Shown: positions 1-64,000 of the stretch, piece after piece | Layout of the letters: every line of letters begins with the position of its first letter | Numbering within the stretch: position 1 is the first letter of the stretch | Sequence record: PV112478.1 | DNA: 64,000 nt | Reading direction: 5' to 3' (one strand) | The notes under the pieces: model-generated | Database searches by the model: none | Told to the model about the DNA's origin: nothing | The model's input: the letters and a program-made list of their open reading frames with translations, nothing else | Program-made: the position numbers and the translations under genes

Positions 1-1
1 G

Positions 2-1111
2 TTTAAAGATAAAAAGATTCATCACCATTTTGACCTCGAAATCTACGAAGCCGCTGACGAAGCTGATGCGGTACAATGGATCTTTAATATTCTCCACAAT
101 GTCTTAAAACCTGATATGCTATCGATTTGGAACCTGCCTTACGATACCAAAAAGATGATGCAGGCATTAGACCGGAGGAATATCCCACGTGAGTACGTTT
201 TCAATGATCCTTCTATCCCTGACGAGTTTAAGTTCTTTAACCTCAAAGAAGGCGAAGCGAAGATCTTTGACGCGAACGGCGTAGGGGAATCAAAAGACCC
301 ATGTGACCGTTGGCACCGTGTTCAATCTCCAGGGCACTTCTTCTGGGTTGACCAGATGTCTGTTCGTCGTGCTGTTCGTAAACACCTGAACAAAGAACCC
401 TCTTATGCCTTAGGCGACATTCTGTACAAGGAATTGGGTTTTGGTAAGTTGAAAGGCGATAAGGGCGTTCGTTCCACCGGGATCGACTGGCACAAACACA
501 TGCAGCGCGAAGAAAAAGTTTTCTACTGCGTTTACAACATGTTCGATAACATCGGTGCCCAACTCCTCGACGAGAAAACAGAAGACTTACGTTCTACGTT
601 TCCTGCTCAATGCGGATTCAGTGAACTACAGTCGTACGGTTCTCAAGGTCGTAAACTTGCTGATGACTTTTACTTTGATCTCTTAGAGAAAGGGTACGTC
701 TTAACGGGTACGTCCGATAAGATGGAGAAAGAGCTCGACAAGCATCTGGTTCCACTCGATGGTTGGATCTCTACGTTAGCAGCGCATCTTATTCACGAAG
801 AGATGGGGAACAAAGTCCTTAAAGAGCACCCGGGTACATTCACTAAGATCGTTAAGTGGGTATTGGACATCGACGTTAAGTCTTCCTATCCTTCTACTGG
901 GGTATGGATGAACCTGTCGCAAGAAACCACGAAACGAGCGATGTGTAAAATCATTGGGGTCGATTTCGAGGAACAAAGACGGGCAGGGTTGAACTTGTGT
1001 GCAGGGAGGGTCAACTCCGTCGAAATTGTGACAAAGCTCTGTAAAGCGCCTACTCAATTACAGATGCTTCAGCGCTTCTGTAAGGCGAAGGGAATTGAAC
1101 TTGAGGATTGA
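2..1111 (+). CDS. Split family-B DNA polymerase, N-terminal (exonuclease plus motif A) half, phiKZ gp82-like; 5'-truncated by window edge
   Basis: Frame is open from base 2. Contains LDIDVKSSYPS (PolB motif A, DxxSxYPS) near the C-terminus but no motif B or C. Confidence 0.8.
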   Translation, partial: FKDKKIHHHFDLEIYEAADEADAVQWIFNILHNVLKPDMLSIWNLPYDTKKMMQALDRRNIPREYVFNDPSIPDEFKFFNLKEGEAKIFDANGVGESKDPCDRWHRVQSPGHFFWVDQMSVRRAVRKHLNKEPSYALGDILYKELGFGKLKGDKGVRSTGIDWHKHMQREEKVFYCVYNMFDNIGAQLLDEKTEDLRSTFPAQCGFSELQSYGSQGRKLADDFYFDLLEKGYVLTGTSDKMEKELDKHLVPLDGWISTLAAHLIHEEMGNKVLKEHPGTFTKIVKWVLDIDVKSSYPSTGVWMNLSQETTKRAMCKIIGVDFEEQRRAGLNLCAGRVNSVEIVTKLCKAPTQLQMLQRFCKAKGIELED

Positions 1112-1142
1112 TATCAAAAAAGAAAAGTAACGGCACAGAGAG

Positions 1143-1174
1143 GCTACTGGAACCCTTAACGGGGTTCCAGTAGC
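1143..1174. terminator. Bidirectional terminator hairpin
   Basis: 13-bp stem GCTACTGGAACCC/GGGTTCCAGTAGC between convergent genes. Confidence 0.7.
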
Positions 1175-1220
1175 GATTGTGTCTTTAGTATCGACAAAGA
1201 ACCGTCTTTCTATTGCGGGT

Positions 1221-2594
1221 TTACTTCAATGCACTCTTCCAGTCGAACTTCTCCACTTTCAATGACCTTCCATGCATCGCACTCATCTGGATACCCATAA
1301 TTATCGATCCGACCTCCGTAGCCAATGCCCCTAAAGCGGTCTTCGTATTCTCGAAACGTTTCCCGATACACTTCACGCAGAAGTTACCGTCGGTCGTGTG
1401 GCAAAAAAGCGGTGAGCGGAACAAATAACGTTTCCCGTGTGAGGCAGCAGCGATCTCTGGCGTCATGAGAGTGAGTACGTTCTTCTCATCAAAGAAGTAA
1501 GACCAATGAAAACCTTCCTCATTCTCTTTCGTTACCGTGTGCTCCAGCCCAAGTCTGGAACCGCAATCGTCTTCTGCAATAGCCGTGTTCATGAAGAAGC
1601 GACCAATGAACTTAGCGGCCTCGCCCCCTAAGGCGGTCATAGCGCCTCGGTTGAAGGAACCGTCGATAAGGGAGTTCGCCATCTCCGGAAGTTTATTGAT
1701 ATCCCATTGCTCTGACAGCGGGTTTTGAATAACCGTGATTTTGTTTCGGTTTTCAAAATCGTATTCGATAGCGTGGGAGATATAAGCCTTAGCACGGACG
1801 ACATCGAAGTCTTTAGAACCGGGTCTCAGGAATCCTTTCTCGGGGTCTTGTGACTGGAATTCGATATCGTACTTGATCAGTTCGGACATGATTTTGGCGA
1901 CAATCGCAGGATCGTCAAGTTGGTCCTTATACTGTTCGTACAGTGCCGTACGGCGTTTTGCCATGTCAGGAGCAGTAACGATCGTGTAGGGTGTTGCAGC
2001 GGGTGTTGCGAGCTGACACCAGCCCGTTAAAGAGAAAGCGGCCGGATAGTATTTACTTTCCAGTTCATCGGTGTAGATCTTCTGTGGATCGCGTTCACTG
2101 GGGTCTTCCGGGGGTGTTTCTAACAGTTCAGCAATCTTATCTTCAATCTTGCCTATTTTGATCTCACCCGCTATAAAAGGGATACGGTCTTTGAAAGGGT
2201 AACAAAGTACCGTTTGGTTAACCATGACATTCCCTACAAGCGTAGTGACTTTCTCTTTTACGTTGACGAGGTCGCCTGGTTCTAAATCAATTTTGTCTTT
2301 GAACCGGAAGGGGGCGATACCTGGTTCAGCACCTTGAAGGACTTCCCATTCTTTACTGAAGGGATTAAAGAAGACTACCTGACCGTCTTCCTGGAAAAGT
2401 TGAAAGGGGTATTCCTCGAAATCTTCGCGCCGGGGTTCATCTTTAAAGTAAAGCGGGTACTTCCCGTTCGGTCTGCGCTCAGGGTCTTTCTCCGGGTAGT
2501 TGACGATACCAAAAGCATCGATGACCCATCCTTTATAAAGGAAACTGCCGTAGTTCAAAGCAGTTAATAAATAATCGCGTTTAAGCATGGTCAA
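1221..2594 (-). CDS. rpoC: Virion RNA polymerase beta-prime-like subunit (middle part, phiKZ gp80-like)
   Basis: EDDCG, CHTTDGNFCVKCIG and GALATEVG...MSAMHG match the beta-prime Zn-site II and trigger-loop region. Adjacent to the gp82-like gene as in phiKZ. Confidence 0.8.
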   Translation of the reverse strand: MTMLKRDYLLTALNYGSFLYKGWVIDAFGIVNYPEKDPERRPNGKYPLYFKDEPRREDFEEYPFQLFQEDGQVVFFNPFSKEWEVLQGAEPGIAPFRFKDKIDLEPGDLVNVKEKVTTLVGNVMVNQTVLCYPFKDRIPFIAGEIKIGKIEDKIAELLETPPEDPSERDPQKIYTDELESKYYPAAFSLTGWCQLATPAATPYTIVTAPDMAKRRTALYEQYKDQLDDPAIVAKIMSELIKYDIEFQSQDPEKGFLRPGSKDFDVVRAKAYISHAIEYDFENRNKITVIQNPLSEQWDINKLPEMANSLIDGSFNRGAMTALGGEAAKFIGRFFMNTAIAEDDCGSRLGLEHTVTKENEEGFHWSYFFDEKNVLTLMTPEIAAASHGKRYLFRSPLFCHTTDGNFCVKCIGKRFENTKTALGALATEVGSIIMGIQMSAMHGRSLKVEKFDWKSALK

Positions 2595-3420
2595 ACTCCG
2601 GGAGTGGTAATTTAGTCACAATTCTTGAAATTGTTAATAGCGTTTTCGGGTCGATGAAATAATGCGGCAGTTCTTCACCAATACGCTCTTTGATTTTATC
2701 GTTCGGAATACCAGCAGCAATCGCAGAGAAAACTGCTAACTTACCGATAACCTCCGGTGTATTCTTTTCCTCTGAAAAGTAATAATCCAGGAAATTAGTT
2801 AATGGCTCACCTACACTACCGCCGTCTTTGAAGAAACGCACTGCTCGTTCGATCCCGTAGAAATTCAGGGCGTTCTTTGTTCTTTCAACCAGAGCAGTGT
2901 CAATCGAATCGTCTTCGGGGAAACGATAGGTCATTTCGTTGAGATAATCTCGGAGGCGATAAAGTAATGAAGGTGAGACTTCGGCGGTGAGTTCAAGAAT
3001 CTGATTAGGGTCAAGTGTATTGTCCACCACGTGCAGTACTTCGGCGATTTTTTCTTTGGGGTCTTCAGCGATTTCTAATGCGTATTTAACCGACTGAAGA
3101 TCCTCATGCGAATCGACGTGGTATAACGCTTGACAGATCTTTGCGAGGAGCTCGAGTTTACCGTAAAGCGGCTGGTCGTCGCTTAGATATAGACCGAACT
3201 CCTCAATGCCTTCTGCCAACAGGTCGGTGACGATCTGATCGAATTGCGCGACGTTGTCTACCGTCGTAAACTCATCGAGGTAGGTGGTAAACTGGTTAAA
3301 TTGTAGCTCGAACGTACCCGGGTCTAAACGATACAAAAACGGCAGTACAACTTTATATGTTGAAACTCTGGCTTCTGACACCGTACGTGTCAGATAGTTG
3401 AGTAAATTGTCGATCAGCAT
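2581..3420 (-). CDS. Hypothetical protein (279 aa), overlaps the start of the vRNAP gene
   Basis: Long ORF, acidic and helical, 14-nt overlap. Confidence 0.7.
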   Translation of the reverse strand: MLIDNLLNYLTRTVSEARVSTYKVVLPFLYRLDPGTFELQFNQFTTYLDEFTTVDNVAQFDQIVTDLLAEGIEEFGLYLSDDQPLYGKLELLAKICQALYHVDSHEDLQSVKYALEIAEDPKEKIAEVLHVVDNTLDPNQILELTAEVSPSLLYRLRDYLNEMTYRFPEDDSIDTALVERTKNALNFYGIERAVRFFKDGGSVGEPLTNFLDYYFSEEKNTPEVIGKLAVFSAIAAGIPNDKIKERIGEELPHYFIDPKTLLTISRIVTKLPLPEFDHA

Positions 3421-3498
3421 TATTGAGCCCTTATGTAAATTTTAATTCACAGTAAGCGTAATTTGAATGAAAATCTTTTTCTAACTGAGGCAAATGAC

Positions 3499-3927
3499 AT
3501 GTCTAAAGCACGTAAGAAGAAACCCACTAAAAAGCCCGGTTACATGAAGTTACACGGGTTTCAATACATCAATGACATTATTCGGAAATCACCGAAGTTA
3601 CTCTCCGAAGCCGCCACTATAGTAGTGCAGTTCGACGCCTTAGATGAAAAAACTCTTTCTTTAGGGGAAATCCTGAAAGGGAAAGAAGAGATCAAGAAGA
3701 TAGCAGAGAAAGCACCCTCTATTCGAACGACGCTCGAAGAACTGAAAACCGATTTCGAAACGCTGGTTGCGACACCGGGTAAAAAGGAAGAAGAGCACTT
3801 CGCCGATTTGGTTGGACGTGCTGCTGAATTTATTTCAATGATCACTGAAGACGTGATTGCGCCGATGGCAGAGATCGCGGAGATTGTAGAAAAACGCATT
3901 AACCAAAAGGAAACTGTCAATGTCTGA
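3499..3927 (+). CDS. Hypothetical coiled-coil protein
   Basis: ORF track starts at TTG 3463. ATG 3499 with GAGG 8 nt upstream is the more likely start. Confidence 0.65.
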   Translation: MSKARKKKPTKKPGYMKLHGFQYINDIIRKSPKLLSEAATIVVQFDALDEKTLSLGEILKGKEEIKKIAEKAPSIRTTLEELKTDFETLVATPGKKEEEHFADLVGRAAEFISMITEDVIAPMAEIAEIVEKRINQKETVNV

Positions 3928-5644
3928 TTTTGAAAACGAACAGTCCGGTACTGAAGAAACCCCTACTATTCCTACCACGGGTGTAGGTATTCCGGTCACC
4001 AAACACGTTATCACTGACGACGTGTTTGAGGAAGCGCCGGTAGCAGTCTCCGATGAGACTGTTCAGGAAGACACTGTCACTCCGGCGGAAGAAGAAACCA
4101 AACCGGAAGAAGAGACGGAAGAGAAAGAAGAAGAAGAACATCTTCTCTTTGACGTCGAACCGAATAAAATCGTGATTGATCCGACTCGCCCTATCTTTGT
4201 CAGGATCGATCCTAATCAACGCGGCATTGCAGCGTTAAGTGTATTGCCCACGACGCGTGCTGACGCAGAGACGTTTGAAGAAAGTTTGAATAACGTCACT
4301 AACGAAGACCTTGAATGGATTCTCTCGACTCGTAACGCGACGGATTCAGCGTATCCCGGAAACGGTCTTCTGAAAGCGGCGATCCGTAACGGAGCAAAGT
4401 GGAAGACTCAGATCGAGAACCCGGCGACACCGATCCCGCTTTGTGATTACCGCAGTGCGTATAAGATCTTTGATCAACCGGCTACCAAAATTTCGGGTAT
4501 TGATGCAATCGATATGTTCACGGCCGGGACTAACTTGGGTCGTCCTGTCACGGTACCGCTGTGGCACTCTGGTTTCTGGGTGAAACTCCGTGCACCGTCG
4601 GCTGCATTCTTAGCGGATATCGACCGTGCCTTAGCCTTTTCACGTGAAGAGCTCGGACTAGAAGTCTTCGGGGCGATCGGGGCCAATGACCGTTTGATCT
4701 TTGACGAGATTCTCGTTGACGCGGCGTTGAAACTCGTTGTAGAAACCAATATCCCGATTGCGAAATCCCCGATGGAATTAAAAGAGGTTATTGACTTCTT
4801 TGATATCGACAACCTGATCTGGGGTATGGCATTAGCAGCATTCCCGGACGGTTGCGAGATCGCCATTCCGTGCCCGAGCTGTCGCGGTGTGAGTCACGTC
4901 AAAGCAAACCTTCTCCGTATGCGTTTCGTTGATGAGTCGCGTTTGACGCAGGTTCAGATCCGTCAGATGGCCAAAGGGATTAGCCATAAGACAACGCTGG
5001 AAGAATTGAAGAAATATAAGGAAGAGTTCCAAATCCTCAATACTCAGAAATGGGAATGGAACAAACGTACTTTCACCTTCCGTTCACCAACGATCGAAGA
5101 GTACTTAACTTCAGGTCGGGAATATATCACTTCGGTTTCCCGTGCGTTAACAGAAACGCTGCGTGACGACATTACTGACGACTACCGCCGTGGCCAGAGC
5201 ATGAAGTCAATCCTTAACACGGAAGAGACAGCGCGGTTCATGCACTTCATTCGTGAGATTCGTATCCCGAACACCAACGAAAAAGGTAACCCGGATAACT
5301 ACGGGATTGTTACCGATTCCCATGCTATCCTCGATATCATGCGTTATATTTCGGGTGACTTCGAAGCCAGTGACGGTTTAATCGTGGCAATCAATGATTT
5401 CATCAATGACGCCATCTGCACTATCATTGGATTCCCTAACGTCAATTGCCCGGCTTGTGGTAAATTCTATCTCTCGAAGACCGGGGAAGCGACAATTATT
5501 GTTCCGTTTAACCCTGCTGTGGGTTTTTTTATCCTTGCGCAACACAAGATTACGGAAGCGGGGTCGGAGCCACTGACGAATTTAATGACGTTAGGTCTGA
5601 CCGGTTTGCTATCCAAGGTATCGGCCAGCGAGGCTCAGGGTTAA
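3920..5644 (+). CDS. Probable baseplate hub assembly protein (T4 gp26/gp51-like), Zn-finger containing
   Basis: IPCPSC and NCPACG motifs, FTFRSPTIEEY segment and acidic N-terminal linker. Confidence 0.5.
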   Translation: MSDFENEQSGTEETPTIPTTGVGIPVTKHVITDDVFEEAPVAVSDETVQEDTVTPAEEETKPEEETEEKEEEEHLLFDVEPNKIVIDPTRPIFVRIDPNQRGIAALSVLPTTRADAETFEESLNNVTNEDLEWILSTRNATDSAYPGNGLLKAAIRNGAKWKTQIENPATPIPLCDYRSAYKIFDQPATKISGIDAIDMFTAGTNLGRPVTVPLWHSGFWVKLRAPSAAFLADIDRALAFSREELGLEVFGAIGANDRLIFDEILVDAALKLVVETNIPIAKSPMELKEVIDFFDIDNLIWGMALAAFPDGCEIAIPCPSCRGVSHVKANLLRMRFVDESRLTQVQIRQMAKGISHKTTLEELKKYKEEFQILNTQKWEWNKRTFTFRSPTIEEYLTSGREYITSVSRALTETLRDDITDDYRRGQSMKSILNTEETARFMHFIREIRIPNTNEKGNPDNYGIVTDSHAILDIMRYISGDFEASDGLIVAINDFINDAICTIIGFPNVNCPACGKFYLSKTGEATIIVPFNPAVGFFILAQHKITEAGSEPLTNLMTLGLTGLLSKVSASEAQG

Positions 5645-5661
5645 TTGAGAAGACAGGCGGA

Positions 5662-6048
5662 TTGGGGAACCTTTCCGCCAAAGTGGCGTTGCGCAGGGCG
5701 TACGACCTCGATAACGGGATTTACTCTGAAGCAGTAGATGCCAAAGTCCCTTTCTCTCTTATTGCGATGCATGAACCCGAAGCGGCTGCAAACAAAGGGA
5801 AATGGGATGAGTTACTCGAAAAATATCACACGCACCAGATTAAAGATTACTTCAACTTTACGTTTACAGATTGGGTGAGTCAACCTAATGATATGGTTGA
5901 AAAGCAAATCAACACTTCTATTCGGTGGCGTGAACGAGAAGTCAATGCTAAATCAGAAGAAACGAAAGAGTTAGAGGCACAACTTTCCCAACAGGGTATT
6001 ACGGTCCCTAACGTTCAAATGATGAAGGAAAAAGGCCATGGCCAATAA
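5662..6048 (+). CDS. Small protein following the hub-like gene, possible tail/baseplate chaperone partner
   Basis: ORF with TTG start. IKDYFNFTFTDWVSQP resembles C-terminal chaperone segments. Confidence 0.45.
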   Translation: MGNLSAKVALRRAYDLDNGIYSEAVDAKVPFSLIAMHEPEAAANKGKWDELLEKYHTHQIKDYFNFTFTDWVSQPNDMVEKQINTSIRWREREVNAKSEETKELEAQLSQQGITVPNVQMMKEKGHGQ

Positions 6049-6676
6049 GTTTGATAAAATCCAAAAGAAATCTCAGGAACTCTCTGACGCAGCAGATGCG
6101 GTAGCAGAGACGGCTGCTTCGGGTGAGAACGACAACGCTCCTGTTGCAGCAACCGTGGCAACCGAGTCTGCGGTAGGTGGCAGCGTGAAAGTAAGCACAG
6201 TCTCTGAAACTGCGGCTAAAACTTCGGCCGATGTTTACGCCGGGGAAAGTGATGCGGTCAAATTGATCATTGCACACCTCGAAGACTACGTTCTGAAAAT
6301 GGCACCGGAAAAAGCGCAGACTGAATCTTCACTGAAAGAAAATCAGAGTGTGCTCTATCGGACACTGGAGCAACTGGTTAATCTGGACAATGTTGCGGAT
6401 TTTGCGGTCTGCATGAAACGTCTGTTTGCGCTGGTTCGCAAATACGAAGACGGAGCCTTTGCGCCCAATATGCGTTTTCGTCGCCTGAGCCTTTTAGCGA
6501 AGGGTGATAAACAACTCGACAAATACATCGCGTTCGTCGACATGGTTTGCGCCTTTGCTACTCCCGCAGTGCGTAAAACTATCATTCAACGCTACAACCT
6601 GGCACGAGCGGCAGAATTCGCTAAACCGGAATATCGTGAGCGTCTGATTGAATTCGTGAAGGCGATCAGCGGTTAA
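6038..6676 (+). CDS. Hypothetical protein with Ala/Thr/Ser-rich N-terminus
   Basis: 212-aa ORF, AAGG RBS, optimised codons. Confidence 0.7.
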   Translation: MANKFDKIQKKSQELSDAADAVAETAASGENDNAPVAATVATESAVGGSVKVSTVSETAAKTSADVYAGESDAVKLIIAHLEDYVLKMAPEKAQTESSLKENQSVLYRTLEQLVNLDNVADFAVCMKRLFALVRKYEDGAFAPNMRFRRLSLLAKGDKQLDKYIAFVDMVCAFATPAVRKTIIQRYNLARAAEFAKPEYRERLIEFVKAISG

Positions 6677-6687
6677 TTACATAAACA

Positions 6688-6717
6688 CTCCTCTCTCCGC
6701 CTAGGCGGAGAGAGGAG
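6688..6717. terminator. Perfect 30-bp palindrome, bidirectional terminator
   Basis: CTCCTCTCTCCGCCT-AGGCGGAGAGAGGAG between convergent genes. Confidence 0.7.
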
Positions 6718-6724
6718 CTATGTA

Positions 6725-7678
6725 TTATTTTACCCAGACCTTTTCCCAGTTACTAAAGATCTCTCTAGTAATAGCTTCTTTAAGTTCTTTATCCGTTATA
6801 TTACCAAGATAAAAATAAATAAAATCTTCCATCATGACGCGTCTGCCGCTGTCGATTGCAGGGATCTTTTGCGCTGTTTGAACAACGTCAGTTTTAGGGA
6901 GATGTTCGCTTAAACTATTTTCTCCATTGAGGCGAGTAAAAGCTTCTTGTAACTTAGATAATTCTTCGGGATTATCCAAATCGATAATAAGCGTTTGACG
7001 TCCGACTGGGGTAGGCGTGAAATTAGGGTCTTGGCGTTCTGCTGGGTATAACGGTTGAATTGAGTACTGGGGAGCGTGGCGCCGGAAGTGATCTTCACTT
7101 ATGTCTTTATGCACACCAGGAAACATTTCATCTATCCGTTCTTTAATGTCTACGGGTACGTATTCTTCCCCGTCGCCATTATCGTTAAAAAGTAAATCAA
7201 AGCCAATGATAGAAACGGATCCCGGTTGGATTTCTTCACGGTCTGCTTCTGGGTCGAACTGATCATGTGGCTTAGGATATAAATATCGGCCGTTAGATAA
7301 CAACCGAGGTACGAAAGTATATTCCCCTTTGACAATACCTTCTTGGTAACAGAGCAAATGATCACGAGGGGTATTGGTATTTATCAGTGTTATTTTACAG
7401 GAAATAATCGTGCGGGAAATATCTAGTTTGAGTAATCCTGTGTTAGCGGTGAATTTTGCTTCGTTCAGTAATGGGAAGAAGCTATCGTCACGGTCATGCT
7501 TTTTGGCATCACTACGATTGATTACACTGACGTAAGCTAACCCGGATGATGGGCCGGTGATATCCCCGATCGCTTTCATCAGTTCTTTAATGGGAACACC
7601 TGTACTTTGTGACAACTCATGCAATGAAAAGTATACAACGATACTCTCGTTATTGACGATTTTTGCTTGATGATTCAT
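6725..7678 (-). CDS. Hypothetical protein (317 aa)
   Basis: Long ORF with AGGT RBS. Confidence 0.7.
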   Translation of the reverse strand: MNHQAKIVNNESIVVYFSLHELSQSTGVPIKELMKAIGDITGPSSGLAYVSVINRSDAKKHDRDDSFFPLLNEAKFTANTGLLKLDISRTIISCKITLINTNTPRDHLLCYQEGIVKGEYTFVPRLLSNGRYLYPKPHDQFDPEADREEIQPGSVSIIGFDLLFNDNGDGEEYVPVDIKERIDEMFPGVHKDISEDHFRRHAPQYSIQPLYPAERQDPNFTPTPVGRQTLIIDLDNPEELSKLQEAFTRLNGENSLSEHLPKTDVVQTAQKIPAIDSGRRVMMEDFIYFYLGNITDKELKEAITREIFSNWEKVWVK

Positions 7679-7781
7679 CTTCTATTTACCTTTTGTTAGT
7701 TAAGACCTCATGTTGGGTCAATAAGATAAAAGAGAAGCGTATTTTTTGTTATGAGATCAATTTATCACGAAGGGTCAGATT

Positions 7782-9746
7782 ATGTTTAATTTTGCCAAAG
7801 CCGCGTTTGGAATGGTTGAAGTAGAAGAAGCGAACGGAAAGATTAAGATCACCGCTATTCGTTCTAAGGACGCACTGAATGAAATCTATAATACCTGGCG
7901 TACCTCTCGTATCGAACAAAGTATGTTCACTAAGATTACGCCTTACAGTATCGAATTTTACAGTTTCTTCGCGGTAGAGTTTGTTTACATTCTCGATCAG
8001 ATTATCGCCAAACAGGGGCGAAGTATGATTGCGAAGAAAACATTGAAACAAGTGAAAGAAGGTATTCTCACTAATACTTGGATGCGGTCTACTCAGGTAG
8101 ATCACGACCCTATTTTGGATCGCAGTAAACTGAGCCTGTTTACCAAAAGCCCGCTGCGCCATCAAATGGAATTCATCGATCATTACGATACTGTTGTTCC
8201 TAAATGGCAGCTCAGCGGTTACTGTATGGCTATGAATACTGGGTCCGGGAAAACCTTGTCTTCGTTAATGATCGCAGAAATGCTCAATGTTGATATCATT
8301 ATCATGGTATCATTAAAAGCGTCTATTTATCGTGTCTGGGAAGATGCGATGCAAAATGATTACAAAAAGACGCCTGAGTACTGGGTTCAGGCACGAGATG
8401 GATCATTGCCCTCGGGAACATTACCGAAGTATTTAATCTACCATATGGAAGCCATTGGTAAATTACTGGAAGATTCTGGGCGATTCACCGGTAAGAAAAT
8501 TGCATTAATACTCGACGAATCTCACAAACTGAATGAGCTTAGTTCTCAGCGCACTCAAGATATTTTACAATTTTGTAAGCGTATACAACCCGTTACAACG
8601 CTATGGGCTTCCGCAACACCGATCAAAGCGTATGGTTCAGAAGCTATCCCAATGCTGGCGACGTTTGATAAGATGATGACGCTAGAGGCCATGGAAGCCT
8701 TTAAGAAACTATACGGGAAGTCAAGTAAGAAATGTTTTGACATCATACGTCATCGTATGGGTAATGTCATGTTTAAAGTGGAAATTGTTAAAACCAACCC
8801 AATCATCGAGAATGTTCCGATCAAACTGAAAGACCCGGAAAGGTTTTTACTGTCTACGTTGAAAATGGACATGAAAGACTATATTCTGGAGCGGATTGAG
8901 TATTGGAAAAAACTTGAGCCGCAAGTTAAGTTAGGTTACTATTCTGGCGTAGACAAATATGCTCGTACTGTTAAGACTAAAGAACAAGAAGCTCAATTAA
9001 AACAATATCGACGTTTTGTTGAGCAAATCTCTAAAACCACCGATTACCAAATGGTGAAAGAAGAGATGATGTTCTGTAATAAGTTTGAAAAGAATTTAAT
9101 CGAGCCTTTGCTGCGCGGGGAAGAGTTAAAGAATTTCCGCAGTTATAAATCAGTGATCAAATATTTACCGTTAAAAGTTCGTGGTGAGTGTTTAGGTAAC
9201 GTCGTAGGGAAGCGCAGAGAAGAAGTTACACTTGCTTTAATCGCGGAGTGTGATCTTCCTAAATACATTAAAGCGGCAGAGAAGAAAACTATCATTTTTA
9301 CTAGCTACGTGAAAGCGGTAGAAATGACAGAAAACTATCTGGTGTCGAAAGGATTCAAACCTGTAACCGTTTACGGGGAAGGTGAGGATTTAACTAAACA
9401 AGTAAAACGGTTCTTTGATGACAGCGGCATCAACCCATTAATTGCAACCTATCAAAGTTTGTCTACTTCGGTTCCCTTGATCGCAGCGAACGTTATTTTA
9501 GCCATCAACGCGCCATTCCGCGATTACATCATGGAACAGGCTATCGGTCGTATCGACCGTATTAACCAAAGCGCCCAAACCTATGTCTTTAAATTCTATT
9601 TGGAGACATCGGAACCTAACATCAGTAGTCGAACACTTGATATCTTAACCTGGTCGGAAGAACAAGTGAACCAAATACTTGGTGTGAAAGAGGAGGCGGT
9701 AGCCCTGGAAGCTTGGTCACTTGAAGCCATTCCGCAATACACGTAG
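7782..9746 (+). CDS. SF2 (SNF2/DEAD-like) helicase, probably virion-associated
   Basis: Walker A MNTGSGKT, Walker B LILDESH, motif III SAT and motif VI QAIGRIDR. Confidence 0.9.
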   Translation: MFNFAKAAFGMVEVEEANGKIKITAIRSKDALNEIYNTWRTSRIEQSMFTKITPYSIEFYSFFAVEFVYILDQIIAKQGRSMIAKKTLKQVKEGILTNTWMRSTQVDHDPILDRSKLSLFTKSPLRHQMEFIDHYDTVVPKWQLSGYCMAMNTGSGKTLSSLMIAEMLNVDIIIMVSLKASIYRVWEDAMQNDYKKTPEYWVQARDGSLPSGTLPKYLIYHMEAIGKLLEDSGRFTGKKIALILDESHKLNELSSQRTQDILQFCKRIQPVTTLWASATPIKAYGSEAIPMLATFDKMMTLEAMEAFKKLYGKSSKKCFDIIRHRMGNVMFKVEIVKTNPIIENVPIKLKDPERFLLSTLKMDMKDYILERIEYWKKLEPQVKLGYYSGVDKYARTVKTKEQEAQLKQYRRFVEQISKTTDYQMVKEEMMFCNKFEKNLIEPLLRGEELKNFRSYKSVIKYLPLKVRGECLGNVVGKRREEVTLALIAECDLPKYIKAAEKKTIIFTSYVKAVEMTENYLVSKGFKPVTVYGEGEDLTKQVKRFFDDSGINPLIATYQSLSTSVPLIAANVILAINAPFRDYIMEQAIGRIDRINQSAQTYVFKFYLETSEPNISSRTLDILTWSEEQVNQILGVKEEAVALEAWSLEAIPQYT

Positions 9747-9770
9747 CAAAAAAAAGAATATAGCGGATAG

Positions 9771-9800
9771 TTTCCCTACTGCCTAGTGGCAGTAGGGAAA
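9771..9800. terminator. Bidirectional terminator hairpin
   Basis: TTTCCCTACTGCC-TAGT-GGCAGTAGGGAAA. Confidence 0.7.
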
Positions 9801-9806
9801 CTTATA

Positions 9807-10190
9807 TTAGTTTGCGTCTGTCAGATCAAGGAATTCAATTCCCATGAAAACACAGAGAGAAGGGTCAGTGGTCGAAGAGTTAGCGTACATGACCCGTATA
9901 CGCGTATCATTGAATCGTGAGACGGCCGCGGTAAACTCGATAGGGTGAATGTATTGCTCTGGACGAACCGGGTTCTTGAACGCTTTAGGGAACGCTGGGG
10001 GAAGGTTATCAACCTGATCGTAATTCCATTCTCCCATCGCCGCGTATGTCTTGAGCATGATCGCCGCTTTTTGTTTGGCTTCCGCGACACACGGCTTAGC
10101 GTATTTAACATCAGGGGAGTTGTACCCTTCTGCTGCAAAGGAGGTGGCGGAAATGGCGGAGAGAATCAATGCGATAAAAATGTTTTTCAT
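9807..10190 (-). CDS. Secreted/periplasmic protein (127 aa)
   Basis: Signal peptide MKNIFIALILSAISATSFA; two Cys in the mature part. Confidence 0.7.
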   Translation of the reverse strand: MKNIFIALILSAISATSFAAEGYNSPDVKYAKPCVAEAKQKAAIMLKTYAAMGEWNYDQVDNLPPAFPKAFKNPVRPEQYIHPIEFTAAVSRFNDTRIRVMYANSSTTDPSLCVFMGIEFLDLTDAN

Positions 10191-10202
10191 TTTCTTTTCC
10201 TT

Positions 10203-10544
10203 TTAAATGTTTTTGACTGTGCAGTAAAACCCAGGGATGATCTCAACTTTCTCTTCGCTGCGGCTTAGATAGCTGGCGCGCATTGATTTAAAAAATAACT
10301 TTTTAAATTCACTGTGAGAAAGAATAAGATACGACATTTTATTGTCTTCATTCTCTACGTAAGGAATGAAATCAACATCGGTAATTGATTTCAAAGATTT
10401 ATTGATAGATGATTTACTTTCATCGTCAATCTGGGCTTCAAGATTAATTTCAGTGAAGTAATCATTCTTTTTATTTTTAGGGGAGTTTTTGTAGGACAGT
10501 TTATAATGCCTGTCGGTTGTGATTGAACAACGTATTCTTTTCAT
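10203..10544 (-). CDS. Hypothetical protein
   Basis: 113-aa ORF, AAGG RBS. Confidence 0.55.
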   Translation of the reverse strand: MKRIRCSITTDRHYKLSYKNSPKNKKNDYFTEINLEAQIDDESKSSINKSLKSITDVDFIPYVENEDNKMSYLILSHSEFKKLFFKSMRASYLSRSEEKVEIIPGFYCTVKNI

Positions 10545-10569
10545 TTTAATACCTTATTGACAGTATTGT

Positions 10570-11106
10570 TTAAGCGTTGTACTCAATGGAGGTGATACCA
10601 AGATCTCGATAGAGACTGGCCGCTTTAAGCGCTTCAAAATACGTTAAGGTATCAAACCTTTCGCCGAGATCGTGAGCAAATTCGGTCGCAGAAGCGTAGC
10701 GCTGTGGACAGAACTCTTTGTAGAATAACCGTTGCTGTTCTGTGATATCGAAATGACTCGCGGCACAATTACGAAGATACGGTTCGGTGAATAATTCCCG
10801 TATCGTAACTATCGCGGTTGTATTGACTCGATGTGACGGAGCTTCGCTAATGATCGGGCTGATAAAGTAAAGTTCATTGCGGTCAAAACAGTAACTGAAA
10901 CCTTTGACGCCGATGAGATTAAGGTAGTAAAGAAAGTTTTCCCAGGGTGTCTTTTCACCTGGGGTTGGTACAGACGTCGACTGGAACTTAAAGTCGTACA
11001 TGTTGGTGTAATAAAAATTACATGCAGTGACGTTCTCAGATAAAAATCTTTTCGCGGCGAGTTCAACATGTTTCTTAACTTGGTCTTCTGTCAGGACAGT
11101 GTTCAT
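10570..11106 (-). CDS. Hypothetical protein
   Basis: 178-aa ORF, TAATG coupling to upstream gene. Confidence 0.65.
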   Translation of the reverse strand: MNTVLTEDQVKKHVELAAKRFLSENVTACNFYYTNMYDFKFQSTSVPTPGEKTPWENFLYYLNLIGVKGFSYCFDRNELYFISPIISEAPSHRVNTTAIVTIRELFTEPYLRNCAASHFDITEQQRLFYKEFCPQRYASATEFAHDLGERFDTLTYFEALKAASLYRDLGITSIEYNA

Positions 11107-11984
11107 TATTTTACCTCATTTAATTTTTTGAAATAGCTTTTTATCAGGGCGCCTTCTTCGTTCAATTCAGTTTCAGAACATAAACTTTCTTTACGGTTCC
11201 GATTACTGACCTCATTAATTCTTCGTTCGATACCCTTCTCATCGATATAATGCGGATATTTAAAATCTCGGTACCCGAATGCATCCAGTTGGCGAGCACG
11301 TTCATTAGTGATGTCTAAAGCCAATCCGATCTTTGCAAACGTTGCGCCTTTAGCTCTGGCCAGTGTAGCAAACATTCGACGTACTTTCGTAATATCTAAT
11401 TTAACTATATTAGTTATTTCGCCTTTTGCTATAGCTTTCCCAACAGCAGACTTTTTATCATGATAAATCTTTTCCAATTCTTCCATCACTGTAGATTTAT
11501 CGCGTAATTCTTCTTTTGTTTTGCTAAAGGTGTTTGGGGCATTATACATCGGCCAGATGGAATAATAAGCATCCTGATAACCTTTTAACAGTTTCTGGTC
11601 TTCTTTAAACTGTTCCATTGCATCGGAGAGTTGACCCTCTTCGAAATAAACATGTACAGCAATAAGTGCAAAAAAGAGATCTTGTTTTTCTCGGTTTCTC
11701 GGGAACCTTGAATTACAGAAGAACCGCGCGCCTTTCAATGTGCGCTCTCTAACCGCCTGAGGGCCTACGCCCAGTAATCTCCCAGTAAGTCCGTAACTGA
11801 ACCCCCGCAGTCTAACGAGTAATAGATAGTACCATTCTGCTCTCCGTATTGTTATTTGTAATTGTTTCTTATTAACCGATTCTGTCGAACATATACGTGC
11901 TAATAAAAGCTGAGTTTCGATTTCATAGAGCAATTTACTGAACTGCTTGACAAGTATTGTAACGAAATAAATTTTATCGTTCAC
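11106..11984 (-). CDS. Protein with two sigma70 region-4-like HTH motifs
   Basis: LRGFSYGLTGRLLGVGPQAVRE and AKGATFAKIGLALDITNERARQL; GGAGG RBS. Confidence 0.6.
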   Translation of the reverse strand: MNDKIYFVTILVKQFSKLLYEIETQLLLARICSTESVNKKQLQITIRRAEWYYLLLVRLRGFSYGLTGRLLGVGPQAVRERTLKGARFFCNSRFPRNREKQDLFFALIAVHVYFEEGQLSDAMEQFKEDQKLLKGYQDAYYSIWPMYNAPNTFSKTKEELRDKSTVMEELEKIYHDKKSAVGKAIAKGEITNIVKLDITKVRRMFATLARAKGATFAKIGLALDITNERARQLDAFGYRDFKYPHYIDEKGIERRINEVSNRNRKESLCSETELNEEGALIKSYFKKLNEVK

Positions 11985-12017
11985 AATTTAATCCTCCAGA
12001 TTACGTTATTCCTTACA

Positions 12018-12027
12018 GTGATATATG
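12018..12027 (-). promoter_or_regulatory. Putative early promoter core (CATATATCAC)
   Basis: Recurrent ATATAYAC motif upstream of minus-strand units; resembles the phiKZ early TATTAC core. Confidence 0.5.
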
Positions 12028-12033
12028 CATAAA

Positions 12034-12063
12034 ACCGAGTGGAGACCTAGGTCTCCACTCGGT
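12034..12063 (-). terminator. Perfect 30-bp palindrome terminator
   Basis: ACCGAGTGGAGACCT-AGGTCTCCACTCGGT followed by a T run on the minus strand. Confidence 0.7.
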
Positions 12064-12066
12064 AAT

Positions 12067-12339
12067 TCAGTCATCGAAACGAATTGTTGAACCTTTGACA
12101 ATCCCTTTACAAACTGTCCCTGTTACAAATTTACCGGCGGGTGATAACGCTTCGAAGTGAGTGCGATAAATTTCATTTTTGGCGCAGCCTAAAGTAAAGT
12201 CATCCGAAACTTTTACTTCAGTATAGCCATTATTTTCAAGTATTCGTTTAGCCCCGTCGGTATCACGTAAACCCATAAAAGACAATGCGCCCGCACCTAG
12301 TAATAGCACACAAACAATGGTATATAAAATATTTTTCAT
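12067..12339 (-). CDS. Small membrane-anchored protein (90 aa)
   Basis: N-terminal TM helix followed by a two-Cys domain. Confidence 0.7.
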   Translation of the reverse strand: MKNILYTIVCVLLLGAGALSFMGLRDTDGAKRILENNGYTEVKVSDDFTLGCAKNEIYRTHFEALSPAGKFVTGTVCKGIVKGSTIRFDD

Positions 12340-12849
12340 TATTTTCTCTCAAGAAAAGGTTTAACTACAGAAAGTCTTTCTTCTTCTGTTAGTTCGTCTA
12401 AATCACGACTAGTCGACCCTCTGCGGAAGTTACGACTAAACTTCTCACCTGCTTTATCATCGTCCCCCAAACAAACAAATTCGTAAGGGAGTAATAATAG
12501 TTGTTGTTTCAGTTGAGGGGAAAGGTCAGAACCTAATGCGCTCCAGCTATTTAAGTCCAGGACATGAAGACTGGCTGATTTAAAGACAGACTCCGTTAAG
12601 AATACGGGACCGGGTTTCAGTTCTAATTTCTAAACCAAAAACACCAACATTACCAAGAAGTCTCGTGAAATAACGGGCTTCTTTAGGGTTCTTTGTTTTC
12701 TTAGGGGCATCGGGTGTATAAACCTGATAACCGCGCAGTTTATAGTCGAAACCAAACAAAGGTACGGTAAGACTGGTTTCTGTTAACCAATTAGTCGGGT
12801 AGCGGTTTACGTCGTAATGACGTTCGAGCAAGTGTTCGGTTAAGTTCAT
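12339..12849 (-). pseudogene. Frameshifted small TOPRIM (primase-like) gene
   Basis: The N-terminal frame (MNLTEHLLERH...VFGLE) continues in the +1 frame as LELKPGPVFLTESVFKSA...CLGDDDKAG...PFLERK*. That stop overlaps the next ATG (TAATG). Confidence 0.7.
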
Positions 12850-12956
12850 GACTTGGTCTCTCTTTTATCTTGAGCTGAGTATTTTCATACGGGTTTGCAG
12901 TAACTGCGGAAAACAGATTTAATCTTTGCATCCCGATAAAAATAGTAAGTGTGTTC

Positions 12957-13145
12957 TTAGCGAACATAATTCCTCCTTTGGTTTAATTCTGTTCTGGTCG
13001 GTTTTTCAGCATCGATAGGTTCTAGCCAAAAATGTTTACATTCCCTACATTCCCAAGTTATTTCATTGTCGTCCTCATCGTATACTTGAGAACAGTGCAT
13101 AGCTTGGCACATAGGGCAATCCATCCCGGTCCACTGGAACGTCAT
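12957..13145 (-). CDS. Small Zn-ribbon protein
   Basis: CPMC...CREC. Start ATG 13145 overlaps the upstream TGA (ATGA). Confidence 0.65.
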   Translation of the reverse strand: MTFQWTGMDCPMCQAMHCSQVYDEDDNEITWECRECKHFWLEPIDAEKPTRTELNQRRNYVR

Positions 13146-13618
13146 GGTTTTACACACATGTATTTGGTTTGTTCCAGAAAACCCTGCGACTCATAGAATT
13201 TCTGGGCATTTACGTTAGAGACGTGGACAGAGAGACTAACTTGGTCAACTGAGAGGTGCTTAGCAAACATTCTAACTTGTTTTACCAGTGCCTTCCCGTA
13301 GCCCATTTTTCGATAATGTCGTTTGATGTACAGATAATTAATCGACATCCATGTAACACTTCCGTTTACGACAGGTGGTATATACTCAACAAACCCTACG
13401 ACATTCTCTTTATCTATTACCAGAAGAATGTTAGTTTGATCAGTCCAACGATCAATAAGTTTTTCTGTTTTTAACTCGTTAGTGAGGATGTCGAGATTAC
13501 TTCTCGATTTCCATAAAGTCGCTTCATTTTTATCCATGACATGAAACATGTCTAAAAGTTCTTTTTCATACTTGATAGCTTCCGGATCTTCAGGGCCCAG
13601 TAATAAAACAAATTCCAT
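13142..13618 (-). CDS. GNAT-family acetyltransferase
   Basis: Motif A YIKRHYRKMGYGKALV and motif B NVNAQKFYESQGF. Confidence 0.85.
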   Translation of the reverse strand: MEFVLLLGPEDPEAIKYEKELLDMFHVMDKNEATLWKSRSNLDILTNELKTEKLIDRWTDQTNILLVIDKENVVGFVEYIPPVVNGSVTWMSINYLYIKRHYRKMGYGKALVKQVRMFAKHLSVDQVSLSVHVSNVNAQKFYESQGFLEQTKYMCVKP

Positions 13619-13807
13619 AGTTTCTCTCCTGAATTGATGGCATAAAGGGAAGAGCTTCCGCCCTCCCCTTAGCCCGATTATTTGAATGTCTCACGACAAG
13701 CAAAGTCGTATTGTTGCCACGCTGATTTCTCAGACGAAGCTACCGCGCTGGCATCGCGATTCGGTTAACAGGTGGTGCTGTTTACATAATAACTGGCAGC
13801 AACTGTT

Positions 13808-14668
13808 TTATTTGATCGAACTATTCAGCAGGAGAATAAAATCAATAGCAGCGCGTTGTGTACATTGAATCGGGGCCATATAAATAACTTCGGCCTTCAT
13901 CCCATTACCTTCGGCGTCAATATCGGAACTGATTCTACAAATCTCTTCATCTTCAAAGTCTACATCATCGCTCCGCCAAATACCTTCTGACGTATCAATG
14001 CCAGGTGGCCCAAAGAATTCCAAATTATCCCAAGATTCTTCGAATAGAGAACTATCTTTGATAATCTTGAGTGCAACCGTAACACATTGTGCGATCTCTT
14101 CCGGTGACAATGTTGGTCCAGTTACCATGGCTTTAAAATTATCAGTTCTTTCGACTTTTCCATTTTGAGCTACCTGCACTGTACAACCACCGAATAAAGG
14201 TTTAGTATAGCGGAGCCCAGCAGCCGGATCTTTCACTTTTCCATAGGTATCGATAATGGCTTTATTGGGGTCAGTAATCTTACCCTCACTATATGCTTTA
14301 TCGATCTTATTTCGAATGACTCGAAGTGACTCTCCGTGTTGTTTCAGACTCTTTGCACCTTCCTCCGCGAAGTGTTTAGCCTCACTATAAGTCCGTTCTA
14401 GAGCAAGTTTTAAATCGCTAGGTACTTTACCGCCAAGTGTTAATCGAGACCACATTTTATTATTTGCAGAAACGACCAAATGGTCTTTAATCCAATTAAC
14501 GTCACCGAAGGTTTGTTTTATACTAACTTCGTTTTTAAGTAGGAAGGATAAAGCCTTTTTAGTTTCTTCTGGAATTTCTATCTTCTCTTTTTTACCACCG
14601 AAGATTTTTCCGAGAAAACCTTCGTTACTGACACGGGTGCGAGAAAGTATATCCGATCTTAATGGCAT
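13808..14668 (-). CDS. Probable internal head protein with propeptide
   Basis: RVSNE|GFLGKIFG matches the S/A/G-X-E prohead-protease cleavage signature of phiKZ-like head proteins. Confidence 0.55.
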   Translation of the reverse strand: MPLRSDILSRTRVSNEGFLGKIFGGKKEKIEIPEETKKALSFLLKNEVSIKQTFGDVNWIKDHLVVSANNKMWSRLTLGGKVPSDLKLALERTYSEAKHFAEEGAKSLKQHGESLRVIRNKIDKAYSEGKITDPNKAIIDTYGKVKDPAAGLRYTKPLFGGCTVQVAQNGKVERTDNFKAMVTGPTLSPEEIAQCVTVALKIIKDSSLFEESWDNLEFFGPPGIDTSEGIWRSDDVDFEDEEICRISSDIDAEGNGMKAEVIYMAPIQCTQRAAIDFILLLNSSIK

Positions 14669-14670
14669 AA

Positions 14671-14829
14671 TTAGCTACCCAACTTGTCATTGATTTTGTT
14701 TTTGACTTCATCAAACTTATCAGCGACCTTATCCAGGGTCGGATCCATTTTGTCTTTGTGCTTACGGTAGACATAAATCGCAATCAGTGCGATAACAACA
14801 ACGGAAAGAACTGTGGAGATTAAGCTCAT
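14671..14829 (-). CDS. 52-aa membrane-anchored peptide (below ORF-track cutoff)
   Basis: MSLISTVLSVVVIALIAIYVYRKHKDK...; AAGGTG RBS. Confidence 0.65.
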   Translation of the reverse strand: MSLISTVLSVVVIALIAIYVYRKHKDKMDPTLDKVADKFDEVKNKINDKLGS

Positions 14830-15039
14830 GGTAGATCACCTTTTTGACGATTAGTTTATTCATAAAAACAGCATAAAGAGAGGGTCTTTCGACCCTCTCT
14901 CGTACTGACTTATCGTCAAAAGGATCTCAGTGTTTAGCTCATAAATGACTTATCGCACATCATCCTTTTCATGTTAAGGTCGCCACCGAAACATGTTTAT
15001 TCTCGGCTATACGAGTTAGCTTAATTTCCATATTTTTAA

Positions 15040-15575
15040 TACCCGATCCCTTCTACGTTGGAGAAATGGATCGAATAGGGTGACGCCCCCGGACATTTTT
15101 GCCGGCTCCTTGCACCTCTTTCGCCGGAATCCCCGGCTGAGGTCTATGGTCTATGGCCGCCTATTTTCGCTCTAAGGCGTAGGCCGCCTAAAATGACAGG
15201 CGTCATAATTAGTACCCCTCGGCCGATTCCGCGGCGCGTTTAACCGGCGGGTCGCCGAAGTCTTTGTCTCACGAGAGTTACCAATAAGTTATTGCTTATT
15301 GGACAAATCATTCGGATACGATTCCGAACTCCCTTCCTACCGAGCCTCTACTACCGAGCAGGAGTCGAACCTGCACTCTCTGTAAACAATATCACTTGAC
15401 TAGAGCAGTATTGTAAAGGTTACGTGGACTTTAAAAGTGTAGAATGGGTATCAGTTAATTTGTTGCGGCCGCATACCGGTAACTGACTTCTTCTACTAGC
15501 GCCACCACTGACTCCGGTGTCTCGCCTAGTGGCGTTGTGCGACCCATTAACTCGCACTATCTCTTTTAAGTCCAA
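15040..15575 (-). ncRNA. Candidate structured non-coding RNA(s) downstream of the tRNA cluster
   Basis: No ORF. Long stem 15426-15437/15563-15573 enclosing several hairpins, an orphan T-arm at 15358-15374 and a GC-rich 15040-15290 segment. Confidence 0.4.
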
Positions 15576-15578
15576 CTT

Positions 15579-15686
15579 TGGTTGATAGGTACCGAATCGA
15601 ACGGCTATCTCAGGCTCCCATGTTAAGGCGCCCCTCGTATGAGAGGGGGCCTAATGCCCGCGCTTTACCTTTAAGCTAGCCTATCA
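15579..15686 (-). ncRNA. tRNA-like RNA with 40-nt hairpin-containing anticodon loop, CCA end
   Basis: Acceptor TGATAGG/CCTATCA-A-CCA, D arm GCTT/AAGC, stem CGGGC/GCCTG and T loop TTCGATT. Confidence 0.7.
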
Positions 15687-15939
15687 TTGAATAGGTTCCC
15701 TAGCACTCAATGAGTATCATCTACACCAGCAGCGCCCGGTGTTTAGCCGAGATGCAATTATGCTTAAATGGGTCGTATTTAACGGCTCATTTATTCGTCG
15801 ATGATTTACGTAGGGATAACAAGGAGACATCCCCCTCAGCATGCCGAGGTCAACTTTTGCCTTAGGTCAAGATTAACTCTCCGCAACATTAAGTCGCCTG
15901 GTTAACCCCTACCTTTAGTCTAAGCAAGATGTCATTATT

Positions 15940-16029
15940 TGGCAGAGAGTGAGAGATTCGAACTCTCGGTACCCTTTCGGATACACTCCCTTAGCAGGGG
16001 AGCGACTTAAACCGCTCATCCAACTCTCT
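15940..16029 (-). tRNA. tRNA-Ser(GCU)
   Basis: Cloverleaf, CTCCC-CTGCTAA-GGGAG, long variable arm, G73, CCA. Confidence 0.93.
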
Positions 16030-16038
16030 ATTAAAATG

Positions 16039-16112
16039 CGACTCTTCCAGGACTTGAACCTGGGACCTACAGCTTAACAGGCTGCCGTTCTAACCAACTG
16101 AACTAAAGAGTC
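16039..16112 (-). tRNA. tRNA-Asn(GUU), CCA not encoded
   Basis: GCAGC-CTGTTAA-GCTGT; ends G73-CAT. Confidence 0.9.
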
Positions 16113-16118
16113 ATTATT

Positions 16119-16193
16119 TGGCGGTGCTACGGAGAATTGAACTCCGGTCTCCTCCGTGACAGGGAGGTATCCTTTCCACTAGACGATAGCACC
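16119..16193 (-). tRNA. tRNA-Asp(GUC)
   Basis: CCTCC-CTGTCAC-GGAGG, G73, CCA. Confidence 0.93.
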
Positions 16194-16201
16194 TTTTTGT
16201 T

Positions 16202-16302
16202 TGGTTGTTCCCTTCCGGATTTGAACCGGCAACCTCCTGCTAAGCAGTGGGCGGCGCAGTGGCCGCCGATGCAGGCGCTCTACCTAGTTGAGCTACGAGA
16301 AC
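16202..16302 (-). ncRNA. tRNA-like RNA with 30-nt hairpin-containing anticodon loop, CCA end
   Basis: D arm GCTC/GAGC, stem CCTGC/GCAGG, T arm CCGG-TTCAAAT-CCGG and acceptor TGTTCTC/GGGAACA-A-CCA. Confidence 0.7.
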
Positions 16303-16310
16303 ATTGTATC

Positions 16311-16386
16311 TGGAGCAAGCAGCGAGGTTCGAACTCGCGACCTATGACTTGGAAGGACATCGCTCTACCGACTGAGCTATACTTGC
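16311..16386 (-). tRNA. tRNA-Gly(UCC)
   Basis: Loop CTTCCAA, U73, CCA; one T-T mismatch in the anticodon stem. Confidence 0.9.
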
Positions 16387-16391
16387 GCTAA

Positions 16392-16466
16392 TGGCAGAAG
16401 CGCCTAGATTCGAACTAGGGGTACCGAGATCAAAGCCCGGGGCCTTAACCGCTTGGCTACACTTCT
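16392..16466 (-). tRNA. tRNA-Gln(UUG)
   Basis: CCGGG-CTTTGAT-CTCGG, G73, CCA. Confidence 0.9.
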
Positions 16467-16473
16467 ATAAAAC

Positions 16474-16557
16474 TGGTGGGGAAGGGTAGATTCGAACTAC
16501 CGAAGCCGAAGCAGCAGATTTACAGTCTGACCCATTTGACCACTCTGGAACTTCCCC
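16474..16557 (-). tRNA. tRNA-Tyr(GUA)
   Basis: CAGA-CTGTAAA-TCTG, variable arm, A73, CCA. Confidence 0.93.
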
Positions 16558-16754
16558 TGAATTTGGGACCCGATTATTTCAGCGCTGCATTCTTTACTCT
16601 CGGGCCAAGGAGCACTATTAGTTTCTTCTCAGGGCGTATGGTTTCCCTCTGAGACTTGCGCAATATTTGAACAGGTTGATTGTTGTCTTAACATTCCGGA
16701 GAGAAAGTTACAATCTTTGTTCATAATATATTGAATTACTTAAATTTTGATTGC

Positions 16755-17096
16755 CTACCGGAATTTCCCTACAGATAACCAGATATCAGCAACCAAAAGA
16801 ATTTGTCCGCCATATTGGGTGACGGTATTCCAACCATTGCGTTTAGCGGCTGCATTGATCAGTGATAAAAATTGGTCTCTCCAAGGTCCTTGGTAAATCT
16901 GAGAGTGGTGTATTATTCGTATATTATTCGAACTCTCAATCTTATTAAGTTCTTCTGTTCCCCTGATCATATCGAAAACGTCTTTCGACTTAATCAAATA
17001 AGCCGGATCGTTAATCGTTCGATCAGAGGCTAAAGGAAGACGATAAGAAATATGGTCAATGTCTTCTTGACTGTGTGCAAATGTTACGTCATTCAT
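16755..17096 (-). CDS. Hypothetical protein splitting the tRNA cluster
   Basis: 113-aa ORF with AAGGT RBS. Confidence 0.6.
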   Translation of the reverse strand: MNDVTFAHSQEDIDHISYRLPLASDRTINDPAYLIKSKDVFDMIRGTEELNKIESSNNIRIIHHSQIYQGPWRDQFLSLINAAAKRNGWNTVTQYGGQILLVADIWLSVGKFR

Positions 17097-17177
17097 TTTA
17101 CTTTTACCTTATACAAGTTAGCGGTCTAAACCGAAATAGGAAGACCAACAAAAACTGTGGGATGAATAATAATGAAG

Positions 17178-17251
<74 letters not shown>

Positions 17252-17256
17252 GTAGA

Positions 17257-17341
17257 TGGTGCCCAGGGCGGGGTTCGAACCCGCACGCGATAAAGCGAGG
17301 GATTTTAAATCCCTTGTGTCTGCCGATTTCACCACCTGGGC
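17257..17341 (-). tRNA. tRNA-Leu(UAA)
   Basis: AGGGA-TTTAAAA-TCCCT, variable arm, A73, CCA. Confidence 0.93.
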
Positions 17342-17346
17342 AAATA

Positions 17347-17422
17347 TGGTGGGTCCAGCAGGTTTTGAACCTGCGACCAAGCGATTATGAGTCGCCTGCT
17401 CTAACCACTGAGCTATGGACCC
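17347..17422 (-). tRNA. tRNA-Ile2(CAU, lysidine type)
   Basis: GGCGA-CTCATAA-TCGCT; D and anticodon arms match enterobacterial ileX. A73, CCA. Confidence 0.88.
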
Positions 17423-17474
17423 AAAAAACGATCTTTTATTAAGAGCACATAAATGTACCCTTTGTAAAATACCG

Positions 17475-17639
17475 TCAGCTCGATTGTTTCTTTTTCTTTC
17501 TGAAAGCAAGCTGCACATAAATGGCAATTGCACCAGCGAGAATAATAAGCAGGACAATATCAATCAATACACCTACCATTCGAAACAACACCAAAAAGAT
17601 GACGGCCAGTAATATTAACCAGCCGATCTTTTTCAGCAT
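17475..17639 (-). CDS. 54-aa two-TM membrane protein (below ORF-track cutoff)
   Basis: MLKKIGWLILLAVIFLVLFRMVGVLIDIVLLIILAGAIAIYVQLAFRKKKKQSS*; starts 3 nt after the TAXI gene stop. Confidence 0.7.
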   Translation of the reverse strand: MLKKIGWLILLAVIFLVLFRMVGVLIDIVLLIILAGAIAIYVQLAFRKKKKQSS

Positions 17640-17642
17640 AAC

Positions 17643-18500
17643 TTATTTTCCTGACGCTGTACCCTGAACGCGCGCAGAGTTCTTCAGAAGAATTGTAGAG
17701 GCATCTTCAAGGAACTGGTCGCTGTCGCCTGAGGTATTCGCTACCACCAGGGTTTTCGTGCAAGGGACTTTTACGGTCGAATTGAAAAGGATACCCGAGT
17801 CGGTTGTTGCTTTTTCGATCGTGTACACCGCTTTACCGTTCGGCAGTTTTGCATCAGCATTCCAGGAGTTGAAATCAATGATCTCGAGCCCCGAATCTTT
17901 TTGCATGACTGCGTCCAGGAATTTATTATTCCGGTCAGGTGCAGAAACCCAAAGGAACGCGTCGTATTCGCCAGTATTCACTTTAGCCAGGGAACGGATA
18001 CCGCCTTTGGCATACGTTTCAACTTTCGCGTAGTTTTTCTCCAACGTCTGGAGATACTGCCACGAAGCGTAAGATCCAGAGGTAGGTTCACCTACAGCGA
18101 TTTTAGTGCCTTCTTTTAGATCACCTTTACCGGTGACCTTACCGTCTTTCTTGACGGCGACAAAGACGCACTCACTGGCCAGTTCGCCAATGATATCAAC
18201 GTTCTGTGCTTCGTTGGCATGACGCGAACGCCAGAACTGATAAGCATCAGCTTGGGTAAACCCGATAGTGGCTTCTCCAGAGGCTACACGATCAAGGTTA
18301 TCGAGCGAGCCTTTAGAAGGGACAACCGAAGTCTGGTAACCGTACTCGCTTAGAGCACTAGCTAAGTTTACGCCATAAACGGCGTTATAAGTTAAACCTT
18401 GTTGACCGGTGGTAATAACAATTTTGCCATCGGCCGCGGATACGCCAGCACTCATGCAAAGTAACGCTACCGAAAACACGGCAAAAGCAAGTTTCTTCAT
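17643..18500 (-). CDS. TAXI-family TRAP-type periplasmic solute-binding protein
   Basis: Signal peptide MKKLAFAVF...; ITTGQQGLTY and SKGSLDNL...GEATIGFTQAD motifs. ATG 18500 with AAGGGA RBS is preferred over 18602. Confidence 0.75.
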   Translation of the reverse strand: MKKLAFAVFSVALLCMSAGVSAADGKIVITTGQQGLTYNAVYGVNLASALSEYGYQTSVVPSKGSLDNLDRVASGEATIGFTQADAYQFWRSRHANEAQNVDIIGELASECVFVAVKKDGKVTGKGDLKEGTKIAVGEPTSGSYASWQYLQTLEKNYAKVETYAKGGIRSLAKVNTGEYDAFLWVSAPDRNNKFLDAVMQKDSGLEIIDFNSWNADAKLPNGKAVYTIEKATTDSGILFNSTVKVPCTKTLVVANTSGDSDQFLEDASTILLKNSARVQGTASGK

Positions 18501-19035
18501 TTGCATTCCCTTTAAGGAAAGTATGGGTGTCAAGCGGCATAACCGCCACAGTGAATTTGAGAGGCTGACAAGTTGGCCCAACATGTGCATTAATCGTGTC
18601 ACGGAATAAAGAGGCGCCTTTGTTTCGTGCTACCTGTAAGGGTTTAAGATTAAGTTAGTTGCAAGTCAGCCCCTCAAAAGGGGCGATGACATCTACAAAC
18701 TTTCAGCTTTCCTATCTTTGGATTCCGGGCCACAGTAGGAGTAAGTTGAATTATGCCGATTTAAGGTCAGCCTTATCTGTAGATATCATCTATTGTAAAA
18801 AGACAGGCGCCTGAATTAGCTAGGCGCCTGCGTCGGTGAAGAAGTGTCGTCGTCTCTCCATTCATGGAAAGAACCTTGAAAAGGAATCACCTGTTTATCT
18901 TACCAGCCAGCCCGCATTGAGATAAAAGTGTTGTTGTGATTCCCTTGGCGTTCATTCGCAACGACAGGGGGTTTACTACCGTGAAAAGGAACCTGAAGGT
19001 TGGGTTCATAAATGACTGAGCAGAGTATTTTTTGA

Positions 19036-19191
19036 TCAATTCGAGTCTTCAGGTAAAGGAGTTTGCTGGAAATCATCCGATCCGCAATTCTTACAGAGTA
19101 GCGGTTTATCTTGCAGTTTAAATTCTTTTAACTGCTTATCCGTTGGAGAGGTCAAGCAATTTTTGCATTCGTATTCGTGATGCTTTTTCAT
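19036..19191 (-). CDS. 51-aa Zn-ribbon protein (FmdB-like, below cutoff)
   Basis: MKKHHEYECKNC...PLLCKNCGSDDF; AGGT RBS. Confidence 0.65.
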   Translation of the reverse strand: MKKHHEYECKNCLTSPTDKQLKEFKLQDKPLLCKNCGSDDFQQTPLPEDSN

Positions 19192-19213
19192 AACCTGTCC
19201 CTCCTGAAGGGAA

Positions 19214-20101
19214 TTAAATAAAATTCCACTCTGCCCATTCTGGTCTTTTAGAATAGCAACGGGCGTAAACTTCTCTTGGTTGAATAGATTCCCCCTGAGA
19301 GCATTTGAAAGCGTTTTGGTACTCTTTCTTACCTACTTTCACTCTTCGCTTGTAATCAGGGTTATTCGGATTTTTACTTTTTGGCTTCTGACGAGACTCG
19401 GCGAATTTATCACGCCAAACCGGTTTGGTTTTTCTTTCCTGTCCGTAGTCGTCGCTCTGATCTTCAGTAACCGTAGGGTAACCTTGACGAGTGTCTTTCC
19501 ACCACATAGAGAAACCTTTTGAAACTGCCCAGCATTTCTCATGGTCATTCACTAACAAGAATCGTGACGCCAGTAAATTGATAGGGGTAGCATCAAAAGC
19601 GTTCTGAAGGACTTTGCTACTGTGGATACCCAGGCGAAGAAATTCTTCTGTTTGTACTACTGCGTGCCTTGGCATTCGACTGACTTCACTATAATACACC
19701 GCGGAGTCTTTCGGATGATAAACTACAACGCCCTCTATCGTCTTATCATTAACGTCGGGAATCTTCAATCCGTTAATAATAGTCCAATCCGGGAAATGTT
19801 TAGGGTCACGATTTGCAAAGTGTAACCAAACCGTGTCGTCTTTCCATTCTGCTTTTTGTAACCCGTAACCCATCCGAACCTTAAAGAATTCCTCTTCGTG
19901 CTCTTTGAGAAAGCGTTCGTAGAGATCTTTGAAGATAGGGATCAATTCTACCGGTTTACGTGAAACAAATTGTTGCACCGACCATTCCAATAGGCAATGG
20001 GAGAGAATCATCCAATCGCTATTCTCATTAGCCAGTGTAGTCATTGATTTACGGAGCCTATGGCTCAACGTCAAAATAATGACAACGGTTGAGTTATCCA
20101 T
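19214..20101 (-). CDS. Hypothetical protein (start may be 20044)
   Basis: 295-aa ORF with GAGG upstream. Confidence 0.65.
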   Translation of the reverse strand: MDNSTVVIILTLSHRLRKSMTTLANENSDWMILSHCLLEWSVQQFVSRKPVELIPIFKDLYERFLKEHEEEFFKVRMGYGLQKAEWKDDTVWLHFANRDPKHFPDWTIINGLKIPDVNDKTIEGVVVYHPKDSAVYYSEVSRMPRHAVVQTEEFLRLGIHSSKVLQNAFDATPINLLASRFLLVNDHEKCWAVSKGFSMWWKDTRQGYPTVTEDQSDDYGQERKTKPVWRDKFAESRQKPKSKNPNNPDYKRRVKVGKKEYQNAFKCSQGESIQPREVYARCYSKRPEWAEWNFI

Positions 20102-20160
20102 AAATTCCTCAATTAAAAAGTGTCTTCTACATTAAAACAGTTTACCGTAAAAAAGCATAG

Positions 20161-20188
20161 GAGAGAGGAGGGAATTCCCTCCTCTCTC
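20161..20188 (-). terminator. Perfect 28-bp palindrome terminator ending the ncRNA unit
   Basis: GAGAGAGGAGGGAA-TTCCCTCCTCTCTC. Confidence 0.65.
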
Positions 20189-20309
20189 GAATAATTTATT
20201 TATCAAAAAGTGATCTCTTTGAAAAAGAAACTTTTGTGGTAAGAAGGGCGGAGGTAAGGATATAACCATCCCCAACACCGCCCATAGCCATTCAGCTATA
20301 AACAGAATT

Positions 20310-20485
20310 TAGCGCGACCTATCTAAGAATAAGATTGGAAGTTTTATTTTATAATCTAGTGCTCTACCGGCTGAGCTATCTGCCTCCAAGAAACACTCTA
20401 TGAATGTGTCCAGGTAGGCAGAGCGGAATTCGAATCCGCGACCTCTAGAATTCTTTCCGTAAAAGAAAGAAAGTTCAGTCCGCTA
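20310..20485 (-). ncRNA. Circularly permuted tRNA mimic B (YrlA/Y-RNA-like)
   Basis: Core 20355-20449 in the order T arm (GCGGA-TTCGAAT-TCCGC), closed acceptor (TCTGCCT/AGGCAGA), D arm (GCTC/GAGC), closed by TCTAG/CTAGA. Possible outer bulged helix TAGCGGAC/GTCGCGCTA. Confidence 0.7.
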
Positions 20486-20565
20486 TTTTACTGTCTACTC
20501 TTTATCTTTAAGCGTGTGAGGCGATAAGATAAAGTTAACACTAACCATCCGAGTAGCATTATGGG

Positions 20566-20659
20566 TGCATTGATGACTGCGTCTACCAATTCCGCCATTC
20601 TCCCATAGTTTGGTGGGAGAAGAAAGAGTCGAACTTCCAGTGGGGTCATCACACCTGCA
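20566..20659 (-). ncRNA. Circularly permuted tRNA mimic A (YrlA/Y-RNA-like)
   Basis: GATGAC...GGAAG-TTCGACT-CTTTC-TTCTCCCA-CCAAACTA-TGGGAGAA-TG-GCG-GAATTGGTAGA-CGC-A-GTCATC. Confidence 0.7.
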
Positions 20660-20740
20660 ACACGGACTAACAATAAAGATAAGGTTGGCCTCAATCTTTA
20701 TTATCAATGGGCACTCGTGAGAATACCCATTACTAACACA

Positions 20741-21508
20741 TTAAGCAGTGAAGTTTTTCAGAATCACGTTGGTCAGTACTTCGCCGATAGAGCCCTGAAC
20801 AACTTCGGTGCAGTTTGCACGCATACGTGCATTAGTGACTTCAACGATCAGTTCGTCGATATCACGCAGTGCGTTGGCTTTCTGCATCGGGGTGCAGGCG
20901 CCGGAATAGCTTTTACGGGTGAAGCTACCGATTACGACGGTGCTTTCCGATTCTTTCACCTGTGCAGGGTGGTGGTCGGTAGCCGGCGCCAGGATAACCG
21001 GAGTGAGCACTTTCTCGGTTTTCGTCGTGACTTCGTCCGTCACGGTACGGAATCCGTAGGTGCTGTTGCTATCGCGTTCCCATTGTTTGGACGAATCCAG
21101 AGTAGGGGCAGCGGCGATCAGTTTGCGAAGTTCCGCCAGGCGTTTTTCCAGGCCCAGGAGTTCATCTACCGGCACTCCAGAAACGAGGACTTCGCCTTTG
21201 AACATGATGTCTGCTTTTGCTACCTGGTTAGTCAGGGCTTTTTGCAGGCGAAGGTCTTCTGCCGTGGCGAAATATTCGAAGAGGTACTGCAGCGTTTCGG
21301 CTACAGTGGTGATCACTGCCTTGCTGGTACTTTCGCTTTTTTCGATCGCGGCGTTGGCGTCGTTGTCTTCGTGCAGTTTCAGGGTTTTATCAAACCCGCT
21401 GAAATATTCAGCCGATTTATTGAATTTTTTACTGGCGTCTTCGATCAGGACTTGCACTTGTTTGGTGCGAGTGGGTTCTGCTGCCAATACTTCGTGTAAC
21501 TTAGCCAT
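20741..21508 (-). CDS. Conserved 255-aa helical protein upstream of the permuted tRNA mimics
   Basis: AAGGA RBS, strongly optimised codons, coiled-coil-like pattern; function unassigned. Confidence 0.8.
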   Translation of the reverse strand: MAKLHEVLAAEPTRTKQVQVLIEDASKKFNKSAEYFSGFDKTLKLHEDNDANAAIEKSESTSKAVITTVAETLQYLFEYFATAEDLRLQKALTNQVAKADIMFKGEVLVSGVPVDELLGLEKRLAELRKLIAAAPTLDSSKQWERDSNSTYGFRTVTDEVTTKTEKVLTPVILAPATDHHPAQVKESESTVVIGSFTRKSYSGACTPMQKANALRDIDELIVEVTNARMRANCTEVVQGSIGEVLTNVILKNFTA

Positions 21509-21580
21509 TTGATTTCCTTACGATAAGAGTGAAAATAAAGTTTGTTCATAAACTAGTTAACGACGTAAAATAAAAAAAAA

Positions 21581-21598
21581 GAAAGGGCGTACCCTTTC
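21581..21598 (-). terminator. Terminator hairpin
   Basis: GAAAGGG-CGTA-CCCTTTC flanked by A and T runs. Confidence 0.6.
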
Positions 21599-21609
21599 TT
21601 TTTGGCAGA

Positions 21610-22188
21610 TTAATCTACCATAGCCAACCGTAAAACCACCCCGCTGTAATGACCGCCTAAATCCATACGGCTGGCCAAAATCCACTGGAAGCCAAAAGCT
21701 CTCGCAATGTAGCGAAACCCTGCGACATTAACAGCCGGTTCGTACCGATCACCGTCAACATCATCCGGCAGATTACGTTGGTGAACTTGTGCCATTAAAG
21801 AATCGAAATCCGGGAGTAGCTTATAAGCGTACTCGACTAAAATATCTTTCATCCAGGCGACGTACACTTCGCAGTCAAAACTTTCCATTACCGGAGTAAT
21901 AGATAACCGCGTAATATTGCGCTCTTTATCTTCCAGCGTATATGCCTTGATTTGACGCACTCCGGCGGCATAAAGTTCGTCGAGTGTTTCGTTGAGTTCG
22001 TAATTAAAAGGGAGATCAAACCCAAGGATGTTTTTAGCGTCATTCTCTACGTCCAGGTCAACGATGTTCGTTCCAGGGGGCGAGATATGGGTAACCGTGA
22101 TAAGAATGTGTTTGGCAGTGGAAGCAGAAACTTTTCCGGCCAAGTTAAACGCAGCAACAAATTTTCCTAATGAAATTAATTCTGACAT
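21610..22188 (-). CDS. Hypothetical protein
   Basis: 192-aa ORF, GGAG RBS. Confidence 0.7.
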   Translation of the reverse strand: MSELISLGKFVAAFNLAGKVSASTAKHILITVTHISPPGTNIVDLDVENDAKNILGFDLPFNYELNETLDELYAAGVRQIKAYTLEDKERNITRLSITPVMESFDCEVYVAWMKDILVEYAYKLLPDFDSLMAQVHQRNLPDDVDGDRYEPAVNVAGFRYIARAFGFQWILASRMDLGGHYSGVVLRLAMVD

Positions 22189-22245
22189 GTTATTCTCCTA
22201 AAACAAAATAAGGGTAGGTAGGGGTCGAAGCCCCTACCCAGTAAA

Positions 22246-22698
22246 TTATTCGGCCATCAGTACGTTTTTGCAGGAGAACAAATATTCCTGCTGATCAAAA
22301 TGATCCCAGTCAACTTCGACATAGATTTTGATCGCGTTGGTACGGGCTCCAACTTTGCCCTTCATGGCGATGTGAACACGCACTGTACCTAACCCGCATT
22401 TACAAACACGGTCAATTGTTTTTGCGACATCCAGCGCGCGAGCACCTTGACCAAAAAGAGAAACAAACTCTTTTGCATCAAAACGATCACCATGGGAATG
22501 AATGCGATTAGACAAAAGGATACGAGCATTGGCCGCGAAAGCTAACTGTTCGGCTTCTTCCAGGGTCTCAACGAATTTCACTTCGGGGAGATAACCTGTA
22601 CTTTCGGCTAAGCCTTTGGTTTTCAGAATGACGCGTTGAATCTTGATCTTTTGTTCTTCGGTAATCATGTACGTACGAATCCTAATTGAGAGTTGCAC
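22246..22698 (-). CDS. Hypothetical protein (start probably at MITEEQ)
   Basis: ORF; AGGA upstream of the internal ATG. Confidence 0.6.
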   Translation of the reverse strand: MQLSIRIRTYMITEEQKIKIQRVILKTKGLAESTGYLPEVKFVETLEEAEQLAFAANARILLSNRIHSHGDRFDAKEFVSLFGQGARALDVAKTIDRVCKCGLGTVRVHIAMKGKVGARTNAIKIYVEVDWDHFDQQEYLFSCKNVLMAE

Positions 22699-22726
22699 AA
22701 AGAATAATCACAACGTTAAACTTTGA

Positions 22727-23014
22727 TTAACGAAGCGCAGCATTAAAACGCTGTTTAAATAACTTCTGGAAACCCGTTTTCACCATCGGATTAAACCCGG
22801 TTTCGGTACGGTGACGGAATTCAATCGTCGACCCGTTAACGATCAACAGGAGTTTTTGATAGGGTTCCAGGCCGTCTTCTACCGAGAATGACATCGCATC
22901 AACGTTAATAAGATCAATCGCGTGGAACGCGTTATCGGTTTCAATCGTGACGACATTCCCTTTTTCGCTGACCTGGGAATCTACTTTGAAGAGATGTTTG
23001 GTATAAACAATCAT
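22727..23014 (-). CDS. Hypothetical protein
   Basis: 95-aa ORF, GGAGGT RBS. Confidence 0.7.
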   Translation of the reverse strand: MIVYTKHLFKVDSQVSEKGNVVTIETDNAFHAIDLINVDAMSFSVEDGLEPYQKLLLIVNGSTIEFRHRTETGFNPMVKTGFQKLFKQRFNAALR

Positions 23015-23026
23015 TTTACCTCCAAA

Positions 23027-24196
23027 TTAAATAAAACTTGTTTTGATCATACTTTCAGTTTCGATGAAGGTCTCCCAGTTTAATGCTTCCGCCAACGTGA
23101 TTTTCTCACGACCAGCGAAATCTACCGGTTCGAGATCAACCGCGCTCCGCGCCTTCGCAGCTTCAGTTTCATTTAACGTTCTGAATGACAGGGCTTTAAA
23201 CAAACGGCCGGGGCGAATAATTGCATTATCGACTGACTTGAGGTTAAGTAAGTTAGTTGAGATAATGAATTTGACGTTACCGGAAGTGATCCCCTCTGCG
23301 GCGTTTAATAAACCGGACATTAAGCTATTACCGTTTTCGCGACGCTCCAACATAACTAGCTGGTCTTCGGTGACGAGCCAAGTACCGTCATCCAAATCAT
23401 GGATATACGGAACAATAGATGGCGAATTGAGTACGTCCGCAGTATCCGCTACAACGACGTTATCATTTTTTTGTTCATTTTTCCACCGTATCATTTCACG
23501 AATGAACTGGCTCTTACCTAACCCTGGTGCACCGTAAAGGACTAAAACATTGTTGTTTGAATTATCAAACGCTTCCGCCAATTCCGCAGGGGATAATGAG
23601 AAATAAGGCCAGAATCCCTTAAAGTCTTTTATCTCATTTTTATCTTGCAGTCGTTTGTTCCGCGCAACGACATTACCGCCAGCATTCAGCGACAAACGAG
23701 AAACCGTTTCCGGTAAGCGGGCCGTGAAGAACGTACTGATGATTTCCCCAAACCCTTGGCAGAGATCATCAGGCCCGTAACAGAATACAAAGTTTTCTGA
23801 GACACCAGACCCAAAATAGAGCATCCCTACAATCTCTCCTCGTAGGTTAGCGAGAAGGAATGCCCCAGGAATAATTTCGGTGTAAACAAAAGTGTCGAAT
23901 TTCGAGAGGTAATTACGTAACTGATTGGAAAGCAGTTCCTCAACACTTTTCCCTAAGTCGCGTGCATTCCCTGTTAACCAAAACCCTTTCCTTGAGAAAC
24001 CCATAGGGCGATTATTGACCCCCAAGAAAATTTTGATCGCCTTTTTAACAGGGTCGCCGTTACTTCGACCTTCAACATTTATCCGGCAGTAAATATCGAA
24101 AAATTCCATCATTTCTTCTTTGAGCTTACCTGAATCGGCGCGTGCATTTGACGTAAAATCTTTAGTCAAAACATTGTTTTTACTTTCATTAGCCAT
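23027..24196 (-). CDS. AAA+ ATPase, paralog 2
   Basis: Walker A YGAPGLGKS, Walker B WLVTED, sensor-1 IISTN and Arg finger RPGR. Confidence 0.9.
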   Translation of the reverse strand: MANESKNNVLTKDFTSNARADSGKLKEEMMEFFDIYCRINVEGRSNGDPVKKAIKIFLGVNNRPMGFSRKGFWLTGNARDLGKSVEELLSNQLRNYLSKFDTFVYTEIIPGAFLLANLRGEIVGMLYFGSGVSENFVFCYGPDDLCQGFGEIISTFFTARLPETVSRLSLNAGGNVVARNKRLQDKNEIKDFKGFWPYFSLSPAELAEAFDNSNNNVLVLYGAPGLGKSQFIREMIRWKNEQKNDNVVVADTADVLNSPSIVPYIHDLDDGTWLVTEDQLVMLERRENGNSLMSGLLNAAEGITSGNVKFIISTNLLNLKSVDNAIIRPGRLFKALSFRTLNETEAAKARSAVDLEPVDFAGREKITLAEALNWETFIETESMIKTSFI

Positions 24197-24300
24197 TTAG
24201 ATTTCCTTATTAAACAAAGTTAGTTATTGACAAGTACAACCACCAGAGAAAATACTCCCGTAGCACTTTTCGCAGATGACATCTTCAATGGTCAGTATAA

Positions 24301-24645
24301 TCATTTCTTTTTCCTACTTGGGGGTCTCATCCCGGTTTCCAAAATACTGAGTTGTACTTCCATCTCAGCGAGCGCTTTGTCAACCGACGCTAATTCCTTC
24401 ACAAGCGTTTTATCCGACCCTGCACTCACTGCAGCAGTGTGGCGGTCAAATTCAATCACTTTCTCAACGTCTCCTACGGGGCATTCTAAAACATGGGCTA
24501 TTTCTTCATCAGAAAGCCCACGTGCCCTTAAGACTGTAGGAGAGAGCTCTGCACTGAATTCAGGAAATAACCGCTCACGTTCGATCTGGCGACCTAAACG
24601 ATACGTTTGGCGATCGAGACTATTAAACTTCGTTTTGCGTGCCAT
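24301..24645 (-). CDS. Small HTH protein, sigma-region-4-like
   Basis: RGLSDEEIAHVLECPVGDV. ATG 24645 with AAGGAG RBS is preferred; the longer start spans a promoter motif. Confidence 0.65.
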   Translation of the reverse strand: MARKTKFNSLDRQTYRLGRQIERERLFPEFSAELSPTVLRARGLSDEEIAHVLECPVGDVEKVIEFDRHTAAVSAGSDKTLVKELASVDKALAEMEVQLSILETGMRPPSRKKK

Positions 24646-24676
24646 GTCATTTGGACTCCTTAGGGTATCTACGTAA

Positions 24677-24686
24677 GTGATATATA
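24677..24686 (-). promoter_or_regulatory. Putative early promoter core (TATATATCAC)
   Basis: Same motif family; directly after the palindromic terminator at 24700-24719. Confidence 0.45.
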
Positions 24687-24724
24687 CGTAAATAGACATG
24701 GGGCGGGAATTCCCGCCCCTACGG

Positions 24725-25993
24725 TTAACGGCCGATAAAGCCGCCCTGTTTGATCTCGCTTTGCAGCGCCTGATACGCTTCCCAGTTTAATGCTTCCGCT
24801 AAGCTGAGTTTGGACACGTTACCGAAATCAATCGGAGGATGTCCTATCGCAGCGCGAGCGGCATTGGCTTGATCGGCTGTTAACGCTTTGAACGGGATGA
24901 CGCGTAAAGTACGACCTGGGCGATACAGGGCATGATCAACGTCTTTTAACGACGTGATGTTAGTTGAGATAATGAATTTGACGTTACCGGAAGTGATCCC
25001 TTCGGCAGCATTCAGTATCCCAGCCATCAGACTGTTACCCATATCACGTGCTTCGATCATTTCATGGGCGTCTTCAGTCACTAACCAGCTGTTACTTGGC
25101 ATGTCGTGAACGTAAGGTGTAAACCGCGGGGATTTAAATACCGGGTTATCGTCGCAAACAAATACGGTACCGTAAGAGTTCTCGTCTTTCCACTTGATCA
25201 TCTCGGCGATATATTGGCTCTTACCTAACCCTGGCTCGCCGTACAGAATCAGTACGTTCGAGTCACTGGCTTCAAACTCGGCTGCCATCTCACGAGGTGA
25301 TTTGGGTGCGAAGGGCCAAAAGGCTTTTGGATCGGTAACTGTGCGCCGTTGTTTCAGTGTTTTATACTGACTTTGAACATCATTGTTACCTGTTAAACAG
25401 AGCCGACGAATAGTAATATTCTTCTCTTTATTTTGGAAGCTGTTGAAAATATCTTTGAGGATTTTCCCGATCGAAAAGTCACCAACGTAATAAAATTGTT
25501 GTTGGCTACCATTATCTTCCATCTGGCAAGCACCTACAATTTTATCATCACGAAAGATAAAGAAGCTCCTGTGGCTAAATGGTTCAGTATAGATTCCGTA
25601 CTGATTCATTTTGTCCAAGAAAAGTTTCAGTACTTCCATTTCAAATTGAAAGACTGCGTCACCAAAAGGACGTTCGTAGTTAATGAACGTATAAATACGT
25701 ACCGCTTCCCTTTCAAGTAGTTGAAAGAAACGCATTAGTAATACCTGATTATTTAAGTTTTCGCTAATACGTTCTACAGTGGGGTAAAGTCCTTTAAAAA
25801 TCAGGCGGTGGAATTCTTTAATTTCTTCGTACTTTTTAGCGCGAGATGCTTCATTAAGCGGTGGGTAATTCAATAATAGCTCATGAAAAATCGCAGTACG
25901 AGAAGATAATTCAGCATTAGTTTCTTCTTCGACTGCTTCTTCCCAAGGTGCTAGAAGTTCTACTGATTCTTCGCGAAAAGCATGTAAGGACAT
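24725..25993 (-). CDS. AAA+ ATPase, paralog 1
   Basis: YGEPGLGKS, WLVTED, IISTN and RPGR. Confidence 0.9.
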   Translation of the reverse strand: MSLHAFREESVELLAPWEEAVEEETNAELSSRTAIFHELLLNYPPLNEASRAKKYEEIKEFHRLIFKGLYPTVERISENLNNQVLLMRFFQLLEREAVRIYTFINYERPFGDAVFQFEMEVLKLFLDKMNQYGIYTEPFSHRSFFIFRDDKIVGACQMEDNGSQQQFYYVGDFSIGKILKDIFNSFQNKEKNITIRRLCLTGNNDVQSQYKTLKQRRTVTDPKAFWPFAPKSPREMAAEFEASDSNVLILYGEPGLGKSQYIAEMIKWKDENSYGTVFVCDDNPVFKSPRFTPYVHDMPSNSWLVTEDAHEMIEARDMGNSLMAGILNAAEGITSGNVKFIISTNITSLKDVDHALYRPGRTLRVIPFKALTADQANAARAAIGHPPIDFGNVSKLSLAEALNWEAYQALQSEIKQGGFIGR

Positions 25994-26019
25994 TGACTGT
26001 CTCCTTGAACAAAATGGAT

Positions 26020-26658
26020 TTAATTAATGGGAACTAAAACAGGATGATTCTCTGCTTTACTGACTAACTGTGCCTTTGTCTTCTTGTCACCAATCATGGC
26101 GTTTCCTTTCCCTGAAACAAACTTCACAAAACCCTCGCCTTTACCCAATTGGTTGGCTATTACTCTACCTTGTTTTTCAATAAAACGCCGATCTGTCCCT
26201 AAGGCTTTATTCGCCAATTCCCCGTCAACAAAAGCACTTCCGAAATAATTAACGCGAAACACCTTTGTCTTGCCGCCCAACAAGTAAGGAACTTCTATTC
26301 CTTTTTCGGGTAACGCGTCAACGTACTTTAACGAGGAGAAAATAACTCTCGCACTTCGCCCTTTCTCAACTCCTTTGTGAATCAACTTGACGATATCGTC
26401 CGCTAAGGTCTTCCAGCTATAGGGGTATAAGTTCCCGTGGAAATAAATCCCGATCAGTTGCGACAACTCCCCTTGGGTATTAATCGCCATTAACCCGTCG
26501 AAGTCACGCACTTTGTGCATATCGCAGGTTAAGCTCACAATTGCGCGCTCACCAAAGAAGATACTGGCTTTTACCAACTCCCCGTGTTTACCTACTTCAC
26601 CGATAATCGATTGTTTCTTATCCGTGTACCGAAAAGTTGTATTCAACACTCGACTCAT
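26020..26658 (-). CDS. Hypothetical protein
   Basis: 212-aa ORF, GAGG RBS. Confidence 0.7.
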   Translation of the reverse strand: MSRVLNTTFRYTDKKQSIIGEVGKHGELVKASIFFGERAIVSLTCDMHKVRDFDGLMAINTQGELSQLIGIYFHGNLYPYSWKTLADDIVKLIHKGVEKGRSARVIFSSLKYVDALPEKGIEVPYLLGGKTKVFRVNYFGSAFVDGELANKALGTDRRFIEKQGRVIANQLGKGEGFVKFVSGKGNAMIGDKKTKAQLVSKAENHPVLVPIN

Positions 26659-26670
26659 GTCGTCCCCTCT

Positions 26671-27018
26671 TTAGACCAATAACCCTAAAGCAATACCAAA
26701 AAGCGTACCGATGAAAATCCCTAAGACAACGGGTTTAAATGCACTACTCAGCGATCTATTGCGCTCTAAGAGCCGTTCCCTTTCTTTGGCCAGTAATACT
26801 TGTTCTTTCTCGTTTAAAGCGTCAGCGTGGCGCTGAGCGTCTTCTGCGGTCTCATACACCGAGAAAGTCCGACAACCAAATTGATCAGTTTCATGCGTAT
26901 AACGGTATTCATCGTCGTAGCTCGTGACCGTTCTGTCCATGGGCAGGTCGTTAATCGACAACTGATATTTATTGTACATCACGACGTAACCCTTTTTGTA
27001 TCGATTGATTCCGTACAT
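26671..27018 (-). CDS. Hypothetical protein with C-terminal TM helix
   Basis: GGAGG RBS; VVLGIFIGTLFGIALGLLV tail. Confidence 0.7.
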   Translation of the reverse strand: MYGINRYKKGYVVMYNKYQLSINDLPMDRTVTSYDDEYRYTHETDQFGCRTFSVYETAEDAQRHADALNEKEQVLLAKERERLLERNRSLSSAFKPVVLGIFIGTLFGIALGLLV

Positions 27019-27062
27019 TTCATTTCCTCCGTTAAGTAATGAATTTTATCGAGGAGTATTTT

Positions 27063-27404
27063 TTATTTTTCCTGTATATCAAATTCTCGGTAGCGTCTAA
27101 TAAATTCTAACACTCCTTTTGCCCACCGGGCGTTAAAAGTGGCTCTGTCCAGCGAATGGTACAGGATGATACTGTCATCCTGCCAGCCCTCTTTACTTTT
27201 CCGTAGCCAATCGATAAAGAGGCGTAATCCTTCGGCTTTTTCAGATTCTTGAATAAAGCGTGTATACTGGTCGATGTCCTGAGGGTCTTCTTTCTTTAAA
27301 CGTAAGAGATCCTTTTGAAGCTGATTCACGATTAACTCAAAACGAGCAGTGTAATGATCCTCCTGAGTTAATCGGTTAAATTCCAAATAAGGTTCTTTGG
27401 TCAT
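27063..27404 (-). CDS. Hypothetical protein
   Basis: 113-aa ORF. Confidence 0.65.
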   Translation of the reverse strand: MTKEPYLEFNRLTQEDHYTARFELIVNQLQKDLLRLKKEDPQDIDQYTRFIQESEKAEGLRLFIDWLRKSKEGWQDDSIILYHSLDRATFNARWAKGVLEFIRRYREFDIQEK

Positions 27405-27429
27405 TTATTTTCCCTTTGCCCTTCAAAAT

Positions 27430-27780
27430 TCAATTGATTGCCGTAGACTTCTCTACGCTACCGTAACGGTTAATGACTAACTCAGTACCGTCTCGTTCAA
27501 AGTACGGCTGAAGAACCATTACCCCGTTACTGTTATCAATGACCTTGTAAAAGACGGCTGAAACACCGTACTCGTTGTAAACGACGGCTTTAATGCAATG
27601 TTCAAAAGTCTCCTCGTTTAACGTTTGGAAGGGGATCATCATGAAACCATCGCCTTCTTTTTTGTTGATGTAAATAACATTGTCCCCTGGAACGAGTTCT
27701 TCTAACGTACTCGGGTTGTAGAAGTCAAAGTTACCTGCGGGTGTCCCCAGAGTGATATCTTTCGTTCTCACTTTAGTCAT
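27430..27780 (-). CDS. Hypothetical protein
   Basis: 116-aa ORF. Confidence 0.65.
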   Translation of the reverse strand: MTKVRTKDITLGTPAGNFDFYNPSTLEELVPGDNVIYINKKEGDGFMMIPFQTLNEETFEHCIKAVVYNEYGVSAVFYKVIDNSNGVMVLQPYFERDGTELVINRYGSVEKSTAIN

Positions 27781-27874
27781 TTGTCTTTACTCTAATATTT
27801 TTTTCGTTGAAAAAATGTCCTTGGCGTTATAACTACTGAGTTATTAGCGCTAATGGACTTTTAGTGGCGTTTGA

Positions 27875-28609
27875 TCACTCTGTTTCCTTCAATGAAACAT
27901 AAAACATCCATCTTTGAGTGTTGTGAGCAAAATCACCTTTAATCACGACGCTCTCTGCAGGGTCTTTCTCGTCCGAGAACAACCTTTCTGCTGCATCCCT
28001 GATAATCTGGATGTTATCACGGAAAAGGTCGCTCTGTTGTAGACGGTGAGTTTCCCTGAAACCAAATGCCTCAAACGGAATATTTTGGAACTCCTTTAAA
28101 CCCCTTTCGACTAAGAAGTCTTGATCATCCGTATGAAAACCTCCCAGAGCCTTATAGTTTTCTGGGGGAACGATAGCCATCTGCCAATTTCCGGCTGAAT
28201 AACAAGGGAGTTCAGTCAGAATGAATTCTATCTCTTTGTGCTCAGAATCGATAATGTTAGGGCCTTTTAACTCTTTAATAATCTGAGAAATCCTGGCCGA
28301 AGAGAGTTCGTACATCTCCGCTAATTTCTTTTGTGGGATACCGGATAAAAACCCCACGCCAATATTCAGCTTTTTGATCTCTGCTAAGATCGCTTTTGTT
28401 TCCGCAAGCATCTTATCTATCTCAGGGTTAGCTTGACCCAGCTTATGCTGATACTCTAACCTTTCAACAATAGTCTTTGTTAAAGTTAATAAGTCAGTCT
28501 GTGTATTTGTCCATTTCACTAACTCCTCAATGCTCAACGATTTCTTCATCTTTTCCTCCTCAAGAGACATAATCCCAGAGGAGAGTTTTATACTCTCTCT
28601 CCAGGTCAA
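27875..28609 (-). CDS. HTH-containing protein (start probably at MKKSLS)
   Basis: GIPQKKLAEMYELSSARISQII HTH; GAGGAGG before the internal ATG. Confidence 0.65.
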   Translation of the reverse strand: MTWRESIKLSSGIMSLEEEKMKKSLSIEELVKWTNTQTDLLTLTKTIVERLEYQHKLGQANPEIDKMLAETKAILAEIKKLNIGVGFLSGIPQKKLAEMYELSSARISQIIKELKGPNIIDSEHKEIEFILTELPCYSAGNWQMAIVPPENYKALGGFHTDDQDFLVERGLKEFQNIPFEAFGFRETHRLQQSDLFRDNIQIIRDAAERLFSDEKDPAESVVIKGDFAHNTQRWMFYVSLKETE

Positions 28610-28885
28610 TTATTCGTATCGTTAACTACCAGCGTAATCTTCATTTCAATCAGATTACTTGAAGGAGCATTACTCCCTTACGGTACCTCTTTACCTTAAC
28701 CGAGAGCTCACTGTGTTCACTCTCTCTAAGGAAGGTACCTGCAGTACGTAATAGCTAACTGTTTCGGATTGGTGCATTATTTAAAACCACCCCCTTTCCC
28801 CCAAAACTTTATTTTTACCATTACCCTCAAAGTGACCAGTAAAACGACCTTTGATTCACATATAAAGAAAATACGTGGAAAAAGA

Positions 28886-29131
28886 TTAAACTAATTCCTT
28901 TTCCATCGCACGGAGATTAACCAAGACCCCTTTCTCAGTTAAGTCCCGCATACTGGATTGACCAATCATACGCAGGAACGTACGGTTAACGACAGACGCT
29001 GCCCGTAACCCAACCGGTAACATTCTGCTCTCCCGTAAGGCTTCTTTGATACGGGTACGGTAGAGTTTACAACTCTGCTCATCAAACTGTGCAATGGACT
29101 GGAGTTCTTTCTCAATGGCTTTCAGTGACAT
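28886..29131 (-). CDS. Hypothetical protein
   Basis: 81-aa ORF, AAGGA RBS. Confidence 0.6.
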   Translation of the reverse strand: MSLKAIEKELQSIAQFDEQSCKLYRTRIKEALRESRMLPVGLRAASVVNRTFLRMIGQSSMRDLTEKGVLVNLRAMEKELV

Positions 29132-29143
29132 GTTATTTTCCTT

Positions 29144-29509
29144 TTAGTGTTTAATGAGTCTGTTGAAGTATTCGTCAGGGATAGTAGCTAAGGGTTGACT
29201 TTTCCCTTCGCTGAGCAATCCGATCGGAAAACCCTGATCACTGTACCCGATGATTTTCACTAATCGGATATGTTTAAGGTGTCCCGATTGATAAACAACA
29301 TTATTCCGTCGTTTCCATTCTTCGATCAACCGCTTTTCTTCGAAGAAGTCATTAGCGGTCGTTAAATAACCCTCAGGAATCTCTGAGGGCGTTTTCACTG
29401 CAATAAGGTAGTACTTATCTAAAACTAACTGATCGATGCTCAGAGGCGCATTCAGGAACCCTGACATCGGTCGAGTTTGGTTAGCGGTAATATCGATCGT
29501 GACTTTCAT
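29144..29509 (-). CDS. Hypothetical protein
   Basis: 121-aa ORF. Confidence 0.6.
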   Translation of the reverse strand: MKVTIDITANQTRPMSGFLNAPLSIDQLVLDKYYLIAVKTPSEIPEGYLTTANDFFEEKRLIEEWKRRNNVVYQSGHLKHIRLVKIIGYSDQGFPIGLLSEGKSQPLATIPDEYFNRLIKH

Positions 29510-29518
29510 CCTTCGTCC

Positions 29519-29962
29519 TTAAAAATACAAATGAACATCAACTAAGGCTGCACCCAATTCATCGTCTGTCATCCTCCTCACGATGACCGGGTCTAACTTA
29601 CCGTTACCACAGCCCAAATGCGTTAATGCAAGCGTGTTGACCTGTTCCCGTTCTACAAAGACTGCGATCCGTTTTAAACAGGCTTCTACCCACGGGTACC
29701 GAGAGGGGTAACGCCAATGGTCTTTAGTCGCCGCCAGTAACAGTCGCGTCCCGTCGTTCGCTTCCGTATACCAGACGTTCCCTGGTTTCCATTGGGCTTT
29801 ATCGCACTGCGCTCTATACCGCGCGTAGACCTCAGGGTAGCGTTGCTTGCATGTCAAAGCAACTCCAGCACCCATTGCCCCTACGCAATTTACGGTTACG
29901 ACCTTTACGACCTCAGCCTCTTCCTCAAACAAATCCCCTTTCCGCAAATATAAAATACCCAC
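29519..29962 (-). CDS. Macrodomain ADP-ribose hydrolase, DarG/TARG1-like
   Basis: KGDLF, VNCVGAMGAGVA, TKDHWR and LGCGNGKL motifs. Confidence 0.85.
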   Translation of the reverse strand: MGILYLRKGDLFEEEAEVVKVVTVNCVGAMGAGVALTCKQRYPEVYARYRAQCDKAQWKPGNVWYTEANDGTRLLLAATKDHWRYPSRYPWVEACLKRIAVFVEREQVNTLALTHLGCGNGKLDPVIVRRMTDDELGAALVDVHLYF

Positions 29963-30064
29963 TTTCTTCTCCTGTTCTCATTATCGTTAAATGCTTCACA
30001 GAATCCATCCTCAGCGGTTTTCTCTTCAAACCCGACCAAAGATACCTCTAAACAAAGAAAATGG

Positions 30065-30745
30065 TTAACGTTGCCAAATAGGGAGATTTCTTTTCTTCAG
30101 GTCTTTTACCCGTGACATCCAAAACCGATGACTCAGTCGATACGGATACGGTAACAATACCCGACCATTATCCACAGGTTCAATCGAGTCAGTAAAGTAC
30201 GCGTTCGGACTGGAGATCGGATAGGTCGTCACGACGACATTGGTACCTGCCTTCTGTCTCTTTTCTAAACGCCTTTGAAACCGCCGGAGCTTGTAACGGT
30301 TTGCTTTTCGTCTTTGAGGCTCTACCGCCAACCCGTAGTACTGCACAAACGCTTTGAGCGCTACAGTTAAACGAGCATAGGGAGAGAGTGCCACTTTATC
30401 CCAATCCACTACGTGCCCTGAACCATCGTGTTCTACATCCATATTCGGGAACATCTCACCGACCAACCAATACTCGCTGACACTGGTACTATAGCCCAGG
30501 GGTTGGAGCGAATCGAAGGCTTTCCCATCGACCTCAATCCACGCGTGCCAGCCGTGGTCATTCCAGACGGCGCTATAGCCTTTCTTCAGGAGCGCGACAC
30601 TCAACGCTTGTCGAACCTGATAACAGCACCCGTTACTGAGAATGAATCGACTCTCGTCTACGGTTTCGTATTTCGGTCCTGTCAGATGAAATAATGTAAT
30701 CAACGTTTTTAAGCAATCTTGTACGTACAACTGAGCTTCGGTCAT
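30065..30745 (-). CDS. Hypothetical protein
   Basis: 226-aa ORF, GGAGGAG RBS; GCC...HAW motif of unclear meaning. Confidence 0.65.
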   Translation of the reverse strand: MTEAQLYVQDCLKTLITLFHLTGPKYETVDESRFILSNGCCYQVRQALSVALLKKGYSAVWNDHGWHAWIEVDGKAFDSLQPLGYSTSVSEYWLVGEMFPNMDVEHDGSGHVVDWDKVALSPYARLTVALKAFVQYYGLAVEPQRRKANRYKLRRFQRRLEKRQKAGTNVVVTTYPISSPNAYFTDSIEPVDNGRVLLPYPYRLSHRFWMSRVKDLKKRNLPIWQR

Positions 30746-31197
30746 TTCTCCTCCTTTTGGTATTTTAAGAGCATAAAACGAAGTCCCTCACGGACTCCGA
30801 TAAATAGTTAATCAAATAGTATTTAAAAAATGATTACCCTAAAAGAATAGGTCAACCCCAGTAACCGGCAAGGATGTCGTTCAGTCTACTCGATCTCGCT
30901 CCGTTCCGTATCCTCCCCCTCTACGAGTGTGAGTCTACTACACTACTCTCGCTCTCGTTCCCTTCACTCCTCTCTTCTTGCCGGTTTCAATTTTGTTCAT
31001 AATAATAAAAGTAGTAAAAATTTAATTTCCTCTATTCGAACGTTAGAGAGAATAGATTAGGAATATTTATTTCTTAGTTTATTTAATCCTTGAATTAACG
31101 ATACTAAAGAATCTTTTGATAGAAAGAAATAAAACTCTCCCTCCTTCCGTCAGGAGAGAGATTGCCGTTCGGTATAAGTGAATAGGCGGCGGGGCGA

Positions 31198-31680
31198 TCA
31201 GCAGCGGCGAACCAGGTTGGCGGCTTTGAATATGGCCCGCGCCTTGTCGTCGAAGTGCGTCTCGTTTAAAATTCCTTCTCGTTTTAATTTCGTAAAGAAG
31301 CCGCAGCTTTGCAAGTCCCATGGATGCCAATAGACTTCTTTATCCTCTGCCTCTGGCATAATCGCTTTTACCAATTCTACTGCTAAGCCGGTTCCCCGAT
31401 AACCAGACCTCACGTAAAGCATCCCTTCCCAGACTTGTTTGTTCCCTCGCTCCCCTGGTATTAATACCGCAACAGCGTCTTCCCGGTAGAAAATCGCTCG
31501 ACATGGAATCTCTCCCCGTCGTTGGTCGTAGAGCGCCTCTAACATTTTCCCTTTGTACAAATAGAGTTCGTGCTCAAGGCACAAACGATAAATCTCGCTG
31601 CTGTCGTTAATCTGCACGAAAGCCTCTTTAAAACGTTCCGTGATAGTCTCTACGCTTTTTATTAGTTTTGGACGAGTCAT
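31198..31680 (-). CDS. GNAT-like acetyltransferase
   Basis: LYVRSGYRGTGLAVELV acetyl-CoA binding loop; GFFTKL motif B remnant. Confidence 0.7.
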   Translation of the reverse strand: MTRPKLIKSVETITERFKEAFVQINDSSEIYRLCLEHELYLYKGKMLEALYDQRRGEIPCRAIFYREDAVAVLIPGERGNKQVWEGMLYVRSGYRGTGLAVELVKAIMPEAEDKEVYWHPWDLQSCGFFTKLKREGILNETHFDDKARAIFKAANLVRRC

Positions 31681-31734
31681 TTTATTCCCCTGAAAATGAA
31701 ATCGCTTACAGAGCTTCCTGTTAGCTCTATTAAG

Positions 31735-31744
31735 GTAATATATG
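31735..31744 (-). promoter_or_regulatory. Putative early promoter core (CATATATTAC)
   Basis: Exact TATTAC core upstream of the 31680 gene. Confidence 0.55.
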
Positions 31745-31857
31745 TTTTAAACCAACTTCACTGGTTAATTAACTTCTTACTATTTTAACGATAACAAAAT
31801 AATTACACAGGCGCACGACTGAGAGAGGCAAAACCTCTCTCAGTCGATGTGTTTTAC

Positions 31858-34041
31858 TTAGATGATCTGATTCAAGTGTGCGGTACGTGTGCTCAATACC
31901 CTTCCCCGGAAGAGTAGCTCTTTACTCCGCCAGTAGTCGAGATGTTTATCAATGTTCATGCAAACAAAGCAATGATAACTCTGTGGGAATTTCTTCTCCC
32001 CTTTGAGTTCACGTAAACGTCCTAACGCCTGAACGTTCGCGTTCGGTGAGTCAATCGCAACGGTCAGGTAGGCTTGCGTCAAGTTAGGGATATCCACCGC
32101 GGTACCGGATTTACCAATCGTACTGAAAATGATATCCGAATCCAGTAACAATTGATAATCGTCTCCTGATGTAAAGGAGTTGATCACCAGTTCCGGGAGA
32201 CGTTTCCTGAAGAACGTGGCCAGGCGCTGGCACATCTCAATAGTCGCCGAGAAGATTAACAGCTTATGTTCCCTTTTCCTCTTCTCTAACCAGTTATCCT
32301 TGGTGTAGTCAAAAAGCGATTCTTGCCACCGCTGCTCTCGTTGCCTGTCTGCCATGATCCAGGCTTCGTACGTCGTATGACTGTACGACCCTTGACCTCC
32401 GACGACTTTCGCTTTCTGCCAATCCTTCAGATTATACTGGACTTTCACCAGATCGATATACCTACTTGGTTGCCCGCCATTTCGCCGCAGTTTTTTCGGT
32501 AAGAAGGTTTCGTAGATGAAAAGTTGAAAATCCATCTTAGCCAATAACGTAGCGGTCAAGTAGATCTTTTTCGGAACATGCGAATAGAGATCAGAGACAA
32601 AGTTCGCATGGATCTCTTTATGCGCTTCATCAATGATAACCAGACCTATCCCCAGAAACTCCCAGAGATCTCTCGGATTGATATCTTCGCAATCAGTCCC
32701 AACCACTCTCCCATTATTCCAGTTCTTGTAAAAGTCCCTCAACGTGGCTGTGGAAATGAAAATCGCCTTAACATTATCAATGCCGGTGGTCTTCGCTTCC
32801 CGTAATAAACGATAGAGCTTTACACAACCACAACACGATCGAACCTCTTCCGGTTTTAGATTGAGTTTAGCGTAAAACTCCGGTATCCATCTATCCTCGT
32901 AGCCGCCGAGTGTTACCACCGCAAAACGGGTTCCGTTATTCTTTGCCATCGCCAATGAACAAGCCGTGTTATGGGTCACGATATAGTCATCGGTGATGTA
33001 GAGATGTTCAGGGTCATCAATCATGATGCACTGAGTGGCCTCAGGCTCGCGTTCTTCGATTGAAGTAATAGCTAACCGCTCTTGGGTGAAATCGACACGT
33101 AATGTGTCCCTTGCCTCATCTAAGTAGGCAAGGCCACCATAAGCCCGTGCGGTATATTGTATTGCCTCCAACAATTCAAGGCCCCCTAAACTAACCGTAA
33201 ACTCCATTTCGTCCTGCGAGGTCTCTGTTACCATTCGGAAGTCGGCAGGTAAAGTCTGACCGAGAATGAGCGGCACAGAGAAAGAACTTTCCCCTAGCCG
33301 GTCTTTTATTTCGCGTGTCGTGATAACTTTATCTTGCTGCTCCTCGTTTTCCTGTACTGACCAGAGATGTTCCGGGTTAACATCAGTATATCGTCCATCA
33401 GCAAAGTGGATACGCCAGACGTCGGTCACGCCCTGCGGGAAGACCCCGATGACAGAAGCGAGGCGTCCCTTAGGTGTCACGACCTGTTGCCCGACTTTCA
33501 TCTCGCCCATGGTTAGCCAACCGCCAGGGACTCTGATCTTAGAAGAAAGCGTCTGAGCCTTACCAAACCCAGGCTCCGCGGTGATCGCTTTCTGGATACC
33601 GGGGCCCGAACCGAATTCAATAATCGGCACCTGGTTATCCCACGGTGTGAAGTCCATCTCAAACTCAAACTTCACCGGTTCGTACATCGGGACAACATCG
33701 ATTTCAAACGTGCAGCCATTCCATTGGTATTTTTCCGCTTCCTGTTTAAAGCGTTCCAGTGTGTTGATGTGGAAACACGTCTCTTCCGTTTCAAGGTCTC
33801 GGCGTGCGTAAACCTTGGTAGGTTCCATTCGGAATCGCCCACGTTTCTTCACTAAGTTTTTCTCAATAAAGTGCTCAGTGAATTGTCGACGGAATTGTCG
33901 GCCTTTGGCGGTATAGGCAAAAACGGAAAAGTAGTGGCTATATTGCGTGATACGTAGATCCAATGTCTTAGCCCTCACAGGTGATAATCGAATCTCGTAG
34001 ATTCTTTTCTCTAGGTATAGGTCTCTATAGGAATTACTCAC
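31858..34041 (-). CDS. SF2 helicase (phiKZ gp75-like) with intein
   Basis: AEPGFGK|T (after splicing), IIDEAH, LTAT and QALGRLR; follows the nvRNAP beta-prime C gene. Confidence 0.9.
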   Translation of the reverse strand: MSNSYRDLYLEKRIYEIRLSPVRAKTLDLRITQYSHYFSVFAYTAKGRQFRRQFTEHFIEKNLVKKRGRFRMEPTKVYARRDLETEETCFHINTLERFKQEAEKYQWNGCTFEIDVVPMYEPVKFEFEMDFTPWDNQVPIIEFGSGPGIQKAITAEPGFGKAQTLSSKIRVPGGWLTMGEMKVGQQVVTPKGRLASVIGVFPQGVTDVWRIHFADGRYTDVNPEHLWSVQENEEQQDKVITTREIKDRLGESSFSVPLILGQTLPADFRMVTETSQDEMEFTVSLGGLELLEAIQYTARAYGGLAYLDEARDTLRVDFTQERLAITSIEEREPEATQCIMIDDPEHLYITDDYIVTHNTACSLAMAKNNGTRFAVVTLGGYEDRWIPEFYAKLNLKPEEVRSCCGCVKLYRLLREAKTTGIDNVKAIFISTATLRDFYKNWNNGRVVGTDCEDINPRDLWEFLGIGLVIIDEAHKEIHANFVSDLYSHVPKKIYLTATLLAKMDFQLFIYETFLPKKLRRNGGQPSRYIDLVKVQYNLKDWQKAKVVGGQGSYSHTTYEAWIMADRQREQRWQESLFDYTKDNWLEKRKREHKLLIFSATIEMCQRLATFFRKRLPELVINSFTSGDDYQLLLDSDIIFSTIGKSGTAVDIPNLTQAYLTVAIDSPNANVQALGRLRELKGEKKFPQSYHCFVCMNIDKHLDYWRSKELLFRGRVLSTRTAHLNQII
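32968..33558 (-). mobile_element. 197-aa class-3 mini-intein in the helicase Walker A motif
   Basis: Starts Ala (AQTLSSKI), block B EHLW, block F TQCI, ends VTHN followed by Thr+1. No intact LAGLIDADG motifs. Confidence 0.9.
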
Positions 34042-34107
34042 TTAGTGTAAAAATACCGTAGATAAAACAAAAAAAAGAAGGAGGGAATTACCCCTCCTTC
34101 TTTCACC

Positions 34108-36075
34108 TTAGATACGTTTTAAACGCATTTCCTTATCGACATCCAACAACAGATAGTCGAAGGGATGGTTCTCTTTAATCGGGTCATACGAGCCCGGAGA
34201 GAGCATGTTTTGATACTGCTTCTCGTAAGCACATTTCACCGAGAGACTCCGTCCAGACATGATATCGGATTTCGTAGCGAAGTAACGACCCGTCCCTTTC
34301 TTCGGTAAACGGAAATCGCCGTTCTTCGGATCACGCGACATCATGGCGTAAAGGACAATTTCCACAATCGCCAGGTTAACCGAGAACTTACGGTTCGTCA
34401 TTTCCGAAATGTCTTTCAACGCCATCGCCAGAATGTCAGGGTCGGTTAAGTCATACCGTAACCGCTCTTTCGATTCCTTACTCGACATGAAGATATTGGA
34501 TTTTAACTCCATCATCATCTCGAGCGTCGAGCTATGACGTTCCGGGAATTTCAGAATACTTTCTGAAGGGTCCCAGTTTTTCAGATCAACCCGAATCTTA
34601 CGCCCTAAGTTCTGGAAACCGTAATCCTTCATGTGCTGAATAAAGGCAGCGGTTAAGAACGGTTTATAAGACGAATGACTTGTAGCGATCAATTCTTCCT
34701 TGATAGTCCCTTTGACATCGCCTTGGTGAACGATGATCATGACGTCTTCTACGCCTGAAATACGGCGGAGGTCATTTTGACTGAACTCGGTCATCGCATG
34801 AATATCGGAAAGACGTGGCAGATACGCCATATCGATTTCGATTTCCACATGATGATTCCAGATCGCCTCAGACAGCATCAGCTCAGAAATATCCGACGCA
34901 TTGACCATATAGTCCTTATAGAATGGATCGATTTCAAAACCTTCCGTCTCAGCAGAGCGCAGAAGGTGTTTCGTCGAGATAACGTCCTGAGAGACCTTTT
35001 CGTTCTGGGTTACGGTTGCGGCATGTCCCAGGTTAGTGCCTCGTTGCACAGATCGCGCCAACTGGCCCATACAGGTGCTACAGACTACGCCGTCATCAGG
35101 ATGCCAACAACACGCCACATTCCGCAGTTGAATCGTTTTCCCTACCAGGAAGACGTCTCCTGCCTTAATGGCTTTGAGTTGTCCTGTTTCAGTGAGATAA
35201 AACTTACCGGGTAAGATATTATCCAGTTCGTTTTTCTTCACCGTCCACGGGATCGTTTCCGTACTTCCACAATCCCCCATCCAAATGCTCTTCACAACGT
35301 ACGTAAAGAGCTGCAGCTCACGGTTATAATACTCCGTCTGCTTAACAGGATCGTCCGTCGCCTGGAGCGCTTTAGAGGCGTCTCTGGAGATCATGGCGAA
35401 GAAACTGGCCCGATGTATCCCTTCGAAGAAACCCGCATTGACGACGTTAGGGAAGATGCTCTGATCAACTTCAGAACACCACCCTCGTTTCCCGATGACC
35501 TGATGGAACTGCGCCATCTTCGTCTGACCGATGTGACAGGCCAGCGCCATACTGTTCCCTTGTAAGAAGGGGTCAGTGGCAATCACACGGGAAATCACCC
35601 CGTATGCACGGTTGACCCCGCCAGGGCTCGGTTCCATGTTATAGAGCGCATTCTGGATCTCAGGGCGGTCGTAGATATCCAATAACGTCAGAACATCAAC
35701 GGTATCGATATACGCCTCGCCGCGCGTCGTGAAGGCATTGTGTAACCGGTTATTGCCGCGATAGATAGCAGCCTGTAGGTTTTCAATGTCTTCATGCGGA
35801 TACGCTTCGAGAACAACCTCCTTCATGCGGTTGAGGATTTTTAATTCCAACCCCGGCGAATCAAAGTCATCCCAGAGATGATGACGAATACTGATTTGTG
35901 CGTCAGGGTAGTCTCGAAATACCTCCCAGAAATACCAACTAACAATCGTCTGCGACCAATCTGTAATGATCTCGCCATCACTGAAGACTAAACGAAATCG
36001 ATCATGGTCGTGTTCCTTTTTCCAGAGTTCTTCCTCGGTCCAGTGTACGATGTCTTCTGCCCACACAACTTGCAT
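34108..36075 (-). CDS. rpoC: Non-virion RNAP beta-prime C-terminal subunit (gp74-like)
   Basis: DCGS...CCWHPDDGVVCSTCMG, NLGHAA...SQDVISTKH. Confidence 0.88.
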   Translation of the reverse strand: MQVVWAEDIVHWTEEELWKKEHDHDRFRLVFSDGEIITDWSQTIVSWYFWEVFRDYPDAQISIRHHLWDDFDSPGLELKILNRMKEVVLEAYPHEDIENLQAAIYRGNNRLHNAFTTRGEAYIDTVDVLTLLDIYDRPEIQNALYNMEPSPGGVNRAYGVISRVIATDPFLQGNSMALACHIGQTKMAQFHQVIGKRGWCSEVDQSIFPNVVNAGFFEGIHRASFFAMISRDASKALQATDDPVKQTEYYNRELQLFTYVVKSIWMGDCGSTETIPWTVKKNELDNILPGKFYLTETGQLKAIKAGDVFLVGKTIQLRNVACCWHPDDGVVCSTCMGQLARSVQRGTNLGHAATVTQNEKVSQDVISTKHLLRSAETEGFEIDPFYKDYMVNASDISELMLSEAIWNHHVEIEIDMAYLPRLSDIHAMTEFSQNDLRRISGVEDVMIIVHQGDVKGTIKEELIATSHSSYKPFLTAAFIQHMKDYGFQNLGRKIRVDLKNWDPSESILKFPERHSSTLEMMMELKSNIFMSSKESKERLRYDLTDPDILAMALKDISEMTNRKFSVNLAIVEIVLYAMMSRDPKNGDFRLPKKGTGRYFATKSDIMSGRSLSVKCAYEKQYQNMLSPGSYDPIKENHPFDYLLLDVDKEMRLKRI

Positions 36076-38345
36076 TATTCATCCTCTTCGAGCGCGTCGT
36101 TATCTTCTTCTGGAATTTCAAACTCATCTTCCAGTTCCGGGTCTTCATCGTAGTTGATTTCTATTTCAGGAATGTCGGAGAAATCGTCCCTGTAACCAGG
36201 CTTGGTTCGGGTTGCCGCTCGGATTTTCTCTTCTTCCACTGGGGTGATGTTATCCACGTTCATGTACGCCATTTTCACCCCTGAGCAATAGAGTGTATTG
36301 TTCAGATAGTTCAGCGCCATGCTGTTACCCAGCGGGATCTCGTTACGGTCAATACAGAAATCGAGATCAACAGGGTTTTCCGCAGAGATAATCTTACTCC
36401 ATTGGTATTCCTGCGCTTTCGGGTTATTGGCACGATCCAGCATATCAGCCGCCCACTTCCCGCCAACGATACCAACATAGTTTCGAATCTCCGATTCACC
36501 GAAGAGACGGAACGGGATTTTACGGAAAGGTAAGTTGAAACGCTCACGACCAGAAGGCTTGGTAGGAACACCATGCACCTGTCGTTTAGCGATATCCACT
36601 GCACCCCAGTCATGGCCGGTTTTCTCAAGGACAATGACCTTGATTTCCCCGATCATCGTTGGCTTCGTACTGGTAACACGTTCGCCCAGATCATTGATCC
36701 AGGTAACATGCTCAACCGGTTCAGGGAATGCCTCACGTAAGCGACGACATTGTTCTGCCCCAAGACCCGGTGTATACGGCGGCATATAGGCGAAAATCGC
36801 ATCTTCTGCCACGGCATCAACGTGTTGTTTAATTCGATCAAACGACCAGTTTTGCTGATCAATCTTATCGAGATAAACAGGCGTCGCCGCCCGATAATAA
36901 CGACGAAGTAATTCGTAACATTCGAGATACGTCTCCTTACTCTTACTCTCCTTCAGCATGGCACGAATCGGTTTCTCCACCCGCTGCTCTGCGATGTAAT
37001 TACAATACTGCTCGATGAACATACTGGGGTTCATTCGGTTTGCAATACTGAAACCGTCAACGATCAAGTCAGCAGTCGTTCCGTCTTCATAACGCGGCAT
37101 TTTAGCACGAGGTTTCTTCGCGCAGATAACGCCTTTCATGCCATAGTCAGTCGAGAGCTTATAACCGATAGTGGGGGTGATGTCGTACATGAAAGAGATC
37201 TTCACGTACAGCGTGGGGATGCTCTGTTTCTTTAAACGGAAACGTCGTTTCCCTTCCGGGGCCGAAGTGAAGACGATTGCATCGGTGATAAGACGATGGA
37301 GTTTCTTCGACAGCGCGGGTTCCTTTCCTTGCCCTGCTTCACGACGCAGTTGACGATAGACTTTGACGATCGCATCCATGTAACGCAATTTCGCTTTCCA
37401 CAGACGTGTGATCGCATCATCTTCACCGTATTCTTTCCCGGTGAACTCCGGCATGGCATCCAGTTTATCCCCATCAGACATCCACAGGTCGATATCAACG
37501 ACTCGCGCATTCTCAACGCCTGCTTCGATAAAATATTTCTCATCGAAATAGTAGTCGTAATCTTCCATGGCTTCCGCCGTCATTTCGACACAACCTAACA
37601 TGTCGTCATATTCGCGCAGCGCCATTAAGAGTCCGTCTTTACGAATCTGCTCACCTGGTAACGGAAGAGGACGATAACGTTTACTGTTCCCGTAGGTATT
37701 GATCGGATACTTACCTTTAGGAACAATAATCGTGACCTCGCCAAAGCCCGTGGTCTGATTCTCCTTACACCATTCTTCTGACACCAGAAAACCGTCTTCG
37801 GTCACAGCGTGATGACTTTGGAAGGTTGTTTTGGTACGGGTAGCATAAATGTAATCGCCGTCTGGCGTTACCCCCGGAGAACGATTGAGTCGAACTCCTC
37901 GTTGAAGAATCTCGCCAGGCCGCATGAGTTTTTGATTCTCTATGACCGGGACGAATTCAAAGCCGAAGCTAGTGTGATGAGAACAATAGGTATCGTAGTC
38001 CAGGTAGTCGTATTCACGCGTTTCCATGTTACGTACGATAACAATCTTTTTCGGGTTACTTTTAAAACTCTCGGAACCTCGACCCACCTCAAACTTGTCG
38101 ATTACCGCAATCACTTCCGCAGGGAACTGAACGCGACAACCGAAAGTATATTCGGCATACTCTTTCTCAACACCCACGAAAAAGCGGGGTCGATTGATCC
38201 CTTTTGTGATCAGTTTTTGCTGTATCTGCGATGCCAGCATAACCAAACGAGAAGGCGATGTACAAACTGCCCAGGGTCCGAGGTGAGTGGCTGTCCCTAT
38301 CAGATCAACATCCATTTGATGTTCATTAGGTAACTTTTCTCTCAT
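36075..38345 (-). CDS. rpoB: Non-virion RNAP beta C-terminal subunit (gp71-73-like), uninterrupted
   Basis: GYKLSTDYGMKGVI, RMNPSM and RLFGESE; acidic tail. Confidence 0.9.
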   Translation of the reverse strand: MREKLPNEHQMDVDLIGTATHLGPWAVCTSPSRLVMLASQIQQKLITKGINRPRFFVGVEKEYAEYTFGCRVQFPAEVIAVIDKFEVGRGSESFKSNPKKIVIVRNMETREYDYLDYDTYCSHHTSFGFEFVPVIENQKLMRPGEILQRGVRLNRSPGVTPDGDYIYATRTKTTFQSHHAVTEDGFLVSEEWCKENQTTGFGEVTIIVPKGKYPINTYGNSKRYRPLPLPGEQIRKDGLLMALREYDDMLGCVEMTAEAMEDYDYYFDEKYFIEAGVENARVVDIDLWMSDGDKLDAMPEFTGKEYGEDDAITRLWKAKLRYMDAIVKVYRQLRREAGQGKEPALSKKLHRLITDAIVFTSAPEGKRRFRLKKQSIPTLYVKISFMYDITPTIGYKLSTDYGMKGVICAKKPRAKMPRYEDGTTADLIVDGFSIANRMNPSMFIEQYCNYIAEQRVEKPIRAMLKESKSKETYLECYELLRRYYRAATPVYLDKIDQQNWSFDRIKQHVDAVAEDAIFAYMPPYTPGLGAEQCRRLREAFPEPVEHVTWINDLGERVTSTKPTMIGEIKVIVLEKTGHDWGAVDIAKRQVHGVPTKPSGRERFNLPFRKIPFRLFGESEIRNYVGIVGGKWAADMLDRANNPKAQEYQWSKIISAENPVDLDFCIDRNEIPLGNSMALNYLNNTLYCSGVKMAYMNVDNITPVEEEKIRAATRTKPGYRDDFSDIPEIEINYDEDPELEDEFEIPEEDNDALEEDE

Positions 38346-38425
38346 GACAGACTAAACCCCTTTATGCTTCTTTCACGATAGTTAAAAATAGATTTAGACT
38401 CAGTGTCTAAACAGCCTTCAATAGA

Positions 38426-38435
38426 GTGATATATT
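38426..38435 (-). promoter_or_regulatory. Putative early promoter core (AATATATCAC-TCTATTG)
   Basis: Motif family member upstream of the rpoB-like gene. Confidence 0.5.
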
Positions 38436-38462
38436 CTTTAAGTCAGTTGGAGAAACCTTGTT

Positions 38463-38813
38463 ATGGCAGAACCTTTAATAACGAAATTGAGGAACCCAGG
38501 ACAACCTCAATACTACACGGAAAGTTGGTTGAATTGTGTTGAAGATCATTTATTGTTCCTTCAAGACCCAGGGAACGGCGAAACTTACCGTCCCACGGGA
38601 ATGGAGCGGGCACGGTATAAAGGAAGATTCTACGCTTTCCTCCGTGACGTAGCGAAGGTAACGCAACCGCAATACTTTTACCCTTATCTTCGTGCTAACA
38701 ACATGACATCACCTGATCAATTCGGGGAAAAGTTTGATTTGCTCATCTTCCCTTCAATTAATAAAATCGAGCAGATATACACGCGGTATACGTCGTCTCT
38801 GCCGACGAATTAA
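38463..38813 (+). CDS. Small conserved protein, LysM/tail-X-like
   Basis: YKGRFYAFL...YLRANNMTSPDQF pattern; lies opposite to the surrounding operon. Confidence 0.5.
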   Translation: MAEPLITKLRNPGQPQYYTESWLNCVEDHLLFLQDPGNGETYRPTGMERARYKGRFYAFLRDVAKVTQPQYFYPYLRANNMTSPDQFGEKFDLLIFPSINKIEQIYTRYTSSLPTN

Positions 38814-38904
38814 AAGGTTTTCTATATCATTAGACCCAGCCGTTGAAAATGAGAAAACAAAAAATAAAGAGAAGAGGCGAAAACCTCTTCTCGTTTATAA
38901 CGAA

Positions 38905-39135
38905 TTAATTGGGTTCGAAAACATCGGGCGAGTAGCTAAGAAAGTTGTCTACAGCACCGACCGGTATTTCCAGAAACGCAGCAATTTCTTCGTTGAGATA
39001 ACCCCGTTCAGCCGCCGATACCACCAAACGATGTAAGTGATTATCGATCGTTGTTCGGTAGAGATTAACTTGTGCCTCGACGTCGTCGAGGATAAGTTTC
39101 ATCTGCGAATCTTCTTTTGATTGACGCATTTTCAT
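38905..39135 (-). CDS. Small HTH protein, sigma-region-4-like
   Basis: RGYLNEEIAAFLEIPVGAV; AGGAG RBS. Confidence 0.6.
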   Translation of the reverse strand: MKMRQSKEDSQMKLILDDVEAQVNLYRTTIDNHLHRLVVSAAERGYLNEEIAAFLEIPVGAVDNFLSYSPDVFEPN

Positions 39136-39189
39136 CTCCTTAAAAGAACAGATTGAGAGAGGGCATTTGCCCTCTCTCGGTTTTATGTC

Positions 39190-40443
39190 TTAACGACGGA
39201 AACGGTTGCGAGAACCAAACGCGCTTCGTTCTCCGAATCCGCTTCCGCGACGGTCGTAGTCACGATCATCGTAACGGTCGAGCAAGGAACGAGGACGTGA
39301 ACCACGACGGTCATCATCGTAGTCACGATCGTCCCGGTCGTCATGAGAAACACGACGCAGTAAACCACCGCCCCGGCGATCATCATCGTAACGACGATCG
39401 TTACGACTTCCGCCGATTAAACTACGCGGTTCATCACGACGCTCATCCGTTGAACGAAGTACTTGCCGGCGACCAGAGGAAACTTCACGACGTTGTTCGC
39501 GTTCTTCACGAATACGTTCGCGGTTTTCCGCTTTAGCCTTAGGCTTTGCCAGCTCGTCTTCGTTCGCTTCGCCTTCGTTACCTTCCAGCGGCGGAATGTC
39601 ATTACGATACTCCGTCAGCTCCGCCATGTTCTTAACCCAGTTCGTTCCGATCAACAGACCTTTCATTTCTTCAAAGTCTTCCTGGAATACTTTCGTGACC
39701 TTATTCAGATCAAACGCCAGATTTGCAAACGCCATCATCAGCGAATGGAAATTCGGCGCGACCGATGAACGACTACCATAGCTGTATTCGTCAATCGATT
39801 TATCGAAGTTGGGGAAGATGTGACGGAGCAGGTTAAACAGCGCTGCACGGTCACGAACGCGGAAGGTGACATCGAAGATTTTCTTATCTTCGTTATTCTC
39901 CTGGTCCGCAATCGGGAAGGTGGTTACCGCCACGCGAGAATACTCTTCGCCTTTCCATACGCCGCCACGTTTGATGAAGATGTTGATAAACGCGTTATCG
40001 CCTTTAAAGGTCAACTTCGACATCATCAATTTACGGGTATCTTCAACCGTACGTTTATCGGCTTCCGGTAAGAGGCGAAGATAGTCGCGTTGCTCCGGCG
40101 TCAGTTTTGCATGGCGATCTGTGTCCGCGGCCAGTTCGGTCAGGAAACAGATCATCGTTGCCCCAACCTGATAGAGTCGGTTACAAACACAGAGCGTCAA
40201 ACGTTCCAGTACTTCGGACTTTTTCCGTTGGGTGTTTTCGGATAGCGGGTGGAACGGGATAGTATTTTCCCAATCCGGATTTTTCAGCCATTCGTCGGTC
40301 GGAATAACCAACTGACGTTTGTTCATGGTGAAAGGTGCTCTGACGCCCAATGCTTCGAAATAGACGCCGCCATTCTCATCCACCTCAAAACCTAACGCGG
40401 TAAGAATCTCGCGATAGATCGTAGTCAACTTTTTCTTGTTCAT
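39190..40443 (-). CDS. Conserved core protein (gp70-like) with Arg/Asp-rich disordered tail
   Basis: Position after the PicA-like gene; C-terminal ~110 aa are R/D/G/S-rich. Confidence 0.7.
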   Translation of the reverse strand: MNKKKLTTIYREILTALGFEVDENGGVYFEALGVRAPFTMNKRQLVIPTDEWLKNPDWENTIPFHPLSENTQRKKSEVLERLTLCVCNRLYQVGATMICFLTELAADTDRHAKLTPEQRDYLRLLPEADKRTVEDTRKLMMSKLTFKGDNAFINIFIKRGGVWKGEEYSRVAVTTFPIADQENNEDKKIFDVTFRVRDRAALFNLLRHIFPNFDKSIDEYSYGSRSSVAPNFHSLMMAFANLAFDLNKVTKVFQEDFEEMKGLLIGTNWVKNMAELTEYRNDIPPLEGNEGEANEDELAKPKAKAENRERIREEREQRREVSSGRRQVLRSTDERRDEPRSLIGGSRNDRRYDDDRRGGGLLRRVSHDDRDDRDYDDDRRGSRPRSLLDRYDDRDYDRRGSGFGERSAFGSRNRFRR

Positions 40444-40471
40444 TTCTTTTCCTCAAAGAGAATCTTATCGT

Positions 40472-41995
40472 TTAAAAACGGCCGTTCCCGCCCCAACTGA
40501 AACCAGTCAACGCGTCATCGATACGGTTTTCTTCCATGGAGAATTGACTGTCTGCCAATTCGGTGATCGTACTTTGCAAGTCAGTGACGATCTTAGATGC
40601 CAGATCGTAGTCATCGGTTTTCTGCGGTGAGATAAGACCATCGCAATACATCGGAATAACGTAAAGCTCTTCCGGTTGGCCGTCTAACGACAGATTGATT
40701 TTAATGTCCGTGATCGCAGAGCAGTCGATCGTACAGGTAACGATCATCTGACCATTATGGGAAATGGGATTCGCTACTTGATACTCAATCAACTGACGAA
40801 CCGCGTTCACCGCGCCCGAGACGTTCGAACCCGGAATCAACGGACGTTCACCCCAGACCTCAACCTGCATTTCTCCGATATCGTTATCATTACTGAAAGC
40901 GATCATGGCATCAGAGATGTGGTTGGTCATCAGGATAGAAGGTACGGCTTGAGAGATGATACGAACTGCTACTGCATCAACACCTGCACCGCCGAGGTTG
41001 TTCCCACGTCCACGTTCGTAGCTTTTATAACCACGCTCTTCGACCTGTTTCGGATTGATAAACTGCGTGACGGGCTGACCACGATAAGTCTCTGGCCAAT
41101 CTACCATCCGCGCTAAGTCTTCGAGGCGAATGACGCCTTCTTGATAGAAGTCGCATTCTTGCAGGAACTGTGCAAAGAGTGGGTTATCTTCTGTTTTGCT
41201 CAGGTTAACTGCTCCTGCCGCCAGTTCCGATTTTGACATCTCTTCCCCTGCTAACGCAGAGTCGGGGTTCCAGCTCGGCTGCTCCATTGTCTCCGCCAGT
41301 ACACCCGCCTTCAATACCGTCGAGATGTAATCCGCCGCATTATTTTCACGACGAGAACCCATCTTGATATCGCCCACCAGATCAGCACGGGTATCGATAA
41401 TCTGATCGCCGCCAGAATGGTAACGCTGATAATCTTGGATACCTACGTCATTGAAGATATCGTGCGGACGAATTAAACGCTCGCCACGGTCACGGCGAAG
41501 ACCACGTTGGCCTTCGTTACGGCCCCGACCACGGATAACGTACTCAGAGGATTCAATTCGTGGACGCAGAATACGGCCACGGCCCGTATCGAGAACGGTG
41601 TCACGGATGATGATGGAGTTATTGATGAAGAGATCCATTTGGTCATCCAGTTCACCGCTGACCATGCTGACGCCGTTATAATCGGTGAACCCGGTCAGTA
41701 CCTGACGTTGGGTAGATCCCGCATAGTCAGAGATCAGGAACGTGATAATGAAACTCAAACGTTTCTCACCCCAACCCCCGGGGATATCAATAATTGAACC
41801 GCGCTTTGCAGTCATGCTGATCGCATCGTTAACAGCTGCTGATAACGAAATCGAGTTGATGTTTCTGCCGCGATCGGTTGCTTTGACAAGACGGTCTTTC
41901 ACGCCATTGTCGAAATGAGTCGTGAATGAGCTACCGTATTGGTCATCGTAATTAGAAGTAGTGAAGAAGAATGCACTAATTACAGTCGGTTTCAT
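40472..41995 (-). CDS. picA: PicA/Imp1-like nuclear import protein (phiKZ gp69-like)
   Basis: Size and position immediately after the gp68-like gene; synteny-based only. Confidence 0.55.
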   Translation of the reverse strand: MKPTVISAFFFTTSNYDDQYGSSFTTHFDNGVKDRLVKATDRGRNINSISLSAAVNDAISMTAKRGSIIDIPGGWGEKRLSFIITFLISDYAGSTQRQVLTGFTDYNGVSMVSGELDDQMDLFINNSIIIRDTVLDTGRGRILRPRIESSEYVIRGRGRNEGQRGLRRDRGERLIRPHDIFNDVGIQDYQRYHSGGDQIIDTRADLVGDIKMGSRRENNAADYISTVLKAGVLAETMEQPSWNPDSALAGEEMSKSELAAGAVNLSKTEDNPLFAQFLQECDFYQEGVIRLEDLARMVDWPETYRGQPVTQFINPKQVEERGYKSYERGRGNNLGGAGVDAVAVRIISQAVPSILMTNHISDAMIAFSNDNDIGEMQVEVWGERPLIPGSNVSGAVNAVRQLIEYQVANPISHNGQMIVTCTIDCSAITDIKINLSLDGQPEELYVIPMYCDGLISPQKTDDYDLASKIVTDLQSTITELADSQFSMEENRIDDALTGFSWGGNGRF

Positions 41996-42023
41996 TTACA
42001 GGTTCCTTTTCGGTAGTTTGGTA

Positions 42024-43565
42024 TTAAGGTTTAGCAATGGTAGAACGCGTCTTAATGAAGATAATGAACTCAGCCAGTAACTGTTTAAAGTTAGGCGGTA
42101 CCATTAATCCGCGATGATTATCTTCAATCATCGTACTTTCGTTTGCAATCTCAGCAACGACATCGCGTTGCCAATAGTTGTTCGCAAATTCATTATAGAA
42201 GGCGTTAACGGCGATCTCGCCGGGAGTTTTTAGCATGGCTTTAGAGCGGGCAGACCCTAAAGTTGAATAGCGTCGATATGGATAAATTTCATTGAAGACA
42301 TTCAGTTGCTCCTCTTTGATTTGTCCTGCATTGAAGATATTTTGGATTCTTTCTTTCTGCGTAGCACCAATCAAGTCCGCCAGCGCCGCGAACCCGTTTT
42401 GATAAAGATAGACCTGCGCAATAGAGATCAGATCAATCGCTCCGCTGCGCTCCGTATGCGGAATAGAACGCGTAACAACCTGTTGATGTAACGTCACCGC
42501 TACCAACTTCAGTTGCGCTTCGTTCGGGTTGAAAAACTTCCTGGACTTATTACGCGCAATCACCGAGAAAAGTAACGCTTGGTCGTAGTCATCACCGAGA
42601 ATACGACTGGCTTTCGCCCGCAGTTCTTTCGCCCAATAATCAAACGCGATACGTTCGCCGTCAGAAATACTTTCCCTGACTTTATAACTTTCCGCCGTAG
42701 ACAGGTTATCTTCTTCCCCGCCTGAGTCTTTGACCATGGTCTTTGGCCTGACGTCATCTTTGCCGCTCCGTCCGCCGTCACTTGGAAGCTGCGTTTTGAT
42801 CGCGCTCCACATCTTACTGATCAGGTTAACGGTTTCGACTTGATCATCGTCATCATCATGACTCAACTGAATCACTGACAACCGACTCACCACGAGATAC
42901 GCCAACATCCATTCGGGAATATCCGCTGAACCGATCCCAAAGATGATATTTTTCATCCCTGGTGTCGTCCCCGAAACCACCGCATCTACGAACTCACGGA
43001 AACGTTCCATCGCCTGTGATTCATAGATTTCAGTTCGACGTAAAAGCTGTTGCGCGTAGATCTCTTTGTTGGATTCTGCCATTGCGGATTCCAACGCCAA
43101 GAACTCACTCCAGATCGGCACCATTGCTTTCAGAGCAATCGACATCACGGTCAGTTGACGATAATCCGGTTCCAGATATGTTTGCTCTGGACGATCATCT
43201 TCCAGCAAAGACGTTTTCAAATCTGGTGGTAAACGGATATCGCTGTAGTGGCGCATCCAGTGATCGATCAAGGCTAACGGCAAGAACTGATAAAGTTCAA
43301 TGATGTCCTCGTTGACCAATTTACTCGTGGTATTGAATTCGTACGCATTGTCCAGTTTATCACGAATGTTACGATAAACTAAGAAGACCTTTTCCTGAAT
43401 GTCTTCTTCGAGATAAGAGAAGAATCGATTAATGTCACGAAAGGTTGTTTCGTTCCAGGTCAATTTCTTCATCTCCCAAAAGAGCGTGTCGTATTCCCCG
43501 TGACTCATGCAGAGTACACGCGTTTTTGCTCGACCACCTAAACTTTCATCAAAATAAAATTGCAT
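42024..43565 (-). CDS. nvRNAP sigma-like promoter-specificity subunit (gp68-like)
   Basis: 513 aa, helical, between the ChmC-like and PicA-like genes; synteny-based. Confidence 0.65.
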   Translation of the reverse strand: MQFYFDESLGGRAKTRVLCMSHGEYDTLFWEMKKLTWNETTFRDINRFFSYLEEDIQEKVFLVYRNIRDKLDNAYEFNTTSKLVNEDIIELYQFLPLALIDHWMRHYSDIRLPPDLKTSLLEDDRPEQTYLEPDYRQLTVMSIALKAMVPIWSEFLALESAMAESNKEIYAQQLLRRTEIYESQAMERFREFVDAVVSGTTPGMKNIIFGIGSADIPEWMLAYLVVSRLSVIQLSHDDDDDQVETVNLISKMWSAIKTQLPSDGGRSGKDDVRPKTMVKDSGGEEDNLSTAESYKVRESISDGERIAFDYWAKELRAKASRILGDDYDQALLFSVIARNKSRKFFNPNEAQLKLVAVTLHQQVVTRSIPHTERSGAIDLISIAQVYLYQNGFAALADLIGATQKERIQNIFNAGQIKEEQLNVFNEIYPYRRYSTLGSARSKAMLKTPGEIAVNAFYNEFANNYWQRDVVAEIANESTMIEDNHRGLMVPPNFKQLLAEFIIFIKTRSTIAKP

Positions 43566-43597
43566 GGTTTTTCCTCGGGTTTACGGCTATCAATAGA

Positions 43598-43607
43598 GTA
43601 ATATATG
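43598..43607 (-). promoter_or_regulatory. Putative early promoter core (CATATATTAC-TCTATTG)
   Basis: Exact TATTAC core 33 nt upstream of the ATG. Confidence 0.55.
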
Positions 43608-43659
43608 CACGAAAACAAATGGAACCGAGCGAGTCTCACGACTCGCTCGGGTATTCCTG

Positions 43660-44496
43660 TTACCAAGGAACGTCGTTATCAAAGGTGCCTTGCGGCGCCG
43701 CAGGTGCAGCAGGTTGAGAGGACGCTTGGTTGCCGCCGCCCCAACTATTACCGCCGTTACCGCCACCGGAATTGTTGTTCCAGTTACCGCCGCCGTTACC
43801 GCCTTGACGTTTAGCAAAGTTCTGTTGGTTCTGCTGACGGTTACGGTCTTTCGCTTCTTGAACTTCTTGGTCAGACATATAACCCGCTTTCAGAATGGTG
43901 TTAACGTGATCCCACCAGATGTCTGCACGAGCACGGGCCGCCAGAGAGGAAACATAACCGTTAGTCAGGACTTCACCGGAAGAAAGACGCAGCTGCGTCA
44001 TCTTCGGCGGAGTGAAGTAGAACTTCACGTTATCGCGCCCTTTCATCATCAGACCAATGAAAACGCCTTCCTGGTCTTTACCTACAACAACCATGACTTC
44101 GGTTTCAGGGCGATCGAGCTTTTTGCCGAACATGAAAGTTGTCATACTTTCAAGTTTAACGATCGAAACCGGCTGTCCGTTCTCATCCAGTGCGCGACCC
44201 GAAGCAACGTCTTCGATCGCCATCGTGATCATTCTGAACTGCGTCAACGAAGGGTAGAAATCGATTTTCCCGTCACGACCTTGTTTACGCAGGTTCACGC
44301 CCATTTTGATATCACGGACTTTAACGTGATTACCGTCAACTTTGTGGTAACGGAAATCGACGAACAGAAACGGCTCTTTACCGTCACTGCTTTGTGTTGC
44401 GGGCGCGCTCAAACGGCAGTCCCAAGCATCCATCGCGCGAAGAGGACGTCCGAGATCAAATGTATTGTTGTTAGCCATAACTAGCCTTAATTTCAC
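43660..44496 (-). CDS. chmC: ChmC-like nucleus-associated nucleic-acid-binding protein with G/N-rich tail
   Basis: Position upstream of the gp68-like gene; low-complexity GGNGGGNWNNNSGGG tail. Confidence 0.6.
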   Translation of the reverse strand: MKLRLVMANNNTFDLGRPLRAMDAWDCRLSAPATQSSDGKEPFLFVDFRYHKVDGNHVKVRDIKMGVNLRKQGRDGKIDFYPSLTQFRMITMAIEDVASGRALDENGQPVSIVKLESMTTFMFGKKLDRPETEVMVVVGKDQEGVFIGLMMKGRDNVKFYFTPPKMTQLRLSSGEVLTNGYVSSLAARARADIWWDHVNTILKAGYMSDQEVQEAKDRNRQQNQQNFAKRQGGNGGGNWNNNSGGGNGGNSWGGGNQASSQPAAPAAPQGTFDNDVPW

Positions 44497-44548
44497 GGTT
44501 AAGAAAAGGGTATCGTATTAACTCACCCTCGCGTAAAAACTGAGACTC

Positions 44549-45394
44549 TTAGAAAAGTCTTTTTAGCATCTCAGCAGTGTAGCGGTCGTTCATCCAGTTC
44601 AGGTTGAGCCTTATTTTGTCCATCGTTGTCATCGTTGTCCATTTGAAACGTTCTGACAATTCAAGAACAGCCTCCCTCACCGGTTTGGGGTAACGCATAA
44701 AAAGAATATTTCGGTCACCGAAGACCTGAATCGTGAACGTGTTAAACGGAATCCTTGGGTAGAGCTTTCCGTCCGTCAATTTGGTGTTCCACTGACTCTT
44801 CGATTTGATCGCACCTGAATACGATTCAATCAAACGTAATTGCGTAAACTCAGTACGGGAAAGTAAGTCAATGGAGTAATGAGTCATGATCAGAGCTTTG
44901 ATGGGTTCCCCTTTTAATTGAGAACCTTTATCAAAGTCGACATAGCGTCCGATGGGCCGACGTAAAACCTCATCGATAACATTGTCCATTAAATGACGAA
45001 ACGTTTTCTGAAGCGGAGTCTTCGGGTTAAACAAAATCGCGTGACGATAATCCCGTAGCAAGTTGGCGTATTCACGGTGATATAAGGTAACTTTGTCAAG
45101 TTTCCCTTGTCCGTACTGAAGAATTTGATGGAGCTCTTCTTCGAGGGTATCGGCAAATGCTGCGACCACCACTTGATTATTACGCTGGCTTTTATCCTGC
45201 ATCAGAGACCCTACAAGCGCTTTTCTGTCTTCACCGTCTAACGCATCGTAGATGTTACGATAAAGCGTCCGTGTGTTGATCCAGAGCCCTCCGTAACGTT
45301 TGTTTGGTTCAAGGGTCTCCATAGCCAAACTGGTACCGATGCTGAGCGGTAGTTCCCCTACCGCTCTTCTCGCAAGGATGTCGTAGATATTCAT
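44549..45394 (-). CDS. Conserved core protein, function unassigned
   Basis: 281-aa ORF in the core operon. Confidence 0.7.
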   Translation of the reverse strand: MNIYDILARRAVGELPLSIGTSLAMETLEPNKRYGGLWINTRTLYRNIYDALDGEDRKALVGSLMQDKSQRNNQVVVAAFADTLEEELHQILQYGQGKLDKVTLYHREYANLLRDYRHAILFNPKTPLQKTFRHLMDNVIDEVLRRPIGRYVDFDKGSQLKGEPIKALIMTHYSIDLLSRTEFTQLRLIESYSGAIKSKSQWNTKLTDGKLYPRIPFNTFTIQVFGDRNILFMRYPKPVREAVLELSERFKWTTMTTMDKIRLNLNWMNDRYTAEMLKRLF

Positions 45395-45627
45395 TCTGCT
45401 CCTTGGTCGACGTTCTTACTTTTGGTCACCGAGCTTAAAATCGCATAGATGACCCGGGCCAAAATCAATGCGAACAACGCTAATGTCGCATGAGCAGCAA
45501 CATTGTAGTCGTTAGCGTGAAAGAGACTGGCGAAAGAGGACATAAACCAAAATAAAAACCAAAATCCTGATGCCGCAATAATCTCCAGAATAATGTTCGT
45601 CGCCGGCTTATCCATCTTATTCCTCAA
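45391..45627 (-). CDS. Small two-TM membrane protein
   Basis: Two hydrophobic helices; overlaps both neighbours. Confidence 0.65.
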   Translation of the reverse strand: MRNKMDKPATNIILEIIAASGFWFLFWFMSSFASLFHANDYNVAAHATLALFALILARVIYAILSSVTKSKNVDQGAE

Positions 45628-46738
45628 TTAATTCATTCAATAACGAAAGAGTCTTTTCAATTTTACTTGCCGGGATTTGTTCGTTCTCCCAGCGCTGTTT
45701 GAACAGAGGTTGAATACTTGACGGCGTGATAGGGGTAAACTCAAAACGTTTCTGAGTGAACGTGCTCCCCGCCACCGTTTGGGTTTTCTTCCCTCTTCTG
45801 ATCTCACTGAGTTCATAATCAGGGAAAGTAGATTTAAGAATTTCCATCCACGCCGTCACCGGGTCATCGGACATAAACTCTAACCTTATCGCCGAGCCTT
45901 TCGGGAGATCACTCTGCCTGTCGATGAGATCGATAATTTCCGGGAAATCTAAACCGATAGCAGAAAGCGTACGGTATATTTTCGCCTGCTGATTAATCCG
46001 GCGTTTAAAGTCGACCTCTTTCCCGTTTAAGAACGTCAGTTCGATCACACCTTTAGGTTCTTCTTCCCCGTGACCAAGTCGCTCCAGCGAACCCACAGAG
46101 ACCCATTTCAGATACCGACTGTGGTTATGGATATGCCCAGAGAGAATGACCAGGGAGACAAGATCACTCCATTTCACCGCATCGTGTAACGCAGGGGAAT
46201 GAATCCCAGGCAACTGATAAGTACAGCCCCCATGAACAATAGCGATATCGACTTTTTCCAGCCCGCGAGAATGAATCAAATCCTTAACCTGCTGGAGCGT
46301 TAGTTCCGCGTTATGAGTCCATTCATCGGGAAGGTAAAGTACGTTGATATCCCACGCCTCAAAATATTCGATACTCAACGTATCAACGTATTTCAGTTGC
46401 GCGTCAATCCCCTCGCCGTCGTTGATAAAATCGAAAATCTGATTCTGTCGACGGTCATGAGAGTTGGTTCCTTCTAATACACGGAGTAAAATGTTCCATT
46501 TTTTACAATAACGCAAGAGGTGACGAACACCTTCAATTGCGTAGTAGATATCGGGTTCATTGAAACTGACCAAATGATCGAAGTAATCCCCTGACACCGT
46601 GAGGATGTCTAAATCGGGTTTTTCTTCCATCGGGTAAAGTCGCCTTAACCCCGCAAGCATTCGCGGGGATTTGGTTCGCTTATGGAAGAAGTGAATATCG
46701 CTGACAGCACCTATTGTGAGTTTTTTGTCAGAAATCAT
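45617..46738 (-). CDS. sbcD: SbcD/Mre11-like metallophosphoesterase nuclease
   Basis: SDIH, GDYFD, GTNSHD and SGHIH motifs. Confidence 0.85.
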   Translation of the reverse strand: MISDKKLTIGAVSDIHFFHKRTKSPRMLAGLRRLYPMEEKPDLDILTVSGDYFDHLVSFNEPDIYYAIEGVRHLLRYCKKWNILLRVLEGTNSHDRRQNQIFDFINDGEGIDAQLKYVDTLSIEYFEAWDINVLYLPDEWTHNAELTLQQVKDLIHSRGLEKVDIAIVHGGCTYQLPGIHSPALHDAVKWSDLVSLVILSGHIHNHSRYLKWVSVGSLERLGHGEEEPKGVIELTFLNGKEVDFKRRINQQAKIYRTLSAIGLDFPEIIDLIDRQSDLPKGSAIRLEFMSDDPVTAWMEILKSTFPDYELSEIRRGKKTQTVAGSTFTQKRFEFTPITPSSIQPLFKQRWENEQIPASKIEKTLSLLNELIEE

Positions 46739-47285
46739 AATCGTCCGGTTGACTCAGTGAAGAGGGAGTTACAGGAGCAGCGTTCCCTTTACCTGTCGTT
46801 ATTGTCGTTTGGCCAGGATAAGGGTAACCACAGTACATCCTGATTTCGTGGAGGTGACGTTGCCACATTTCTTTATCGGCTGTTTCAAGCGCGAGTGAGG
46901 AGTAGATCTTCTCGCTCATGGCTTCGCCCTGTTTACGCATCCGATTCATAACCGTTTTTATCTCCATCCCGATGGAAAATAACGAATTATGTTCGCCGGT
47001 GTAACGAGGTTGGAAATCGCCGAGAATAGGCGGGAAAACCCATTTAATCGTTCTATCCTCATCGAAGAGGAAAACCGGTTTATTCCGCCCAAACGCAATC
47101 AGGCGCTCCCATTCCTCTAACGCTTGTGTTTGGACAGCGGGTTCGGTGTTAAAGAAACGCGGCGCCCAATTGGCTGCAAAATACCGCATACTGAGCTTAC
47201 TGATCATCTCTGCGGAATATTGCATAACGTCGCTCAGATCGCGTTCCAAGTCTTCTCGTGTTAATTTAGGCGTTGCATCAGTCAT
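46728..47285 (-). CDS. Conserved hypothetical protein
   Basis: 185-aa ORF, coupled overlaps. Confidence 0.7.
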   Translation of the reverse strand: MTDATPKLTREDLERDLSDVMQYSAEMISKLSMRYFAANWAPRFFNTEPAVQTQALEEWERLIAFGRNKPVFLFDEDRTIKWVFPPILGDFQPRYTGEHNSLFSIGMEIKTVMNRMRKQGEAMSEKIYSSLALETADKEMWQRHLHEIRMYCGYPYPGQTTITTGKGNAAPVTPSSLSQPDDYDF

Positions 47286-47676
47286 TGTTTAAAACCCCCA
47301 AAACATTTTTAATCACACCGTTGTAATACTCAATGATTCGTGAGAAGTCGTAACTTTTCCCTTCTCGCGTAAAACGCACTTTGAAGATTACACCGAAGGT
47401 ATCTTTTGTCTCGTCGATTTCAGGCGTAACCAGGACTTTTACGTCGGAAAAATGCGTACTGAATAAAGTAGTGTATTGTTCCGTCATTTCCGTACAAAGG
47501 CTATTCGGGTCATCCGAGTACCTTTGTATCATCATGTCAAGGGAAATGATTTGACCGTGATACAGTTCAGACTGACTGTCCTTTGCCCAAATAGAGGAAG
47601 CGAATAATTCATCGGCAATCACAAAAGGATTTTTCGTATAACCGTGACCGTTTAAACTGGGGTGTACAGTGGCCAT
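47278..47676 (-). CDS. Conserved hypothetical protein
   Basis: 132-aa ORF, AGGAG RBS. Confidence 0.7.
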   Translation of the reverse strand: MATVHPSLNGHGYTKNPFVIADELFASSIWAKDSQSELYHGQIISLDMMIQRYSDDPNSLCTEMTEQYTTLFSTHFSDVKVLVTPEIDETKDTFGVIFKVRFTREGKSYDFSRIIEYYNGVIKNVLGVLNND

Positions 47677-47730
47677 TTTTTACTCCTAGTTATTAAGTTT
47701 GGTCTACAGAAATACAGAACAGAAACAAAA

Positions 47731-47754
47731 AAGAAAGGGGCGAACCCCTTTCTT
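47731..47754 (-). terminator. UUCG-loop terminator
   Basis: AAGAAAGGGG-CGAA-CCCCTTTCTT with T run on the minus strand. Confidence 0.7.
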
Positions 47755-47762
47755 TTATTATT

Positions 47763-48383
47763 TTACAGTTTCTCACCTAACGGACTGAAGGGGTCAATGC
47801 CTTCATCAATCGCGTTATTGATCACGTCAAAGGTCGCGCAAAGCTCCATCTGCTGTTCCAACGTCAGATGTTCTTCGCCCTCAACATCACAAGCGCCATA
47901 GGTGTATTCCACCCACCACTCCCCTTTACTGTTTTTCTCTGCGACTCCATTGCGAATCGCTTTCCAGTAAGGGTCGTTTTCCGGCGTAGTCTCAAACACA
48001 AAGGCGTCGCGTTTAGAACCCCAGCCGTGCGTACTCTGGCGATCCCAAAGTGAACGGGTTCTCGGACTACTGAGTAACCAACGTCGCATCTTCAACGGTG
48101 CACTGGCCACTTCCTCAGGACTGTCCAAGAACTGAATGATGTTATCACGATAGAGACCGCGTTTACTGCTGTTCAAACGCTTGAGCTGACTTCTGACTGT
48201 GTCATCATAAAGCGATGAAATCATTGTCTTCGCCGAGTTAAGCATTCCTTTCGCCCGGTCAGACAGATTGGAACTAAAACGCTCCAGTCTATCGTAAGAG
48301 CGCTGAATGTCCTCACGATCGGGAAGACCGAAGGCCGCTGCCCTAAAAACAGACTCACCGCCATCGATAATTGCAATTTTCAA
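47763..48383 (-). CDS. Conserved hypothetical protein
   Basis: 206-aa ORF with TTG start overlapping the upstream TGA. Confidence 0.7.
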   Translation of the reverse strand: MKIAIIDGGESVFRAAAFGLPDREDIQRSYDRLERFSSNLSDRAKGMLNSAKTMISSLYDDTVRSQLKRLNSSKRGLYRDNIIQFLDSPEEVASAPLKMRRWLLSSPRTRSLWDRQSTHGWGSKRDAFVFETTPENDPYWKAIRNGVAEKNSKGEWWVEYTYGACDVEGEEHLTLEQQMELCATFDVINNAIDEGIDPFSPLGEKL

Positions 48384-49834
48384 AAGTGTCTCCCGTATAA
48401 GAAATTGTTGATTGTGGAACGCACAGGTTTCCCAATCTCCATGTTGCTATTCAAACTCAGAGGTTTATTGAGATCGAAAGTCCCCGTGTGCGGAGAAAGC
48501 TTCCGTATAGCAATAAAGTCCTCACGTGAAAGAATAGGCATTCCCGCGAGCTGGTCCCCATCGAAATCGCAGTTGGGGGCTCGGAGCACGAGTAAGCTTA
48601 GGCCGATGGTATTGTCGTGAGGGTCTGTCTTGAAGCGTGTAACGAACAGAGACTGTACTGAACGCAGGTTTAAGGTCGGGTTACGACCCAAGATCTGCGG
48701 TAAGCCACGTTTACCCTGAAGCGTTTCGTAAGGAGAACGATCAATCAGACGATTGAGAAGATCGTGCATGTACGGGTCGTATTGCCCTACACAATCCAAA
48801 ATGAACCGCTCACTCTGCGCCAAGGTTAATCCGTCACGCATTAACATCCCAAGAAGATGCGTGTGATACAAGGTTATACCCATACCCCAAGGCATGTGCA
48901 TTTCTTCGTAGTCATGTGCACCGGACAACGAACTCACCACGCCACGATAAGTCGGCCCTGTACGGGAACCGAAGATTTGTTTACGATACCAACCAGGTTT
49001 CGAACCCAAAACATTCTTATCGACAAACTCACGATACGCAATCAGCATTGTTAATGCTTTAAACGTATTATGCTCACGGGTGTTTTGATAACGGGGTTCC
49101 TCTTTCCCAACGAGCCCGTAAATGGCCCTTGCTGCGTCAACCACATTGACATAGCCCTCCGCGCAAAAGCGCGTTTTGTTTGAGAGTTCTGTAATGATAC
49201 TACGCCGACTGGGTAACGGGATATATTGCGAAAAGAGGAGATGACGATTGTTGCGCATGAAGTCATAAACTTCGGTTCGCTTCTGGTCGGGTTTGAAGAC
49301 AGGGGCCGTCATCAATAATTCCAGAATTTCGTCGAAGTGATCAATGAAGTGGTTATACCCTCTTGGTATCCCTAACTTCTTGAATCGTTCATAGACTATG
49401 CTGTTGCGATTCTTAGGCTCATACCGCGTATTACAGAGCCATTCTATCGCACTAAAATCGTCTTGCTTAAAAGCCCGCATTAACATATCGAGCGCATTAA
49501 CGCGTATAAAGGCTCTAACGCCATGAGGGACTTTCATCCAAACACTGGACTCAAAACCTCGGTCAATCGGTGACATCACTTCAGTGTCACAATACGGACA
49601 CACGGTATTGGCGGTGCCAGGTTTGGTTGAGGTATTATAACGACCAGTGGTCATCCCACATTCACACGAGGGTAACGTATCGATCACGTCGCCTTCATAC
49701 TCTGTCATGGTTAATTCACGGACAGGGTCAATGAGTTCATATTCGTCGGAACGAATTTCATTGAGAATAATAGGAGGACGTTTGAGCCGTTGTATGTCTT
49801 TGTCGTAGTCAGGTAACGCGTAATAAATGCCCAT
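48380..49834 (-). CDS. rpoC: Non-virion RNAP beta-prime N/M subunit with catalytic loop (gp55-56.1-like), uninterrupted
   Basis: CECG...CPYC Zn site, GRNPTL and NCDFDGDQ. Confidence 0.92.
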   Translation of the reverse strand: MGIYYALPDYDKDIQRLKRPPIILNEIRSDEYELIDPVRELTMTEYEGDVIDTLPSCECGMTTGRYNTSTKPGTANTVCPYCDTEVMSPIDRGFESSVWMKVPHGVRAFIRVNALDMLMRAFKQDDFSAIEWLCNTRYEPKNRNSIVYERFKKLGIPRGYNHFIDHFDEILELLMTAPVFKPDQKRTEVYDFMRNNRHLLFSQYIPLPSRRSIITELSNKTRFCAEGYVNVVDAARAIYGLVGKEEPRYQNTREHNTFKALTMLIAYREFVDKNVLGSKPGWYRKQIFGSRTGPTYRGVVSSLSGAHDYEEMHMPWGMGITLYHTHLLGMLMRDGLTLAQSERFILDCVGQYDPYMHDLLNRLIDRSPYETLQGKRGLPQILGRNPTLNLRSVQSLFVTRFKTDPHDNTIGLSLLVLRAPNCDFDGDQLAGMPILSREDFIAIRKLSPHTGTFDLNKPLSLNSNMEIGKPVRSTINNFLYGRHF

Positions 49835-49870
49835 GATTCCCCTCTAAGCATTAAAAGTCAAGACAAAAAA

Positions 49871-49892
49871 AGAAAGGACCGAAGTCCTTTCT
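49871..49892 (-). terminator. UUCG-loop terminator after chimallin
   Basis: AGAAAGGAC-CGAA-GTCCTTTCT. Confidence 0.72.
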
Positions 49893-49917
49893 TTTTAGAG
49901 TATTACCAAACTACGAA

Positions 49918-51819
49918 TTAACGACCGCCGAAACCGTAAGAAGAACGGGCACGAGAACGGAAACCTGCACCGTCGTAGCCGTTGGATTCGTAACGAGAAG
50001 TATAACCACGACGGCTGGTACGGCCATCCTGAGTAATACCATCAGCGGTAACCACCATGCCTGCTGCAGACAGTGCGCGGGTCAGGCCGAACAGCCAGTT
50101 GGCGTTCACTTCGATGACGTCTGCACGGTCGGTGATCTGATACTGACCGCCGGTGTAGTCTTCGATGATTTTTTCCATCTGGTCCATACGGACTTGCAGA
50201 TCGATCGAATCGTCGTTCAGGCAACGATCGTAATCAGCAACCACCTGCGGAGATTTCAGACCGAAGTTGGTCAGAATTTCGTAGTAACCGATTTCACGCA
50301 GGTCACGTTTATGACCCTGTTCGTCGATCCAAGTGCCCAGCAGTTGCGGCATGTCGCGGATGATACCCACGTCGTACAGATCTGAGGTGTTCATGATGGT
50401 AGAGAAACGATCGCCGGAGATGTTGTCGGCGGCTTCGATCAGCACGTCAACAGCTTCTTTACGGTTCGGGTTCGTTTCGTCGCACGCATCAACCAGCAGC
50501 TGCAGCAGCGGGGTGTTGATGGAAGAACGCGGGATCTGGATCTGAACGATCTGGCTGTTCTCACGAACAACGTTAGCCACCAGGCCGGCCCATTCGTCGT
50601 CGTTCAGAACTTCCGGGAGTTTTTCAAACTCGCCTTTCAGTTCGTAGGTCAGAGCTTCAGCGGTACGCAGCGCGCCTTTGGTGTTCAGCGGACGCAGACC
50701 CTGAATCAGAGCCGGTTCAGTCATCAGTGCAGATACCTGTGCCAGAGAGAACATCAGGTATTCAGGAATCGCCACGCATTTCAGATCGCTGATCACCAGA
50801 GCGATACCGTAGATACGGGTATCGAAGTCTTCCGCTTTCTTTTTGCGCAGTGCAAAGAAACTGTTGGACTGCTCTTCTTCGCCTTTGTAATACAGGTCGA
50901 CGTGGGAGATCAGACCGGCCAGCTGAGTGGACTCACGCTCGGACAATACGTTAACAATACCGCCACGACGTTCGTCACGCGGCGCCACCATCAGATCAAC
51001 AACGATATCGGCGCGATGCGGCATTTCGGTGATGTCGTCAGCAACGTCACCTTGATGGAATGCGATGTTCGCCAGCAGATCGTTATTTTTCAGGTCCAGC
51101 GCCGCAATGCTGAACTCGTTAGTGGTCAGGATCGCGTTAACGGAATAGATGATCTGGTTGATCACCGCAGAAGCGATACGCTCCAGTTCTGCGTCGGTCG
51201 GTTTGTCCAGGAAGATCGGGGACGCCGCCAGATGCTGAACCTGGCCGGTGAATGCCGGGTTGGACAGGGCAATCAGATCGTCCAGGGACTCTTTATAGCC
51301 GATCGCTTCGTACTGGTCGTTAGCGGTGGTAGTGAAACGCACGGTGTGGTCACGACCAACCTGCACGGCCTGTTTCGGCATCACGGTGTTACCCACGAAG
51401 ATCACGGTAGACGCGAAGATCATGCCGTTGTCTTTCAGACGGGCAGCGATGACCGCAGCGTCCAGTTTCATTTGGGTATCTTTGCCTGTTGCCGGCGTTA
51501 CCGTCCATTCCAGGACACCGTTCAGGCTGATCGCGGCGCTGTGCTGTTTCTGGATTTCTTTGGTCAGTTCGACGAATTTGGCTACGTCGCCTGCCGCAGA
51601 GTTCAGGGACAGTACTGGCGCATCTTTACGGAAGTTATAGGATGAAGTCACTTTTTTCTCCTGACGGGAATCATTTTCGTTGGAACGGGTGTAAAAGGAA
51701 CGGCGGCGTGCAGAGGATTCTTCCTGGCGACCTTCGTCGCGAGAAGTTTCCTGCGCACCAGTTTCTACTGCTGCTTCTTCTGCTTTGTTTTTGTTGTGAT
51801 CGTCATCACGTAAGGCCAT
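49918..51819 (-). CDS. chmA: Chimallin, major phage nuclear shell protein
   Basis: 633 aa, directly upstream of the nvRNAP beta-prime gene and near the DNA polymerase. Strongest host-optimal codon bias in the window; disordered N- and C-terminal segments; AGGAG RBS. Confidence 0.8.
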   Translation of the reverse strand: MALRDDDHNKNKAEEAAVETGAQETSRDEGRQEESSARRRSFYTRSNENDSRQEKKVTSSYNFRKDAPVLSLNSAAGDVAKFVELTKEIQKQHSAAISLNGVLEWTVTPATGKDTQMKLDAAVIAARLKDNGMIFASTVIFVGNTVMPKQAVQVGRDHTVRFTTTANDQYEAIGYKESLDDLIALSNPAFTGQVQHLAASPIFLDKPTDAELERIASAVINQIIYSVNAILTTNEFSIAALDLKNNDLLANIAFHQGDVADDITEMPHRADIVVDLMVAPRDERRGGIVNVLSERESTQLAGLISHVDLYYKGEEEQSNSFFALRKKKAEDFDTRIYGIALVISDLKCVAIPEYLMFSLAQVSALMTEPALIQGLRPLNTKGALRTAEALTYELKGEFEKLPEVLNDDEWAGLVANVVRENSQIVQIQIPRSSINTPLLQLLVDACDETNPNRKEAVDVLIEAADNISGDRFSTIMNTSDLYDVGIIRDMPQLLGTWIDEQGHKRDLREIGYYEILTNFGLKSPQVVADYDRCLNDDSIDLQVRMDQMEKIIEDYTGGQYQITDRADVIEVNANWLFGLTRALSAAGMVVTADGITQDGRTSRRGYTSRYESNGYDGAGFRSRARSSYGFGGR

Positions 51820-51890
51820 CTTTAAATCTCCTAGGAGTTAAAACAATTTTTATCGCGATTCTGAAGGTACTCATTACCTTCTTCACTATT

Positions 51891-51900
51891 GTGATATAGA
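51891..51900 (-). promoter_or_regulatory. Putative early promoter core (TCTATATCAC)
   Basis: Variant motif upstream of chmA. Confidence 0.45.
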
Positions 51901-52103
51901 TGTGAAAAAAGTTTGAAATGGGTCTTTTATAGCGATGAGATATAATAGACCTCACTCAATAGAGAGTCAATCGGGTTTCCGATTAGAACTTTCTACATAT
52001 AATAGTCATTATGCCCATTTAGGGCTAGTCCTTCGTTATGAAGGAGTTCTTTCATAATATAGCAGATGCACTTTAAAAATGATTAGTCGCTCGGAGAAAA
52101 CTA

Positions 52104-53198
52104 ATGATCTCAGCTTTCGAATTTCTAAACCATCAATCCGTGAAGACGTTTTTTCCGGGACAACTCACCTTGCTGCGCAACAATGCCGACATTAATTTAA
52201 AGAACATTAAACAACATTACCGTAATAGCATCCGTGCTGTTGAGAGTGATCATATACTGATTCAGATACTTCAACATTTACCGTCGCGGGTAGACATGAA
52301 CGATGAACAGTATTATCGATTCTGTCACTCCGCCAGTAAACTGACACACAGGGCGTTGAACCTCAATACGGAAACCGTGCTTTCTGGTAAAGCCAGTAAA
52401 CCATGGTTTTACGGTCAAGGTATGACCGAGTTCTACATCGTTGAGGAAAAAGATCTCCCTTATCGATTCGACGCAAAGAACTACTGGCAAGAACTTATTC
52501 CAGTACGCCCAATTTCGCATAATCTGACAGGGCTTTCTTTTAACGCCCGTGACGGGCAGCACTTTAGTCACTATAAAGGAAACGCTTTCCTGTCTATCGA
52601 CATCGGTCTTCTGGCAGTCCAGTATCGGCACTGGTCGCAGTTTAACGTCGGTACAGAAGCGAACCCGCATCCCGTTTCTATCAACCAATTTGTTTATCAG
52701 TACCCTTTAGTCAACATGATCGAAGAGGACATGAATTTTTGTTTCTTCAATCGTCTTCGGTTGTCGACAGGGTATATCCCGGTTAACGATGACGCCGCGC
52801 GACACGGCTTGGCAATCTACGATTTACGTCCACTGGCGGATAAAGTCTGGGAACAGTGGTTACAACGCGCCAGAAGCGCTCCACGGCGCTTCATTGACCT
52901 TCCGGCACAAATCCCCGGGTTATTTACAGAAACACTTCTTGAAGCGATTACGATCCCGGATATCTTTTTCAACCGTCAGAACCTCGGTCTTTACACATTG
53001 GCAAATTTACCGTACTTAAGTACCCTGTCCCGTCTTTCTGGTGAAACAGGGTCTAAAGACAACGGCAGTGTAAAAACTCAACTGGAACGCTGGTACGCGC
53101 GTTTTGTTAACGGAGGTTACCTGACACCGATAACGGGGATTAATCCTCAAGATACTCTACAGGTTCTGTTGGACGAAGTGCTGATTCCACTTCGTTAA
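52104..53198 (+). CDS. Conserved core protein (phiKZ gp52-like position), 3' overlap with DNA polymerase
   Basis: 364-aa ORF convergent with the pol gene, 59-nt overlap. Confidence 0.7.
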   Translation: MISAFEFLNHQSVKTFFPGQLTLLRNNADINLKNIKQHYRNSIRAVESDHILIQILQHLPSRVDMNDEQYYRFCHSASKLTHRALNLNTETVLSGKASKPWFYGQGMTEFYIVEEKDLPYRFDAKNYWQELIPVRPISHNLTGLSFNARDGQHFSHYKGNAFLSIDIGLLAVQYRHWSQFNVGTEANPHPVSINQFVYQYPLVNMIEEDMNFCFFNRLRLSTGYIPVNDDAARHGLAIYDLRPLADKVWEQWLQRARSAPRRFIDLPAQIPGLFTETLLEAITIPDIFFNRQNLGLYTLANLPYLSTLSRLSGETGSKDNGSVKTQLERWYARFVNGGYLTPITGINPQDTLQVLLDEVLIPLR

Positions 53199-55356
53199 AG
53201 TCAGAGAAAGCATCCTCACGAGAAATTTGATCAAAAACCAGTTTAGATTGGTCTTTATCAAAGAGGTAGTATTCCAGTGACTCAAGAACCAAGTAGAAAG
53301 GTGACATGGCACTGCCGATAATTTTACGAATGTTTGTCGCCTCAAGGATATCCTCTGGAATCCCGATTGACATGACAATACTTTCTGGCAGCAGGATACG
53401 GCCCAAATAAGTCTTATTCTTCGCTGCCAGGAATTGTCGCATTCGTTTCGCCATTTCCTGATCTTTCCAGTTCGCTAACCATTTCTCCGTTTTGGTTTTC
53501 GTATCGTGAATAATGCTGAACGACAACGCAGAGTATGGCGGCGGTTCAATAAGACCAAACTTCGGCGCAAAGACTTCTTGCCACAGTTCGTAGTTCAGAT
53601 ACGGCGTATTCTGTTCTTCGGTCTTCTTAGTGTACCCTTCCTCTTCTTTAACACGTGCGGCTTTAAGGTACGTGGTCTCCCCTTTACGAATCGATTCGTA
53701 AATCGTATACTCCCACCGGGCTACCCACCGTAAGTAACGGCTCAATTCCAACATTTTCCCTTCCGTAACACTGTCGACAATCTCTTCGATCATCAAGTCA
53801 AGGTCTTTACGTACCCCGGCCGGTGAGTTGGAAGCAATGAGCTCTACGCCTTTCTTCTCTCGGTCTTCGATATAGACCCCTTCTTGTACGCGTTTGTTTG
53901 CCGCATAGTGCTTAGCACGGCTGGTCAACATGAACACCGGGAAAAGGAATTCGTTCTTCATTGCCAGACGGAAGACTTCTTTCTCGTCCTGAACGCCCAT
54001 GTTTACGGTCATGGTAGCAAGGTTATGCGTGGTCGTCTGCGAGACAAGGAACGCAATCCCTTCAGCCAGAATGATGTTTTCTTTCGTTAGCAAGTCATTA
54101 TCAGAGTACCAACGAATCCAATCCTGAACCGTAAAGATAGCGGAGTCGGTATCAGACCCTACACCACTACGTCTAACTGCGTGAGGGAAGTCAGAAATCA
54201 GGAACGGGATGTTTCTTGACATCAGGAACGTATCAATGATTTCTTTATATTTGTCCAGCGTCTGGTAAATGAGCGCACAGGTGGAACCTAAACGCCAGTA
54301 ATCGGGTTTAGCAATAACTTCTTCGTGGAATGGGTTTTTATCGCCAATGATTTCCGGGAACATAACCGTGATCTGTGCGATGGTGTCTTCATCGACAAAC
54401 TTCATCCATCCTTCGTAGTCAGGTACCGGCGTTTCTGCTGGGGTGACTAAACCATGAATCAGATCCCTTACAATCGCCTCGTTGAATTGACGAATATGAT
54501 AAAGGTCGCCCATGTAAACGAACGCTGCTCGTTCGTAATCGCTACAGCCTTTCAGGAAACGTTTTAAATTGCGGTCTCCCCCTTCTGATCGCCAGTAGAG
54601 GTCAGACGAATACGACAGTACCGCTAACGTTTCTTCAACCGACGGGATATGCAAATTAAACTTCTTAACGGTATTTTCTACTTTTGCCCAATCGGTCAGT
54701 TCAAGGATACTGGTCAGGTTAGCGTAGACAACGTCAGGTCGCCAGTAGTGACGAGAGCCAGACAATAAACGGTCATTGTTGGAGTTGGCAATACCGTTGG
54801 CTATACGACAGCAACTTGTCAATACCGGGTGCGTTGAGCGGTCGTAAAGCGGTGAGTGCTCAGAACGGTGGTTACCAGAGATGGCGTTGTTCAGAATCTT
54901 TTTGTTGTTCTGATTGTTGTTGTGGAAAGTTGCCTTAATAAAGTTACCGACTTTCTTCGCTTCAAACATTTCATATTTTTCGGCGGAGCGCTTTTTCAAG
55001 TTACCTTTGATATATTCAGAGAGTAACGATAACTTTTGGTGCGGCGGTAACACGGTCGTGAACGTAGGTGCCATTAACCATTCGTTATCGAGAATGTCTT
55101 TGAGGTACTGTGAGAAAGGTACCATAATCGGTTTTTGATCCAGATTCTCATCGCGTTCCAACATGCAAAAAACAGGGTCGATCACGCCGTTATCCGGGTT
55201 TTTCAGTTCCTCGACAACAAAGTCACGACATTCTTCGAAAGGTCTTCCAGTGCTGCGTTGTATGAATAAAGCAGTTTGAATAATGTACGACTCGTGCACG
55301 CCAAGGTCTCGATGGTAATCCTTAGCGGTGCGCGTAAACGGGTTAGAAACTTTCAC
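53140..55356 (-). CDS. Split family-B DNA polymerase, catalytic half (gp50-like)
   Basis: Motif B KKILNNAISG, motif C SDTDSAIF and KKGVE; motif A absent. GTG start. Confidence 0.88.
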   Translation of the reverse strand: MKVSNPFTRTAKDYHRDLGVHESYIIQTALFIQRSTGRPFEECRDFVVEELKNPDNGVIDPVFCMLERDENLDQKPIMVPFSQYLKDILDNEWLMAPTFTTVLPPHQKLSLLSEYIKGNLKKRSAEKYEMFEAKKVGNFIKATFHNNNQNNKKILNNAISGNHRSEHSPLYDRSTHPVLTSCCRIANGIANSNNDRLLSGSRHYWRPDVVYANLTSILELTDWAKVENTVKKFNLHIPSVEETLAVLSYSSDLYWRSEGGDRNLKRFLKGCSDYERAAFVYMGDLYHIRQFNEAIVRDLIHGLVTPAETPVPDYEGWMKFVDEDTIAQITVMFPEIIGDKNPFHEEVIAKPDYWRLGSTCALIYQTLDKYKEIIDTFLMSRNIPFLISDFPHAVRRSGVGSDTDSAIFTVQDWIRWYSDNDLLTKENIILAEGIAFLVSQTTTHNLATMTVNMGVQDEKEVFRLAMKNEFLFPVFMLTSRAKHYAANKRVQEGVYIEDREKKGVELIASNSPAGVRKDLDLMIEEIVDSVTEGKMLELSRYLRWVARWEYTIYESIRKGETTYLKAARVKEEEGYTKKTEEQNTPYLNYELWQEVFAPKFGLIEPPPYSALSFSIIHDTKTKTEKWLANWKDQEMAKRMRQFLAAKNKTYLGRILLPESIVMSIGIPEDILEATNIRKIIGSAMSPFYLVLESLEYYLFDKDQSKLVFDQISREDAFSDFNEVESALRPTEPVEYLED

Positions 55357-55429
55357 GCTATCGTCCTATGTAATCGGTCTTCTACAGGAATAGTACGGTC
55401 ACTGAAAAAAGAAAAAAAGAAAAGATAAC

Positions 55430-55461
55430 CTTCTCCTGTAACCTTTCGGTTACAGGAGAAG
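55430..55461 (-). terminator. Terminator hairpin
   Basis: CTTCTCCTGTAACC-TTTC-GGTTACAGGAGAAG with long T run on the minus strand. Confidence 0.7.
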
Positions 55462-55468
55462 AGAATAG

Positions 55469-55891
55469 TTAACTGGTGACGATGGTGAAATTGTTGAAGC
55501 CTGCGCTGTTAATCGCCAGCCGGATCTTTTCAATATCGCCTGTACCAATCCCGGGAATAGTGACAAGGGCATTCACTGTCTCAACAACGTTGATCGTATC
55601 AACTTTGATCCAGGGTAATCCGATGACGCGTTCTGTGCCGTCTTCTAAGGTCAATACCAACCAGTTGTAAGAACGGGCATTGTCTTCAACGCTGCCCGAT
55701 GGCAGAAGAGGATAAACCTTCGCGTGCTCTGCTTCCGGGTCAATACCGAATTTAGCAGCACCTCTGGCCGACACGACGTCAGTCGGAACCGCGTTACGGA
55801 AAACATCCCCGTAAAGCGCAGACGGATAAACCTGAAAGGTCACCGTGGAGTTCAGTGTAAATTTACCGAGGATGAGGTCTGAAGACGCCAT
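55469..55891 (-). CDS. Conserved beta-rich hypothetical protein
   Basis: 140-aa ORF. Confidence 0.7.
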   Translation of the reverse strand: MASSDLILGKFTLNSTVTFQVYPSALYGDVFRNAVPTDVVSARGAAKFGIDPEAEHAKVYPLLPSGSVEDNARSYNWLVLTLEDGTERVIGLPWIKVDTINVVETVNALVTIPGIGTGDIEKIRLAINSAGFNNFTIVTS

Positions 55892-58800
55892 TTAATTTTC
55901 TCCCGATTCGAAAAGCAACATTAACGTAGTAGAGTCGAAGTACTCGAGGTCTACATAACGAAAGGTTGTTTTACTGGTGATTTCTTCCACTCGTTCTTTC
56001 AAGGTTTCGTGGGTGAGAAAAAGATGACCAGCAATCTCACCGTGTTCAATAGAAGGAGCAGTAGTTTTCAATCCGCTGTCAATGACTTCCAATACGAGCT
56101 TCCTGGTCGAGTCCTTTAGGTATTCGATGTCAATAACCGTATCATCATCTTCATCGCATTGGACTTCGTCTAAAAGACCCTGATAAAAATAACTAAAGAT
56201 TAAAGGGAGTCGTACAAGGGAAGTAAGAACTTTTATTTTCATGTTCTTCAATCCTTAAACCAAGAGAATAACTTCCCGTGTACAGGAATAAGTTCTCAAG
56301 ATGATAACGTTTCTCTAATAGGAAGGGATGTACTTTCTCCATCTCACGGTAAAGTCGAGTATGGAGACAATCGTAGTTTTCCAGAATGATTTCCATGCCG
56401 TACTCGAGTAAACCAGGATCACTCGCAATAAAGAATCCTTTTAAGACCTCGGGGTGCATCGCCATTTTTTCCGGTTCCAAAATATCTTCGACAAAAAGCG
56501 ACGAAAGATCACGTGCTTTTATCCAGACATCTCTTGGCATATTATCTAGGAGCGTCGATAAACCGGAATAAAAAGACTGGCAGGGTAAAACAACCAACGT
56601 TGCATTTTTGTTTTTCACCATACCTCCCGACTAAGGTCCTCCACTACAAATGAGATTGCGTTGTTTCGTAAGAGTACGTCGCCGATATCGATATCTTCGT
56701 GATATCGGAGTTGACTCCTCTCGAAGGACAACAGTAAATCGGTCGCAATCACTTCAGCCATATCTTCAATGTAACAAAGCAATCGGTGTCGAGTACCCCT
56801 ATCTAACCGTAACTGATCGCTGGGATCATCTGCATCAGGGACAAAGAAAAGATCAATCGTGTCATCGAGTCTTTCCGATGCCTCCTGCTGACCGAAGTGC
56901 TTAACGTCCAATACATAAGCGATGGTACAGCCGATAAAGTCAGTCACTTCAAAACGAATTTTGTTTCGGGGAATATAACGATTAAACCCATCGATATATC
57001 GACTGAAGAAAAGGTGGAAGTTTGACGTTGGCCAATCCTTCACCGTAAAGATTAAGATGGTACGAAAGAAACGGGACATTAAGATCCTCTGCGAACAGTC
57101 AGTTGGAAGGCGATGCCGTGGTGGCGTAATTCTACAAAATCAATACGGGGGGAACGTGAAAAGTTACTTCGTATCTCCCGTCGATAATCACGATAAAACG
57201 AGACGAAGAGTTCTTCCGCTGTCTCTATCAACTCTTCCGTTGTAACATCCGGCATCTTAGCGTGCGGATACGAACGTAAGAAATTCTCGATTTCAACTCT
57301 GATACGCCGCGTACCTGATGACGATAGATTTTCTTCGTCGGTGCCGATAATGAAGTCGAATATCATTTGCAGAACAAGTCGGCGATAGAGTAAATCGCAA
57401 TACATCAGTTCGTGCAGTATGGCAGCGGTTTCTCTTCGATAAGGCAAAACAAAAAGACGGGTCGTAGTTTCAGTCACTGACGGTAACATAGAGGTCTCCT
57501 CTAACGAATCTTACGTTTCTGATTTGATCAGGACTCAAAACGATATCTTTCATGGCTAAAGTCTTCCTTGATATCTTCGAGCCTAATAATTGAATATCGA
57601 TGTAGAATTTTCGCTCGAGTTCTTCTTTGAGCTTATCGTCCAGATGTTCCATTCCGTCGGAGCACAATAAGTTATCTAAGACCTTTTCCGCTTCTTCATT
57701 AGCCTTGAAAAAGAAGGGCATGGAGAAGGTTGTTTGGTAACGTGATAAAGAAAATAGAAAAGCCGGGAGAATAATCTCCCGGCTCTGTATTGAGTATAGG
57801 TTTTCTATTTTCTTTATTTCTGACGCGTCCCAATGCAGGTCATAGATGAAGGTTTGTAAATAATCTAATCGACCGTTGGTCACGTGAGATCTCCCATCCA
57901 TAATAGTCAATGATACGTTCTTCGCTTGTTTTTTCAAGAAACGTTTTGATTTCTTGTAGCGACAATTCCAGAAGTGCGTCAGTATCAGATAAATTTAGTT
58001 CAGGCGTAGAAAAAACAGAAAGAAGTCGTTGCTCCATCGTAGAGTAACCATAGATCAGTTTCTCCAGACTAAAGAGCAAAAGTAAACCATACGCCTCGCC
58101 AAACGTCACCGGCTCTAAAGTGTCAGAGAAAAAGCAACGGTAGATCTTCTCGAGGCGAGGCCGTAATAACGCGATGTCAATAATCTCTATTTTGTTCTTC
58201 AGATTGTTCTTCACGTTTTTCTCGTTGTATCCTTTCCCAATCCCGAATTCGCCAATCGCCAAGGTTCTCGACAATTAATGCGTTGTTTCTGACTTCGACC
58301 ACCACAATTTCATCCCAGAACCTATTTTTTCGTATCCCCATGTCACGAAAATATTCTACCGCGAACACGATAAAGATATCGATGACTTCGCGGTAGAGTT
58401 CTTGGGACGGCTCATCTACGATCTCTTCGTTGTACGGATTAAAACCAATAGGCTCTAACGTGTAACCTTTAAACCAACCACGAATAGCAGCATCGTCGTC
58501 CCAACATTCCCAAGGATATTTAGCGTCTTTATTGATGGCATTCCAAAAGAGACGGAGGGCAGTTTCCTTAAGATCTTCTACACGAAGGTTCTTGTCAGCG
58601 TACCGGTCGATAACACTGTGTTGGCGACGGACTGAATAGAGAATGGACGATAGTCGTCTGGCGAGATAATCAATATCAATAACATAACGCATAATAGAGA
58701 CCTTATCGATAAACAAGATAGGTACGTGAGTTCATCCGTTCCGTGTAGCATTCACCGTAAATACCGTATCGATCCCATTGAGAACGAAGATCGCTAAGGA

Positions 58801-59848
58801 TTTTTTCTAATACGCCTGTATTTTTCATTTTTTCAATTTCTTCCTGAAGAGACATGTAAAACGATAACTGGTCCCGATAATAAGGATCATCGGGAATCGT
58901 TTCAAAATCGCTTTCCAGCGGGTCAATGTTATTCGAGTAATAAATCTCAATGAACAGTTTGTTATAATCTTTGGTTTTTCCTTTTTCCCAGTGGTACGCG
59001 GTAGAAAGGAAAGCGTCTATAATTTGATCCCGCCAGAGACCCTTATAGCCATCGGTGAAGACTTTAAGCGCCGGGGGGATTTCGAAGAGATATTTTTGCA
59101 CTGCCATAAATCAGGATTCCTCTGACGAAACTCTTCATCATCTACCCAAACCATTAATGCGTTCCGTTGTATATCGAGCGATTCGATATGAAGCAGATTA
59201 ACCGGAAGTTTCAATGGTACGCCACCGTACTCCTTTTCCAATACCCTGGCTACTTGCCATATCTTTTCTGTCTCCCAACGGTCATTATCAGTAATTAAAT
59301 AATCAGGCGGAATCGTGTTATACGTCCGGTCTAACCAGTGGGCTAAAATCCTTAACCGATAGAACCGATCCATTGTCGGTGTCATATCGAGAAAATGCTT
59401 AATATCGATGACAATCAACATGGTCTTCAGTTCCCAGTGTAATTTCAAAATGATTGTGTTGGAAAGAAAAGTCGAGGACACGATAATGACGCGGGACACC
59501 TTCCAATTGAAAGAGCGCGGTGAGTTCCTTTTCTTTTTCATTAACCCGATTGAAGATCGTTTCGATCATTGCGTTAAAATCACGTTTATCTCTACCCGGT
59601 AACATTTTACTGGGTTCTACCTTATCGGTTAACAAATAGATCCCTTGCGCCCAATGCTTTCGTTCCCGGAAATGAAACCACGTCATCCAGGTCGCGTAGA
59701 AAATTTCTTTCACGGTGAAAATACCGTGATAGGGTGAATTAATCCAGTAAAAGATCTTTGGGATCTCGCCTTTAACTATCATGACGTCACCAGACTTCCT
59801 GTAAGTCATTCTAAGCCTCTTTTTACTGTCAGTAGTACTATCTATCAA
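55892..59848 (-). other. Run of ten small overlapping CDSs (55892-56251, 56193-56621, 56615-57079, 57079-57489, 57470-57937, 57840-58274, 58177-58716, 58703-59107, 59017-59541, 59399-59848); several true starts are internal
   Basis: Contiguous same-strand ORFs of similar size and composition. Confidence 0.7.
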
Positions 59849-59895
59849 ATAAATTGATAAACCCGTACAAAGCGATTACAGCTATGTTCAATAGG

Positions 59896-59905
59896 GTAAT
59901 ATATG
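59896..59905 (-). promoter_or_regulatory. Putative early promoter core (CATATATTAC-CCTATTG)
   Basis: Exact TATTAC core heading the small-gene run. Confidence 0.55.
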
Positions 59906-59940
59906 TCCTATTTCTTTTCCAACAAAACAAAATAAAAAAG

Positions 59941-59965
59941 ACGGAGCGGGAAAACCCCGCTCCGT
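59941..59965 (-). terminator. Terminator after phuZ
   Basis: ACGGAGCGGG-AAAAC-CCCGCTCCGT with T run. Confidence 0.7.
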
Positions 59966-60013
59966 TGATGATCTTAAATGATTGAAGCAGATAAAAGTCC
60001 TACATACTAACGA

Positions 60014-60982
60014 CTAGAGTTCCATCCCGTCGCCCTGAACATCGCCACGGATAAAGTTTTGTGCAGCCTTGGACTTCTTATCGCGTGCAGCGCGACGTTG
60101 TTCGTAATCGTCAAACGTTTGGCGAAGTTCCATTAAGATCTCATTCAGCCCATCTGTATGAATGACAAAATAAAGTGAATCTTCCCCTGTACGTTTACGG
60201 GTGCCGAACGTGTTATAGTCCGCTGGGATAGTACCGGCTACCGGCTTGTTGTCGCCGTAGAGTTCCGCAACTGAAATAGGTGCGTTAACGCTCACCGCGT
60301 CATCACGATCCTGGAAGACGTCAAGGAGACCGAGTTCCGGACTTACGCCTGCACCAAGAACGGGTTTCGCCCAGGTCAGTACGTCCGCAGAATCCAGTCC
60401 GTGATGTTTCCCGGAATAAAGATCCAGAACGGCGCGGATGGTAGCGATCATGATCGCATCGACTTCGGCGTTGCGCAGGTTGTTCTCATTGCTCTCGTAA
60501 CAGACGTTACAGAACTGATTGTTCTTGATCGCAATGTTACGCAGCGACGAAATGGTCTTCATGGTGTTTTCGGTAGTATTACCCGATTCTGTCGAACCGA
60601 CTAAAAAGACCAGCACCGCTTTATTCTGCGCATAAAGCGCTTCGATCAGTTTCGGACCAATGACCGAACCGCTGCCGCCGGAGGCGGAGAAGATCAGAAT
60701 GTTGAGATCGGACGGCTTCAGCTTAAAGAGAATGTCGCTGATGCTTCGGTTCGTGACGTCGTAGTTGGTTTTACGGATTTTCCCTGCGCCGTCTACGCCC
60801 TCGAGGAAATACCATTTGTCAGGGTCTTGAACAGACCGCTCGGAAACGTTGGAACGGCTACCGTCAACATACGCTTCTTTGACGTTAGCGAGCTCAGAAA
60901 GATCAGTACGCATGAGTTTAGTGAGGATGTCGATACCCGCACCACCTGCGCCGTAAATAGTTACTGTGTTATTCGATGACAT
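60014..60982 (-). CDS. phuZ: PhuZ phage tubulin
   Basis: YGAGGAG, GVDGAGK and tubulin signature SASGGSGS; short C-terminal tail. Confidence 0.93.
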   Translation of the reverse strand: MSSNNTVTIYGAGGAGIDILTKLMRTDLSELANVKEAYVDGSRSNVSERSVQDPDKWYFLEGVDGAGKIRKTNYDVTNRSISDILFKLKPSDLNILIFSASGGSGSVIGPKLIEALYAQNKAVLVFLVGSTESGNTTENTMKTISSLRNIAIKNNQFCNVCYESNENNLRNAEVDAIMIATIRAVLDLYSGKHHGLDSADVLTWAKPVLGAGVSPELGLLDVFQDRDDAVSVNAPISVAELYGDNKPVAGTIPADYNTFGTRKRTGEDSLYFVIHTDGLNEILMELRQTFDDYEQRRAARDKKSKAAQNFIRGDVQGDGMEL

Positions 60983-61068
60983 AATACGGTCGCTCCTTAT
61001 GTTGGACCAAAAGTCGTATCATAGTACTTTATAACAAGACGTAAAATAATCGATGGAGGATCTCAAAG

Positions 61069-61899
61069 ATGGTGTTACAGAAAGTGATTTCTGATATTCG
61101 TTTTATCATTCCTAAAGAGGTACTCGAAGTTGCCTTTTTAGGTGACGTCGGGTTGGAAAGAAAACGACCCGGTTCATTGGATTGGGAAATTCGTAACAAA
61201 GTGATCGACGCGAAAGTCAGACCCGATTGTAATTTACTGGGTGCGCTGGAAATGAACATTCCGCTGGCAAACGCAGAAGTAACTTACGATACCAGCGGTC
61301 TTTACCGCAACACGGTAAGAATTCCTAAGTCATTAACCGGCGGACGTTCTATCGTGCTCCCCACTTACTTTAACTATTACTACTACACCGGGGCGATCGG
61401 TCAAGTTGGTGGCTACATGGCCAACAACTACTCGAGCAACACGTGTGGTAACTCACCGTTAATGGCACAGGCCAGTCGAATCCTACAATCCTCCGCGAAC
61501 TCCGATGCTACCGGTACCGCGGCAGTAAGATTGATCGGTGAAAACACGGTAACGATTAACGACTATATCGGCTCGATTACACAAGGTTCATTGGTTTGTT
61601 TAGTGAGCCATGATTCCGAGATGAATTCTATCGGTCCCCGTGCAGTTCCACAGTTCTCCAAACTCTGTCAACTGGCTTGTAAAGCGTACATCTACAACAC
61701 GTTAAAAGTTAAGTTGAACGGCGGGTATCTTTCAGGTGGGACCGAACTGGGAGAGATCCAGAATGTCGTGGACAGCTACTCTGATGCTGCTGAACAGTAT
61801 TCTGAGTATTACGAGAACGAATGGCAGATGGTTCAGTTCAGTAACGACGATACACGTAACTCGTGGTATCTCCGTAATTTGATTGGCGGTGGCGCATAA
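61069..61899 (+). CDS. Conserved protein divergent from phuZ, probably virion structural
   Basis: 276-aa ORF, GGAGG RBS, TATG motif upstream. Confidence 0.7.
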   Translation: MVLQKVISDIRFIIPKEVLEVAFLGDVGLERKRPGSLDWEIRNKVIDAKVRPDCNLLGALEMNIPLANAEVTYDTSGLYRNTVRIPKSLTGGRSIVLPTYFNYYYYTGAIGQVGGYMANNYSSNTCGNSPLMAQASRILQSSANSDATGTAAVRLIGENTVTINDYIGSITQGSLVCLVSHDSEMNSIGPRAVPQFSKLCQLACKAYIYNTLKVKLNGGYLSGGTELGEIQNVVDSYSDAAEQYSEYYENEWQMVQFSNDDTRNSWYLRNLIGGGA

Positions 61900-61933
61900 C
61901 GGGTAGGAGGGGTAAACCCTCCTACCTCTATGT

Positions 61934-62755
61934 TTAGTGTAGTCGTAATACGACGCAACTGGCGTCGAGATCAATCGCAGTGACCCCTTCGTTTTCTTTA
62001 TCGGAGATAGCAAGGCGGTAAAAGTTGACCTCGTTCACTGCGCCCATTAATCGATCGCTGTAAACGGTTTCTTCAATCTCGGTTTTTCCGCTGGCAAACG
62101 TATAACCTTCGACCGTCCCGTAGCACATCGCAAGCATGGAACCGATAACGTAGTTCCATTCTGATTCCTGCCACGTTTCTCCCTGAAAGACAGAGAACAG
62201 GATTCTGGCGTTGGTTCTCTCTTCGATGAGTAAGAGCGCATCTTTACCAATGAAGTGCGGGTTATTCTGGTCAGCGTATTGATAGACCAACAAAGTTTTG
62301 CTGGTCTTGCTGTCCTTTATTTCAAAACCTTCTTCGATATTCCAAAAGATGAAATAATCTTCATTGTTCTTCGCCATCAGTTCGTAGAAATCTAAAATAC
62401 CGTCAGCGTCAAAGGTGGGCCTGGCGTACACTCCACCATTGACGTAAGGGAACGGTGAACCTTCGTTAAGTTCCTTTATCTGGAACACTGCAGCGACTAC
62501 CGCGTCGTCCGGTATCGCATCGACATCCGACAGCAACAAAGAAACTTCCAGTAACGATAGCGAAGGTGTCTCGGTTTCAGGGACGCCGGTAAACGATATC
62601 GCCCAAACCGTGTGACCACCGGTAGGGAACGTCATTGTGACGAGAATCGTCCCAATACCGATGTCACTCTTTTTAGGAAGCGGATGTATACTGACAGTAC
62701 CCTTCGATTTCTCTGATGTAGACAAGCCCACTGCATTTTCAACTACCGTCTCCAT
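61934..62755 (-). CDS. Hypothetical protein
   Basis: 273-aa ORF. Confidence 0.7.
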   Translation of the reverse strand: METVVENAVGLSTSEKSKGTVSIHPLPKKSDIGIGTILVTMTFPTGGHTVWAISFTGVPETETPSLSLLEVSLLLSDVDAIPDDAVVAAVFQIKELNEGSPFPYVNGGVYARPTFDADGILDFYELMAKNNEDYFIFWNIEEGFEIKDSKTSKTLLVYQYADQNNPHFIGKDALLLIEERTNARILFSVFQGETWQESEWNYVIGSMLAMCYGTVEGYTFASGKTEIEETVYSDRLMGAVNEVNFYRLAISDKENEGVTAIDLDASCVVLRLH

Positions 62756-62775
62756 TCCTACCCCCAGGTATAAAC

Positions 62776-63237
62776 TCAGTTTGTTTCTAATCTTTTAAAC
62801 ACAGCCGTATTTCTAACGCTATTAAAATATTGGAGCAACTGCGTCTTATCGGTAACAACAATGTTATACTTGTCTAAAATTTCCTGGAATAAAGCAGATA
62901 AGTTACCCAACTCATCAATGATTGGGATTTCGTTTAAGAGCCACCACCATCGCCCTTTGATCCGGGTGATTGCAGGCTGCCCCCAGACTAACCCTTTCAT
63001 CTCGAAATGATAATGCGAAGAAAGGTTCTCTTCTACCTGATTTAACAGGCTTCTAATCGGACCAGCTTCTTTACTCTTCCTGAGAATACGGTAAACAACG
63101 AGTGTTCCGTCAATGGCAACTACCACGCTATGTCGAATTGTCTTCGAGGAAAGCGAAAGGGTTAAAAGACAATCCGTGTCGTTCATTAAAGTGAGATCAA
63201 GAAGATGGCCATCGGTAAAACGAACTGTAGTACTCAT
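62776..63237 (-). CDS. Hypothetical protein
   Basis: 153-aa ORF, GGAGG RBS. Confidence 0.7.
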   Translation of the reverse strand: MSTTVRFTDGHLLDLTLMNDTDCLLTLSLSSKTIRHSVVVAIDGTLVVYRILRKSKEAGPIRSLLNQVEENLSSHYHFEMKGLVWGQPAITRIKGRWWWLLNEIPIIDELGNLSALFQEILDKYNIVVTDKTQLLQYFNSVRNTAVFKRLETN

Positions 63238-63267
63238 TCAACGCCTCCCGTGGCCAGTGTGTATTTA

Positions 63268-63885
63268 TTAGAGTAAATTCCAACGTTTTTCCATTAATTC
63301 GCTAATGCGATCTTTGATTCGCGGACTGGTGATCCATGGCGGGTTGATCAGTTCAGAAATGACAATCCCGAGATCAGGGAGTTTTTTCAACAGCGCCGTA
63401 ATCTGTCCGGTAGTGAATCCCTCTGGTGGCGTATTGATGTCGAGTTTACAATAGCGACCAAAGTCATTCTCTTCTTTATCGAAGTACCAGTCCAGTTCCC
63501 CAATTATCCCGTTACCCAGATCAATCAGTGAGCGTCTTTTTTGGTAGAGACGCTCGCCGAACGGTAATGCCATTTCATACTCTTCTGGTGTAATGACCTT
63601 TTCAAGTTCAATGCATCGAGATGTCTGAGTTTTAGCATCGTAAGGTAAACGATACTTCGTCGCCGCTTCATAAACCACTTGACCAGCAACGTCTTTGCTC
63701 TCGGAAAAAACTTCAGTTCGTCTAACCCGAACGGTAATGCGGGTATTGTTTGTTGTTAACGCATTCGTTTCTGATTGCGTTATTTGGTAATAGTCGCCTG
63801 TACTTTCTTTTAGTCTTCGGAAACTCGCCTCATCGACCTTAAAGAAAATGGCTACTTCATTTTCGTTACTCTTTTTATTACCCAT
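63268..63885 (-). CDS. CYTH-like (triphosphate tunnel) protein
   Basis: N-terminal ENE, VRVRR, K-ELE-QKRR and GELDWY pattern; ATG 63885 preferred. Confidence 0.6.
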   Translation of the reverse strand: MGNKKSNENEVAIFFKVDEASFRRLKESTGDYYQITQSETNALTTNNTRITVRVRRTEVFSESKDVAGQVVYEAATKYRLPYDAKTQTSRCIELEKVITPEEYEMALPFGERLYQKRRSLIDLGNGIIGELDWYFDKEENDFGRYCKLDINTPPEGFTTGQITALLKKLPDLGIVISELINPPWITSPRIKDRISELMEKRWNLL

Positions 63886-64000
63886 GAAGAAGCTCGTTAT
63901 TCTGTAGTTAATTTGGACGGTAGGGAACCACTGGTCATTTCGCCTACCTTGCATAAGTAACGTCCGAAGGCCAAAAAAGAAACAGAAAAAATAAAAAAAA

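Follow-up and report, generated by a model that had tools for sequence, protein, structure and literature searches.

A conserved tRNA-like gene with a hairpin in its anticodon loop in Klebsiella jumbo phages

Can a gene that keeps the body of a tRNA, but replaces the anticodon loop with a hairpin, still be a working gene? The question is raised by el108, a 108-nt element of LPKP23, a nucleus-forming (chimallin) Klebsiella jumbo phage, from which we analyzed a stretch of 64,000 nucleotides (PV112478.1; hereafter the window). Phage tRNA clusters are now regarded as counter-measures to tRNA-attacking nucleases and toxins of the host. An earlier note, made from the letters alone, had described at this locus a CCA-ended tRNA body with a hairpin in a 40-nt loop, and its coordinates and loop sequence proved exact. 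The element is described nowhere in the literature that we searched; phage vB_kp_MJ359 carries it under the annotation 'tRNA-OTHER'.

The answer that we favor, if tentatively, is that el108 is a functional, maintained, non-decoding tRNA-like RNA, in which the hairpin and the tail behind it form the working part and act as a decoy or adaptor. Among the three alternatives that the earlier note had offered, a stable tRNA-like RNA or decoy fits best.

A cloverleaf with an expanded anticodon loop

The minimum-energy fold of el108 is exactly the cloverleaf with the inner hairpin (Table 1). Its canonical tertiary partners are complete (U8, A14, G18, G19, A21, a U54/A58-type T loop and A15/U48); G26 stands between the D arm and the anticodon stem, and the variable region is AGAU. 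The element has the RF00005-type cloverleaf with its tertiary nucleotides, apart from one additional nucleotide ahead of U8 and the A.A mismatch of pair 49-65. All arms and the CCA are present, as had been claimed, but the description of the arms as intact does not hold for the junction of acceptor and D stem or for the outermost T-stem pair. Without the extra C, the acceptor and D arm recur in a canonical phage tRNA-Asn(GTT) (L046, L047 and L049).

Table 1 Positions in the window of el108, its parts, its leader hairpin and its paralogue
Feature	Position	Strand	Description	Basis
el108	15579..15686	-	tRNA-like gene, 108 nt; RNA nt 1 = 15686, nt 108 = 15579	reading, fold, ARAGORN intron mode
Acceptor stem, 5' strand	15680..15686	-	UGAUAGG; 7 bp with CCUAUCA; first pair U1-A72	
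Extra C	15679	-	between acceptor 5' strand and U8 A9	
D arm	15662..15676	-	stem GCUU/AAGC, loop AAAGGUA; A14, G18, G19, A21 present	
Anticodon stem, 5' strand	15656..15660	-	CGGGC; 5 bp with GCCUG	
Expanded loop	15616..15655	-	40 nt in place of 7-nt anticodon loop; AUU + 10-bp GC hairpin + 10-nt tail	
GC-rich hairpin	15626..15652	-	10 bp, one bulged C, 6-nt loop UCAUAC	fold
3' tail	15616..15625	-	single-stranded, 10 nt, UAACAUGGGA; invariant in all copies	
Anticodon stem, 3' strand	15611..15615	-	GCCUG	reading, fold, alignment
T arm	15590..15606	-	A.A mismatch (49-65), G.U, 3 GC pairs; loop UUCGAUU	
Acceptor 3' strand and 3' end	15579..15589	-	CCUAUCA, discriminator A73, genome-encoded CCA	reading
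Leader hairpin	15705..15715	-	small; about 20 nt upstream of el108; ACUC-AUU-GAGU	alignment
el97	16202..16303	-	paralogous tRNA-like gene; 30-nt anticodon loop	Rfam, ARAGORN intron mode, covariance model

Tools built for ordinary tRNAs recognize this structure only when an insert is permitted. With introns allowed and at default thresholds, ARAGORN called el108 as tRNA-Pro(tgg) with a 33-nt intron, and without introns it made no call. RF00005 did not match even at E<=10, nor was the Rfam gathering threshold of 29 bits reached; indeed, no Rfam family matched el108 in the gathering-threshold and E<=10 scans. When the 64-kb window was resampled 30 times under a first-order Markov model, ARAGORN at these settings made 0 calls, so that the cloverleaf is not a product of chance.

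The loop consists, in order, of AUU, the hairpin AGGCCCCCUC-UCAUAC-GAGGGG(C)GCCU and the tail UAACAUGGGA, in which the CAU(G) of the hairpin loop recurs. Beyond the anticodon stem there is thus an asymmetric internal loop of 3 x 10 nt, followed by the 10-bp hairpin with its single bulged C. A decoding tRNA has a loop of 7 nt with U33 and a purine at 37; that of el108 has 40 nt and a 10-bp hairpin within.

Several simple roles for the loop were considered and rejected. The hairpin is neither repeated nor mobile, being single in the window (0.01 expected), with IMG/VR matches confined to the same phages. Mimicry of the host was dismissed on 0 matches in 28 Gb of E. coli genomes. An antisense target was likewise discounted: the 300,747-bp LPKP23 genome holds one 12-mer match, about the chance number and in sense orientation, and the complement of the tail was not found elsewhere in the window.

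As a separate observation, (U/C)CAU(A/G) of the hairpin loop could pair with CAUGG to form a loop-tail pseudoknot. FBKp24-type phages have the hairpin loop CCAUGC instead of UCAUAC, and both changes raise the complementarity of loop and tail; el97 has no equivalent of this pairing. The pseudoknot is nevertheless a doubtful idea on steric grounds, since a 4-nt linker would have to span the 10-bp stem.

Conservation, a paralogue and the surrounding modules

A blastn search of 50,697 phage records matched el108 in only 13, all of Klebsiella jumbo phages, where it is 97-100% identical. Both el108 and its paralogue el97 are present in all 13 records and in two independent environmental contigs, IMG/VR contig L011 (10.5 kb) and metagenome contig L052; two further IMG/VR matches duplicated phage records of this set and were left out. 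The Ser, Asp, Gly, Gln, Tyr, Arg and Met tRNAs of the cluster, by comparison, are variably lost or replaced among the relatives. The pair is thus kept throughout a lineage of nucleus-forming jumbo phages in which ordinary tRNAs are dispensable.

The degree of conservation is best judged against the flanks. Between LPKP23 and either FBKp24 or Centimanus, 105 of the 108 positions of el108 are identical (97%), whereas the flanking TAXI-like gene is 83% and orf113 77% identical, and the upstream spacer cannot be aligned. Only 2 of the 40 loop positions differ from FBKp24, both in the hairpin loop, where about 8 changes would be expected at 20% divergence (binomial P ~0.008, by our own calculation). 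The other changes turn G.U into G-C or fall at a position that was already mismatched, and none breaks a pair: the anticodon-stem G.U becomes G-C through a 3'-strand change in FBKp24, Centimanus and L052, and in L052 a G replaces the mismatched A of the T arm. The D arm is invariant across all relatives. As judged from these alignments, purifying selection acts on both body and insert. Arms and insert are conserved in every relative, and the decaying pseudogene that the earlier note had named as its refutation is not what we find. With three sequence variants the family is narrow, and covariation inside el108 is for this reason minimal.

The same note had proposed a search of relatives for an allele free of the insert, and this came back empty in every collection searched: the 50,697 phage records (blastn), IMG/VR (scans with the T arm and acceptor, with the body allowing a gap of 20-50 or 45-75 nt, and with the hairpin) and two metagenome scans. 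Matches to the 20-50-nt gap in IMG/VR were unrelated canonical tRNAs (Met, Asn, Pro and others) with the same D arm. A covariance model found no homologue of el108 in 13 loci of phages whose TAXI-like protein is 65-76% identical. Relatives among Erwinia phages carry a distinct tRNA-like gene of 119 nt, whose anticodon region contains a GC hairpin.

A second gene of the same design lies nearby. The loop of el97 consists of AUC, the hairpin GGCGGC-CACUGC-GCCGCC and the tail CACUGCUUA. Rfam scores it as a tRNA at 38.9 bits, above the gathering threshold, ARAGORN also finds it in intron mode, and the covariance model built from el108 recovers it at 42.5 bits (E 5e-9). When the two are aligned, 98.5% of cells are paired over five helices, compared with 40-49% in slid controls, and 11 pairs are changed on both sides. 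The inner hairpins align as well, with both sides changed in four of six shared pairs. Moreover, el108 and el97 have their odd features in common (U1-A72, G2-C71, A73-CCA, an extra nucleotide between acceptor and U8, and a weak 49-65 pair), which are those of a non-decoder. In Centimanus, el97 has undergone compensatory change from G.A to A-U at 49-65 and from G.A to G-C at the extra layer, which indicates structural constraint. The second loop base of el97 is C, not U, in FBKp24 and KpLz_1_41. Since el108 is conserved and the nearby el97 has an identical design, el108 is a maintained tRNA look-alike and not a broken tRNA. The paralogy of el97, the presence of el108 in all relatives and the absence of an insert-free allele from the collections searched are new findings. 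Together with the surrounding array of tRNA-like modules, el97 also goes beyond what the earlier note had covered.

The last canonical tRNA of the cluster (Ser) lies 253 nt upstream of el108 in the same orientation, and a terminator lies downstream. In FBKp24 the leader hairpin reads ACCC-ACU-GGGU, with one compensatory pair relative to LPKP23, and upstream conservation ends about 45 nt before nucleotide 1. Other tRNA-like modules are abundant around el108; the region 14880-15940 is free of ORFs and dense in conserved helices and compensatory changes. A 160-nt indel between phages begins exactly past the CCA of el108, and in L052 an additional CCA-ended module is inserted. The neighbors of el108 vary between phages, while el108 itself is constant. 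Two metatranscriptome contigs, X18 (15542-15680) and X30 (15483-15660), include the insert with 0 mismatches. The RNA-library contigs over el108 have a depth of about 4-8 and extend past both of its ends; given this low depth and extent, they may represent precursor or DNA carry-over.

The splicing question and other readings

Under the non-decoding reading, el108 would be transcribed together with the tRNA cluster, would fold as a normal L-shaped tRNA core and would be trimmed as a tRNA is, by RNase P at U1 and with the encoded CCA as its 3' end. Such folding and trimming would confer the stability of a tRNA. A rigid GC hairpin and a conserved single strand of 10 nt stand where the anticodon loop belongs, and the RNA would for that reason be unable to read a codon. 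The altered arm on a tRNA chassis would be the working part, most likely capturing or diverting a tRNA-binding factor. Candidate targets are a phage RNA-repair enzyme and, on the host side, a defense nuclease or toxin directed at tRNAs.

Of the competing explanations, the one that survives best, although we consider it unlikely, is that el108 is an intron-containing pre-tRNA-Pro(UGG), from which a host or phage endonuclease, an RNA-repair-type ligase and Tpt1/KptA would produce a decoding tRNA of 75 nt. Excision of 33 nt gives the loop AUUGGGA, with G37 and A38, as had been proposed and as ARAGORN independently calls it. This is close to UUUGGGA, the loop of a genuine phage tRNA-Pro (rV5); A73 is the Pro discriminator, the CCA is encoded, LPKP23 has no other tRNA-Pro, and Pro(UGG) is typical of T4-type phage tRNA sets. 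The Pro-like character that had been assigned to the loop is nonetheless ambiguous. Other excisions give AUUAGGA, which is Leu(UAG)-like, and a 7-nt loop arises only by excision at 33/34-34/35 (Pro) or 36/37-38 (Leu-like), not at the canonical 37/38. G72 is an identity element for E. coli ProRS; rV5 tRNA-Pro has it, but el108 has U1-A72, as well as the additional nucleotide at the 7/8 junction. For el97, which shares the design, direct reading showed no simple excision that would leave seven loop nucleotides with U33 and a purine at 37. Codon demand is a weak argument for a tRNA-Pro, given that CCA makes up 15% of phage Pro codons and CCG 41%.

How the insert might be removed is a further difficulty for the pre-tRNA. 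It cannot splice itself, as had been anticipated: its 33 nt fall far below the length of a group I intron, it contains one hairpin rather than a group I core (P3-P9, > ~200 nt), and no Rfam intron family matched at E<=10. Inspection of the sequence and folds revealed no bulge-helix-bulge (two 3-nt bulges, 4 bp apart). The phage does encode a full-length Tpt1/KptA RNA 2'-phosphotransferase, an enzyme of tRNA splicing and repair (Pfam E 2e-43, PHROG E 8e-57), adjoined by an HD phosphohydrolase gene, and NAD salvage genes are also encoded. KptA is, however, frequent in jumbo phages, where it is predicted to repair tRNA (PMC9503650), and none of the EndA, RtcB or RNA-ligase Pfam families appeared among the 59 ORFs scanned in LPKP23, a phage with 369 proteins. 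The contigs of four RNA libraries are unspliced, with no spliced joint in either el108 or el97, at a low depth and in assemblies that drop rare forms. Furthermore, the insert is as well conserved as the would-be exons.

The broader proposition, that el108 and perhaps el97 are matured by protein-catalyzed tRNA splicing during phage infection, appears improbable to us. An endonuclease would cut the expanded loop twice, a healing and sealing ligase would join the two halves again, and the 2'-phosphate would be taken off by Tpt1/KptA. If true, this would be the first case in the bacterial world of tRNA introns that are not self-splicing, and it would supply a natural substrate for bacterial or phage Tpt1. 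The protein-spliced intron that the earlier note had entertained gains a phage Tpt1/KptA gene, but is left with unspliced RNA contigs only and no insert-free allele in the collections searched.

A little less probable again is that el108 is never released, and that it is a tRNA-shaped domain of a long structured transcript spanning the tRNA cluster and ~1.2 kb of tRNA-like modules up to the terminator near 14880, acting within the larger RNA or as a processing signal. The conserved helices and compensatory changes that fill the ORF-free region, the crossing of both el108 borders by RNA-library contigs and the conservation of the leader hairpin along with el108 are consistent with such a domain. 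Modules are, however, gained and lost exactly at tRNA-type borders, as seen in the indel after the CCA and the added module of L052, and the neighbors change between phages where el108 does not; the encoded A73-CCA and standard RNase P context suggest that el108 is excised as a unit.

That el108 is a dead tRNA gene with a small palindromic insertion in the anticodon loop, conserved through close kinship only, is very unlikely: as it stands it cannot decode, standard tRNA finders reject it and its known copies all fall within one phage lineage, but it retains 97% identity, like working tRNAs, where genes differ by 17-23% and spacers are unalignable, no change breaks a pair, every genome keeps it although real tRNAs are lost, el97 repeats the design with compensatory changes, and the hairpin is not repeated in the window or in IMG/VR.

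Relation to known RNAs

Descriptively, el108 belongs with the phage tRNAs that bear unexplained inserts, a class without known mechanism. Lak megaphages carry 'enigmatic introns' in tRNA genes for which there is no known splicing mechanism (Devoto et al. 2019), a precedent that also lends some weight to a pre-tRNA-Pro. Like el108, these are over-long phage tRNA-like genes, recognizable as tRNAs only if an insert is allowed (under eukaryote or intron settings of tRNA finders), in which the anticodon-region insert is highly conserved between genomes. They belong to another phage lineage and host, and some have alleles with and without the insert, whereas for el108 no allele lacking it was found in the collections searched. 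A short GC hairpin with a tail as the insert, a paralogue of the same design and additional non-canonical features of the body further set el108 apart.

Group I introns occur in the anticodon loops of bacterial tRNAs, for example cyanobacterial tRNA-Leu(UAA); they exceed 200 nt, self-splice and possess a P1-P9 core, and share with the short insert of el108 its location but not its size or structure. Archaeal and eukaryotic pre-tRNAs likewise have an anticodon-loop insert in an otherwise complete tRNA, and Tpt1/KptA, the last enzyme of the fungal and plant splicing pathway, is also encoded by the phage. They differ from el108 in their bulge-helix-bulge and their 37/38 junction (34/35 in the ARAGORN call); no endonuclease or ligase of that pathway was recognized in the 59 ORFs, and the bacterial host lacks such a pathway.

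In its placement, el108 resembles species 1 and 2 RNAs of T4 (rnaC and rnaD), stable small RNAs of unknown function: both are co-oriented, tRNA-like elements at the distal end of a tRNA cluster. A further likeness is the canonical T arm and acceptor-like closing stem of rnaC. There is no sequence similarity, however, and the folds differ; the T4 RNAs have no complete cloverleaf with an expanded anticodon loop and no evident CCA-ended acceptor of 7 bp, so that el108 is by far the more complete tRNA.

The topology of el108 and el97 has an artificial counterpart in the 'tRNA scaffold' that Ponchon and Dardel reportedly introduced in 2007, in which a structured RNA is said to replace the anticodon loop and the cell to process and stabilize the product as a tRNA. 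In the phage, the hairpin is only putatively an active payload. The conserved non-decoding pair may represent a new RNA decoy or adaptor on a tRNA chassis, or else the first protein-spliced tRNAs of a bacterial virus. Either outcome bears on what T4-type 'species 1/2' RNAs do and on which RNA is naturally acted upon by bacterial and phage Tpt1/KptA. The question is directly testable, since el108 is a short, discrete element of phages that are in culture (LPKP23 and FBKp24).

A natural non-decoding parallel is offered by YrlA, a bacterial Y RNA (RF02553), which imitates the D and T arms of the tRNA elbow and thereby engages tRNA-binding proteins. In YrlA a loop closes the acceptor stem, and the 'anticodon' side leads into the Ro-binding stem, which the 5' and 3' ends form, whereas in el108 both ends are free, the 3' one with CCA, and the expanded anticodon arm is closed; RF02553 did not match at el108 in the Rfam scan at E<=10. 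A sub-threshold YrlA-like module does lie at 20328-20455 of the same phage.

A tRNA body with a hairpin-bearing anticodon loop

The 108-nt tRNA-like gene el108 lies in a region 100% identical to Klebsiella phage LPKP23 (PV112478.1; 300,747 bp, with the window as its final 64 kb) and reads as a cloverleaf. Its 7-bp acceptor stem, opening with the pair U1-A72, is followed by an extra C, then U8 and A9; a 4-bp D stem with the loop AAAGGUA and then G26 lead to a 5-bp anticodon stem that closes a 40-nt loop. This loop comprises AUU, a 10-bp GC hairpin with one bulged C and the 6-nt loop UCAUAC, and the 10-nt tail UAACAUGGGA. A variable loop of 4 nt, a T-arm loop UUCGAUU, the acceptor 3' strand, A73 and an encoded CCA complete the molecule, and its minimum-energy fold is the same cloverleaf with the inner hairpin. 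Plain ARAGORN and the Rfam tRNA model both missed the gene; in intron mode at default thresholds, ARAGORN called it tRNA-Pro(tgg) with a 33-nt intron while making no calls in 30 shuffled windows, and the GenBank record of vB_kp_MJ359 labels the same 108 nt 'tRNA-OTHER'. Taken together, these observations bear out the earlier note's description of a tRNA body with a hairpin in its loop, but the arms are not regular throughout: the body has two irregularities, in that the 7/8 junction holds an additional nucleotide and positions 49 and 65 form an A.A mismatch.

The paralogue el97 is likewise labelled 'tRNA-OTHER' in vB_kp_MJ359. A covariance model built from el108 alone returned it as the top non-self match (42.5 bits, E 5e-9), with the hairpins aligned together, whereas the window's nine canonical tRNAs all went unreported at E<=10. 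In the joint alignment, which was fitted to the model and represents essentially one duplication event, 98.5% of cells are paired across five helices and 11 pairs are changed on both sides; with partners shifted by 1-3 columns, just 40-49% of cells pair. This shows a common architecture, not many independent events. Both genes possess U1-A72, G2-C71, U4-A69 and A73-CCA, have one additional nucleotide past position 7 and pair only weakly at 49-65, and both repeat the hairpin-loop motif in the tail (CAU(G) in el108, CACUGC in el97). In Centimanus, el97 carries compensatory changes from G.A to A-U at 49-65 and from an extra G.A layer to G-C, and its T-loop 54/58 pair is swapped; the compensatory changes yield an 8-bp acceptor/5-bp T-stem arrangement.

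Coordinates of the features discussed (window positions unless a record or contig is named)
Feature	Position	Strand	Description
el108	15579-15686, read 15686 to 15579	-	108-nt cloverleaf
el97	16202-16303	-	between tRNA-Gly and tRNA-Asp; Rfam tRNA 38.9 bits; 30-nt loop of AUC, 6-bp GC hairpin (6-nt loop CACUGC) and 9-nt tail repeating CACUGC
160-nt element	15418-15578	-	starts exactly after el108 CCA
Mini tRNA-like element	15372-15440	-	acceptor UACUGCU/GGUAGUA, T arm GCAGG-UUCGACU-CCUGC
Helix-rich stretch	14880-15375	-	~480 nt, no ORFs, strong terminator at end
Recurring module	15823-15935; L018 7771-7926; L020 2795-3060 and others	- (window copy)	start AAUGACA(U/C)C, end G(A/G)UGUC(U/A)CC
Closed-acceptor 'permuted' tRNA-like domains	20328-20455 and 20575-20660	-	two in tandem, region 20.2-20.7 kb
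Stretch matched by 195-nt RNA contig	20417-20594	-	178 nt
ARAGORN 'tRNA-Stop(tta)'	20413-20496
Chimallin (phage nucleus shell) homologue	49918-51819	-
Phage tubulin, PhuZ-like homologue	60014-60982	-
Tpt1/KptA RNA 2'-phosphotransferase	LPKP23 record 95675-96244 (L055 45675-46244)		outside window; full-length; Pfam E 2e-43, PHROG E 8e-57
HNH homing-endonuclease genes	L004 3102-3563; L005 2766-3221; L052 1100-1555
Erwinia-phage 119-nt tRNA-like gene	L018 8358-8476; L026 8359-8478		immediately after tRNA-Ser(GCT)

Possible readings: non-decoding RNA or spliced precursor

The two paralogues show a selected, structurally constrained and duplicated design, in which a tRNA chassis presents a conserved hairpin and a single strand at the anticodon site. 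Our leading, still tentative, reading is that el108 is a non-decoding tRNA-like RNA working as a decoy or adaptor through its modified arm. We favor it because the acceptor-end identity and the non-canonical features of the core are common to both paralogues, because the inserts are conserved as much as the bodies, because el97 is not convertible to a decoder, and because unspliced RNA alone was seen. The modified arm, displayed on the tRNA chassis, would be the acting part in either role, and we infer that the RNA is end-processed, is stable and has a partner.

The main rival, that el108 is a protein-spliced pre-tRNA-Pro, is possible but unlikely. Removal of 33 nt had been proposed to give a Pro(UGG)-like loop; excision retaining 2-3 nt of the 5' side does give AUUGGGA, which resembles UUUGGGA of rV5 tRNA-Pro, and ARAGORN agrees, but the solution is not unique, as retaining 4-6 nt gives the Leu-UAG-like AUUAGGA. 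The fit is weak evidence because the A-U start of the loop supplies U33 to any excision keeping both, leaving a purine at 37 as the only condition. In el97, all joins of k nt from the 5' side with 7-k nt from the 3' side place a pyrimidine at 37, and C replaces U as the second base of the loop in FBKp24 and KpLz_1_41. Furthermore, el108 has U1-A72 where phage tRNA-Pro has C1-G72, and CCA is a minor proline codon of the phage (15%, versus 41% for CCG). The archaeal or eukaryotic type of intron does not fit, as there is no bulge-helix-bulge and the el108 loop is an asymmetric internal loop (3 x 10 nt) that the hairpin closes; a group I intron was also rejected, the insert of 33 nt, with a single hairpin and no Rfam match, being unable to self-splice, as had been anticipated.

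Processing is favored by the full-length Tpt1/KptA that LPKP23 encodes, Tpt1 being the final enzyme of fungal and plant tRNA splicing. Its neighbors are an HD phosphohydrolase gene and four small ORFs, none of which matched a family, and NAD-salvage genes (NAMPT-like, NadR, PnuC and Prs) occur elsewhere in the genome. In jumbo phages, the predicted role of Tpt1 is tRNA repair (PMC9503650). EndA, RtcB and RNA-ligase families were absent from the 59 scanned ORFs, a sixth of the LPKP23 genome. The phage also encodes a Tad3-like Thoeris inhibitor domain and an HD_4 (ppGpp-hydrolase-like) protein wrongly named 'relA' by Prokka.

Two wastewater metatranscriptome runs contained most el108 words but ~10% of the 2.5-kb region. 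Contigs from RNA-library runs X18 and X30 span 15542-15680 and 15483-15660, respectively, with no mismatches or gaps, and hence the insert is present in both. No spliced joint in el108 or el97 was reported in contigs of four runs, whose depth is ~4-8 and from which rare forms are dropped. Protein-coding sequence at 17.6-20.4 kb was almost without coverage, which argues against plain DNA carry-over. Thus the unspliced form was seen and the spliced form was not, a weak result given the low depth, the loss of rare forms and the extension of the contigs beyond CCA. That el108 is a domain of a longer RNA we consider quite improbable.

Retention among related jumbo phages

Close relatives of LPKP23 are vB_kp_MJ359, KpXa_1, KpSz_1, KpZh_1, KpLz_1_41 and KpLz-2_45 (Siatvirus); vB_KpM_FBKp24 (Maaswegvirus) and Centimanus are more remote. 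FBKp24 has been described as a nucleus-forming jumbo phage (bioRxiv 10.1101/2021.03.02.433402), with which the chimallin and tubulin genes of the window agree. These tRNA-like RNAs are thus the repertoire of a phage that forms a nucleus and whose RNAs have to exit the nucleus shell before host enzymes can act on them.

Identity of el108 is 100% in 10 phage records and 97.2% in Centimanus and FBKp24 (one genome under two records, MW394391.1 and NC_061421.1). Between LPKP23 and FBKp24, el108 matches at 105/108 positions, el97 at 100/101 and the canonical tRNAs, where present, at 95-100%, whereas the TAXI-like flanking gene reaches 83%, orf113 within the cluster 77%, and the 253-nt spacer upstream (5') of el108 is unalignable. 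The three el108 differences in FBKp24 are two hairpin-loop bases (UCAUAC to CCAUGC) and one anticodon-stem G.U to G-C; in the metagenome contig L052, G replaces A at position 49, where the pair was mismatched to begin with. No pair is broken among the variants and the tail is invariant; by our own calculation, 2 changes in 40 loop positions, given ~20% neutral divergence, have a binomial P of ~0.008. Canonical tRNAs are variably lost: Centimanus lacks Ser and Asp, FBKp24 lacks Gly, and KpLz-2_45 lacks Gln, Tyr and Arg. Every genome nevertheless keeps both el108 and el97. This conservation, the compensatory changes in el97 and the universal retention make it very improbable that el108 is a pseudogene.

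The earlier note had suggested searching relatives for an allele lacking the insert; phage records, IMG/VR and JGI metagenome contigs yielded none. A gap-tolerant pattern matched canonical tRNAs having the el108 D arm, and one group of these, a tRNA-Asn(GTT) in L046, L047 and L049, has the entire acceptor stem and D arm without the extra C, so that the el108 chassis seems to have been taken over from an ordinary phage tRNA, the anticodon arm being different. The el108 hairpin was not found as a repeated element in the window or IMG/VR.

HNH homing-endonuclease genes occupy three different tRNA-cluster positions in relatives, each adjoining absent or truncated tRNA genes; that of L052 lies immediately upstream of el108 and is preceded by the truncated 5' half of a tRNA.

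The surrounding tRNA-like modules

Beyond the tRNA genes comes a series of structured modules that runs as far as a terminator near 14880, and el108 is the most tRNA-like of them. The classical parallel is T4, with its stable tRNA-like RNAs at the tRNA-cluster end. The 160-nt element, present in LPKP23-type phages and the 10.5-kb IMG/VR contig L011 and absent in FBKp24, Centimanus and L052, folds with a 12-bp closing stem (GGACUUAAAAG / CUUUUAAAGUCC) and three hairpins into a large cloverleaf-like four-way junction. The mini element is without normal D or anticodon arms, and its acceptor pairs covary in FBKp24 and Centimanus. Helices of the helix-rich stretch carry many compensatory changes among seven phages and contigs, for example UUCGGA/UCCGAA versus UUCAGG/CCUGAA versus UUUGGG/CCCAAA around a T-loop-like loop, and include an 8-bp stem capped by the conserved loop CAAUAA; the stretch has no Rfam family, GOLLD and ROOL included, and in L052 an additional CCA-ended tRNA-like module is inserted in the matching region. 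The recurring module, which the Klebsiella phage shares with Erwinia-phage relatives, where it occurs several times, has a hairpin ahead of its 3' end (T-arm-like in Erwinia copies only) and a large variable insert.

Each of the tandem 'permuted' domains presents a T arm and acceptor 3' strand (UUCUCCC-A-CCA, then UCUGCCU-A-CC); the complementary acceptor 5' strand and a D arm come 6 or 27 nt later. The second resembles the tRNA-like portion of the Rfam YrlA (Y RNA-like) model, with a score of 37.6 bits that falls short of the threshold, 69; the vicinity showed no Ro/TROVE gene. The ARAGORN call here is what has been reported in FBKp24 as a 'suppressor tRNA'. A 195-nt contig from one wastewater RNA-seq library matches this region with no mismatches at a depth of ~95, versus ~3 for the el108 area (~30x), and stops at 20417 with one extra A and then adapter sequence, which suggests a stable RNA that is abundant and whose 3' end is defined.

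Insert-bearing tRNA-like calls also occur in unrelated viral contigs (7/151), and are akin to the 'enigmatic introns' of Lak megaphage tRNAs (Devoto et al. 2019). Other such genes lie in the same cluster of Erwinia-phage relatives. The 119-nt gene of phiEaH2-type contigs has normal acceptor, D and T arms, but its anticodon arm is replaced by ~16 nt of unpaired sequence together with a long GC hairpin.

Follow-up and report, generated by a model that had tools for sequence, protein, structure and literature searches.

Element 1, a tRNA-shaped gene in the tRNA operon of the Klebsiella jumbo phage LPKP23, has an internal loop and a 6-bp GC hairpin in place of its anticodon loop, so that its anticodon stem ends in a GC-hairpin extension and not in an anticodon. 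Its structure, its operon context, and comparison with related phages lead us to think that it is probably, though by no means certainly, a working gene kept by selection, whose product would have the shape of a tRNA and be processed as one but would not decode. The DNA analyzed here (hereafter the window, a stretch of 64,000 nucleotides to which all coordinates refer) shows 100% identity to record PV112478.1, the ~300-kb genome of LPKP23, which belongs to the phiKp24/FBKp24 group. Its ORFs include chimallin, a phage tubulin, a divergent family B DNA polymerase, and an RNA polymerase beta-like subunit; because chimallin, phage tubulin, and the polymerases are all encoded here, LPKP23 is taken to be a nucleus-forming phage. 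The operon and its main parts are as follows.

14876..17625 (-): transcription unit with elements 1 and 2, between two terminator-like hairpins
17625-17603 and 14901-14876 (-): the terminator-like hairpins that bracket the tRNA unit
15940-17422: nine tRNAs called by ARAGORN (Met/Ile2, Leu, Arg, Tyr, Gln, Gly, Asp, Asn, Ser)
16202..16303 (-): element 1, a complete tRNA-shaped gene of 102 nt including the encoded A-CCA
15579..15686 (-): element 2, tRNA-shaped and of the same design as element 1

Besides the nine tRNAs and the two elements, the unit holds ORF113 and roughly 700 nt of additional non-coding RNA. CCA is encoded in most of the cluster's tRNAs. Element 1 is spaced like a member of the array, with 7 nt separating it from tRNA-Gly and 8 nt from tRNA-Asp (array neighbors are likewise 6-9 nt apart). 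Further tRNA fragments occur in the vicinity. No link to RNA was found for the operon neighbors, namely ORF113, a GNAT acetyltransferase, an NMT1/TAXI-like protein, and a DUF7873 protein.

The Rfam tRNA model (RF00005) matches element 1 at 16206-16302 (-) with 38.9 bits, above the gathering score of 29, which places it in the tRNA family (E = 1.1e-4 for the whole window, both strands and all families). The alignment has a 28-nt local insertion in the anticodon loop, in agreement with the original prediction of a tRNA body with an expanded loop. The element also lies where it had been predicted, except that its 5' T is at 16303, one base beyond the proposed start. ARAGORN makes no call at this position, but GenBank record PQ182779 annotates the coordinates as 'tRNA-OTHER', and does the same for element 2. 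A tRNA covariance model of our own (R1), run with filters off, recovered element 1 at 24.9 bits and missed element 2; it gave one false match, inside an ORF at 30485-30550. The parts of element 1, in 5' to 3' order, are listed below.

16296..16303 (-): 5' strand of the acceptor stem, UGUUCUCG, i.e. TGTTCTC(G) then (G)TA; eight layers, the innermost G standing opposite A in the window
16277..16293 (-): D arm, GCTC-AACTAGGTA-GAGC (in RNA, GCUC-AACUAGGUA-GAGC), then G; carries A14, G18G19, and A21
16271..16275 (-): 5' strand of the anticodon stem, CCTGC (CCUGC); 5/5 pairs in all sequences
16241..16270 (-): expanded 30-nt 'anticodon' loop, ATCGGCGGCCACTGCGCCGCCCACTGCTTA
16250..16267 (-): GC hairpin within that loop, 6 bp (GGCGGC/GCCGCC) with loop CACUGC; stem invariant
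16236..16240 (-): 3' strand of the anticodon stem, GCAGG, then AGGTT (AGGUU)
16214..16230 (-): T arm, GCCGG-TTCAAAT-CCGGA (UUCAAAU loop in RNA); layer 49:65 is G.A in the window and A:U in Centimanus
16206..16213 (-): 3' strand of the acceptor stem, AGGGAACA, i.e. (A)GGGAACA
16202..16205 (-): discriminator A and encoded CCA

The nucleotides that build the L shape are all there (U8, A14, G18G19, A21, and the UUCAAAU T loop). The D arm is invariant in six relatives, and the 30-nt loop shows just three single-base variants among relatives. Folded alone, the anticodon arm forms a 5-bp stem, an asymmetric internal loop of 3 nt and 9 nt, and the 6-bp GC hairpin, at -16.7 kcal/mol; a rival CUGC/GCAG pairing in this arm is just 0.3 kcal/mol worse. 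The minimum-energy fold of the full-length molecule did not recover the anticodon stem and hairpin, and its folding energy is unexceptional (z = -0.87), as is common for tRNAs. The predicted GC hairpin thus holds up, but its 5-bp drawing is better replaced by one with 6 bp and a 6-nt loop. The motif CCACUGC is repeated in the loop, which exposes single strands of 6 nt and 9 nt. A mobile or repeated hairpin can be set aside, each insert of elements 1 and 2 being unique in the window at up to three mismatches.

The acceptor stem can be drawn in two registers. In register A, that of Rfam, the molecule starts at G16302, has seven layers of which the last is G.A, and ends in A-ACCA. In register B it starts at U16303, with U1:A72, eight layers, a discriminator A, and an encoded CCA. 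Since bacterial RNase P makes use of the RCCA end, and since most tRNAs of the cluster encode CCA, register B is favored. Two layers, the innermost of the acceptor stem (7:66) and 49:65 of the T stem, are G.A in the window and are G:C and A:U, respectively, in Centimanus.

Element 2 repeats this design. The Rfam tRNA model matches it at 34.4 bits with a 36-nt insertion, and its loop is organized as follows.

15616-15655 (-): 40-nt loop
15627-15651 (-): 9-bp GC hairpin in which one C is bulged, closed by a 6-nt loop

Both elements have U1:A72, three nucleotides before the D stem, a 3'-terminal A-CCA, a mismatched layer at the junction of acceptor and T stems, and a loop that opens with AU and then enters the GC hairpin. 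All of these but the mismatched layer had been named in the original prediction as a common design (the first of them as a 5' T), rightly so; its further statement that the two sequences are otherwise unrelated goes too far, since the bodies share 67% identity and no other member of the cluster is closer to element 2 than element 1. Element 2 is conserved right up to its CCA and no further, and in Centimanus it starts 8 nt after tRNA-Asn, a spacing like that of the array. Its loop contains a three-codon mini-ORF (AUG GGA GCC UGA), which we take to be a coincidence because the stop codon is gone in FBKp24 and Centimanus.

Could element 1 nevertheless decode? The anticodon loop of a functional adaptor is 7 nt long and has U33 and, as in essentially all tRNAs, a purine at 37. 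The loop of element 1 is 30 nt long, and the base at its position-33 equivalent is C in two lineages (FBKp24 and KpLz_1_41). That no clean 7-nt loop can be recovered had been predicted, and enumeration by hand confirms it: all eight single excisions that leave 7 nt put U or C at position 37. Excision at 37/38, for example, gives AUCGGCA, with C at 37. As no excision yields a 7-nt loop with a purine at 37, and no known type of intron is present, element 1 cannot decode as encoded.

Several intron types were considered. A brute-force scan with permissive rules found the full bulge-helix-bulge motif of archaeal and eukaryal introns, a 4-bp helix between two 3-nt bulges, in neither element; since such rules gave many spurious matches in controls, only this negative outcome is used. 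A group I intron is out, because the insert of element 1 (23-30 nt) is far below the ~200 nt or more of the ribozyme core. No intron family in Rfam matched at E values up to 10. ARAGORN found no tmRNA, and the sole match to a tmRNA family, a partial one of 24 bits, is at 20377-20439, away from element 1.

An unconventional intron would be another matter. In such a scheme an endonuclease excises the hairpin insert and a phage RNA ligase or host RtcB joins the halves to give a decoding tRNA. Element 2 lends itself to this, as one excision leaves a canonical-looking AUUGGGA (anticodon UGG) or AUUAGGA (anticodon UAG), and in unrelated phage contigs discussed below, L147 and L126 for example, a hairpin is directly followed by an anticodon in register and two more nucleotides. 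Jumbo phages, moreover, often carry RNA ligases and end-healing enzymes (PMC7824862). Against it, single-excision rescue fails for element 1, with its pyrimidine at 37 in every case and the C at the U33 position in two lineages; a strict bulge-helix-bulge motif is missing from both elements; and a group I intron would not fit into 30 nt. A Pfam scan of 30 window ORFs found no RNA ligase, RtcB, kinase-phosphatase, or Ro60/TROVE gene. We know of no protein-based tRNA splicing in bacteria, and altogether consider splicing of this kind very unlikely. Intron-containing tRNA genes do resemble element 1 in having extra sequence in the anticodon loop, and annotation tools treat the two alike, but the real intron-bearing tRNAs that we recovered from metagenomes have the anticodon, a purine, and then the intron, whereas element 1 has no valid insert at 37/38.

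The stem and flanks of element 1 had been described as tRNA-Ala-like. The signature GGTAGAGCGCCTGC...GCAGGAGGT does draw mostly tRNA-Ala genes (anticodons AGC/TGC) from metagenomes, but the G3:U70 pair is absent, 3:70 being U:A in either register. The likeness to tRNA-Ala is consequently confined to the D and anticodon arms and the variable loop and does not extend to the acceptor stem.

Is the element then a relic? Each of the 13 GenBank records of the clade has both elements. These records stand for 11 distinct genomes, from genera that include Maaswegvirus and Siatvirus; a metagenomic IMG/VR contig (L023) has both elements as well. An insert unique to this isolate, the finding that would have counted against the original prediction, is thereby ruled out. 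The clade has five cluster layouts, and six of the nine tRNA genes (Gly, Asp, Ser, Tyr, Gln, and Arg) are each absent somewhere; elements 1 and 2 are never absent across the 11 genomes and five layouts. Departures from the window arrangement include these:

FBKp24: Gln/Gly fusion
Centimanus: without Asp and Ser; HNH endonuclease gene inserted
KpLz-2_45: HNH gene replaces Arg (3' part), ORF113, Tyr, and Gln
L023: without ORF113, Tyr, Gln, and Asp

All known homologs of element 1 come from close relatives; none was found beyond the clade in GenBank phages or in JGI metagenomes, and neither element has a match in E. coli genomes. Nucleotide differences from the window were counted by region.

Window vs FBKp24: elements 1 and 2, 4/210 (1.9%); canonical tRNAs, 14/622 (2.3%); downstream non-coding DNA, 107/761 (14.1%); ORF113, 72/327 (22.0%)
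Window vs Centimanus: elements 1 and 2, 10/210 (4.8%); canonical tRNAs, 28/536 (5.2%); downstream non-coding DNA, 62/765 (8.1%); ORF113, 70/327 (21.4%)

Against FBKp24 the elements have diverged about as much as the canonical tRNAs and less than the non-coding DNA (p = 2e-8) or ORF113 (p = 5e-13, both one-sided Fisher tests). The inserted loops taken alone (30 + 40 nt) have 3/70 differences, against 14% in non-coding DNA (p = 0.01). The contrast with flanking non-coding DNA is weak in Centimanus (4.8% vs 8.1%, p = 0.06). Low divergence of the elements could stem from recent recombination of the tRNA block instead of from constraint.

Element 2 of FBKp24 and Centimanus departs from that of the window at three positions: one change turns a G.U of the anticodon stem into G:C, and the other two, paired with each other, replace U..A by C..G at the top of the inserted hairpin. 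In element 1 of Centimanus, G.A becomes A:U at 49:65 and G:C at the innermost acceptor layer, U54/A58 becomes A54/U58, and the hairpin loop has one change. This pattern is suggestive in that it fits the proposed structure, though it is statistically weak. Formal covariation, for which the 4-6 distinct sequences give little power, amounts to no double-sided pairs in element 1 and one event in element 2, no better than in shuffles.

These comparisons bear on whether element 1 is a pseudogene, that is, an alanine-type tRNA gene whose anticodon loop was destroyed by an insertion or a tandem duplication and that survives only because it sits in a selected, often block-exchanged operon. The loop does contain a near-tandem repeat (GGCCACTGCGCC then GCCCACTGCTTA), the two mismatched stem layers of the window lineage would fit decay just as well, relatives differ between T and C at the U33 position, and element 1 shows no formal covariation. 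The clade is also shallow, with fast turnover of the tRNA cluster and insertions of HNH endonuclease genes, and other tRNA fragments lie close by. Decay does not readily account, however, for two elements of the same design that are never lost where six of nine real tRNAs are, for inserts of 30 and 40 nt that change as slowly as the bodies, for substitutions that keep or restore pairing, or for conservation in element 2 that stops exactly at the CCA. Related phages, furthermore, have anticodon-less bodies that are clearly designed, for instance with a UUCG-capped stem (see below). A pseudogene origin accordingly seems to us unlikely, although it deserves to be taken seriously.

More distant jumbo phages were reached via the conserved NMT1/TAXI-like gene that adjoins the operon (65-76% protein identity), which led to a set of 240-248 kb contigs resembling SPN3US and Erwinia phages. 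In the same operon position these SPN3US-like phages have other tRNA bodies that lack an anticodon loop:

L209 8358-8474 and L217 8359-8476: acceptor, D, and T arms present, and 65 nt of other structure in place of the anticodon arm
L210 4883-4963: 7-bp 'anticodon' stem with a UUCG cap
L211 3168-3242 and others: minihelices of acceptor and T arm

Pattern scans of IMG/VR gave class-I tRNA bodies with loops of 22-52 nt. Many of these matches are ordinary 37/38 introns of tRNA-Tyr, Ile, or Lys and probably come from giant viruses. Others are tRNA bodies with a hairpin in the anticodon loop on four contigs unrelated to LPKP23 (L029, L126, L170, and L147), which are assigned to tailed phages by their terminase, DNA polymerase I, and primase genes. 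In these a tetraloop hairpin lies directly 5' of an in-register anticodon:

L147: GU[GCUAGGC-UUCG-GCCUAGC]CACAU, an 18-nt hairpin
L126: AC[...GCAA...]UGCAU
L029: AC[...GCGA...]UGCGC, scoring 58 bits with the Rfam tRNA model

The layout of element 1, AY[hairpin]..UGC.., is similar to these, except that three and not two nucleotides follow UGC. No cultured relatives were found for three of the metagenomic analogs (L029, L147, and L064). The view that such elements form a class rather than an accident, put forward in the original prediction, is supported at the level of sequence by the two elements that every relative carries in its operon, by those of the distant SPN3US-like jumbo phages, and by the IMG/VR bodies on tailed-phage contigs.

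The same set of bodies helps in judging whether the tRNA part might be just a scaffold for processing and stability, the hairpin and single strand being the working part, as a small regulatory RNA or aptamer. The insert is conserved as well as the body, and its stable GC hairpin with exposed 6-nt and 9-nt strands bearing the repeated CCACUGC would suit this role. Engineered 'tRNA scaffold' RNAs are a precedent; in E. coli, a tRNA scaffold reportedly stabilizes the RNAs inserted in it. The first copy of the motif is altered in Centimanus, though, and the base before the second copy in KpXa_1. Related phages, moreover, keep the body with quite different inserts, so that the body is the constant feature. 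We therefore give the carrier function a low probability.

Returning to a non-decoding tRNA-shaped RNA as the preferred reading, how does it compare with systems already described? One parallel is with rnaC and rnaD of phage T4 (species 1 and 2), stable non-tRNA RNAs encoded within or at the distal end of the phage tRNA operon. The T4 operon has a layout like that of LPKP23 (tRNAs, the homing endonuclease gene segB, then rnaD and rnaC), and the end of rnaC is made up of a T arm and an acceptor helix that are tRNA-like. However, rnaC and rnaD have no Rfam tRNA match (the best, to tRNA-Sec, is 17.5 bits), whereas elements 1 and 2 are full cloverleaves, and the two sets share nothing in sequence beyond 7-8-mers. 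We know of no function for rnaC or rnaD. As a separate observation, a T arm and an acceptor-like helix that resemble rnaC are present downstream of element 2.

The second parallel is with the Y RNA YrlA of bacteria and phages (RF02553), which like elements 1 and 2 is a tRNA mimic with D and T arms and an acceptor-like stem, and in which an internal loop likewise leads to a further helix where the anticodon would be. YrlA is circularly permuted, its ends lying in a long stem and its acceptor stem being closed by a loop; elements 1 and 2, by contrast, have normal tRNA ends, and it is the extra helix that is closed by a loop. In keeping with this, element 1 is not permuted and scores only 11.4-22.5 bits against the RF02553 threshold of 69. 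Y RNAs of this type also have a stem that binds Ro60 and are encoded close to a Ro60 gene; the 30 window ORFs scanned contain no TROVE domain. In M. smegmatis, RNase P cleaves a YrlA whose acceptor stem has 7 bp and which also receives CCA (PMC4201824).

Y-RNA-like modules of the permuted kind are themselves encoded in the window, about 4 kb from elements 1 and 2:

20328-20455 (-): module 1, YrlA-like, 37.6 bits against a threshold of 69, E = 1e-6
~20575-20660 (-): module 2, permuted, acceptor stem UUCUCCC/GGGAGAA

The first folds as a circularly permuted cloverleaf (z = -2.73). In the second, the acceptor stem is closed by the loop ACCAAACUAU, and A-CCA directly follows the 3' strand. Module 1 overlaps the 'tRNA-Stop(tta)' called by ARAGORN; in the phiKp24 paper this tRNA-Stop(tta) appears as a 'suppressor tRNA'. 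This call has no support from the Rfam tRNA model and scores 10.2 bits with our own model; the published phiKp24 'suppressor tRNA' may therefore not be a tRNA. The presence of two Y-RNA-like modules nearby suggests that LPKP23 keeps up a whole set of tRNA mimics that lack an anticodon.

A third comparison is with cluster tRNAs of phages that are thought to counter tRNA nucleases, such as T5 tRNA-Tyr and tRNA-Lys and anticodon-loop variants (PMC10264068, PMC11555353). These defense-evading tRNAs decode, and differ by point changes in a 7-nt loop, whereas element 1 has no usable anticodon loop; the first of these papers (PMC10264068) makes no mention of insertions, decoys, or tRNA-like genes. 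A literature search found no described family of such elements. They thus extend two known kinds of RNA, the stable tRNA-like RNAs of phage tRNA operons and the tRNA mimics of bacteria, by a design that is unreported in the literature searched.

What might element 1 do? We envisage that it would be co-transcribed with the tRNAs, released by RNase P (directed by the RCCA end) together with 3' trimming, and accumulate as a stable RNA of ~102 nt that would be unable to pair with a codon on the ribosome. The non-Watson-Crick layers at 7:66 and 49:65 fall where EF-Tu reads tRNAs and should further bar it from translation, an argument drawn from tRNA-Sec and from non-proteinogenic tRNA-Gly species. 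The last step is speculative: element 1 would occupy a protein that recognizes the tRNA shape, with the hairpin and 9-nt strand as a specific handle. Candidate partners would be a host nuclease directed at tRNAs, whether of a defense system or a toxin, an enzyme that processes or modifies tRNAs, or a partner of the Ro60/RNA-repair type. Element 2 would be a second RNA of the same design. The cluster's Tyr, Asn, Asp, Arg, and Gln tRNAs are of kinds targeted by tRNA-directed nucleases. No partner protein for element 1 was found among 30 window ORFs searched with Pfam or eight searched with PHROGs. The VapC-mt4 toxin of M. tuberculosis cuts tRNAs at ACGC or ACUGC (PMC4705866), and ACUGC occurs twice in element 1; this stays a lead only, because the first copy is ACUGU in Centimanus and the host is unrelated. 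A role of element 1 as a decoy or adaptor for a tRNA-binding protein is speculation.

As far as can be judged from sequence, element 1 is a genuine feature, is conserved, and belongs to a broader phenomenon that is unannotated. The tRNA clusters of phages have come to be viewed as counter-measures to tRNA-cutting nucleases of bacteria, and annotation pipelines drop or mislabel tRNA-shaped genes that have no anticodon. If functional, the elements would add a second layer to this conflict, one of shape mimics rather than replacement adaptors, and could illuminate T4 rnaC and rnaD. Since they are short, discrete, and deletable, the question can be addressed directly by phage genetics and small-RNA sequencing. 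More tentatively, and with the odds rather against so broad a reading, nucleus-forming and related jumbo phages of Enterobacterales may keep a toolkit of anticodon-less mimics (an unpermuted new family plus Y-RNA-like modules) that act as decoys or adaptors against host tRNA-directed immunity and toxins, or that recruit RNA repair or decay enzymes. Were this true, it would be a counter-defense strategy distinct from that of cleavage-resistant decoding tRNAs.

Hairpins within tRNA bodies are also found in unrelated tailed-phage contigs of IMG/VR. In L029, L126, L170 and L147 a tetraloop hairpin lies directly 5' of an in-register anticodon; three of the four share the opening AC CCGGG and contain UGC or CGC. 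No cultured relatives of these contigs were found when L029 and L147 were searched. One example is:

L029 5152-5244: hairpin-bearing tRNA body, tailed-phage contig, IMG/VR

The tRNA operons of SPN3US-like jumbo phages contain several further RNAs of tRNA shape that lack an anticodon loop. The NMT1/TAXI-like protein encoded next to these operons is 65-76% identical to that of the window. These RNAs, and three matches to STnc100, are:

L209 7777-7922: tRNA-shaped RNA without anticodon loop
L209 8358-8474: tRNA-shaped RNA without anticodon loop
L217 8359-8476: tRNA-shaped RNA without anticodon loop
L210 4883-4963: tRNA-shaped RNA without anticodon loop; UUCG tetraloop capping a 7-bp 'anticodon' stem
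L211 3168-3242: tRNA-shaped RNA without anticodon loop
L208 7404-7618: STnc100 match
L218 7407-7621: STnc100 match
L220 7053-7240: STnc100 match

The three contigs matching the STnc100 sRNA family do so above threshold (72-84 bits), just downstream of the NMT1/TAXI-like gene (75-76% protein identity), in place of a tRNA cluster.

Among the relatives of the window phage (L003-L007 and the IMG/VR contig L023) the tRNA clusters turn over rapidly. Centimanus and KpLz-2_45 carry inserted HNH endonuclease genes in theirs, the Gln and Gly tRNAs are fused in FBKp24, and Asp, Ser, Tyr, Gln and Arg tRNAs have each been lost in different lineages. Element 2 is the downstream tRNA-shaped gene of the window operon. 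The features in and near this part of the operon are:

15687-15939 (-): non-coding stretch of 253 nt between tRNA-Ser and element 2
~15340-15480 (-): T arm (15358-15374) and possible acceptor helix
13142-13618 (-): GNAT-family acetyltransferase gene, ~1.3 kb past the operon terminator

The 253-nt stretch is confined to the window's sub-lineage, being missing in FBKp24, Centimanus and L023; in Centimanus 8 nt separate tRNA-Asn from element 2. Downstream of element 2, the sequence GCAGG-UUCGACU-CCUGC makes a canonical T arm. The segments UUACCGG and UCGGUAG could pair into an acceptor helix flanking it and enclosing ~100 nt. The arrangement resembles that of T4 rnaC, in which a minihelix of acceptor and T arm carries a large insert. 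In the operon's non-coding tail, 14972-15016 (-) weakly matches the Pistol self-cleaving ribozyme (score 19.5 bits, threshold 34.5 bits, E = 0.79), probably by chance. Some GNAT toxins acetylate charged tRNAs; our analysis found no link between the GNAT gene and the tRNA-like RNAs.

Outside the operon lie the following:

20328-20455 (-): circularly permuted tRNA-like module, from Rfam YrlA match and fold
20413-20496 (-): ARAGORN call 'tRNA-Stop(tta)'
~20575-20660 (-): second permuted tRNA-like module (T arm, acceptor stem, D arm, outer stem)

The first module runs from outer stem to T arm, loop-closed acceptor stem and D arm. It matches the Y RNA family YrlA at 37.6 bits (E = 1e-6), under the threshold of 69, and has a fold z of -2.73. 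A Pfam scan of 30 window ORFs revealed no Ro60 gene. The tRNA-Stop(tta) call overlaps this module's T arm, and the paper on the phiKp24 genome describes the same feature as a suppressor tRNA. The call has no match to Rfam tRNA and scores only 10.2 bits (E = 0.16) on our own tRNA model; it is therefore probably not a genuine suppressor tRNA. In the second module the T arm reads GGAAG-UUCGACU-CUUUC. The loop ACCAAACUAU, in which A-CCA comes immediately past the acceptor 3' strand, closes an acceptor stem of 7 bp (UUCUCCC/GGGAGAA), and the module also has a D arm of leucine type and a long outer stem. It looks like a Y-RNA-type RNA and a candidate for cutting by RNase P.

Follow-up and report, generated by a model that had tools for sequence, protein, structure and literature searches.

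Y-like RNAs and other tRNA mimics

So far, proximity to Ro60 has been the sole basis for defining, and looking for, bacterial and phage Y-like RNAs that mimic tRNA. The YrlA RNA of M. smegmatis, whose acceptor stem spans 7 bp, is cut by RNase P and bears CCA in vivo (PMC4201824). In Thermus phage phiLo, a phage-encoded complex of phiRo60 with the RNAs Yrl1 and Yrl2 recruits host PNPase (PMC12135203). Another phage version of the Rsr/Y RNA systems is the actinophage 'Ro-like RNA binding protein'. Phage tRNA clusters can also harbour stable small RNAs that are not tRNAs, as in T4, where the species 1 and species 2 RNAs lie inside the cluster and undergo tRNA-like processing.

We analysed a 64,000-nucleotide stretch of sequence record PV112478.1 (the window), in which a gene of the DUF7873 family is followed by permuted tRNA-like RNAs. 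Comparison with other phages demonstrates that this gene and these RNAs form a conserved cassette across ~90 otherwise non-syntenic phage lineages. Literature searches covering DUF7873, RSL1 ORF270, tRNA-like ncRNAs of jumbo phages, permuted tRNAs in phages and phage tRNA mimics turned up no account of the pairing.

The DUF7873 gene and its product

The gene (20741..21508, minus strand) encodes a protein of 255 aa that matches Pfam DUF7873/PF25283 (E 2.7e-72) with 243.8 bits (cut-off 27); residues 1-251 are aligned, making it a full-length family member. Its frequency of optimal codons (Fop), calculated with an E. coli-type list of optimal codons, is 0.74 compared with a window median of 0.50. 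This places it second of 64 ORFs, exceeded only by the gene of the nuclear-shell protein. A first-pass annotation of the window had described a strongly codon-optimised helical protein. The codon usage is borne out, but the AlphaFold2 model (pLDDT 89.3) is alpha/beta and not purely helical.

A Foldseek search of this model against the PDB and BFVD revealed no structural relative at E <= 0.001, no recognisable RNA-binding fold and no match to Ro60 structures; matches to PUR-alpha were weak and of low probability. Searching the PDB by sequence and by profile gave no match, none of PHROGs, NCBIfam and PADLOC has a family covering DUF7873, and the protein matches neither TROVE nor vWA in Pfam. It is mildly acidic (pI 5.5; median 6.0 across 30 homologs). 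An invariant hairpin tip (residues 175-183) and the segment ARMRAN (227-232) are candidate sites of RNA contact. The family profile is matched by 2,275 clusters (50% identity), and the best 150 of these representatives include no domain fusions, all being single-domain proteins of ~250 aa. T4-type phages are absent among the matches. The first pass had linked the locus to the phage nucleus; this link is incidental and not family-wide, because DUF7873 also occurs in phages of 45-200 kb belonging to unrelated types.

The unit containing the gene is bounded on its 5' side by the intrinsic terminator of the upstream gene (21576..21603, minus strand), which has a 12-bp stem and a T run, and is closed by a strong intrinsic terminator (20161..20188, minus strand) with a 12-bp stem, 8 of its pairs being GC, and a T run. 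Both had been recognised in the first pass, and no further minus-strand terminator-like site lies between them. The 5' untranslated leader (21509..21575, minus strand), as read from the sequence, contains a ribosome-binding site, AAGGA, at 21515-21519. No promoter was identified in this leader, and a sigma-70 scan gave sites at chance level (3 versus 2.8 expected). The gene and the downstream RNAs probably share one transcript, although this is not certain because the authors of the FBKp24 study predicted a promoter between them.

Structured RNA downstream of the gene

The DUF7873 gene precedes ~550 nt of strongly structured RNA with two circularly permuted tRNA-like modules, each arranged as T-arm, 7-bp closed acceptor hairpin and D-arm. 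Folding of the 596-nt stretch 20150-20745 (minus strand) gave a z of -10.3, with none of 100 shuffles equally stable. A purpose-written module scanner matched 20579-20638 and 20361-20439 (both minus strand), while the covariance model R1 placed module 1 at 20570-20653 (34.8 bits, E 1e-7) and module 2 at 20352-20453 (55.3 bits, E 3e-14), also on the minus strand. The two modules uphold the first-pass reading of ~500 nt of permuted tRNA mimics, but the stretch is somewhat longer and holds extra conserved hairpins.

Straight after the stop codon, the RNAfold minimum free energy structure has two hairpins (20669..20731, minus strand), the second of which carries UUAUCUUUAUUGUU, the window variant of the family motif UUAUCGUUAUCGU. 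The motif TTATCGT is 15-fold enriched downstream of DUF7873 genes and is present in 30 of 83 loci. The first tRNA-mimic RNA (type A; 20547..20667, minus strand), supported by the scanner, R1 and the fold, has 5' and 3' ends that pair as a long imperfect closing stem. Its core (20579-20638) consists of a T-arm GGAAG/CUUUC, a 7-bp acceptor UUCUCCC/GGGAGAA whose loop starts with A-CCA, and a tRNA-Leu-like D-arm GCG-GAAUUGGUAGA-CGC. An inter-module hairpin, CUUUAUCUU...AAGAUAAAG, with a UUAUCUU motif, follows at 20500..20534 (minus strand; RNAfold and sequence). A further hairpin, UCUUUC-UUUUACG-GAAAGA (20452..20470, minus strand), lies 5' of module 2.

The second tRNA-mimic RNA (type B; 20352..20453, minus strand) was found by R1, the Rfam YrlA model and the scanner. 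It has a closing stem UCUAG/CUAGA, a T-arm GCGGA/UCCGC, a D-arm GCUC-AGCCGGUA-GAGC and a 7-bp acceptor UCUGCCU/AGGCAGA that is lengthened by a 30-nt hairpin. The 3' part of the structured RNA (20189..20351, minus strand) shows more hairpins at ~20245-20300 in RNAfold. Between LPKP23 and FBKp24, the non-coding stretch 20150-20740 is 91.8% identical and the DUF7873 coding sequence 88.5%, compared with 60-69% for the flanking genes; the identity of the non-coding stretch relative to these flanks is evidence of selection.

All short-loop modules were aligned with MAFFT (A2). Since this alignment misplaced the 3' halves of the D-arm, R1 was built from a 12-sequence subset (A3). The helices covary: across 103 distinct modules, the T, acceptor and D helices are 97-100% paired (76% for the fourth D pair), most pairs occur as 4-6 base-pair types, and the closing stem is paired in 75-89%. 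The acceptor 3' strand is followed by N-CCA in 68 of the 103, against an expectation of 1/64. In many long-loop modules, including module 2 of the window (ACCU, not ACCA), a coaxial hairpin sequesters the CCA position by pairing, which makes it less likely that all modules are processed to a free CCA end.

The annotated suppressor tRNA

A 'tRNA-Sup-TTA' has been published in FBKp24, LPKP23 and Centimanus. ARAGORN calls a tRNA-Stop(tta) at 20413-20496 and, according to the FBKp24 paper, tRNAscan-SE calls a tRNA-Sup/Stop(TTA). Despite the agreement of these two programs, a genuine ochre-suppressor tRNA whose adjacency to the protein gene is incidental is highly improbable. As read from the sequence, the cloverleaf requires mismatches at 2 of 7 acceptor-stem positions, and the anticodon loop UUUUACG would place a C at position 37, where a purine is expected. 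The Rfam tRNA model scores <29 bits at 20413-20496, below its gathering score and below a 24-bit partial match to tmRNA of the same clan. In a relative that is 99% identical, U33 is replaced by C and ARAGORN no longer calls a tRNA. The same T-arm pairs perfectly with the downstream 7-bp acceptor strand and is accompanied by a canonical D-arm, a layout that is conserved and covaries in ~100 loci. In all likelihood, module 2 gave rise to the published annotation as an artefact, and the hairpin at 20452..20470, which the tRNA finders take as the anticodon arm of the supposed tRNA, fits better as a side element 5' of that module.

Linkage of DUF7873 to permuted RNAs across phages

The DUF7873 loci surveyed belong to phages that infect Proteobacteria, Actinobacteria and Cyanobacteria. 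With the strict scanner, 78 of 85 non-identical loci proved to have a same-strand module <=1.5 kb downstream of DUF7873, the background rate being 0.049 per 1.5 kb; its 170 matches compare with 17 in shuffled DNA. When the scanner and R1 were combined, a permuted module was found on the same strand within this distance downstream in 87 of 90 distinct loci. This bears out the linkage of homologs to permuted tRNAs for which the first pass had proposed a neighbourhood analysis. Modules were also present in all seven distant isolated phages checked (Gordonia, Arthrobacter, Rhodococcus, Vibrio, Rhizobium and Pseudanabaena). Loci with a linked module have one or two. No protein-coding neighbour is similarly conserved, the next-best real (non-antisense) ORF cluster occurring in 6 of 88 loci. 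RNA type requires 21 changes on the DUF7873 tree as opposed to 35-44 across 200 shuffles; the RNA architecture tracks the phylogeny of the protein, that is, the two are co-inherited.

The distance from the DUF7873 stop codon to the module has a median of ~150 nt and a narrow distribution. This proximity on the same strand, the very high codon optimisation of the gene and the lack of a terminator-like site between gene and first module in 63 of 73 loci (one is present in the other 10) are what would be expected if the tRNA-like elements were cis-acting 3'-end signals, protecting an abundant DUF7873 mRNA through RNase P cleavage and a CCA end. We consider this unlikely. A pair of tandem modules that differ in tRNA ancestry and keep a spacing of ~200 nt, together with long closing stems and extra conserved hairpins, exceeds the needs of a 3' end, and gene and module can be separated by insertions of up to 1.3 kb. 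Moreover, the same type of RNA acts in trans with Ro60 (PMC4201824, PMC12135203).

tRNA genes lie within 6 kb of the cassette in 54 of 88 loci, and 264 of these 268 tRNA genes are on the same strand. Adjacency as a by-product of a shared location in tRNA arrays, with tandem tRNA junctions mimicking permuted modules, was also weighed. Such junctions reach 20-45 bits with R1, and they made up 108 of the 124 matches in a protein-blind search for the RNA pattern. True modules, however, have complementary acceptor strands (97-100% paired), and ARAGORN finds no flanking tRNA pair at the four DUF7873-linked modules checked. The 34 loci with no tRNA gene within 6 kb mostly retain the module, whose distance from the stop codon is, as noted, narrowly distributed. 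There is very little likelihood that the linkage arises in this way.

The protein-blind search also recovered ten genuine permuted modules, five of them behind DUF7873, one beside TROVE/Ro60, one behind DUF2828 and three, on viral contigs, without an obvious partner. Because modules were found beside each of the three families, these results suggest that TROVE, DUF2828 and DUF7873 are alternative protein partners of one RNA class. The three modules lacking a recognisable partner protein indicate that permuted RNAs may also work alone.

Relationship to Ro60 and YrlA

The first-pass annotation had seen no Ro60 or rtcB in view, and this extends to the whole 300-kb LPKP23 genome, where tblastn gave no match to TROVE, DUF2828 or RtcB better than E 0.5. 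In the window itself, the scan for TROVE covered 10 of its 14 ORFs of at least 380 aa and gave no match. TROVE is also absent among the neighbour clusters that recur in several DUF7873 loci, the top representatives of which were scanned against Pfam. The 366 phage records with a Ro60 homolog include none from Klebsiella or Serratia and, by genus counts, at least ~58 of 75 DUF7873 phage records are not among them. FBKp24 gp229 (563 aa), which adjoins the RtcB gene gp230, was considered as a hidden Ro60 and rejected, having no Pfam or NCBIfam match. A link to RtcB was likewise rejected because LPKP23 retains gp229 without RtcB.

The RNAs do resemble YrlA in part. The Rfam YrlA model (RF02553) matches 20328-20455 (minus strand) with 37.6 bits (E 2e-6; gathering score 69), module 1 not being reported, and there are precedents of phage Ro60-Yrl complexes recruiting host PNPase (PMC12135203). 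It is nevertheless very unlikely that these are ordinary YrlA RNAs using host Rsr (Ro60) and PNPase, with DUF7873 unrelated to them. The gathering score for YrlA was reached in none of the 11 related loci searched, and in locus L014 there was no match even at E <= 1; at gathering thresholds, Rfam detects only tRNAs in the window and these loci, plus one permuted tmRNA in locus L026. The tight linkage is to DUF7873 and not to TROVE. Further, Rsr has a patchy distribution in the phyla spanned by the hosts of DUF7873 phages. The Ro60-binding motif GNCGAAN0-1G, located in the 5' strand of the binding helix (Chen et al., 2014), was scored <=80 nt upstream of the module and occurs in 6 of 104 modules, which is chance level (5.3% per 80 nt). 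A Ro60 elsewhere in the genome, which the first pass had raised as another possible explanation of the RNAs, was not found in LPKP23.

Proposed role of the cassette

From the conserved linkage, we infer that DUF7873 binds the permuted RNAs downstream of its gene and functions as their dedicated protein partner. On balance, we favour a two-part cassette in which an abundantly expressed DUF7873 protein and YrlA-type RNAs would form a Ro-independent ribonucleoprotein. DUF7873 would fill the role that Ro60 (TROVE) or DUF2828 proteins have beside similar RNAs in other phages. Host RNase P may cut many of the RNAs 5' of the 7-bp acceptor stem, leaving a tRNA mimic in two pieces whose 3' end is a tRNA-like N-CCA. 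By presenting the tRNA elbow and acceptor features, the particle could engage host machinery that recognises tRNA, on the model of the Thermus phage Ro60-Yrl complex with PNPase. Candidate targets include RNA decay and repair enzymes, tRNA-targeting defence enzymes and the translation apparatus, to the presumed benefit of the phage. The mild acidity of DUF7873, its lack of a recognisable RNA-binding fold and the terminator-like site that 10 of 73 loci have between gene and first module weigh against this model.

The genomic evidence would fit a physical complex and a functional pairing without contact alike. In the latter case, the RNAs could be free-standing tRNA decoys or sponges for host enzymes that recognise the elbow or acceptor, such as tRNA-targeting defence toxins, CCA-modifying toxins, PNPase or RNase P, with DUF7873 acting in the same pathway without binding them. 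The modules retain an acceptor stem, T-arm, D-arm and often N-CCA but have no anticodon loop, the cassette usually lies within phage tRNA arrays, some modules have no partner protein and DUF7873 is acidic, all of which agree with decoys. Decoy activity leaves unexplained why one protein gene is fixed immediately upstream in otherwise non-syntenic lineages and why RNA type follows the DUF7873 tree, and we regard it as rather unlikely.

Significance and comparison with known systems

In phages where Ro60 was not found, DUF7873 accompanies the same RNA class just as faithfully, in phages of at least three bacterial phyla, and the cassette provides a first functional context for this family. The results point to permuted tRNA mimics as a general RNA chassis with TROVE, DUF2828 and DUF7873 as interchangeable partners. 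They also correct the 'suppressor tRNA' published for Klebsiella jumbo phages. Tractable, non-pathogenic models for what tRNA mimicry gives a virus include Gordonia terrae phage Ronaldo, Arthrobacter phage Racecar and Rhizobium phages.

Among known systems, the RNAs of YrlA/Rsr (Ro60, TROVE) loci share with those of DUF7873 a permuted variable region, T-arm, closed acceptor stem, D-arm and anticodon-stem-like closing helix. Like those of DUF7873, they often occur as a tandem pair beside one protein gene and have phage-encoded versions, and M. smegmatis YrlA has the same 7-bp acceptor stem (PMC4201824). The likeness is confined to the tRNA-like module: DUF7873 RNAs lack the Ro60-binding motif, fall under the Rfam threshold and, unlike YrlA, have a genome-encoded CCA in about two thirds of modules. 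A YrlA locus is recognised by TROVE/Ro60 within ~4 kb, whereas the cassette has no TROVE in the locus or in the LPKP23 genome. DUF7873 itself is unrelated to Ro60, being an alpha/beta protein of ~250 aa whose fold has no known relative. The 'Ro-like' DUF2828/DUF7788 (vWA) proteins of phages similarly have a gene directly followed by a permuted NCCA module (locus L107) but are a different family, and none was detected in the LPKP23 genome.

Two-piece tmRNA with SmpB is comparable in its order of T-arm, acceptor 3' strand with CCA, loop and acceptor 5' strand, in having a small dedicated protein partner and in the cleavage into two base-paired pieces that would be expected of the DUF7873 RNAs. 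The latter also give partial, sub-threshold matches to Rfam tmRNA. They differ in their full D-stem and in G3:U70, present in only 2 of 103 modules, which rules out an alanine (tmRNA-like) identity; DUF7873 is unrelated to SmpB. ARAGORN calls no tmRNA in the window, and no tag reading frame is evident. The T4 species 1 and 2 RNAs resemble the DUF7873 RNAs in their place in a phage tRNA array. More tentatively, DUF7873 with RNase P-cut, CCA-ended RNAs, which might even be aminoacylated in the tRNA-Leu-like modules that keep an A73 discriminator, could represent a new and widespread class of phage ribonucleoprotein that engages host translation or tRNA surveillance, a non-homologous counterpart of Ro60-Y RNA or SmpB-tmRNA.

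The DUF7873 gene and its product

In Klebsiella phage LPKP23, a gene at window positions 20741-21508(-) encodes a 255-aa protein that matches Pfam DUF7873 over its full length (E 2.7e-72). The gene is strongly codon-optimized: its Fop (scored on an E. coli-type optimal-codon list) is 0.74, compared with a window-wide median of 0.50 (64 ORFs), and only the nuclear-shell protein gene scores higher (0.83). Intrinsic terminators on the same strand lie at 21603-21576(-) and 20188-20161(-), and a (-)-strand scan between the two revealed no further terminator. The first-pass annotation, which had described a codon-optimized ORF for a helical protein lying with permuted tRNA mimics between two terminators, was correct in all essentials. 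A 260-aa ORF at 20717-21499(+) is an antisense shadow of the DUF7873 gene and an artefact of ORF listing; similar shadow ORFs recur in related loci (neighbour clusters c1 and c7).

A word-index search returned 232 homologues, and a full HMM search expanded the family to 2,275 clusters at 50% identity, the top 150 representatives of which are all about 250 aa in length and free of domain fusions. An AlphaFold2 model (30-sequence alignment; pLDDT 89.3, pTM 0.61) predicts a sheet packed against long helices (residues 4-30, 69-96, 114-132 and 207-232) and a beta-hairpin (159-198) with 16 residues per strand. The hairpin tip carries the near-invariant motif P-A-T-D-x-H-P-A-Q, and further invariant blocks are PVDELLGLE (113-121), TTKTEK (161-166) and ARMRAN (227-232). 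A Foldseek search of the model against PDB and BFVD gave nothing at E <= 0.001; the only recurring low-probability hits were to PUR-alpha, a single-strand nucleic-acid binder. The protein has a pI of 5.5.

Permuted tRNA-like modules downstream of the gene

The 596 nt located 3' of the DUF7873 stop codon fold far more stably than dinucleotide shuffles (z = -10.3) and contain two elements ordered as T-arm, 7-bp hairpin, 2 nt and D-arm. The layout is that of a circularly permuted tRNA, with the acceptor end sealed and the opening at the anticodon instead. The core of module 1 was placed by a purpose-written scanner at 20579-20638(-), with an acceptor loop beginning A-CCA and a D-arm similar to that of E. 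coli tRNA-Leu. The core of module 2 was similarly placed at 20361-20439(-); the Rfam YrlA model gives it 37.6 bits (E 2e-6), against a gathering score of 69.

A tRNA-Sup/Stop(TTA) is annotated at the position of 20413-20496(-) in FBKp24, LPKP23 and Centimanus. This suppressor reading is most likely a mis-call overlapping module 2, from which its cloverleaf takes the T-arm, while its anticodon arm is a side hairpin (20452-20470). Its acceptor stem is paired at only five of seven positions, position 37 is a C, and the Rfam tRNA model lends the cloverleaf no support. Further, the call is lost in a 99%-identical relative with C for U33. In the permuted reading the same nucleotides form perfect helices that are conserved family-wide.

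Linkage of DUF7873 to permuted modules

Eighty viral and 11 MAG loci were fetched for comparison, and seven from isolated phages were added later. The scanner required a T-loop consensus, a 5-bp T-stem and a directly adjoining run of 7 nt with its complement 3-120 nt further on, followed by 2 nt and a D-arm with GG. Of 85 non-identical loci, 78 had a same-strand module within 1.5 kb downstream of the DUF7873 gene, the median distance from the stop codon being 150 nt. Elsewhere in the same loci the background was 0.049 per 1.5 kb, and there were 170 hits in real and 17 in shuffled DNA. Most misses were recovered by R1, a covariance model built from an alignment (A3) of 12 short-loop modules. 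The linkage of homologues to permuted tRNAs, which the first-pass annotation had singled out for checking, is thus present in 87 of 90 loci (scanner and R1 combined), and the protein gene and RNAs constitute a conserved cassette.

One or two modules lie 190-780 nt downstream of DUF7873 in each of the seven distant isolated phages checked (Gordonia Ronaldo and Phendrix, Arthrobacter Racecar, Rhodococcus NiceHouse, Vibrio D497, Rhizobium RHph_Y65 and Pseudanabaena PA-SR01); the records leave most of this space unannotated or show only small hypothetical ORFs there. When neighbouring ORFs from 88 loci were clustered all against all, no other conserved neighbour gene emerged, the best cluster besides DUF7873 and its antisense shadows reaching six loci. 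The cassette is often embedded in a phage tRNA array. tRNA genes lie within 6 kb of the cassette in 54 of the 88 loci and are absent from the other 34; 264 of the 268 nearby tRNA genes share the strand of the cassette. Small RF-1-domain ORFs (ArfB/peptidyl-tRNA-hydrolase-like, GGQ) were seen near the cassette in four loci (cluster c13; for example, L071 4160-4528), and the viral contig L026 contains a circularly permuted tmRNA (3591-3800(+); RF04321, 73 bits) 2.2 kb upstream of its DUF7873 gene.

In a reverse test, viral contigs were searched for a T-loop, 11 nt, CCA, a gap and a generic D-arm, with proteins ignored. Among the 124 matches, 108 had non-complementary acceptor strands, like tandem tRNA gene junctions, and several with six of seven pairs, as well as L126, were such junctions according to ARAGORN. 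Ten were genuine permuted modules: five follow a DUF7873 gene at a distance of 122-259 nt, one adjoins a TROVE/Ro60 gene, one is directly behind a DUF2828+DUF7788 (vWA) gene, of a family named 'Ro-like RNA binding protein' in some actinophage records, and three have no obvious partner gene. Genuine NCCA modules on viral contigs L146, L216 and L217 have no DUF7873, TROVE or DUF2828 gene nearby. One RNA chassis thus occurs beside three or more protein families that alternate as its neighbours (TROVE, DUF2828+DUF7788 and DUF7873). DUF7873 may occupy the place of Ro60, and this shared chassis is the strongest indirect argument for it.

Conservation and types of the RNAs

When 103 distinct downstream modules were aligned with R1, pairing reached 97-100% in the T, acceptor and D helices, except for the fourth D pair (76%), and 75-89% in the closing, anticodon-stem-like helix. 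Four to six types of base pair occur at most paired positions. LPKP23 and FBKp24 share 91.8% identity over the non-coding stretch and 88.5% over the coding sequence, but only 60-69% over flanking genes. The module types are reminiscent of different tRNAs: in type A the D-arm is tRNA-Leu-like and the discriminator almost always A, in a second type UC precedes a tRNA-Glu-like D-arm, and the third is generic. Many loci, including that of the window, show an A-then-B arrangement with T-arms about 200 nt apart. On the DUF7873 tree, RNA type changes 21 times, against 35-44 in 200 label shuffles, so protein and RNA are inherited together.

The heptamer TTATCGT (consensus UUAUCGUUAUCGU) is 15-fold enriched downstream of DUF7873 genes and sits in the stems of hairpins ahead of each module; the window has variants near 20669-20682 and 20522-20533. 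One subfamily has in common a terminal hairpin whose loop is CGGCAGGUACGCACG. One or other of these elements was seen downstream in L013-L016, L020, L027, L035, L039 and L042, and both kinds of hairpin may be protein-binding or processing sites.

Possible processing and charging

Of the 103 modules, 68 carry N-CCA after the 3' acceptor strand of 7 nt, where 1/64 would be expected. Modules with a short loop leave the CCA unpaired, and UAU is the usual end of the loop ahead of G1. In long-loop modules the CCA pairs with UGG in a coaxial extension hairpin with a conserved CAUUC...AGAGUG region; module 2 of the window is of this kind, with CCU in place of CCA. The alanine identity pair G3:U70 occurs in only 2 of 103 modules. 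A73 is kept in Leu-like modules. E. coli LeuRS needs A73 together with tertiary features; on these grounds, aminoacylation of type A modules is conceivable. RNase P cleaves the YrlA of Mycobacterium smegmatis, unique among YrlAs in its 7-bp acceptor stem, both in vitro and in vivo, and this RNA bears CCA (PMC4201824). By analogy, we infer that many phage module RNAs would be matured into tRNA mimics of two pieces that end in CCA.

Phage and genomic surroundings

The window corresponds to about 236,748-300,747 of LPKP23 (PV112478.1, 300,747 bp; 100% identity), a jumbo myovirus of the FBKp24 (Maaswegvirus) group. LPKP23 is a nucleus-forming phage, with a 633-aa nuclear-shell (chimallin) protein encoded at window 49918-51819(-) (phrog_4795, E 1e-44); shell and tubulin genes have also been described for FBKp24 (FBKp24 paper). 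A nine-gene tRNA array lies at 15940-17422(-). Within it, 16206-16302(-) gives a 97-nt Rfam tRNA match (38.9 bits), uncalled by ARAGORN, which may represent a degenerate copy or a tRNA interrupted by an insertion or intron. An unusual auxiliary gene adjoining the array, 17643-18602(-), encodes a TAXI/NMT1-like periplasmic solute-binding protein (phrog_6856; Pfam NMT1_3) with, by eye, an apparent N-terminal signal sequence. Two AAA-type ATPase genes, 23027-24196(-) (phrog_14322) and 24725-25993(-), look paralogous and have long identical C-terminal stretches in common; several further such ATPases occur in FBKp24. The LPKP23 record also annotates a KptA/Tpt1 RNA 2'-phosphotransferase (95675-96244) and a RelA-like pyrophosphokinase (33089-33793).

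Mechanism and relation to known systems

Co-transcription of gene and RNAs is likely, given the bracketing terminators in the window and the 63 of 73 loci with no terminator between DUF7873 gene and RNA. It is not proven, since the authors of FBKp24 predicted a promoter between the two. A ribonucleoprotein is the best-supported mechanism, towards which we lean slightly; the main alternatives are that the RNAs serve as free decoys or form a cis-acting 3'-end element.

The absence of Ro60 noted in the first-pass annotation extends to the whole LPKP23 genome: in local tblastn of its six pieces, no TROVE, DUF2828 or RtcB match had an E-value below 0.5. Phage Ro60 homologues were collected with L131 as the query, a genuine phage Ro60 that has both TROVE and vWA_Ro60 domains, and none of the 366 phage hits (tblastn) was a Klebsiella or Serratia record. 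Genus counts put at least some 58 of 75 DUF7873 phage records outside the Ro60-bearing set. The cassette is independent of Ro60. RtcB is likewise not part of the system, as that of FBKp24 (gp230) is about 130 kb from the cassette and none was detected in LPKP23. A 563-aa protein encoded beside FBKp24 RtcB (region L094, FBKp24 170000-180000) is kept in LPKP23 (L223, 50001-100000) with 49% identity.

YrlA RNAs are defined by a tRNA-like domain, a Ro60-binding stem with GNCGAAN0-1G and a TROVE gene within 4 kb (Chen et al., 2014; PMC4201824). GNCGAAN0-1G is present in 6 of 104 modules, no more than chance would give, and none of the related loci searched reached the Rfam YrlA threshold. The pairing of DUF7873 with a YrlA-type RNA appears to be new, no description having been found in the literature searched. 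Thus, of the features that define YrlA, the DUF7873-linked RNAs share the tRNA-like domain alone, and they represent a novel form of YrlA-type tRNA mimic.
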